Assembly (NCBI GenBank): GCA_046760225.1
Contig: JBHIDR010000007.1
Location: forward strand, 1-26,075
Direction: 5' to 3'
Length of the DNA: 26,075 nt
Origin: Candidatus Aenigmatarchaeota archaeon
GTDB taxonomy: Archaea; Aenigmatarchaeota; Aenigmatarchaeia; Aenigmatarchaeales; JACQIB01
The translations under genes and the position numbers were made by a program. Below the pieces are notes generated by a model. The model searched no databases, had not been told where the DNA came from, and saw nothing but the letters and a program-made list of their open reading frames with translations. Positions 1-26,075 of the stretch are shown here, piece by piece (positions within the stretch are counted from its first letter, which is position 1; the number at the start of each line of letters is the position of its first letter).

Positions 1-8
1 GGTGTATT

Positions 9-572
9 ATGATGACTGTTTCAAACAAAACACTGGCTACACTGGTTGGAGTTGTGTTAGTAATCTCAGTGATAAGCCTTGGGATGACAGCAATGAGGAT
101 GACAGGTATTAGCACAACAGGAGCTGTTACAGGAACAACACAGGTGAGTGTAGGAGCTTATGCAGCAATATCTCTACCCACAAATACAGTGGACTTCGGA
201 TCAATGAACAACGGGGAAAGCAACGAGACAGGCGATGACGTACCACTGCCTTTCACTGTGCAGAACGACGGCACAGTGGACGTCAATGTCACAATAAATG
301 CATCAGACCTGTGGGATGGTACAGGAGCTCAAAACCCTTCAGTCTATTACAGGTTTACAGCGAACACGAGCTCAGAAGGGACATGCTTTGACACAGGAGA
401 GAGCATAACAACCTATACAAACATGCCTTCATCAGCAACCCTTGCAATAGCCTTCCTAAACTACACTAATTCATGTGATCTGGCAGAAGTTGAGATTAAT
501 GTGACTGTGCCGAGCGACGAGTCAGCTGGTGCAAAAAGCTCAACTGTTTGGTTTATAGGAACACAGTCTTAG
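9..572 (+). CDS. Secreted/surface beta-rich protein (pilin/WxL/TasA-like small subunit candidate)
   Basis: N-terminal hydrophobic helix followed by TTGAVTG; Thr/Ser/Asn-rich beta-strand pattern, several NxS/T sequons and two Cys. GGTG RBS upstream. Family assignment is inference. Confidence 0.65.
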   Translation: MMTVSNKTLATLVGVVLVISVISLGMTAMRMTGISTTGAVTGTTQVSVGAYAAISLPTNTVDFGSMNNGESNETGDDVPLPFTVQNDGTVDVNVTINASDLWDGTGAQNPSVYYRFTANTSSEGTCFDTGESITTYTNMPSSATLAIAFLNYTNSCDLAEVEINVTVPSDESAGAKSSTVWFIGTQS

Positions 573-591
573 ATTGGACGAGGAGAAGCTG

Positions 592-1692
592 ATGAAGAAA
601 GGAATGTTCCTAGTATTCTTTATATTTTCTTTTCTTTTTCTCTCTTCTAATGCCTTAGCAATAGGAATAGGTCCAAGCAGGCTAATAATAGATTTTGAAC
701 CGAATTATGAAGATACCATAACCTATACTGTCATTAATGCTGAGGACATTCTCCTTAGAGCCAGTCTCTATGTTAAGGGGGATTTGAAGGACTACATAAC
801 ACTCAGCACAACAGAGCTTGTTCTTGATCCAGGTGAATCGAAAAGTTTTGAAGTTCGGTTGAAGCTGCCTGCTCAGATTTCGCCTGGAAGGCACGACATA
901 AGGATAGGCGCTTCTGAAGCAGAACCAGCAGGCATAGGAACAGTGGCAGCACTTGCTGCTGTTGAAGCACAGCTCTGGATAGATGCACCATATCCCGGGA
1001 AATATATAGAAGTTGGTTTTGATGCAACAAATGCAGCTGTAAATGAGATGGTTGATTTTACACTAACTGTAACGAACAAGGGGAAGCAGAACCTCTCGAG
1101 CGTGAGTGCAGCAATTGATATCTATGAAAAAAGGAGCAATGAAAAGGTCGGTGATGTTGATATTGCCGGGAAGAGCGTTGCTGTTGGGGATACAGTCGAG
1201 CTTGAGGGCAGGTGGAAGGGGACACAAGTCGGTGCCTACAGGGCTGTTGCAACTGTTTCTTATGATGGCTCTACAAAGACAGCAGAAAAGGAATTCAAGG
1301 TCGGGGACCTTGTGGTAGAAATACTGGGTATAAGGGCAGAGGACATAAGAGAGAACAGCATAGGGAAGATATCAATTGACATAGACAGCCTGTGGAACGA
1401 GGACATAGAGAACGTGTATGCTGAGGTTGATGTCAATGGAGAGAAAATGACATCAGGGCCGATTGTGCTCGGTGCATGGTCAAATGCCACCCTCAACGTG
1501 TTCTGGGACACAGGGGGGGTTTCAGCAGGTGAATATGATGCTGATGTTACTGTCCATTATGCAGGAAAGACAGCAACAAAGAAGATTATCCTGACAGTCA
1601 AGCCAGCACAGAACATCTGGATGTATGCACTTGCCATAGCAATCATACTTGCTTTGCTGTTTTTCATTTTCAGAAGAAAGAGAAAGCGGTAA
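592..1692 (+). CDS. Surface protein with tandem Ig-like (CARDB/DUF916-like) domains and C-terminal TM anchor
   Basis: GAGGAG RBS before ATG 592; signal peptide ending ALA-IGIGP; motifs LDPGESKSFEV and TVTNKG; C-terminal TM helix plus RRKRKR. Confidence 0.7.
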   Translation: MKKGMFLVFFIFSFLFLSSNALAIGIGPSRLIIDFEPNYEDTITYTVINAEDILLRASLYVKGDLKDYITLSTTELVLDPGESKSFEVRLKLPAQISPGRHDIRIGASEAEPAGIGTVAALAAVEAQLWIDAPYPGKYIEVGFDATNAAVNEMVDFTLTVTNKGKQNLSSVSAAIDIYEKRSNEKVGDVDIAGKSVAVGDTVELEGRWKGTQVGAYRAVATVSYDGSTKTAEKEFKVGDLVVEILGIRAEDIRENSIGKISIDIDSLWNEDIENVYAEVDVNGEKMTSGPIVLGAWSNATLNVFWDTGGVSAGEYDADVTVHYAGKTATKKIILTVKPAQNIWMYALAIAIILALLFFIFRRKRKR

Positions 1693-1730
1693 ATATTAAT
1701 CTATTGAAAATGTAAACTGGATTGAGGCAA

Positions 1731-2954
1731 ATGAACAAGAAAATACTTTTGATATTAACAATGATTCTTTTGCTAGTGGCAGCCCTGGACCTACAGTTAA
1801 AATTATCTGAGATTTCATTGCTTCCGCCCCCTGCCACTGCAAAGGCAGTGGGAAATGTTAATCTTTATGTCGGGGACAGGCCTCCCCAATGGTCCAACCA
1901 GAGCCAGAGTTCAAGCAGTCCAGAGGAAGGAAGCTCGAACACGCTGAAGGCATACTGGACAGATGATAAAGGCCTTAATTACACATGGTTGTCAACTAAT
2001 GAGACAGGTAACTGGACAAACCAGACGCCTATGATAATAAGTGGTGTTGGGAACTGGTCCAGCTTCACATGGCAGAACAATTCGCTCAGCGCGGGCACAT
2101 TGGTAGTGTGGAAGATTTATGCTAATGATACGGGCGGAAACGAGAACGTGACCGATATCCTTAACTTCACAATAAAGGAGGCAGCTCCCCCAGCCCCACC
2201 AGGACCTCCAGCTGCGCCTCCAGCAGCACCAGCACCGCCTGCTGTGGCGCCCCCAGGGCCATCCTTTGAGGTTGATACCACGGATCCATCTGCTGCAAAT
2301 ATAACGGGCACGAACCTACCGGCCGGGGATTATGAAGGCGATACTTCCAATTCAACAGAACTCGGCATTTCAAAACTAAGCTTTTCTCTTGAGGAAAGCG
2401 TATCTTATGTCAGGATAATAATAAAGAAAATAGACAGGCCAGCGTATATCACACCAAAAGAGGAAAATTACCAGTACATCAGCATAAGTGTAGAGGGTGT
2501 ACCACCCCAGGAAATAAAGAACATAAGAGTGGACATAAGGGTGGAAAAGGATTGGATGGGGGCAAACAGGATAGATGAGGATACCATAGTGCTCAGCATG
2601 TGGACAGGCAGATGGGAGGAAATAAGAGCATTCAAGGCAAGGGAGGATGCTGACTATGTATACTTCACAGCAACAGTACCTGGAGTAGGAATATTCTCAA
2701 TAAGCGGGGAAAAGGCGCCCATAATTGCAGTACCCTTCCCGGGCCTGCCTGCTGTACAGATAAATGTCCTGTTAATGGAGCTGAACCTGCTGATTTGGTC
2801 ATATCCGCTGCTGCTGGTCATGCTTGCAATAGCGCTCCTATTGTTCTTCATACTTATGCTCTATGGAGAGAGGATAAAGAAGAAGATAAGGAGGATGGAG
2901 ATAATAGAGGTGCTCAAGGATATAATCTTCAGGAAGAAGAAGAGAAAGAAGTAA
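1731..2954 (+). CDS. Membrane-anchored surface glycoprotein with Pro/Ala linker and PGF-pre-PGF-like domain
   Basis: N-terminal hydrophobic segment, NxS/T-rich Ig-like part and APPAPPGPP linker. YQYISI...IRVEKDW...YVYFTATVPGVGIFSI resembles the PGF-pre-PGF domain. Ends in a TM helix and basic tail. Confidence 0.7.
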   Translation: MNKKILLILTMILLLVAALDLQLKLSEISLLPPPATAKAVGNVNLYVGDRPPQWSNQSQSSSSPEEGSSNTLKAYWTDDKGLNYTWLSTNETGNWTNQTPMIISGVGNWSSFTWQNNSLSAGTLVVWKIYANDTGGNENVTDILNFTIKEAAPPAPPGPPAAPPAAPAPPAVAPPGPSFEVDTTDPSAANITGTNLPAGDYEGDTSNSTELGISKLSFSLEESVSYVRIIIKKIDRPAYITPKEENYQYISISVEGVPPQEIKNIRVDIRVEKDWMGANRIDEDTIVLSMWTGRWEEIRAFKAREDADYVYFTATVPGVGIFSISGEKAPIIAVPFPGLPAVQINVLLMELNLLIWSYPLLLVMLAIALLLFFILMLYGERIKKKIRRMEIIEVLKDIIFRKKKRKK

Positions 2955-2988
2955 GATTAATAAATAGGAGAATAATTATACATTCTTT

Positions 2989-3426
2989 ATGAAAAGAGTA
3001 CTGATTTTAGCCTTGATAATGCTTCTCTTTGTGCCTTTGGGAGCTGCCCAGGAAGAGAACATAACAGCGAACATAACAACGAGTGGGGACTGCATATCGC
3101 TTCTTGAGACAGCGCAGCAGTCATTGAACTCACTCAAGAGCGTTTATTTCCTTTTTGCAATACTGTTTGCAGTGCTCCTGATGATAATAGCATTCTCAGC
3201 AATCTACATATTGAAGGTGAGGATAAGGTTGAGGAGGCTGGAGGAGATAGAGGCGTACGAGGCAATTGAGAAGGCAGAAAAAACAGAAAGAAGAGTATCG
3301 AGAAAAGAGATGCCCAAGGAAAAGATTGGATTTTTTGCAAGGTTCAGGAAAAAGAAGGGTAAACCAAAAAAAGTATCGCGAAAGAGAAAGAGAAGAAAGA
3401 AATCAAAGAAAAGGGTGAAGAAGTAA
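2989..3426 (+). CDS. Hypothetical membrane protein with very basic cytoplasmic tail
   Basis: Signal peptide, one TM helix, Lys/Arg-rich C-terminus; stop overlaps next start (TAATG). Confidence 0.7.
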   Translation: MKRVLILALIMLLFVPLGAAQEENITANITTSGDCISLLETAQQSLNSLKSVYFLFAILFAVLLMIIAFSAIYILKVRIRLRRLEEIEAYEAIEKAEKTERRVSRKEMPKEKIGFFARFRKKKGKPKKVSRKRKRRKKSKKRVKK

Positions 3427-3818
3427 TGCCTGAAGATGAAATCGATGCATATCTTGATGAGATAGTAATGGACTTGAGGAGGAAGCTCGAGAGGAAGCTC
3501 GGTGAAGAGACAGATATAATGGCCCTGGAGAGATCAGTAAAGAAAATGGATAATGTGTTGGCATATTTGAAAAAGGAGATGAAGAAGGAATTGGAAGACA
3601 AAAAGAAAGACAAAAAAGCCCTCAAGAAGTCAATAAAGAGGCTTGAAGATACAGTTGACTATATGAGGGAGCAGCTGGAAAAGGAAATAGGAAAGAGAGG
3701 AGAGAAAGATATAAAAGCTTTAATAAAGAAAGCATTAGAGAAGAAGACCGGAAAGATTAAGGAGAAGAAAAAGAAGGAGAAGGAAATAGAGAAAGAATTG
3801 AAAATAACCAGGGAGTGA
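3426..3818 (+). CDS. Hypothetical charged coiled-coil protein
   Basis: Translationally coupled ORF, GGTGA RBS, K/E-rich heptad pattern. Confidence 0.65.
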   Translation: MPEDEIDAYLDEIVMDLRRKLERKLGEETDIMALERSVKKMDNVLAYLKKEMKKELEDKKKDKKALKKSIKRLEDTVDYMREQLEKEIGKRGEKDIKALIKKALEKKTGKIKEKKKKEKEIEKELKITRE

Positions 3819-3822
3819 TTAA

Positions 3823-4236
3823 GTGAAAATTGAAATAAAGCAGGAAAAGGAAAACCCGGTGCTGAAGAGAAAAGAGATAAGGGCCAGGATAGATTATGGT
3901 GGCGGTGCAACGCCGAGCAAGGCAGAGATGCAGGTTGCAATAGCAACTGAAATGAAGGTTGCGCCTGAGAAGGTTGAAATAAGCAGGATAATTTCTGATA
4001 GTGGCTTGCCTGCAGGCACAATATGGGCAAAGATATGGGAGGAAAAGAAAGTGGAAATCTATACCAAAGCAAAAGAAGAGAAGCCGGCAGAAGAAAAGCC
4101 AGTGGAAGCACCAAAGGAGGAAGCACCCAAGGAAGAAAAGCCAGCTGAAGCCCCGAGAGAAGCAAAACCTGAGGCTCCTAAAGAAGAACCAAAGGCTGAA
4201 GAGAAGAAGGAAGAGGAGAAGAAAGAAGGTGAATAA
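3823..4236 (+). CDS. rps24e: 30S ribosomal protein S24e (eS24) with E/K/P/A-rich C-terminal extension
   Basis: KENPVLKRKEI...GATPSK motif; conserved adjacency to S27ae. Confidence 0.92.
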   Translation: MKIEIKQEKENPVLKRKEIRARIDYGGGATPSKAEMQVAIATEMKVAPEKVEISRIISDSGLPAGTIWAKIWEEKKVEIYTKAKEEKPAEEKPVEAPKEEAPKEEKPAEAPREAKPEAPKEEPKAEEKKEEEKKEGE

Positions 4237-4446
4237 ATGGGAAAGAAGAAAGGAAAGAAGGAAAGGAAGGGCAAGAAGCCAAGGAGCAAGAGCAAGCACA
4301 GGAAATCGCAGAAATGGAAGAAGTACAAAGACGGCAAGCCGCAGGGCAAGTTCTGTCCTAGATGCGGTCCCGGAGTCTTTGTTGGGGTGCACAAGGACCG
4401 TGTTGCATGTGGCAAGTGCGGATATGCAGAAGTGCAGAAGAAATAA
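4237..4446 (+). CDS. rps27ae: 30S ribosomal protein S27ae (eS31)
   Basis: [21 protein letters not shown] zinc ribbon. Confidence 0.95.
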
Positions 4447-4470
4447 AAGCCTGTGCGCTAATTCTAAAGC

Positions 4471-5461
4471 ATGATTTGTCTGGGCATCGAGAGTACTGCA
4501 CATATTTAGCAGAAATACTTTCGGTGTTGGAATAGTTTCGGATGAAGGAAAGATTTTAGCTAATGTTAAAGAGATTTATACACCGAAAAAAGGAGGAATC
4601 CATCCGCGCGAGGCTGCTGACCATCATGCTGATATTGTAGGTGAGGCAATTGCACAGGCAATAAAGAAAGCGGGGATTGAAATAAAAGATATAGATGTTG
4701 TTGCATTCTCCCAGGGGCCTGGCCTGCCTCCATGCCTGCGCATAGGCGCAACAGCTGCAAGGATTCTTGCATTTAAACTGGGAAAGCCATTGGTAGGTGT
4801 GAACCATCCAATTGCTCATATAGAGATAGGTAAACTTACGACCGGTGCAAAAGATCCGGTGATAACTTATGTTTCAGGAGGCAATTCGCAATTGCTTGCA
4901 TTCACAGAGGGAAGATATAGAATTTTTGGTGAAGTAATTGACGTTGCAATCGGTAACACAATTGACCAGTTCGCAAGGCAGGCGGAGCTCGGGCATCCAG
5001 GTGGACCAAAGGTCGAGAAGCTTGCAAAGAAAGGCAAGTGGGTTGAATTACCATACGTTGTCAAGGGAATGGACCTGAGCTTTTCAGGAATACTCACTGC
5101 TGCAGTTGACAAACTGAAAAAGGAAAAACTGGAGGATGTCTGCTTTTCCTTGCAGGAGACATGCTTTGCAATGCTCACAGAAGTAACTGAAAGGGCAATG
5201 GCGCATACAGATAAAAATGAAGTACTTCTTACAGGCGGTGTTGCTGCGAACAAGAGATTGCAGGAGATGCTTGAAATAATGTGCAGGGAAAGGGATGCAA
5301 AGTTCTATGTTGTGCCACGCGAATACTCAGGTGACAACGGTGTAATGATAGGCTGGACAGGTTTGCTGGCGTACAAGAGCGGACAGCGGCAGAAGCCTGA
5401 AGAGACAAGAATAGACCGCTACTGGAGAACTGATGATGTTGATGTTACTTGGATGGCTTGA
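4471..5461 (+). CDS. kae1: KEOPS N6-threonylcarbamoyltransferase Kae1; join(4471..4501,4515..5461), 325 aa after removing a 13-nt intron
   Basis: Exon 1 reads MICLGIESTA(H). The second frame continues TFGVGIV...GGIHPREAADHH...FSQGPGLPPCLRIG...VNHPIAHIE...YVSGGNSQ...DNGVMIG with no stops. Usual position after rps27ae. Confidence 0.93.
4502..4514 (+). other. Putative 13-nt bulge-helix-bulge (tRNA-type) mRNA intron in kae1 (ATATTTAGCAGAA)
   Basis: Outer helix 4483-4495/4516-4528 (13 bp incl. G-U), central helix CUGC 4496-4499/GCAG 4509-4512, 3-nt bulges AC^A (4500-4502) and AA^A (4513-4515). Excision restores the frame and the conserved motif. Confidence 0.85.
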
Positions 5462-5464
5462 TAT

Positions 5465-6151
5465 TCACTTCAAAACTCCCAGTTCCATCAGACTAACAAA
5501 ACCCCCGGAGCTAACAATTATGTGGTCAAGAAGCTCAATGCCCATTATCTTTCCTGCCTTAGCTATTTGTCTTGTTATTGCGATGTCTTCTTCACTGGGT
5601 GTTGGATTGCCTGAAGGATGATTGTGTACCAAAATTACTCCTGCAGCACTTTCAGCTAGGGCGGTCTTAAAAATCTCGCGCGGATGGACCAAATTCGCAT
5701 CTAAGCTACCGATTGAGATAGTTTCGCTCTTGATTAGCCTTTTTCTTGAATTAAGATAAAATCCTTTAAGATGTTCCTTTTTCAAATCACGCATCTTAAG
5801 GCCGCATAATCTCACAACATCTGCAGCGCTTTCAATCTTTAAGGACGGGCTGTCCGTATATGATGCTAACCGTTTCCCTAGTTCAAAAGCCGCGATAATC
5901 TGGCATGCCTTGGCTTCGCCAATCCCAAATATTCCTTTAAGTTCTGAAACAGTTATTTGAGAGAGCGCCCCAAGATTATATTTTTTAAGCAAACGCTTGG
6001 TCATGTCAAGAACATTTTCTTTATATGTTCCTTTGCTTATGACAATCGCCAGAAGTTCAGCATCGCTTAGCGCATTTGGTCCGCTATTTATTAACCGTTC
6101 CCTTGGTCTCTCAACAACTGGTAATTCTTTAATCTTGAGTTTGTATACCAT
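5465..6151 (-). CDS. radC: RadC-family JAB/MPN domain protein
   Basis: ERPRERL..GPNALSDAELLAI, GIGEAKA HhH, VHPREIF, HNHPSG..PS..D, LLDHII. Confidence 0.93.
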   Translation of the reverse strand: MVYKLKIKELPVVERPRERLINSGPNALSDAELLAIVISKGTYKENVLDMTKRLLKKYNLGALSQITVSELKGIFGIGEAKACQIIAAFELGKRLASYTDSPSLKIESAADVVRLCGLKMRDLKKEHLKGFYLNSRKRLIKSETISIGSLDANLVHPREIFKTALAESAAGVILVHNHPSGNPTPSEEDIAITRQIAKAGKIMGIELLDHIIVSSGGFVSLMELGVLK

Positions 6152-6172
6152 TAACACAACCTAGATAAAATG

Positions 6173-6454
6173 TCAGGAGCTGCGTTTGAGTTTTAGCAAT
6201 TTGTCCCTGATAATCTTGCCTCTTGGTGTTAGAACATAGAGCCGGCCTGTTTTTGACTTCGGATTCAGGCACTTTGCAAGACCCCTTTCTCTGAACTCAC
6301 TTAATATCCTGCTCGTGGCATTCAGCGAGTAATTTGAAGTTTTTGCTATATGTGTTGGGGTGGCGGCTTCCTTCACCTTGATGTGTTGAATGATTGTACG
6401 GCGTTGTTTGCCCCTGATAACCCAGCTAAGATCCTCGAGCTCAGCTTTTGACAT
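6173..6454 (-). CDS. Winged-helix (MarR/ArsR-like) transcriptional regulator
   Basis: TPTHIAK...ATSRILSEFRERGLAKCLNP...GRLYVLTPRG. Confidence 0.85.
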   Translation of the reverse strand: MSKAELEDLSWVIRGKQRRTIIQHIKVKEAATPTHIAKTSNYSLNATSRILSEFRERGLAKCLNPKSKTGRLYVLTPRGKIIRDKLLKLKRSS

Positions 6455-6487
6455 GCCTATACAAAGAATTATTTGGAATTAATAATG

Positions 6488-6561
6488 CTACTTTAAATCT
6501 ACTTTAAATTTAGTTTAAAAGACACATAAAAAGTTTATAAACTTATAGTCTAATTATAGAC
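6488..6561. promoter_or_regulatory. Divergent promoter region with 11-bp tandem repeats and two palindromes
   Basis: CTACTTTAAAT x2 (6488-6509) plus degenerate third copy (6510-6520); palindrome AAGTTTATAAACTT (6531-6544, contains a TATA-like box); inverted repeat GTCTA-atta-TAGAC (6548-6561). Confidence 0.55.
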
Positions 6562-6861
6562 ATGGTAAAATGCTGGATTTGTGGTCGATCACCCAGAAAG
6601 GTGCTCGAGGCACTGTGGGCAACCCTCGGGCTTAAGCGAGCTGTTACTGAGCAGCAGGTAGCCTGGTTCACAAAGAAATTTGGCAGTTTCATGGCATATC
6701 CAGATGACGAAACCGAGGTAGAAGTGGTTTGTTGCCCTGTGTGTGGGAATATAATCCGTGAGCAAGCATTTGATGAGATCGATACTGGTTTTGATGAGCT
6801 ATGGGAAGGCTTTGCTGCAAAAAAGCGATTTGTTCTTGAAGTTGATGAGACTTCAGAATAA
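6562..6861 (+). CDS. Small hypothetical Zn-finger protein
   Basis: CWIC and CPVC pairs; TATA-like box about 25 nt upstream, suggesting a leaderless transcript. Confidence 0.65.
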   Translation: MVKCWICGRSPRKVLEALWATLGLKRAVTEQQVAWFTKKFGSFMAYPDDETEVEVVCCPVCGNIIREQAFDEIDTGFDELWEGFAAKKRFVLEVDETSE

Positions 6862-6937
6862 CTTTAAGAGGTTGCGGGGAAATGATGATGTTGAAATCAC
6901 TTGGCTTTAAGAATGATGAAATCAGATTTTTCTTTAG

Positions 6938-8947
6938 GTGATTGGGTTCGCAAAGAAAAAAAGAGTACTGGTTACATCAGCATGGCCCTATGTGCATACC
7001 CTCCCGCACCTAGGAAATCTGGTAGGCAGCATACTGCCTGGTGATGTTATTGCAAGATATTTCAGGCTAAAGGGTGCAAGCACACTGTATGTTACTGGCA
7101 GTGATGTGCACGGCACACCTATGGAAGTGGAGGCCTTCAAAAAAGGGGTGGAGCCTGCAGAGCTTGCTGAAAAGAACCACAAGCTTGTAAAGGAGCTTTT
7201 TGAAAAATGGAACATACAGTTTGATAATTATACAACAACACATACCGAATGGAACAAGCAGACTGTTTATGATTTCTTTGAAAGGCTCTGGAAGAACGGC
7301 TATATTAAAGAAGGGGAAATAGAGCAGGTCTATTGCAAGAATGATAAGAGGTTCCTTCCTGACAGATGGGTTGAGGGCACGTGCCCACATTGCAGTGGAC
7401 TGGCAAGAGGGGACCAGTGCAATGACTGCGGAAAGCTGCTTGATCCAAAGGATCTTATAGATCCCTACTGCATAATCTGCAAGCAGAAAGACCTGGAATT
7501 CAGGAAAACACAGCACCTGTTCATTGATTTGCCTAAATTCAGAGAAAGAATAGAGAAAATGCTTGAAAAGCACAAGGAATGGCCTGACAATGCAAAGAAC
7601 TTTACAAGGGAGTTCATAAAGGATCTCCAGACAAGGCCAATAACAAGGGACCTCAAATGGGGGTTCCCTGTTCCATTGCCCTGGTACAAGGAAAAGGTGT
7701 TCTATGTTTGGTTTGATGCCGTGCTCGGGTATGTCTCAGCTGTGAAGGAATACTGCGATAAGAACAAGTGCAACTGGGAGGAATGGTGGAAGAGGAAAGG
7801 CACAAGGATAATACAGACACTTGGAAAGGACAACATAACTTTCCACACAGTGATATTCCCATCAATGCTAATGGGAACAAAGGCAAGGTACAACCTTCCT
7901 GATTACATAGCATCTTATGAGTATCTGCTTGCAAAAGGAGTGAAATTCTCAAAGAGCAGAGGTGTGGGGTTGAACATTGAGGCTGCACTTGATTTGAGGC
8001 CTGCTGATTACTGGAGATACACGCTGATTGCTCTCCTGCCAGAAGGCAAGGACACTGAGTTCTCCCTGGATGAGCTGCAGAGGAGGGTGAACAATGAGCT
8101 GGCTGACATAGTTGGTAATTTTGTTCAAAGGACACTTGTATTCATAGGTAATAATTACAATGGCAAGGTGCCTGAAAAGAAAAGGCTTGCTCCAGAAGAC
8201 AAGAAGATGGTAAAAAAATATGAAAAACTGGTAAAGGAAGCAGAAAAGAACTTTGAGAAAATAAAATTAAGAGATGCATTGGGCACCACCATGAAGATTG
8301 CTTCTGAAGCAAATGCATACCTGAACAAGAAAGAGCCCTGGCATGCTGTGGGCAAAGCAAGTGCTGCGAACACGCTTTATGTTTGTGCAAATATTGCTAA
8401 GGGACTTGGTGTGCTGCTCGAGCCCTTTGTTCCAAAGTCAGCACAAAGCATATGGAAGCAATTAGGAATAAGGGAAAGTGTGCACAAGGCGGGTAACTTT
8501 GACCTGATAAAGAAGTTCACGCTTGAATCAGGCCACAAGATAGGAAAGCCAAAGCCATTATTCAAAAAGATTGGTAATGAAGAACTAAAGGAATGGAAAA
8601 AGAAACTACAGGAAGAGGTGAAATATGTGAACATAGAGGACTTCGAGAAGCTTGACCTCAGGGTGGCTGAGATAAAGTCTGCTGAAATAGTAAAGGGAAG
8701 TGACAACCTGTACAAGCTGGAAATAGACATGGGAGAAGAGGAGAGAAGGACAATTGTTGCAGGAATAAGGAAGAACTATGAGCAGGACGAACTTGTTGGG
8801 AAGCAGATTATTGTCATAGCCAACCTCAAGCCAGCAAAGATAAAGGGGATTGAGAGCAAGGGAATGCTACTTGCAGCAGAAGAAGGCAAGAAGGTGGTCA
8901 TTCTCACACCAGACAAGAGGCTGAAGCCAGGAAGCAAGGTGAGCTAA
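6938..8947 (+). CDS. metG: Methionyl-tRNA synthetase with C-terminal tRNA-binding OB domain
   Basis: TSAWPY..PHLGN (HIGH), GSDVHG, Zn knuckles, YVWFDA, GKDNITFH, KFSKSRG, C-terminal DLRVAEI...NLKPAKIKGIESKGMLLA. Confidence 0.97.
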   Translation: MIGFAKKKRVLVTSAWPYVHTLPHLGNLVGSILPGDVIARYFRLKGASTLYVTGSDVHGTPMEVEAFKKGVEPAELAEKNHKLVKELFEKWNIQFDNYTTTHTEWNKQTVYDFFERLWKNGYIKEGEIEQVYCKNDKRFLPDRWVEGTCPHCSGLARGDQCNDCGKLLDPKDLIDPYCIICKQKDLEFRKTQHLFIDLPKFRERIEKMLEKHKEWPDNAKNFTREFIKDLQTRPITRDLKWGFPVPLPWYKEKVFYVWFDAVLGYVSAVKEYCDKNKCNWEEWWKRKGTRIIQTLGKDNITFHTVIFPSMLMGTKARYNLPDYIASYEYLLAKGVKFSKSRGVGLNIEAALDLRPADYWRYTLIALLPEGKDTEFSLDELQRRVNNELADIVGNFVQRTLVFIGNNYNGKVPEKKRLAPEDKKMVKKYEKLVKEAEKNFEKIKLRDALGTTMKIASEANAYLNKKEPWHAVGKASAANTLYVCANIAKGLGVLLEPFVPKSAQSIWKQLGIRESVHKAGNFDLIKKFTLESGHKIGKPKPLFKKIGNEELKEWKKKLQEEVKYVNIEDFEKLDLRVAEIKSAEIVKGSDNLYKLEIDMGEEERRTIVAGIRKNYEQDELVGKQIIVIANLKPAKIKGIESKGMLLAAEEGKKVVILTPDKRLKPGSKVS

Positions 8948-9016
8948 AGGCAAAAACAAGCAACCAAAAAACCGCAAGAACACCGTTTTATAAACTTTCC
9001 TACATAATTATTATAC

Positions 9017-9550
9017 ATGATGTATATGAACCTCGTGGTTGGAGGAGAGGTCCAAAAACAGGCGTTCAGAAAATATGTTGAGGGTCTTGCGCAGCAACTG
9101 AACCTGTCAGGATTCGTGTATAATAATGATAATGGCTCTGTAGTTATTTCTTGCAGGGGCTCTGAGGATGATGCTGAGGTAAGCACATTTATTGATGGTG
9201 TAAGACGTTTCCCTTCTGCAGAAGTGGCACGATGTGAGGAAGCAGCAGAGCCATATTTACCAAATGATTTCAGCCGCATTGTGCAGAATTATGAAAAAGA
9301 AATAGCCGAACGCTTGGACGAGGGCGTGGGAGAATTACGTAAAATGAACGAAAGATTATACAACTTGGACAAGGGACAGGAGGACATGCGTGATGGGATA
9401 AAGGACGTGCATGATGAGGTAAAAGGCCTGCGTGAGGACGTTGGAGGCCTGCGTGAGGACATGGGAAAATATTTCAATGCGCAGCTCGAGTTCAATGAGA
9501 AGCTTACCAAGGCAGTCGAGGCAATAGCCTACCGCAACAACAGTTCTTGA
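9017..9550 (+). CDS. Acylphosphatase-like domain fused to a coiled coil
   Basis: GEVQKQAFR...LSGFVYNNDNGSVVI acylphosphatase pattern; C-terminal heptads. Confidence 0.75.
   Translation: MMYMNLVVGGEVQKQAFRKYVEGLAQQLNLSGFVYNNDNGSVVISCRGSEDDAEVSTFIDGVRRFPSAEVARCEEAAEPYLPNDFSRIVQNYEKEIAERLDEGVGELRKMNERLYNLDKGQEDMRDGIKDVHDEVKGLREDVGGLREDMGKYFNAQLEFNEKLTKAVEAIAYRNNSS
9424..9460 (+). repeat. 21-nt-period direct repeat (AGGCCTGCGTGAGGAC x2) encoding a heptad duplication
   Basis: Copies at 9424-9439 and 9445-9460; protein GLREDVG-GLREDMG. Confidence 0.8.
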
Positions 9551-9588
9551 CTGTAAGACACTTAAAGATTAGTTTTCTATTACCAGGC

Positions 9589-9906
9589 ATGGGAGATTAC
9601 TGCTCGCAGCTGGAGAACATACCAAAGGAAGGGGAAAGTATTTGGAATTCTGACCTTTACAAATGCAGGATTACAGGAAGAAGATGTATAGCAAGCACTT
9701 ATGAGGATCCTGACCCCGGGCATCCAGGAAGCAGGGAAGAAGCTTATTATCATGATGGTGAGGCACGAAGCTGCCCCGCGTATAATGCTACTGATGAGAT
9801 GGCAGCTGTAATAAAGGGATTTAAGCTTCGCCTGGAAAGGGAGAAAAAGGAAAAATATCTTGAGAAATTAGAAGCTGAATTAAAAAAGATAACAGAAGGT
9901 TCTTAA
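9589..9906 (+). CDS. Hypothetical protein with four Cys and C-terminal coiled coil
   Basis: ORF from ATG 9589, host-like codons; no recognisable family. Confidence 0.55.
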   Translation: MGDYCSQLENIPKEGESIWNSDLYKCRITGRRCIASTYEDPDPGHPGSREEAYYHDGEARSCPAYNATDEMAAVIKGFKLRLEREKKEKYLEKLEAELKKITEGS

Positions 9907-9964
9907 GGCAAAGGACGTATAGGGATACGGCAGGCTTAAATGGGTTGGGAATTTTACTTCTATT

Positions 9965-10288
9965 ATGGAAGATACAAGTAGATGGAGGGCTGTTGCAACA
10001 AAGGGCAAGCTGTCAAAGGGGCATAATACTTACCTGCTAGAGTTAGCAATGAAAAGGAATTATCATTCTCCTGAGCTTGACAGGATATTCAGCAGGATTG
10101 TAAAGGAGTACGGGTTTTATTGTCCAATTCTGGACAGGGTATTTCTTGACAGGAAGTATATAGAAGGCATAGAGCCTGCGTTTGAGTTATACTTGGACAA
10201 GTATGTGGCAATGAACAGGAAGATAATAGAGCTTGTTGGCGGGGAAGAGGAATGCAACATAATGTATGAAATTGCGCAGGAAGCCTAA
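9965..10288 (+). CDS. Hypothetical protein
   Basis: 107-aa ORF with host-like codon usage; no recognisable family. Confidence 0.55.
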   Translation: MEDTSRWRAVATKGKLSKGHNTYLLELAMKRNYHSPELDRIFSRIVKEYGFYCPILDRVFLDRKYIEGIEPAFELYLDKYVAMNRKIIELVGGEEECNIMYEIAQEA

Positions 10289-10331
10289 ACTTCACTTTAG
10301 TGTAAACAGAATGCAAAAACAAAAGGTTTCT

Positions 10332-10676
10332 TTACATCTCCCTTGCAATGTGGGCAAAGCTCGGTGTGAGGATTATCCAGTCCTCGTCTATTCCTGCGAT
10401 GTCTCCGTTGAGTGCAACGCATGTCTTCCTGAGCTTGTCTATTGCCCTCTTGAGCTCTGAAAGGTCCTTGTCCTTAAGGCTCTTTATCTTCACCAGAACA
10501 ATGCTTCCTCCCCTGATTAACTTCTGTATCCTGTCTGAATCAGAAAAGTCGTCTATCTTGTCAACCCTTATGGGTATCTTCCCTGTTGAAGTTGTTGTGG
10601 CTGTTGTATCAAGCTCTATGTACTCATCTTCTCCGAGTTCGCTAAATCCCCTTCCAAACAGTTTGTCCAGAACCAT
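10332..10676 (-). CDS. sepF: Cell division protein SepF (archaeal type)
   Basis: EYIELD N-terminal motif; GSIVLVKI...ELKRAIDKLRK....GDIAGI....IILTP; GGAGGCGA RBS. Confidence 0.9.
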   Translation of the reverse strand: MVLDKLFGRGFSELGEDEYIELDTTATTTSTGKIPIRVDKIDDFSDSDRIQKLIRGGSIVLVKIKSLKDKDLSELKRAIDKLRKTCVALNGDIAGIDEDWIILTPSFAHIAREM

Positions 10677-10726
10677 TGGATCGCCTCCTTATTACCTATT
10701 ATTATTGTAGGTGCAAATTTAAATAA

Positions 10727-10978
10727 CTACTTTTGCATGGACTCCAGCGTGGAAACTATGTTCCATATCTGGGTCCTGGTATACATTGGTATGTTCGGGT
10801 CATTTGAGACCTCATCAAGGTTTGAGATAACAGTGTTTATCCTGAGCTCGAGGGGCTGGTCCTCCTTCTGGAGCGTTTCTATGCTTTCCAGAATCTTCTC
10901 CCTTATGTTCCTTGGCACGCTTCTGTCTTCTGCTACCTGCTTCAGCAGGGGTATTACATCCTCGAACATCTTTAACAC
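10727..10978 (-). CDS. UPF0147 family protein
   Basis: DRSVPRNIR...LDEVSNDPNIPMYTRTQIWNIVSTLE signature. Confidence 0.9.
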   Translation of the reverse strand: MLKMFEDVIPLLKQVAEDRSVPRNIREKILESIETLQKEDQPLELRINTVISNLDEVSNDPNIPMYTRTQIWNIVSTLESMQK

Positions 10979-11058
10979 CTATCTCAAAGCTCATGATTCA
11001 TCAAGCGAATTTTTTAATTTAATAACATAGAGTTTCTCATGCTTAAATAGCTTACGCT

Positions 11059-12027
11059 TTATTCTATCCTCTTTGCCTTTTTCTTTGTTTTCTTTTCAAT
11101 TTGATCGAGAACAAAGGAGAATGCCTTGTGCACCTGGCCTGGCTTTTTTCCGTTTGCAGAGCCTGCCTGGGCATGGCCGCCACCTGTTCCGCCTATTATC
11201 TTACCAACTTCCTTGAATATCTCTGCAAGGTTTATGCCATGCTCTTCAATGTTCCGCCTTGCCCTGCTGGATATCCTTATCTCATTTTTCTTGACTGCTG
11301 CAACAACTGCAATGTCAGCGCCTGTTCTTATGAGTGCTCTGCATGATGCTGCTTCATGCGACTTGAGCTTTGAAAAAACAACAAGAAGCTCACCAAGCCT
11401 GAACACACTGGCGCGGGTGGCTGCTTTCAGTCCTGCTATCCTGTCTGATATCTCAACCGGGGCCTCGATAAGCTTCATTATCTCGTCCATCCTTATCCCG
11501 CCTTCAAACAGCTCGAGCAATATTCTCAGCTCCTCCTTTCCTGCAAGCCTGAGGTGCGCTGTGTCCGCAACAATGCCTGCTGCAAGGAGAAGCGCGATTC
11601 TTTTTGTCAGCTTGCACTTCATTTCCATAATAATCCGGAATACCATCTGTGCTGTTGACTTTGCTCGGGTTTCTATCCATTTTACTTTTGCAGACTCAGC
11701 AAGAGGTCCTGGCTCATGGTGGTCAATGAGCACATCCGCCTTCAGGTTCTTTACATGTGCGAGCTGCTCAGGCACAGAAGTGTCAACAACTATAACATTA
11801 TTGTATTTTGAGCAGTCCGGGTCGATGAGTATGCTGTGGCCTTCTGCTATTTTTTTTGCTGGCCTTGAAACTGATTCAGACGCTCCTACCTGGGCACTTA
11901 TCCCTTTCTGTTTCAGGCACAGGGAGAGAGCAAGTGCTGACCCAAGTGCATCTATGTCAGCATTATGGTGCGTGAGCACCAACACGTTTCCTTTTATGGC
12001 CTTTAGAGCTGAAATGGTGTTTTCCAT
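11059..12027 (-). CDS. DHH/DHHA1 family phosphoesterase
   Basis: THHNADIDALGS, VVDTS, IDHH, GIVADT, GGGHAQAG; start placed at MENTIS (12027). Confidence 0.92.
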   Translation of the reverse strand: MENTISALKAIKGNVLVLTHHNADIDALGSALALSLCLKQKGISAQVGASESVSRPAKKIAEGHSILIDPDCSKYNNVIVVDTSVPEQLAHVKNLKADVLIDHHEPGPLAESAKVKWIETRAKSTAQMVFRIIMEMKCKLTKRIALLLAAGIVADTAHLRLAGKEELRILLELFEGGIRMDEIMKLIEAPVEISDRIAGLKAATRASVFRLGELLVVFSKLKSHEAASCRALIRTGADIAVVAAVKKNEIRISSRARRNIEEHGINLAEIFKEVGKIIGGTGGGHAQAGSANGKKPGQVHKAFSFVLDQIEKKTKKKAKRIE

Positions 12028-12182
12028 GGAGAAATCATGGTCTCCGGTTTTTTTAAAGACCTTTTGACAGCTCGAAATTAATACCCGTTGATATGAGTTA
12101 AAAACCGTAAAGTTTATATATATGTTTAACATAAGAATAGCTACACCAATTGACGTATTAACTTCGTTTGAGGGGTGAAAAG

Positions 12183-12350
12183 ATGCAGTTTGACAATACA
12201 GGTGAGGGAACTTATAGACCAGTGCACCTGGAAGAGTTCCATCCAGCATTAAGTGAAGAACAATATAATCAGGCACTTAGTCTTAATCTTAATCCAGATG
12301 CACCAGATTTTGACTATGAGGGCTTCATAGAGGAGCTCAACAAATATTAG
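12183..12350 (+). CDS. Small acidic hypothetical protein (55 aa)
   Basis: Strong GAGGGGTGA RBS before ATG 12183. Confidence 0.55.
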   Translation: MQFDNTGEGTYRPVHLEEFHPALSEEQYNQALSLNLNPDAPDFDYEGFIEELNKY

Positions 12351-12363
12351 CGAGGAGATTGAG

Positions 12364-12537
12364 ATGGCAGGTAGAACCGTGCATTATTGCTTTACAAACA
12401 AGGAGCTGTACGACATGGCTCGTAATGCAGGTGCTCAGAAAATTGCATGCGATCCTGGGGAAGGCGTTTTTGAGGTTTCTGTTCCAGGGCCACTTATAGA
12501 CAGGGTTGAGGAAAGGCTGTTTCCCTATTTAAAGTGA
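12364..12537 (+). CDS. Small hypothetical protein (57 aa, not in ORF track): MAGRTVHYCFTNKELYDMARNAGAQKIACDPGEGVFEVSVPGPLIDRVEERLFPYLK
   Basis: GAGGAG RBS at 12352-12357; fills the gap between its neighbours. Confidence 0.55.
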   Translation: MAGRTVHYCFTNKELYDMARNAGAQKIACDPGEGVFEVSVPGPLIDRVEERLFPYLK

Positions 12538-12542
12538 TTTCC

Positions 12543-12860
12543 ATGACAGCACATTCAAATGGCAAGCAAGTAAGGGAGTTTGATAATGCTATTACAGTGA
12601 GCAAATATGCGGGTGGGGATGACATGGAAAAGGCGATTGCATATATTGACATTGAGACGATGTGCCTGCAGGACATAATATTTTATCCCCTTGCAAATGA
12701 GATAATCAGGGGGTACTCCTTTTCAGAAGAAGGCAGGGGAACGGCAATAACGCGTATCAGGGAGCTGGACGGTGCAGAATATTTGAGGAACAGCAAAGGC
12801 TATGAGAAGAAGATAAGGGAGATATGTGAAAAAGTGAAAAAGAAAGAAGAGGAAGATTAG
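12543..12860 (+). CDS. Hypothetical protein
   Basis: Third ORF of a tightly packed plus-strand trio; converges on pfdB. Confidence 0.55.
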   Translation: MTAHSNGKQVREFDNAITVSKYAGGDDMEKAIAYIDIETMCLQDIIFYPLANEIIRGYSFSEEGRGTAITRIRELDGAEYLRNSKGYEKKIREICEKVKKKEEED

Positions 12861-13234
12861 CCGGCTGTTTCTGTTCCAGAAAGCATTTGCTGAAGCTTTT
12901 TCTGGAGTTCCATGACCCTCTGATTGACTGCTGCTTCCTGCTTTTCAAATGTCTTCAATCTTAGGTCTATTGATTCATTCCTCTCCTTGAGCTCTTTTTC
13001 CATTTTCTTCTTGGAGCTCTTTATGAGTATTGGCCCCACTGCCCTGAAAACATCCTCGCCCTGTTTTGTTTTGCCCAGCTCCTCCAGTGCTTTTTCATTC
13101 TCAAGCTTCTGTATCTGTAGGCTTTCCTTCTGCAGTGCCAGTGCCTGCAGCTGCTGCCTGAATGCCTGGAGCTGCATGAGCATTTGCTGGGCTTCTGGAG
13201 GAAGCGCAACCGGCTTTTCAGTTTTTTTAACCAA
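12857..13234 (-). CDS. pfdB: Prefoldin beta subunit
   Basis: LPPEAQQMLMQLQ...ALEEL....VFRAVGPILIK; follows pcc1. Start uncertain (TTG 13234). Confidence 0.92.
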   Translation of the reverse strand: MVKKTEKPVALPPEAQQMLMQLQAFRQQLQALALQKESLQIQKLENEKALEELGKTKQGEDVFRAVGPILIKSSKKKMEKELKERNESIDLRLKTFEKQEAAVNQRVMELQKKLQQMLSGTETAG

Positions 13235-13448
13235 TTTTTTCAACCTCTATTGCAGTTCTTATTAATCTCAGGTATGAGTTTATGCCTGTCAGCAGACCTG
13301 TTATGTCTTCTGATTCGACTTTGAGCAAGAGCCTGTTCTCCCCTGCTTCAAGCAGTGCATTGAACCTTTGTGTTGCGGTTATATCGGGCTCTATTGCCTT
13401 TATTATGTCTTCCGGATTTTTGCATCCGATATCAATGGTAGCTCTCAT
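13227..13448 (-). CDS. pcc1: KEOPS subunit Pcc1
   Basis: IIKAIEPD...LKVESEDITGLLTGINSYLRLI; syntenic position. Confidence 0.85.
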   Translation of the reverse strand: MRATIDIGCKNPEDIIKAIEPDITATQRFNALLEAGENRLLLKVESEDITGLLTGINSYLRLIRTAIEVEKIG

Positions 13449-13579
13449 ATCGCTGATACCTTCCTTGTGGTCTTGGGCCTTGATTTCAGGAGAATCCTGT
13501 AGCCGCAGTAAGGACAGCGTATCTTTTCCTTCAGGGTTTCAAAATCCACGGTCTTTCCGCATTGCAAGCACTTGTACAT
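13445..13579 (-). CDS. rpoP: RNA polymerase subunit P (Rpo12)
   Basis: MYKCLQCG...IRCPYCGYRILLKSRP. Confidence 0.95.
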   Translation of the reverse strand: MYKCLQCGKTVDFETLKEKIRCPYCGYRILLKSRPKTTRKVSAI

Positions 13580-13580
13580 T

Positions 13581-13832
13581 TCATTCACCATAAACCTTTT
13601 TTGCAGCCTCGCCCACAGGAGAGGTGGGCAAATAGGCTGCTCCTGCAAACTTGGCACTGCACTTCCTGCATACCCATATGCCTGAAGCCAGCCTCTTGAG
13701 CGCAAGGCGCTCACAATATGGGCACTTCTGCTTCTTTCTCTGCTTTTTCTCAATGACAGCGATTATCTTCTTGGAGCGCCTTCCATACCGCGGCCCGTAC
13801 CTTCCTGTTGTCCCGACTTTTTTGGTCGGCAT
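13581..13832 (-). CDS. rpl37ae: 50S ribosomal protein L37ae (eL43)
   Basis: KKVGTTGRYGPRYG, CPYC, GIWVCRKC, FAGAAY. Confidence 0.96.
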   Translation of the reverse strand: MPTKKVGTTGRYGPRYGRRSKKIIAVIEKKQRKKQKCPYCERLALKRLASGIWVCRKCSAKFAGAAYLPTSPVGEAAKKVYGE

Positions 13833-13872
13833 AAAATCCTCTATTTACTGATAATGTTTAATATTTAAAAAG

Positions 13873-14655
13873 CTACTTGATTAGTTTCCTGAGCTCCTTT
13901 CCCTTTCCAAGGGAAAATTCAACAGCCTTCTTTACCTCTTCCACTGTGAAAAAGCCCTTCCCTGCTTTCTGCACTGCGCATACCTTGTTGTCCTTTGTGG
14001 TTGTTATTGTTATCTGGGCGTCCCTGGCTTCTTCTTCCTCGAGCTCTGCGTCCACAACAAGCGCATCTGCTATCTTGGATGTTGTGACAGGCACTGGTAT
14101 GTCCTTCATGGGCAAGGGCTTTCTTTTTTCAAAAGGTATATCGCGCACCACTTTCTCGTTCTCTGTGTCCCATTCAGGCATCCTTGTGTTCATCAGTGCG
14201 GCAATTGCTCCAAGACCGCATGCATCCATGAGGTTTCCATCATGGTCGAGTGCATGCGCATCAATATGAACAACCCATACCTTTTCCTTTGGCACAATGC
14301 AGAGCTTTTCCATGTCTATTGCCTTGCTCTCCCTTATTCCCCTGTCAACTACTCTTGCAATCTCAATTGCTACTTCATTGGGCGGGCCTGGCTCGAATGT
14401 TGGGGATGCAATTGGCACGAGCTCTGCATCAACAATAAGGTTGCCCTCCTCAGGTGTGTCTGGATAAGGCTCGCGCACATCCATCTTAACACCAACAATC
14501 ACATGGGTGTTCCCCATTCTTACTCTTGCAGATCCTTCTGCATTCAAGGCCACGCCTGTTTCTATCTGGACTGGCCTGAACTCATCAAATTTCCTGTTGC
14601 CAACCCTTATCTTGTCCTCAATCAGCTTCTTGATATAACGCTCTTTGATACTCAT
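13873..14655 (-). CDS. rrp42: Exosome complex component Rrp42
   Basis: AEGSARVRMGNT, PYPDTPEEG, FEPGPP, ARVVDRGIRES, DHDGNLMDA. Confidence 0.96.
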   Translation of the reverse strand: MSIKERYIKKLIEDKIRVGNRKFDEFRPVQIETGVALNAEGSARVRMGNTHVIVGVKMDVREPYPDTPEEGNLIVDAELVPIASPTFEPGPPNEVAIEIARVVDRGIRESKAIDMEKLCIVPKEKVWVVHIDAHALDHDGNLMDACGLGAIAALMNTRMPEWDTENEKVVRDIPFEKRKPLPMKDIPVPVTTSKIADALVVDAELEEEEARDAQITITTTKDNKVCAVQKAGKGFFTVEEVKKAVEFSLGKGKELRKLIK

Positions 14656-15389
14656 TCTTCCTCGCCTCCTGTGGTTGCATACCTGGTTTTCAGTGCTCCT
14701 TTCTCTTTCTGGAAAATCTCCTTGCATCCCTTAACAGCCAGTTCCAATGCCTTGCTGAACTCATCTATTGTTAATATTCCATCAACCTGCAGCAGCACTA
14801 TCTTCTCGGTCCCGCCTATTGTTGCAACAGCCATGTCAACCTCGCCGTAGTTGTCCTCCACACCTGACACATCAAGCACTATCTTTCCATCCACTTTTCC
14901 AACTGAGCAGGACGCAATGAGGTCCTTCATTGGGATGCCTGCATCTGCCATTGCGAGCGACACTGCATTGAGGCCAGCGCACCTTGTTGATGCATCAGCC
15001 TGCATTATCTCAACAAAGGTATCTATTGCTGTTTTCGGATTGTCTTCCAAAAAAGTTGCACAGGTCAGGGCCTCTGTTATGACCTTTGATATCTCTATGC
15101 CCCTTCTGCTGTAGCCCGGCCTTATTCTTTCCTGTGTTGAGAAAGGTGCCATGAAGTACTTGCAGCGGAGTATTGCCCTCTTGGGCTCCATCATGTGCCT
15201 TGGATGGACCTTTCTTGGGCCATAAACAGCAGCAAGCGCCTTGGTGTTGCCGAACTCGAACCTGGCAGAACCGCCTGCTCTTCTGAGCACGCCGGCTTCT
15301 ACTATTATTGGTCTGAACTCCTCCAGTTTTCTGCCATCAAGTCGCTTGTTCTTGACAATCAGCTTTTCCGGTGCTCCTACCTTTGCCAT
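14652..15389 (-). CDS. rrp41: Exosome complex exonuclease Rrp41
   Basis: RLDGRK, AVYGPR, YFMAPFST.ER, QADASTRCAG, EDNYGEVDM. Confidence 0.96.
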   Translation of the reverse strand: MAKVGAPEKLIVKNKRLDGRKLEEFRPIIVEAGVLRRAGGSARFEFGNTKALAAVYGPRKVHPRHMMEPKRAILRCKYFMAPFSTQERIRPGYSRRGIEISKVITEALTCATFLEDNPKTAIDTFVEIMQADASTRCAGLNAVSLAMADAGIPMKDLIASCSVGKVDGKIVLDVSGVEDNYGEVDMAVATIGGTEKIVLLQVDGILTIDEFSKALELAVKGCKEIFQKEKGALKTRYATTGGEEE

Positions 15390-15390
15390 A

Positions 15391-16080
15391 TCAACCACCC
15401 TCCTCCAGCATTTTTGTTATCCTGTCTGTGAGCCCTGCTATGTGCGCTTCCTGCTCCACCATGAGCACTGCTTTTGAGGCAAGTGATTCATCCGTGCCCC
15501 TGAGCCAGACAAGGCCGTTCTGGCCAACAACAATCTGGCATCCTGTCTTGCCCTTTATGAGCTCTATCATTGACCCGCCCTTTCCAATGAGCCTGGGCAC
15601 CTTTGAGGGCGTTATGTGCAGGAGCCTTCCTCCTGTGAGCTTCTTTGCCCTGTAGTCTGCCATTGTGAGCTGCACGTTCTTTGACTTTGTCACATTCAGG
15701 ACCTTTGCATACACAACATCACCCACATCAAAATAAACAGAGATGTCTGTTTTGGAGAGGTCAACATATTCCTTTACTGCCTCACCAATCTGCAGTATTG
15801 CATCATATGGGCTGTTTATGTCGAGTATCCAAAAGGTGGTCTGCATGTCTGTCACTATGCCTATTATGCCGTCCCCTGGCTTGGGCACATACACGCCTGC
15901 AAGCGGGATCACGCTCAGCATCCTGTCCTTTACCTTTAGCAGACCAAGAAGTTTTGACTTGATCTCATGGTCTGTTCTGTAGCAGCCTGCACCAGGAAGG
16001 TACTCAAGGCCCCTGGCAATTATGTCCCCGGGGGTCACAAGCTTTCTTTCCTTTATCAAAAGTTCTGATTTTTCTGCCAT
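15391..16080 (-). CDS. rrp4: Exosome complex RNA-binding protein Rrp4
   Basis: VTPGD, YVPKPGD, S1 domain, KH motif PRLIGKGGSMI, VGQNGLVW. Confidence 0.96.
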   Translation of the reverse strand: MAEKSELLIKERKLVTPGDIIARGLEYLPGAGCYRTDHEIKSKLLGLLKVKDRMLSVIPLAGVYVPKPGDGIIGIVTDMQTTFWILDINSPYDAILQIGEAVKEYVDLSKTDISVYFDVGDVVYAKVLNVTKSKNVQLTMADYRAKKLTGGRLLHITPSKVPRLIGKGGSMIELIKGKTGCQIVVGQNGLVWLRGTDESLASKAVLMVEQEAHIAGLTDRITKMLEEGG

Positions 16081-16083
16081 ACT

Positions 16084-16791
16084 CTAACCTCCTTTCTTGA
16101 TTATTTTGATCTGAACCTCACCATGGGTGAGGGAGTTCATTTTATCATAAAAATCATTCTGAGCTGCTGCCAGCATCTTGACTATTGCCATGTAGCTCCC
16201 GTCTGCTCCCCATTCCTCTCTTACAACTGTTCCGAAATTCCTTGCAATTCCTGCTGCCCTTGCTCCGTACTGTGCAGAGACCTTTATTCCTATCTGGACC
16301 TTCTCAAAGCTTATGGGAAGTATCTTCTGTATTTCCTTTATAACAGAATCTATCTGCTCCTCTGCCCTTCTGTGCAGGTCTATCCTTACTCTTGCCTGTT
16401 CCATTGCATTCAGAATCCTTTCAGGAGGATGGGGTATTCCTGTCTGGGGATTGACACCTCTCCTTGCAATTATGCTCACAATTGCCTTTTTCTTGTCCTC
16501 GAGCATCCTGTTCCTCTGCTCTGTTGTGAGCTGTATCTCGCCTTCCTTTATTATCTTCTTGGCGATCTCAGAGATCTCATTTGTCCCAAAGGCCTTGTTG
16601 ATTGTTTCAGGAGAAACCTTCAGTCCCTTTTTGGAGTCCTCATATACTTCAGGGAAAGCAAGAAGCTCGTCAACAGGAACATCCTTTCCTGCTTTTACAT
16701 CTAACGCTTTTTCAGGGTCTACCAAGATTTCAAATTTCTGCCCATGCTTGGTCAGCCTTGCTATTACTGATTTTTCAACAGAAACTGACAT
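16084..16791 (-). CDS. sdo1: Ribosome maturation protein SBDS/Sdo1
   Basis: KFEILVDP, GEIQLTTEQR, NPQTGIPHPPERI. Confidence 0.96.
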   Translation of the reverse strand: MSVSVEKSVIARLTKHGQKFEILVDPEKALDVKAGKDVPVDELLAFPEVYEDSKKGLKVSPETINKAFGTNEISEIAKKIIKEGEIQLTTEQRNRMLEDKKKAIVSIIARRGVNPQTGIPHPPERILNAMEQARVRIDLHRRAEEQIDSVIKEIQKILPISFEKVQIGIKVSAQYGARAAGIARNFGTVVREEWGADGSYMAIVKMLAAAQNDFYDKMNSLTHGEVQIKIIKKGG

Positions 16792-16849
16792 GTAACCAAC
16801 TTCATGTAGTACTCAAACAAATGTATTACTTCGGGTAGTTGTATTAAAA

Positions 16850-17563
16850 TCACCAGTATTTCCTTATGAATCTGCTTCCGTCCTCCCCGTGCCATTTTCT
16901 GAAGCCCTTTTCATTTACAATTGCAAGCTCGACCTCGGTTGGCTTTACTGCCTTCTCGCCTGCTTTGAGTGCAGCAAGAGCCAGCTTTATTGCATCCTCC
17001 TGCGCCATTTTCTCCTTCCATTCCTTTCTGAGCACTTTCAATGCCTCTGCTGCTCCCTTGCCAATTGCCTGCGACTTCCATGCATAGAAAGCAGAGCTCG
17101 GGTCAATCTCAAAGAGCTGGGCCCCTTTTTCATCAACCCCCCCTGTTAGGAGCGCAACACCAAAAGGCCTTACACCGCCGAACTGGGTGAAGAGCTGCAT
17201 TCTGTCCGATATCTCCCTTACAATTCCCTGAACATCAATTGGTTCATCATAGGTTAATTTGTAGACCTGTGCTTTTGTCCTTCCGCCGTCCACAAGCACC
17301 CTTCCATCAGCAAGGAAGCCTGAAATAGCTGCTGCAAGATGGTCATCAAGCTGGTGTATCTTGTCGCTTCCGCTATTCGGGATTGCCAGCGCTGTGAGCG
17401 GCCTTATTGCTGCAAGCACAATGCCGTTGCTGAAAACAACACCAAGGGACGTAGTACCCCTTTTCACGGCTTCTCTTGCATATTCTACCTGGAACAGCCT
17501 TCCATCAGGAGAAAATGTCACAATTGCCCTGTCATAACCCATGAATTCAGGCATAGCTTCCAT
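16850..17563 (-). CDS. psmA: Proteasome alpha subunit
   Basis: GYDRAIVTFSPDGRLFQVEYAREAVKRG, GGVRPFGVALL. Confidence 0.97.
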   Translation of the reverse strand: MEAMPEFMGYDRAIVTFSPDGRLFQVEYAREAVKRGTTSLGVVFSNGIVLAAIRPLTALAIPNSGSDKIHQLDDHLAAAISGFLADGRVLVDGGRTKAQVYKLTYDEPIDVQGIVREISDRMQLFTQFGGVRPFGVALLTGGVDEKGAQLFEIDPSSAFYAWKSQAIGKGAAEALKVLRKEWKEKMAQEDAIKLALAALKAGEKAVKPTEVELAIVNEKGFRKWHGEDGSRFIRKYW

Positions 17564-17657
17564 ACCAAAACCTCCTCTATATTATTACTAGATTTTATTG
17601 CTATTGCAAGTTTATAAATGTATCAGAAAATGTTAGAGCCTGTATTCCAAACCTTAT

Positions 17658-18038
17658 TCAGGTTGCAAAGCTCCTCAGGTCCCTTTCTCCGAAGAACTTC
17701 TTCCTTGCAGCCTTTATTGTGCCTGATACGCCAAGCACCTTTATCACAACAGGGCTGTCGCCAACACGCTGCACAAGGGAAAGGGCTGCCCTTACCTGCT
17801 CAACAGATACGTGGTTGCAGCGCAGAAGGCCCATCTGCTTTTCCTCGTCCCATGTGTTCCTGATTATCCATACCCTTGACTGCGATGTGCCGAGCTCTCC
17901 GAGGAAGTTCAGGATGGAGTGCAGCATGGCATTAATCAGGTCTGTGAAAGGTATTTTCTTGTCTGAAACAATCTGGTACGCAAGGTACCTGTTCTTTGGC
18001 CTTAGCGTAGGTGGCAAAGTCTGTGGTCTGTCAGCCAA
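17658..18038 (-). CDS. rnp2: RNase P protein Pop5/Rpp14
   Basis: LPPTLRPKNRYL...VLGVSGTIKAARKKF. Confidence 0.94.
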   Translation of the reverse strand: MADRPQTLPPTLRPKNRYLAYQIVSDKKIPFTDLINAMLHSILNFLGELGTSQSRVWIIRNTWDEEKQMGLLRCNHVSVEQVRAALSLVQRVGDSPVVIKVLGVSGTIKAARKKFFGERDLRSFAT

Positions 18039-18756
18039 TTACCTCAACCCCCTCTGTTACTGTCTTTCCCATGAGCTTTTTTGTGTTCTTCTCGATTATT
18101 CCAGCAGGCACATCTGAGAGCGAATAAAAGGCCTTGCTAAGCTCGGTGCCAAGCACATTCATTATTGATATCAGTTCCCTCGGGTCCCTCATGTCCCATT
18201 TAGCCTGTGCAGCTGAGCATATTATTGTCTTGGCATTCAGCTCATTCGCAAGCCTCACGTTCATTGCCATGTTTGCAAGCAATGCGCTCCTGCTCCTCCT
18301 GTAGCTGTAGAGGATGTTCCTGAAATTGACCTGTATTGCAACATCATTTGCAGCAGAAGCCTTCATGCATACTGCATCCAGGCCAGAGTCAATCCTTCCG
18401 AGCTCAGGATGGCAGAGGACGTCAACGCGGGAGTCCTCGCATGCAGCACGGTTTATTGCATAGCTGCCACCGTGCACAGCAACAACAAGGACATGCTCCC
18501 TTACCCTTGAGAGCAGCTGCTTGAGCTCCAGGGGGTTCTTGGCCTCTATCTCAACACCAGGGTATATCTCTATGTCAACTTCCTTTTTTGCTTTTTCTAT
18601 GTGCTCCTTCATTTCCCTTATTTTCTCCAGTGACTCGAACTTGTCGCATATCACTATTCCTGAGAAGCCGAGCTGCTCAGCGAACATTGCAAGCTCAATT
18701 ATGCTGGATGTGCCAGTAGAAAGATTGCTTTGTACGTGCAGATCATAAAATTTCAT
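18031..18756 (-). CDS. rnp3: RNase P protein Rpp30 (PHP fold)
   Basis: FYDLHV, INRAACEDSRVDVLCHP, DMRDPRELI; adjacent to Pop5. Confidence 0.93.
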   Translation of the reverse strand: MKFYDLHVQSNLSTGTSSIIELAMFAEQLGFSGIVICDKFESLEKIREMKEHIEKAKKEVDIEIYPGVEIEAKNPLELKQLLSRVREHVLVVAVHGGSYAINRAACEDSRVDVLCHPELGRIDSGLDAVCMKASAANDVAIQVNFRNILYSYRRSRSALLANMAMNVRLANELNAKTIICSAAQAKWDMRDPRELISIMNVLGTELSKAFYSLSDVPAGIIEKNTKKLMGKTVTEGVEVIG

Positions 18757-18862
18757 GCCATTCATCCCCAGGGCCTTCTGAAGCCAGGGTGCACTACCGT
18801 CCAGCTCCAAAAGCCTATACTATATCATATATATTCAATTCACTGCTTTTAAAGCATGCGTA

Positions 18863-18908
18863 TTAGAACTTATTTGTTCCTCTTCTCTCGAAGCCCTTGC
18901 CTTTTCTT
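18863..18908 (-). pseudogene. Stranded copy of the rpl15e 3' end (RKGKGFERRGTNKF*)
   Basis: Minus strand aga aaa ggc aag ggc ttc gag aga aga gga aca aat aag ttc taa aligns with GHGKGYEKRLK* at the end of rpl15e. Host-like codons; lies just upstream of rnp3. Confidence 0.65.
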
Positions 18909-18960
18909 TCTCTAATCATCATGATAGCAATCTCTCAATTTATATTTGAATTTCGTTATA

Positions 18961-19042
18961 ACCTCCTTTTCTCGGCTCAGAACCCCGAGCCCCACCTCCT
19001 AGCGGAGGGCTCATGAACCTGAGCCCTTACAAAAAGGAGGTG
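18961..19042 (+). promoter_or_regulatory. GC-rich structured leader able to sequester the AGGAGGTG RBS
   Basis: ACCTCCTTTT (18961-70) pairs with AAAAGGAGGT (19032-41); internal hairpins 18974-18991, 18995-19008 and 19006-19027; TATA-like TTTATATT at 18939-18946. Confidence 0.6.
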
Positions 19043-19048
19043 ACTTTA

Positions 19049-19192
19049 TTGCAAAATCAAAATGTTTTAGATTTAGAAGATTGGGAAATTGAAGTTATAG
19101 ATGAAGAAATATGGAATAGATTATATAGGAAGAATATTAAGATAGATGTATGGAAATCTTTGGATAAGTCTCAAGAGATGGTGGGGATATGA
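19049..19192 (+). CDS. Small 47-aa ORF in the element (MQNQNVLDLEDWEIEVIDEEIWNRLYRKNIKIDVWKSLDKSQEMVGI)
   Basis: TTG start 6 nt after a perfect AGGAGGTG RBS; not in ORF track. Confidence 0.5.
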   Translation: MQNQNVLDLEDWEIEVIDEEIWNRLYRKNIKIDVWKSLDKSQEMVGI

Positions 19193-19229
19193 ATGAAGTT
19201 CCATTATGTGAACTACTACCAGACCTGAA

Positions 19230-20631
19230 ATGTTAAATAGCATGAAATATATCAAAATAGAAGAACCGCTAACACCATTGAAAGCAAAAATTCTTAATTT
19301 ATTTAAAAGCAAGGAAATTATGCAAATTAGAGAATTGGTCAAGATATCAAATTTGAAATACAAACAAGTTGATTATTTAACAGGTAGGTTTGTAAAGGAG
19401 GGCATTTTGGAGAGAAAGGGACGCGGACTATTTAGATTAACAAATAAAGGTCGACATTACTTAGATATAGTTGAAGATTTTAATCTGAGAGGAAATTCAA
19501 ATTTTAGGTTAATAGGTTTTGTTGACGTAGATAAGTTCTTAAATGGGAGCGAAGGTGCAGTTATAGTTAGTGGCCTTTTGAGTGATGGTTGTGTTCATAA
19601 AAGTAAGATTAAATTCTTAACAAATGATGAATCACTCAATAAGTATGTTTGGGATAATCTTTCTATTGTATTTAGGAAGAGGGTTAATAGGAAATATGGA
19701 TTCATGGACGGGAGATTATTTTCTGAATTTTTGAGGCAATTCGTACCAACTTATAGAACATCTCCATTTAGAGATATGGATAAAAACATAAAATCTTGGC
19801 CAAGCGTTAAGGTACCAGATTTTATAATGAATGGTACAGAAGAACAAAAATGCGAATTCATGAAGGTTTATGCTTCTTCTGATGGGGGGCATCATCTATG
19901 AACTTTGGTGGTACGAGGAACATAAACTTTTCTACTTAAGAGCATGGATAATGATAGCTTGTGAAAATCTAAAACTAAAACAAGATATTTGTACATTATT
20001 GAAAGGTTTGGAATTCGAACCAAAGGAAATGCCACACGAAATACTTTTAACGGGAAAGGATGTTGAGAAATTTAGACAAAAAATAGGATTCGTAAATGGA
20101 TGTAAAGTAGTACACGGAAAACATTGGAAAGGTATTGAAAAGAATAGATTATTAAACTTAGCTCATCTTCTAAATAAAGGAGCTTCAAATATAATTCCCT
20201 TTTCTTTGAGAAAAGATAAGACTAAAGAAAAGGAAATAAGAAAATATTTATTGTTATTGATTAGTAAAATAGAAAATTATGGTCTTGAAAATATCAGCAG
20301 AAATCTTTTAGAAAAGGTAAATTATGAAGTTAAATTGAGAAAAACATCAAAATATAGAATTCAAGTACTAGAGATTTTAGAAAATTCTGACTTTATATTC
20401 AATCAATTAATAAAAGAAATGATGTCTAGATATAATTATAAAAATAAATTTCATAGGGCAAAACATAATCTGAGTCTAATTTTATCTAGAATGAAAAGAG
20501 ACAAACTCATAATCAATGAGCCAATCGGAACATGGAAAATTACAAAAAAAAAGGAAAAAGGTTTCTATACGATTATAGAGATTTCCACCCTACTTAAGCC
20601 TTTTTTCATAACCTTTACCATGACCCCTTAG
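19230..20631 (+). pseudogene. Frameshifted double-motif LAGLIDADG homing endonuclease with N- and C-terminal winged-helix domains
   Basis: Motif 1 AVIVSGLLSDGCV; motif 2 CEFMKVYASSDGG(I) broken at G6 run 19884-19889. wHTH patterns ...VKEGILERKGRGLFRLTNKG and ...LSRMKRDKLI....GTWKITKK. Confidence 0.75.
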
Positions 20632-21138
20632 ACCTCTGGAACTGCGGCCTGCACTAGTTTTACCCCTAAATACACGTCTTCTGTTTGAAGGATTTTGTAA
20701 CCATTTTAGAGATTTGGTGGACTTGATAGCTGGGTGGTTGGGATCGACCATGATTACTTCATACCATATCTGCCTGCCGTCCTCAGCGAGGTAATAACTT
20801 CCGATTACCTCACAATTCGGGAATTTCCTTGCTGTGCGCATCTCAGCAATGTGCTGGAGGTTCATTTTTGGTGGAATGGATGTCATGCCCTGCTTTCCAG
20901 GCTTCCTCCCTCCTGATGGCTTTTCCCTTTTCCTTGTACCTTTCTTTATCCTTACCCTTGCCATGACAAATCCCTGCTTTGCCTTGTAGCCAAGGGCATG
21001 GGCCCGGTCAAGCCTTGTGGGCCGTTCTATCCTCAATATTACTGGCTCATGCCTTCTCCAAGAAATCATCCTTTCCTTCATTATCTGCTTCATTTCCTCT
21101 GACTGCCAGGTCTTCTGTAGATGTCGATACATTCCCAC
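20590..21138 (-). CDS. rpl15e: 50S ribosomal protein L15e (eL15)
   Basis: RIERPTRLDRAHALGYKAKQGFV, KFPNCEV..SY, YEVIMVDPNHPAI, RVFRGKTSAG. Confidence 0.97.
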   Translation of the reverse strand: MGMYRHLQKTWQSEEMKQIMKERMISWRRHEPVILRIERPTRLDRAHALGYKAKQGFVMARVRIKKGTRKREKPSGGRKPGKQGMTSIPPKMNLQHIAEMRTARKFPNCEVIGSYYLAEDGRQIWYEVIMVDPNHPAIKSTKSLKWLQNPSNRRRVFRGKTSAGRSSRGLRGHGKGYEKRLK

Positions 21139-21206
21139 TCACATCACCCCTCAGGGTTTCAAGCTTAACGTAAACTATATATACAAGGAACCTTTATAAA
21201 AGTATC

Positions 21207-21428
21207 ATGGGAGCTGGAAAAATATTGCTCGGTCTGATATTCCTCATAGGCGGACTTTGGCTGATTCTTCCTTTAAATCTAGGTAATTACAGCGGCTATA
21301 CATGGGAAGCATTTAAGACTGTCTTTTTCGGTCTTGTTCCTCCGCTTTTTGCGTTCATAGGATTCCTGATAATCTGGATAGAGTCAGAGGAAGTAAAGGC
21401 AGGAAGGGGAATCAAGAGGAAGAAATAG
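21207..21428 (+). CDS. Small two-TM membrane protein
   Basis: Two hydrophobic helices ending IWIESEE plus basic tail. Confidence 0.7.
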   Translation: MGAGKILLGLIFLIGGLWLILPLNLGNYSGYTWEAFKTVFFGLVPPLFAFIGFLIIWIESEEVKAGRGIKRKK

Positions 21429-21476
21429 ACAGTGCATTACACAAGAGCTTTTATTTTTTAATGCGCAATTAGTTTC

Positions 21477-22733
21477 ATGAGATTCTCAGGACAAGGCCTT
21501 TGCGCAAGATGCAAGGGCAGGGGATGGTGCGGAAAGGACAGGTGCCCGTTGCTGGTCAAGTTCTATATCCAGCAAAGGACGCAGCCGATGTTAGGCAAGG
21601 ATATAGATGGCTCTTCGCCCCCTGGAGTGTTTTGTGGTTCTTTCGGGTATCCAAAAATCTTTATTGGGCCGCTTGTGCCGCCAGTGCACGGCGATACAAC
21701 AATGCTTGACACACCTGAGATGTGGACAGGAAAGAGCATAGAAGAGATTGCTGAGTTCAGGTTCCAGCTTGTACGGGGAAAGAGGGTTGTGGATGTGAAA
21801 TCGCCTGGAATGATAGACATAGGAAAGAACGTGGCAAATGAAAGGCTGATAACAGATGTAAGGGAGCTTGCGCTTGCAGACAACCCCTCTGACATTGAGG
21901 CGCACTTCATCAAGAAGCCAGCAGGAAGGATCGCGCTTCACAGCGAAGTGCAGCCCTTCGGGCCGTCAGCTCCAATAAAGAAGATGGACATTTCCAGCCT
22001 GAAGATAGACAGGAAGATTGACAGGGCATACAGTGACACTGACCTGAAAGCAAGGGATGCTGTGCTCGAGCTTTACAAAAAGGGCATTCTGATATCAAAG
22101 ATACAGAAGTCCTTTTCTGTTGGCGCATTTGGTATGGGGAAGAGAAGAAGGTTTGTTCCCACAAGATGGAGCATAACAGCTGTTGACAGTACAATAGGAG
22201 CAGCATTGATGGAAAACACAAAGACATGCCCGATTATGAACGAGTACAGGATTTATGAGACAGTTAATTTAGACAACAGGTGGGTTGTGCTCATGCTTCC
22301 GCGCGAGTGGTGCTATGAACTTATAGAGGCATGGTATCCGAACACAATCTGGAACCCAAAGGGGAACAGGATAGAGATATTCTCTGACCATGAATTTTAT
22401 GATGGCAGGACAGAATATGCAGAGATAGGCGGATGCTATTATGCAGCAAGGCTTGCTGTGAACGAGCTCCTGAACAAGGAAAGAAGGCAGGCAGGAGTGG
22501 TGATAATGAGGGAGGCTCATTCAGGTTATATCATGCCTGTTGGTGTATGGAATGTGAGGCAGAGCGTAAGAGCAGCACTAAAGGAGAAACCCCTTAAGTT
22601 CGCAACCCTGAAAGAGGCACTGGAGCACATAGGAAAGAAGATGGACATCTCTGTTGAAACATGGATAAGGCAGAGTGCTGTGCTGAGGGACACAATGCAC
22701 CAAAGAAAAATAACTGATTTTGTGAGAACATGA
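21477..22733 (+). CDS. nreA: Archaeal DNA repair protein Nre
   Basis: N-terminal CARCKG..WCG..RCP, GSSPPGVF.G..GYPK, RRFVPTRWSITAVD, GGCYYAARL, PVGVWNVR, C-terminal PIP box QRKITDF. Confidence 0.94.
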   Translation: MRFSGQGLCARCKGRGWCGKDRCPLLVKFYIQQRTQPMLGKDIDGSSPPGVFCGSFGYPKIFIGPLVPPVHGDTTMLDTPEMWTGKSIEEIAEFRFQLVRGKRVVDVKSPGMIDIGKNVANERLITDVRELALADNPSDIEAHFIKKPAGRIALHSEVQPFGPSAPIKKMDISSLKIDRKIDRAYSDTDLKARDAVLELYKKGILISKIQKSFSVGAFGMGKRRRFVPTRWSITAVDSTIGAALMENTKTCPIMNEYRIYETVNLDNRWVVLMLPREWCYELIEAWYPNTIWNPKGNRIEIFSDHEFYDGRTEYAEIGGCYYAARLAVNELLNKERRQAGVVIMREAHSGYIMPVGVWNVRQSVRAALKEKPLKFATLKEALEHIGKKMDISVETWIRQSAVLRDTMHQRKITDFVRT

Positions 22734-23467
22734 AAGTGAAAGAAGTGAAGGCAAAGAGCGTGCTGAACAAGAGCGGGCTTCCTGGACTGGAGTATTCGCT
22801 CAATCCTTATAAGGGATGCGGGCATGCCTGCATCTACTGTTATGCGCCATCAGTGCTCAGGGAGAAAAGGAAATGGGGAAGCTTTGTCGAGGTAAAGACA
22901 AATGCACCTGAAATACTTGAAAAGGAGGCAAGCAGGAAAAGCAAAGGCCTGGTTGGCATAGGCACTGTGACTGATCCTTACCAGCCAATAGAAAAGAAGT
23001 ACAAGATAACTAGGAAGTGCCTGGAAGTCCTGCTGAAGTATGGATGGCCGATTTCAATACAGACAAAATCATCCCTTGTGCTCAGGGACATTGACCTGAT
23101 AAAGAAGTTCAGGGACAAGGAAATCGGATTCACAATAATAACAACTGATGACAGTGCAAGAAAAAGATTTGAGCCTGGTGCATCCCCAATTAAAGAAAGG
23201 TTCAGGGCTTTGAAGGAACTGAAAAAGAAGGGAATAAAGACATGGGTTTTCATAGGACCCATAATGCCTGAGGTAAGTGATGTCGAGAACATAATAAAGA
23301 AAGCAAAGGAGCTCGGTGCGGGCTGGATAATGATTGACAAGCTCAGGCTGAGGCCTGGGCTGGGGCACCTAAAGGAACTTGTGAAAAGCTATGACTGGGA
23401 AAAGGAAAAGAAGAAGATATTCAGGATTGCAAAAGAGCACAAGATAAGGTGCCTTTCTGCGTTCTAG
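22730..23467 (+). CDS. Radical SAM protein (SplB/spore photoproduct lyase-like family)
   Basis: NPYKGCGHACIYCYA, TDPYQPIE, TKSSLVLRDID, FEPGASP; ATGA overlap with nreA. Confidence 0.92.
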   Translation: MKVKEVKAKSVLNKSGLPGLEYSLNPYKGCGHACIYCYAPSVLREKRKWGSFVEVKTNAPEILEKEASRKSKGLVGIGTVTDPYQPIEKKYKITRKCLEVLLKYGWPISIQTKSSLVLRDIDLIKKFRDKEIGFTIITTDDSARKRFEPGASPIKERFRALKELKKKGIKTWVFIGPIMPEVSDVENIIKKAKELGAGWIMIDKLRLRPGLGHLKELVKSYDWEKEKKKIFRIAKEHKIRCLSAF

Positions 23468-23503
23468 GAAAAGATAAATAATAGCTTTAAGAAGATTACA
23501 ATT

Positions 23504-24871
23504 ATGCCAAAGCCGAAAAGAGGGCTCCACAAAACAAAAAGGAACATCCTGAGGGACGCTGCATCAGGCGGTACATTTGACGGTCTTTTCCCCAATTATG
23601 TAACCCCGTTTGCCTTAGCGCTTGGCGCAGGAAATGAGCTCATAGGAATAATAAACGCGATACCCGAGTTTGCCTCGAGGATGTTCCAGTGGTTTGAAGG
23701 TAAGTTTCTGGAAAGAATAAAGAGCAAAAGGAAAGCTGTCATGTATTTCTCTTTGTTGGCAAGATTGATGCTGCTGCCAATGATACTGATACCCTTCTTG
23801 TTCCCAAGCATAGGTATATGGATACTTATGATTTCACTTGCATTCTATGCATTCTTCAGGGGATTTGCCAGCACAGGATGGTCATCATGGGTGCCTGAGC
23901 TGATACCGGAAAAGGAGTGGGGAAGGTTCTTTGGGGACAGGAAAATGATACTTATAGCATTTTCACTTGTTGCAATGCTTTTTGCAGGGTGGTTGTTAGG
24001 GAGAATAGAGGACCCGTATGGGTTTTCAGTACTCTTTGCTCTTGCACTTATTCCTGCATTCTTGGTGTTCTATTTTCTGAGCAAGATTCCTGAACTAAAG
24101 ATTAAGCACAGATCAAAGAAGATGACATTTGTTGGCTTTGTAAAAAGCCTAAGGAAATACAAGTACTTCAAGAACTTCGTGGCATACAGGACGGGTCTGC
24201 TTTTTTCAGCATACCTCATAGGGCCGTTTATCATTGTATACATGCTCAGGGACCTTGGCATAGGATATGAGTGGTTCGCAATTGCTCTTGGGGTAAAGAT
24301 GCTTGTATCAATAATATCTCAGCCCTATTGGGGCAGAATGGCTGACAGATATGGAGACAGGACAATGATTTATATCTGCAGCACCATGGCAATAGCCCTT
24401 CCTCTTTTATGGATATTTGTAAGCGGTCCATCTGAAATAATCCTAATCATGATATTTGACGGCTTTGTGTGGGCAGGCCTTGAACTTACATGCTTCAATT
24501 ATCTGATAGAGGTAATACCACATAGCCACAAGCCAATATACATAGGAAACTACAAGATGTTTGTTGGCTTCAGCCTGATTACAGCTCCACTATTAGGCGG
24601 CTTTCTTGCAGAATGGCTCGCTACCCAGAGCTTTCTGTGGCTCACCGGGCTTCCATTGTTGTTTCTGCTGGCGTTCGTTCTAAGGGCCGTATTGACTATT
24701 CCTTTTCTTGCGAAGTTCAAAGAGGTCAGAATAAGAAAGACCCCGTCAGTAAGAAGGATATTCTGGCAGGTTGTTGCAATAAAGCCCTTCAAGGGAATCA
24801 TCCATGGAATAGAGCATGCACCGCACTATGTACACTACTACGAAAGAAAGTTTGCAAAAGTGGTGAAATAA
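23504..24871 (+). CDS. MFS transporter
   Basis: About 12 TM helices; WGRMADRYGDR motif A-like loop. Confidence 0.9.
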   Translation: MPKPKRGLHKTKRNILRDAASGGTFDGLFPNYVTPFALALGAGNELIGIINAIPEFASRMFQWFEGKFLERIKSKRKAVMYFSLLARLMLLPMILIPFLFPSIGIWILMISLAFYAFFRGFASTGWSSWVPELIPEKEWGRFFGDRKMILIAFSLVAMLFAGWLLGRIEDPYGFSVLFALALIPAFLVFYFLSKIPELKIKHRSKKMTFVGFVKSLRKYKYFKNFVAYRTGLLFSAYLIGPFIIVYMLRDLGIGYEWFAIALGVKMLVSIISQPYWGRMADRYGDRTMIYICSTMAIALPLLWIFVSGPSEIILIMIFDGFVWAGLELTCFNYLIEVIPHSHKPIYIGNYKMFVGFSLITAPLLGGFLAEWLATQSFLWLTGLPLLFLLAFVLRAVLTIPFLAKFKEVRIRKTPSVRRIFWQVVAIKPFKGIIHGIEHAPHYVHYYERKFAKVVK

Positions 24872-26005
24872 TTACCTTGCGGCTGACTGTATCTTTATTA
24901 TATCATTATTCTTTAGCTCATAGTCAGCGCCAACCCTTTTCTTTGTCCTAGCATCAACTGCACCGATAAAAGCCTTTCCTATGTCTGTGTGGACCTTGTA
25001 TGCTAGGTCGCGGGCTGTTGAGCCGGACGGCATCAAGAAAACATCAGGAAGAACCTGGCCTTTCTTGTTTGAGAACTTGCTCTCATTTTCAACAGGATAC
25101 ACAGCTATATACTTAAGGAAATCAAAAACAGCTGTGTTCAGGCATTTCTGTATTCCCGTTGAACCGAACTTTTCCAGTACTCTTTTCCTTATGAAATCAA
25201 GTGCGTTCTTCTGCTCAGCACTCAGTTCACCGCTGACATCAAAGCTATTGCTACCAGGAACATATTTTATCAGGCCTGACTTGGCTGCCTGCCTAAGTGC
25301 TATTTCTGCTTCTGCAGAGCACGGCACTATTGTCTTTTCTGGAAACTTTTCTTTCATTATCTTGTAATTTTCCCCAGAAGTCCCGATATCAATCTTGTTG
25401 GCAGCTATTATTATTGGCTTTGATAACAGCCTGAGTTCTTTTGCAAGTGTAGCAGGCTCTAGACCAACTTTTTCAATTGCCTGTTCTACATGCTTGCCTC
25501 TTATCCCAAGTCCTGCCAGTACTTCCTCTGCCCTTCCCTTGTCCTTTATCTTTGCAAGGTTCCTTTCAATAACAGACTTGAACCAGAGGTCTATTTCCTC
25601 CTCAAGGAACCTTACATCGTTTGAGGGGTCATAACCCTCGGTTGCGTTTCCTTCTGCGTCTGTTTTTCCTGATGCATCAACTATATGTATTAGTAGATCA
25701 CCTCTAATCAGGTCATTGAGGAACTTGTTTCCTTTTCCCCTTCCTGCGTGCGAGCCAGGCACAAGACCAGCAACATCAAGGAGTTCGGTCGGTATCAGCC
25801 TTGTTCCATTTATGCATTGCGAGTTCTGTGGGTTGCATTCCACTCCCAGCTCCTTGCATGGGCAAGGAGCAGTCACATAAGCTACGCCCCTGTTTGGCTC
25901 TATTGTGGTAAAGGCATATGCAGCTATCTTAACGTCTATGAGAGTAGATGCTTTGAAGAAACTGCTCTTTCCGCATGAGGGCTTGCCCACCAAACCTATT
26001 AGCAT
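24872..26005 (-). CDS. OBG-family YchF-like GTPase/ATPase with C-terminal TGS domain
   Basis: GKPSCGKS, FTTIEPN, DVAGLVPG, GNKFLND, ANKID, TGS DLAYKVHTDIG. Confidence 0.93.
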   Translation of the reverse strand: MLIGLVGKPSCGKSSFFKASTLIDVKIAAYAFTTIEPNRGVAYVTAPCPCKELGVECNPQNSQCINGTRLIPTELLDVAGLVPGSHAGRGKGNKFLNDLIRGDLLIHIVDASGKTDAEGNATEGYDPSNDVRFLEEEIDLWFKSVIERNLAKIKDKGRAEEVLAGLGIRGKHVEQAIEKVGLEPATLAKELRLLSKPIIIAANKIDIGTSGENYKIMKEKFPEKTIVPCSAEAEIALRQAAKSGLIKYVPGSNSFDVSGELSAEQKNALDFIRKRVLEKFGSTGIQKCLNTAVFDFLKYIAVYPVENESKFSNKKGQVLPDVFLMPSGSTARDLAYKVHTDIGKAFIGAVDARTKKRVGADYELKNNDIIKIQSAAR

Positions 26006-26075
26006 TAAACCAGTGTCACCTCTACTCTTTTCTTTACTGCTTCCCTGATTAAATTCTTTATGTGCCTCTCGAACC

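Follow-up and report, generated by a model that had tools for sequence, protein, structure and literature searches.

A bulge-helix-bulge (BHB) intron is found in the cbf5 pre-mRNA of Desulfurococcales and Sulfolobales, and the origin of such short introns, too short for a nuclease, has been left open (Yokobori 2009, PMC2738675). According to the same source, the BHB introns of archaeal rRNA encode LAGLIDADG enzymes such as I-DmoI. Another BHB intron is located in the 5′ UTR of the Haloferax gene HVO_1309, in a report according to which, as of 2020, the only BHB intron within an archaeal coding region was that of cbf5 (Schwarz 2020, PMC7714728). In phages, introns are described as spreading by collaborative, or trans, homing (Edgell 2010, PMC2988022). 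No further coding-region case appears in the searched portions of PMC12397907, PMC11291895, PMC12558985, and two 2026 preprints. One survey of 208 complete Nanobdellota genomes reports 1,214 “assembly frameshifts”; its searched portions consider other biological causes and do not mention introns (10.64898/2026.05.13.725050). The only precedent for an intron in kae1 found in the literature searched is that in cbf5, with supplements and most subscription journals outside the scope and a published list possible.

The window analyzed here, a 26,075-nucleotide stretch of a “Candidatus Aenigmatarchaeota” genome, contains a kae1 gene that is interrupted close to its 5′ end. Kae1 is near-universal and essential (PMC8565320), so an unspliced allele should not persist. 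Translation from the ATG at 4471 yields MICLGIESTAH-I-stop, and the conserved protein resumes in another frame at ACT 4517. Exon 1 (4471..4501, plus strand) consists of 10 codons and the C of a His codon; it matches the Kae1 N terminus of intronless relatives and, via a relative's protein, also aligns with solved Kae1 structures. It is followed by a predicted 13-nt intron of the BHB or bulge-helix-loop (BHL) type (4502..4514, plus strand) with an in-frame TAG at 4507..4509. Exon 2 (4515..5461, plus strand) begins with the two remaining bases of the His codon and continues for 314 codons to a TGA stop at 5459-5461. It matches the Pfam TsaD family with an E value of 1e-87, and its first ATG, GTG, or TTG start is found only at 4790. 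Directly upstream of kae1 is the gene for ribosomal protein S27ae (4237..4446, plus strand; Pfam Ribosomal_S27, E value of 1e-12), which leaves a spacer of 24 nt (4447-4470), too short for the endonuclease gene that precedes kae1 in some relatives. Downstream, a RadC-like JAB gene (5465-6157, minus strand) converges on kae1 and ends 3 nt past its stop codon; clustering of the flanks shows no such neighbor beside other kae1 loci.

The RNA of this region is predicted to fold into an exon-exon helix of 13 bp, including 4 G-U pairs, between 4483..4495 and 4516..4528, followed by a 4-bp central helix formed by CUGC (4496..4499) and GCAG (4509..4512). The central helix lies between the 3-nt bulges ACA (4500..4502) and AAA (4513..4515) at the exon-intron borders. 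EndA, in its known geometry, would cut each bulge behind its second base, at 4501/4502 and 4514/4515, and excision of 4502-4514 restores the His codon in CAT-ACT (His-Thr). All of these elements had been described in the first-pass annotation, made from the sequence without database searches, and the arrangement exceeds chance expectation. The fold has a z score of −3.22, with 1 of 200 shuffles equally good; synonymous recoding of the exons gives all 13 exon-helix pairs in 0.02% of draws, and shuffling of the insert gives the central helix in 0.3%. The same annotation also proposed a minimal U-A closure on the intron side, and here the outcome is divided: ViennaRNA assigns the U4503-A4508 pair a probability of about 0, but the corresponding pair is Watson-Crick in 91 of the 97 distinct junctions of relatives. 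Because the program leaves this single pair unformed, the free RNA resembles a bulge-helix-loop, in which the central pairs and the inner exon pairs keep probabilities of at least 0.9 up to 65°C. With one U-A pair on the intron side and 13 bp on the exon side, the motif can be classified as either the strict hBHBh′ or the relaxed (BHL) form. Rfam searches of the window give no match at the gathering score to a group I, group II, or any other catalogued RNA, and a ribozyme would not fit into 13 nt.

The genome containing this locus (G000) comprises 851,505 bases in 83 contigs and is 83% complete. Two separately assembled Logan contigs, from runs X3 (covering 4274-5257) and X4 (4477-5500), span the insert with 0 differences and 0 gaps; the two runs belong to one study, and X3 is possibly the source of this DNA. 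The runs that contain this DNA are hydrothermal-vent metagenomes; no RNA run is listed among them, a result that carries no information on expression. No joined, intron-free form of kae1 is seen among the DNA contigs covering the insert, which as contigs drop rare variants, and no second kae1 is found in the 83% of the genome represented by the assembly. In run X2, contigs of other organisms are nearly identical to the window over the junction and intron (4483-4536) and diverge outside, and a further contig carries a longer variant of the kae1 intron. ARAGORN detects few tRNAs in G000, many of them intron-bearing, including a tRNA-Tyr with an intron of ∼690 nt.

Alignment of kae1 from relatives, a check proposed in the first-pass annotation, reveals inserts of variable length at the same codon, with covarying pairs. 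When identical loci are counted once, genomes and metagenomes together contain 109 distinct kae1 intron loci with 97 distinct junctions and lengths of 12 to 46 nt. Among kae1 loci collected by protein search, 6 of 30 carry an insert at the same point. A DNA pattern that leaves the 3′ arm of the intron free, fixes the AGT codon, and limits the intron to 36 nt gives 40 matches in 185,579 genomes. Four of these are bacterial and lack the helix; the other 36 are kae1 genes with inserts of 12 to 30 nt, from records titled Aenigmatarchaeota, Woesearchaeota, Pacearchaeota, Nanoarchaeia, Iainarchaeum, and others. The full 4-bp central helix is found in 34 of the 36, and excision restores STAH-TF or STAH-TL in every one. 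A second pattern, which fixes part of the 3′ arm at the 3′ junction and sets no limit on intron length, has 117 matches in metagenomes, of which 79 are kae1; the remaining 38 were dropped as not kae1 by tblastn, although 4 of them resemble kae1 cut by contig ends. None of these 79 is a long, endonuclease-containing intron, and the longest kae1 intron found is 46 nt.

The pairing is maintained while the sequence changes. The numbers of Watson-Crick pairs in the 97 junctions, compared with the means of column shuffles, are 94 versus 54 for the central pair tested, 82 versus 63, 85 versus 77, and 87 versus 55 for the exon pairs, and 91 versus 33 and 71 versus 31 for the intron pairs. For each of these six pairs, the observed count was reached in at most 1 of 5,000 shuffles, which take no account of kinship; moreover, each of the two DNA patterns had some flanking positions fixed. 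Slid controls give nearly the same signal for exon pairs 4 and 5. The second central pair is U-A in 67 junctions, C-G in 22, and A-U in 5, and the intron-closing pair is A-U in 38, U-A in 27, and C-G in 25. Of the 13 exon-helix pairs, 12.4 are formed on average at intron loci versus 8.7 at 50 intronless loci. The 3′ bulge is AAA in 56 and AGA in 45 of 104 loci, counts in which the metagenome pattern partly fixed the bulge sequence. Identity of the flanks is high only inside the helix (0.88 and 0.87, versus 0.55 beyond) and therefore does not separate co-conversion from selection for pairing. In two loci (L102 and L150), 21-nt introns combine a TCG Ser codon and a weak exon helix next to the core with a 5-bp intron helix, which may represent an early stage or an alternative one.

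Two properties of the inserts bear on translation. In 76 of the 97 junctions, the first intron base is not A, so the His codon is encoded only after joining. In addition, an in-frame stop is present in 77 of 79 distinct introns, where 24.6 would be expected; the counts for the other two frames are 24 and 12. All three stop codons (TAA, TAG, and TGA) are used, at positions between codons 2 and 6, and each of the 23 introns whose length keeps the frame contains one; locus L245, which lies beyond the 79-intron set, has no in-frame stop. The lengths of 104 introns leave remainders of 0, 1, and 2 on division by 3 in 27, 55, and 22 cases, respectively.

The enzymes that would be needed for splicing are encoded in G000. 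It has two EndA paralogues, the subunits of a two-subunit enzyme (G000:C2:22790-23278 and C2:23810-24352), with 3iey_A as the best PDB match, as well as RtcB. The triad of EndA is Tyr-His-Lys (PMC6379350). The catalytic-type subunit (G000:C2:23810-24352; L071, with relatives L296-L308) keeps the Tyr and His that align with those of the solved enzymes and contains a Lys-rich loop like that of 3iey_A. According to the alignment-based mapping of the triad inferred here, its Lys position is occupied by Ala in 13 of 13 genomes from the order, and the Lys-rich loop that separates Tyr from His is invariant among them; with Ala in place of the usual Lys, catalysis must presumably be arranged differently. 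Efficient cutting of relaxed motifs is attributed only to (αβ)2 and ε2 enzymes (PMC6379350), and a two-subunit EndA fits that statement.

The kae1 insert is thus very likely an mRNA intron spliced by EndA and RtcB, by analogy with cbf5 and judging from the sequence comparisons. In the proposed pathway, kae1 would be transcribed with the insert, and the RNA would adopt the fold predicted by the folding program and by covariation, with the exon helix, the 4-bp helix, two 3-nt bulges, and a minimal closure on the intron side. The two-subunit EndA would cut after the second base of each bulge, a chemistry known for cbf5 and tRNA, and RtcB would ligate the exons as in cbf5, rebuilding the His codon and the frame. 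On unspliced RNA, translation would end at the conserved intron stop. The proposal of a very small BHB-type intron in kae1 mRNA, outside the Crenarchaeota, is accordingly among the ideas of the first-pass annotation that gain strong comparative support, from same-site inserts with compensatory changes in 109 loci, lengths in all three modulo-3 classes, the lack of a second kae1 in the 83%-complete genome, and the presence of EndA and RtcB. That the locus is a pseudogene or an assembly artefact, as might be suspected in a draft genome with 83% completeness, is scarcely credible: separately assembled contigs are identical over the insert, exon 2 is intact, kae1 is present in 286 of 301 genomes of the phylum, and inserts at this site, with compensatory changes, recur in 109 loci. 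A ribosome that skips the insert by bypass or frameshift, with no splicing, is very improbable as well. The stop lies close behind the upstream frame and the region forms a hairpin, both of which would suit such recoding, but insert lengths fall into all three modulo-3 classes, there are no matching take-off and landing codons, and a His codon made only by joining in 76 of 97 junctions excludes skipping there, as the unspliced RNA lacks it.

Clustering of the ORFs that flank kae1 identifies a single endonuclease family located beside intron loci only. Its members consist of 410 to 435 amino acid residues, are encoded on the kae1 strand, and end within ∼50 nt of the intron. They carry an N-terminal helix-turn-helix (HTH) domain and two LAGLIDADG motifs with the acidic residues kept; Pfam LAGLIDADG_3 is recognized in 9 of 13, and a structural model (pLDDT 87.6) has I-DmoI as its top fold match (E value of 1e-7). 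The gene lies directly upstream of kae1 at 23 of 102 intron loci, including 2 weak remnants and some loci found via the endonuclease search, versus 0 of 50 intronless loci; this scoring leaves out 17 intronless loci and 1 intron locus missed by the pattern. Among protein-searched loci alone, the ratio is 6 of 15 versus 0 of 50. A kinship-corrected test is underpowered and not significant (∼2 pairs agree, 0 disagree; p = 0.5). A search of 371 genomes of the phylum gives 10 matches to the family: the best five all precede an intron-bearing kae1, two precede EF-2 genes broken in the P loop, one precedes an intact EF-1α gene, and two are located elsewhere. In L291 and L293, more distant members of the family immediately precede EF-2 genes that are split at the HHGK motif. 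In four loci (L152, L053, L278, and L196), the endonuclease frame runs through exon 1 to the intron stop, which offers one origin for that stop. Decaying copies include an internally deleted gene (L064) and a C-terminal remnant (L015). A second LAGLIDADG-like family, also combining LAGLIDADG with HTH, is found upstream of kae1 in at least 3 other intron loci (L069:2-1276, L245, and L041).

The distribution of the intron was mapped on a tree of 88 Kae1 rows, built by a quick method from exon 2 with its first ten codons removed and without metagenome or pattern-missed loci. G000 Kae1 belongs to a clade of 56 rows, most of its titled members being Aenigmatarchaeota, and G000 is therefore presumed to belong to that phylum. 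Intron presence requires 21 changes on this tree, at least 11 of which are forced by well-supported branches; it is nonetheless clustered, as none of 500 shuffles is as low. Both states occur inside three genera (g1, g13, and g17). In the wider phylum the intron looks rarer: among the 150 of 301 matches listed, few are broken at the 5′ end, and 2 of those are introns. The Ser codon three positions before the site is TCN in 26 of 50 intronless genes versus AGT or GGT in 9 of 11 protein-searched intron genes, and independent pairs give 5 for this link and 0.2 against it (median p = 0.06). The upstream spacer of G000 is homologous to that of an intronless genome of the same genus (G001). Comparison of the endonuclease and Kae1 trees reveals several sister pairs in common but also a well-supported conflict, in which L042 and L146 have sister endonucleases and identical introns whereas their Kae1 proteins are not sisters, and a second, weaker one. 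A tree constrained to unite five same-phylum endonucleases is marginally rejected (p-AU = 0.042). Some record titles disagree with the Kae1 grouping: among L034, L042, L057, L064, and L038, those titled Methanosarcinales fall with Woesearchaeota-like Kae1 and one titled Baldrarchaeota falls with Aenigmatarchaeota-like Kae1, reflecting either mislabelled bins or transfer.

Excision of BHB-like inserts would also repair other broken core genes of G000. The genome contains eight more inserts of 22 to 38 nt, each with a 4-bp helix and two bulges and each breaking a conserved motif, in genes identified by Pfam as rtcB (two inserts), cbf5, aIF2γ, aIF5B, EF-2, porA, and top6B. An in-frame stop is present in 7 of the 8. 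In most of them the exon helix is weak and the intron helix is strong, the opposite of kae1, and strict genome-wide BHB scans did not detect inserts whose exon helix is weak. Under relaxed criteria there were 76 candidates, most of them located at gene boundaries, and only those that restore a recognizable motif were kept; a candidate at C48:3378 was rejected, as its halves are Alg14- and Alg13-like and probably represent two genes. A motif-directed search gave no match, and a motif search for uppS did not recover that gene. The gene of the splicing ligase RtcB (L073) contains a 30-nt insert that is in frame and has no stop (G000:C35:1544-1573) and a frameshifting 32-nt insert (1646-1677). Both recur in relatives, one or the other in each, with the sequence changed and the pairing kept; two relatives have a probable intein three codons beyond the second site. 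The P loop is interrupted in aIF2γ (G000:C3:19481-19511; L106), aIF5B (G000:C3:14523-14544; L282), and EF-2 (G000:C46:687-718; L283), and aIF2γ and EF-2 also contain, a few codons after the insert, an intein that includes a LAGLIDADG domain. The cbf5 insert (38 nt, G000:C20:7685-7722; L105) interrupts the codon for the catalytic Asp, exactly where the crenarchaeal intron is located, although this lineage is not crenarchaeal. The last two are a 30-nt insert near the start of top6B (G000:C2:16536-16565; L285) and a 31-nt insert in porA (G000:C39:3279-3309, minus strand; L284).

These data suggest, on balance, that the kae1 intron spread by collaborative homing, as in the phage systems. The intron would travel with the free-standing LAGLIDADG gene that immediately precedes the short exon 1. 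Intronless kae1 is probably cut by the endonuclease in the vicinity of the insertion site or at the site itself; the donor allele would be shielded by its intron, and the endonuclease gene may be lost later, as in G000. No homologue of the endonuclease is found in G000 and its spacer matches that of intronless G001, so that in G000 the intron either persisted after the loss of its endonuclease or came in alone. It is possible, if less probable, that the intron is real but old and was inherited vertically with many losses, the endonuclease being a late passenger or having another target. Such a history would suit the 79 of 102 intron loci without an endonuclease, the clustering of the intron on the tree, and the sister pairs common to the endonuclease and Kae1 trees, and the common spacer is as compatible with loss in G001 as with gain in G000. 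It is at odds with the different Ser codons of intron and intronless genes, the absence of the endonuclease upstream of all 50 intronless kae1 genes, and the marginal rejection of the constrained endonuclease tree. The first-pass annotation had offered a regulatory explanation, in which splicing couples the output of Kae1, and of Cbf5, to tRNA-processing capacity. In G000, kae1, cbf5, and rtcB, all RNA-processing genes, do carry inserts, and the conserved in-frame stop could act as a clean on/off switch; even so, retention of the intron as a regulator appears unlikely. Its presence varies inside genera g1, g13, and g17, similar inserts are found in porA and top6B as well as in EF-2, aIF2γ, and aIF5B, which leaves the coupling idea unsupported, and all inserts are located in conserved motifs, as homing elements would be. 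A mobile element associated with a neighboring homing endonuclease gene, one that is absent from the window, is better supported by these observations.

If collaborative homing is the correct reading, these loci might, with some caution, be taken to represent a class of mobile elements absent from the literature searched: a 12- to 46-nt host-spliced mRNA intron close to the 5′ end of an essential gene, paired with an upstream free-standing LAGLIDADG gene, in which the micro-intron outlasts its endonuclease and repeated invasions have left at least nine spliced protein-gene introns in G000. Two of those introns would then reside in the gene of the splicing ligase itself, mRNA splicing would be routine in these small archaea, and many core genes that look “frameshifted” in the assemblies would be intact, which is relevant to the annotation of apparent frameshifts in such genomes. 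With kae1 as a second gene family with a coding-region intron and over a hundred natural variants, the locus provides a minimal EndA substrate of 12 to 13 nt with a candidate mobilizing enzyme nearby. The prevalence of mRNA splicing in archaea and the means by which introns without an ORF are dispersed thereby become accessible to testing.

The kae1 intron resembles that of cbf5 in being short and ORF-less, in its position inside a conserved codon of a protein gene, in its BHB-like junction, and in a patchy distribution with losses; the cbf5 intron depends on EndA, and the kae1 intron is likened to it in this respect. Splicing of cbf5 has been demonstrated experimentally, whereas the kae1 intron is known here from DNA. 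It differs in the host gene, in its occurrence in records titled Aenigmatarchaeota, Woesearchaeota, Pacearchaeota, Nanoarchaeia, and Iainarchaeum, in a length of as little as 12 to 13 nt (16 to 44 nt in cbf5), and in the near-universal in-frame stop and the neighboring endonuclease gene. With the HVO_1309 intron it shares a predicted role as an EndA substrate in mRNA, but that intron, of 46 nt, lies in an untranslated region and breaks no reading frame, unlike the one in kae1. The rRNA introns of the I-DmoI type likewise combine a BHB intron with a two-motif LAGLIDADG endonuclease; in kae1 the endonuclease gene is located outside the intron, upstream of exon 1, and encodes a protein of ∼420 residues with an N-terminal HTH domain. 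The arrangement seen in some relatives, an endonuclease-free intron with a free-standing homing endonuclease adjoining the host gene, resembles that of phage collaborative homing. There the intron is a self-splicing group I element, whereas here it is a putatively host-spliced intron of 12 to 46 nt in cellular archaea, accompanied by a LAGLIDADG enzyme with a predicted cleavage activity.
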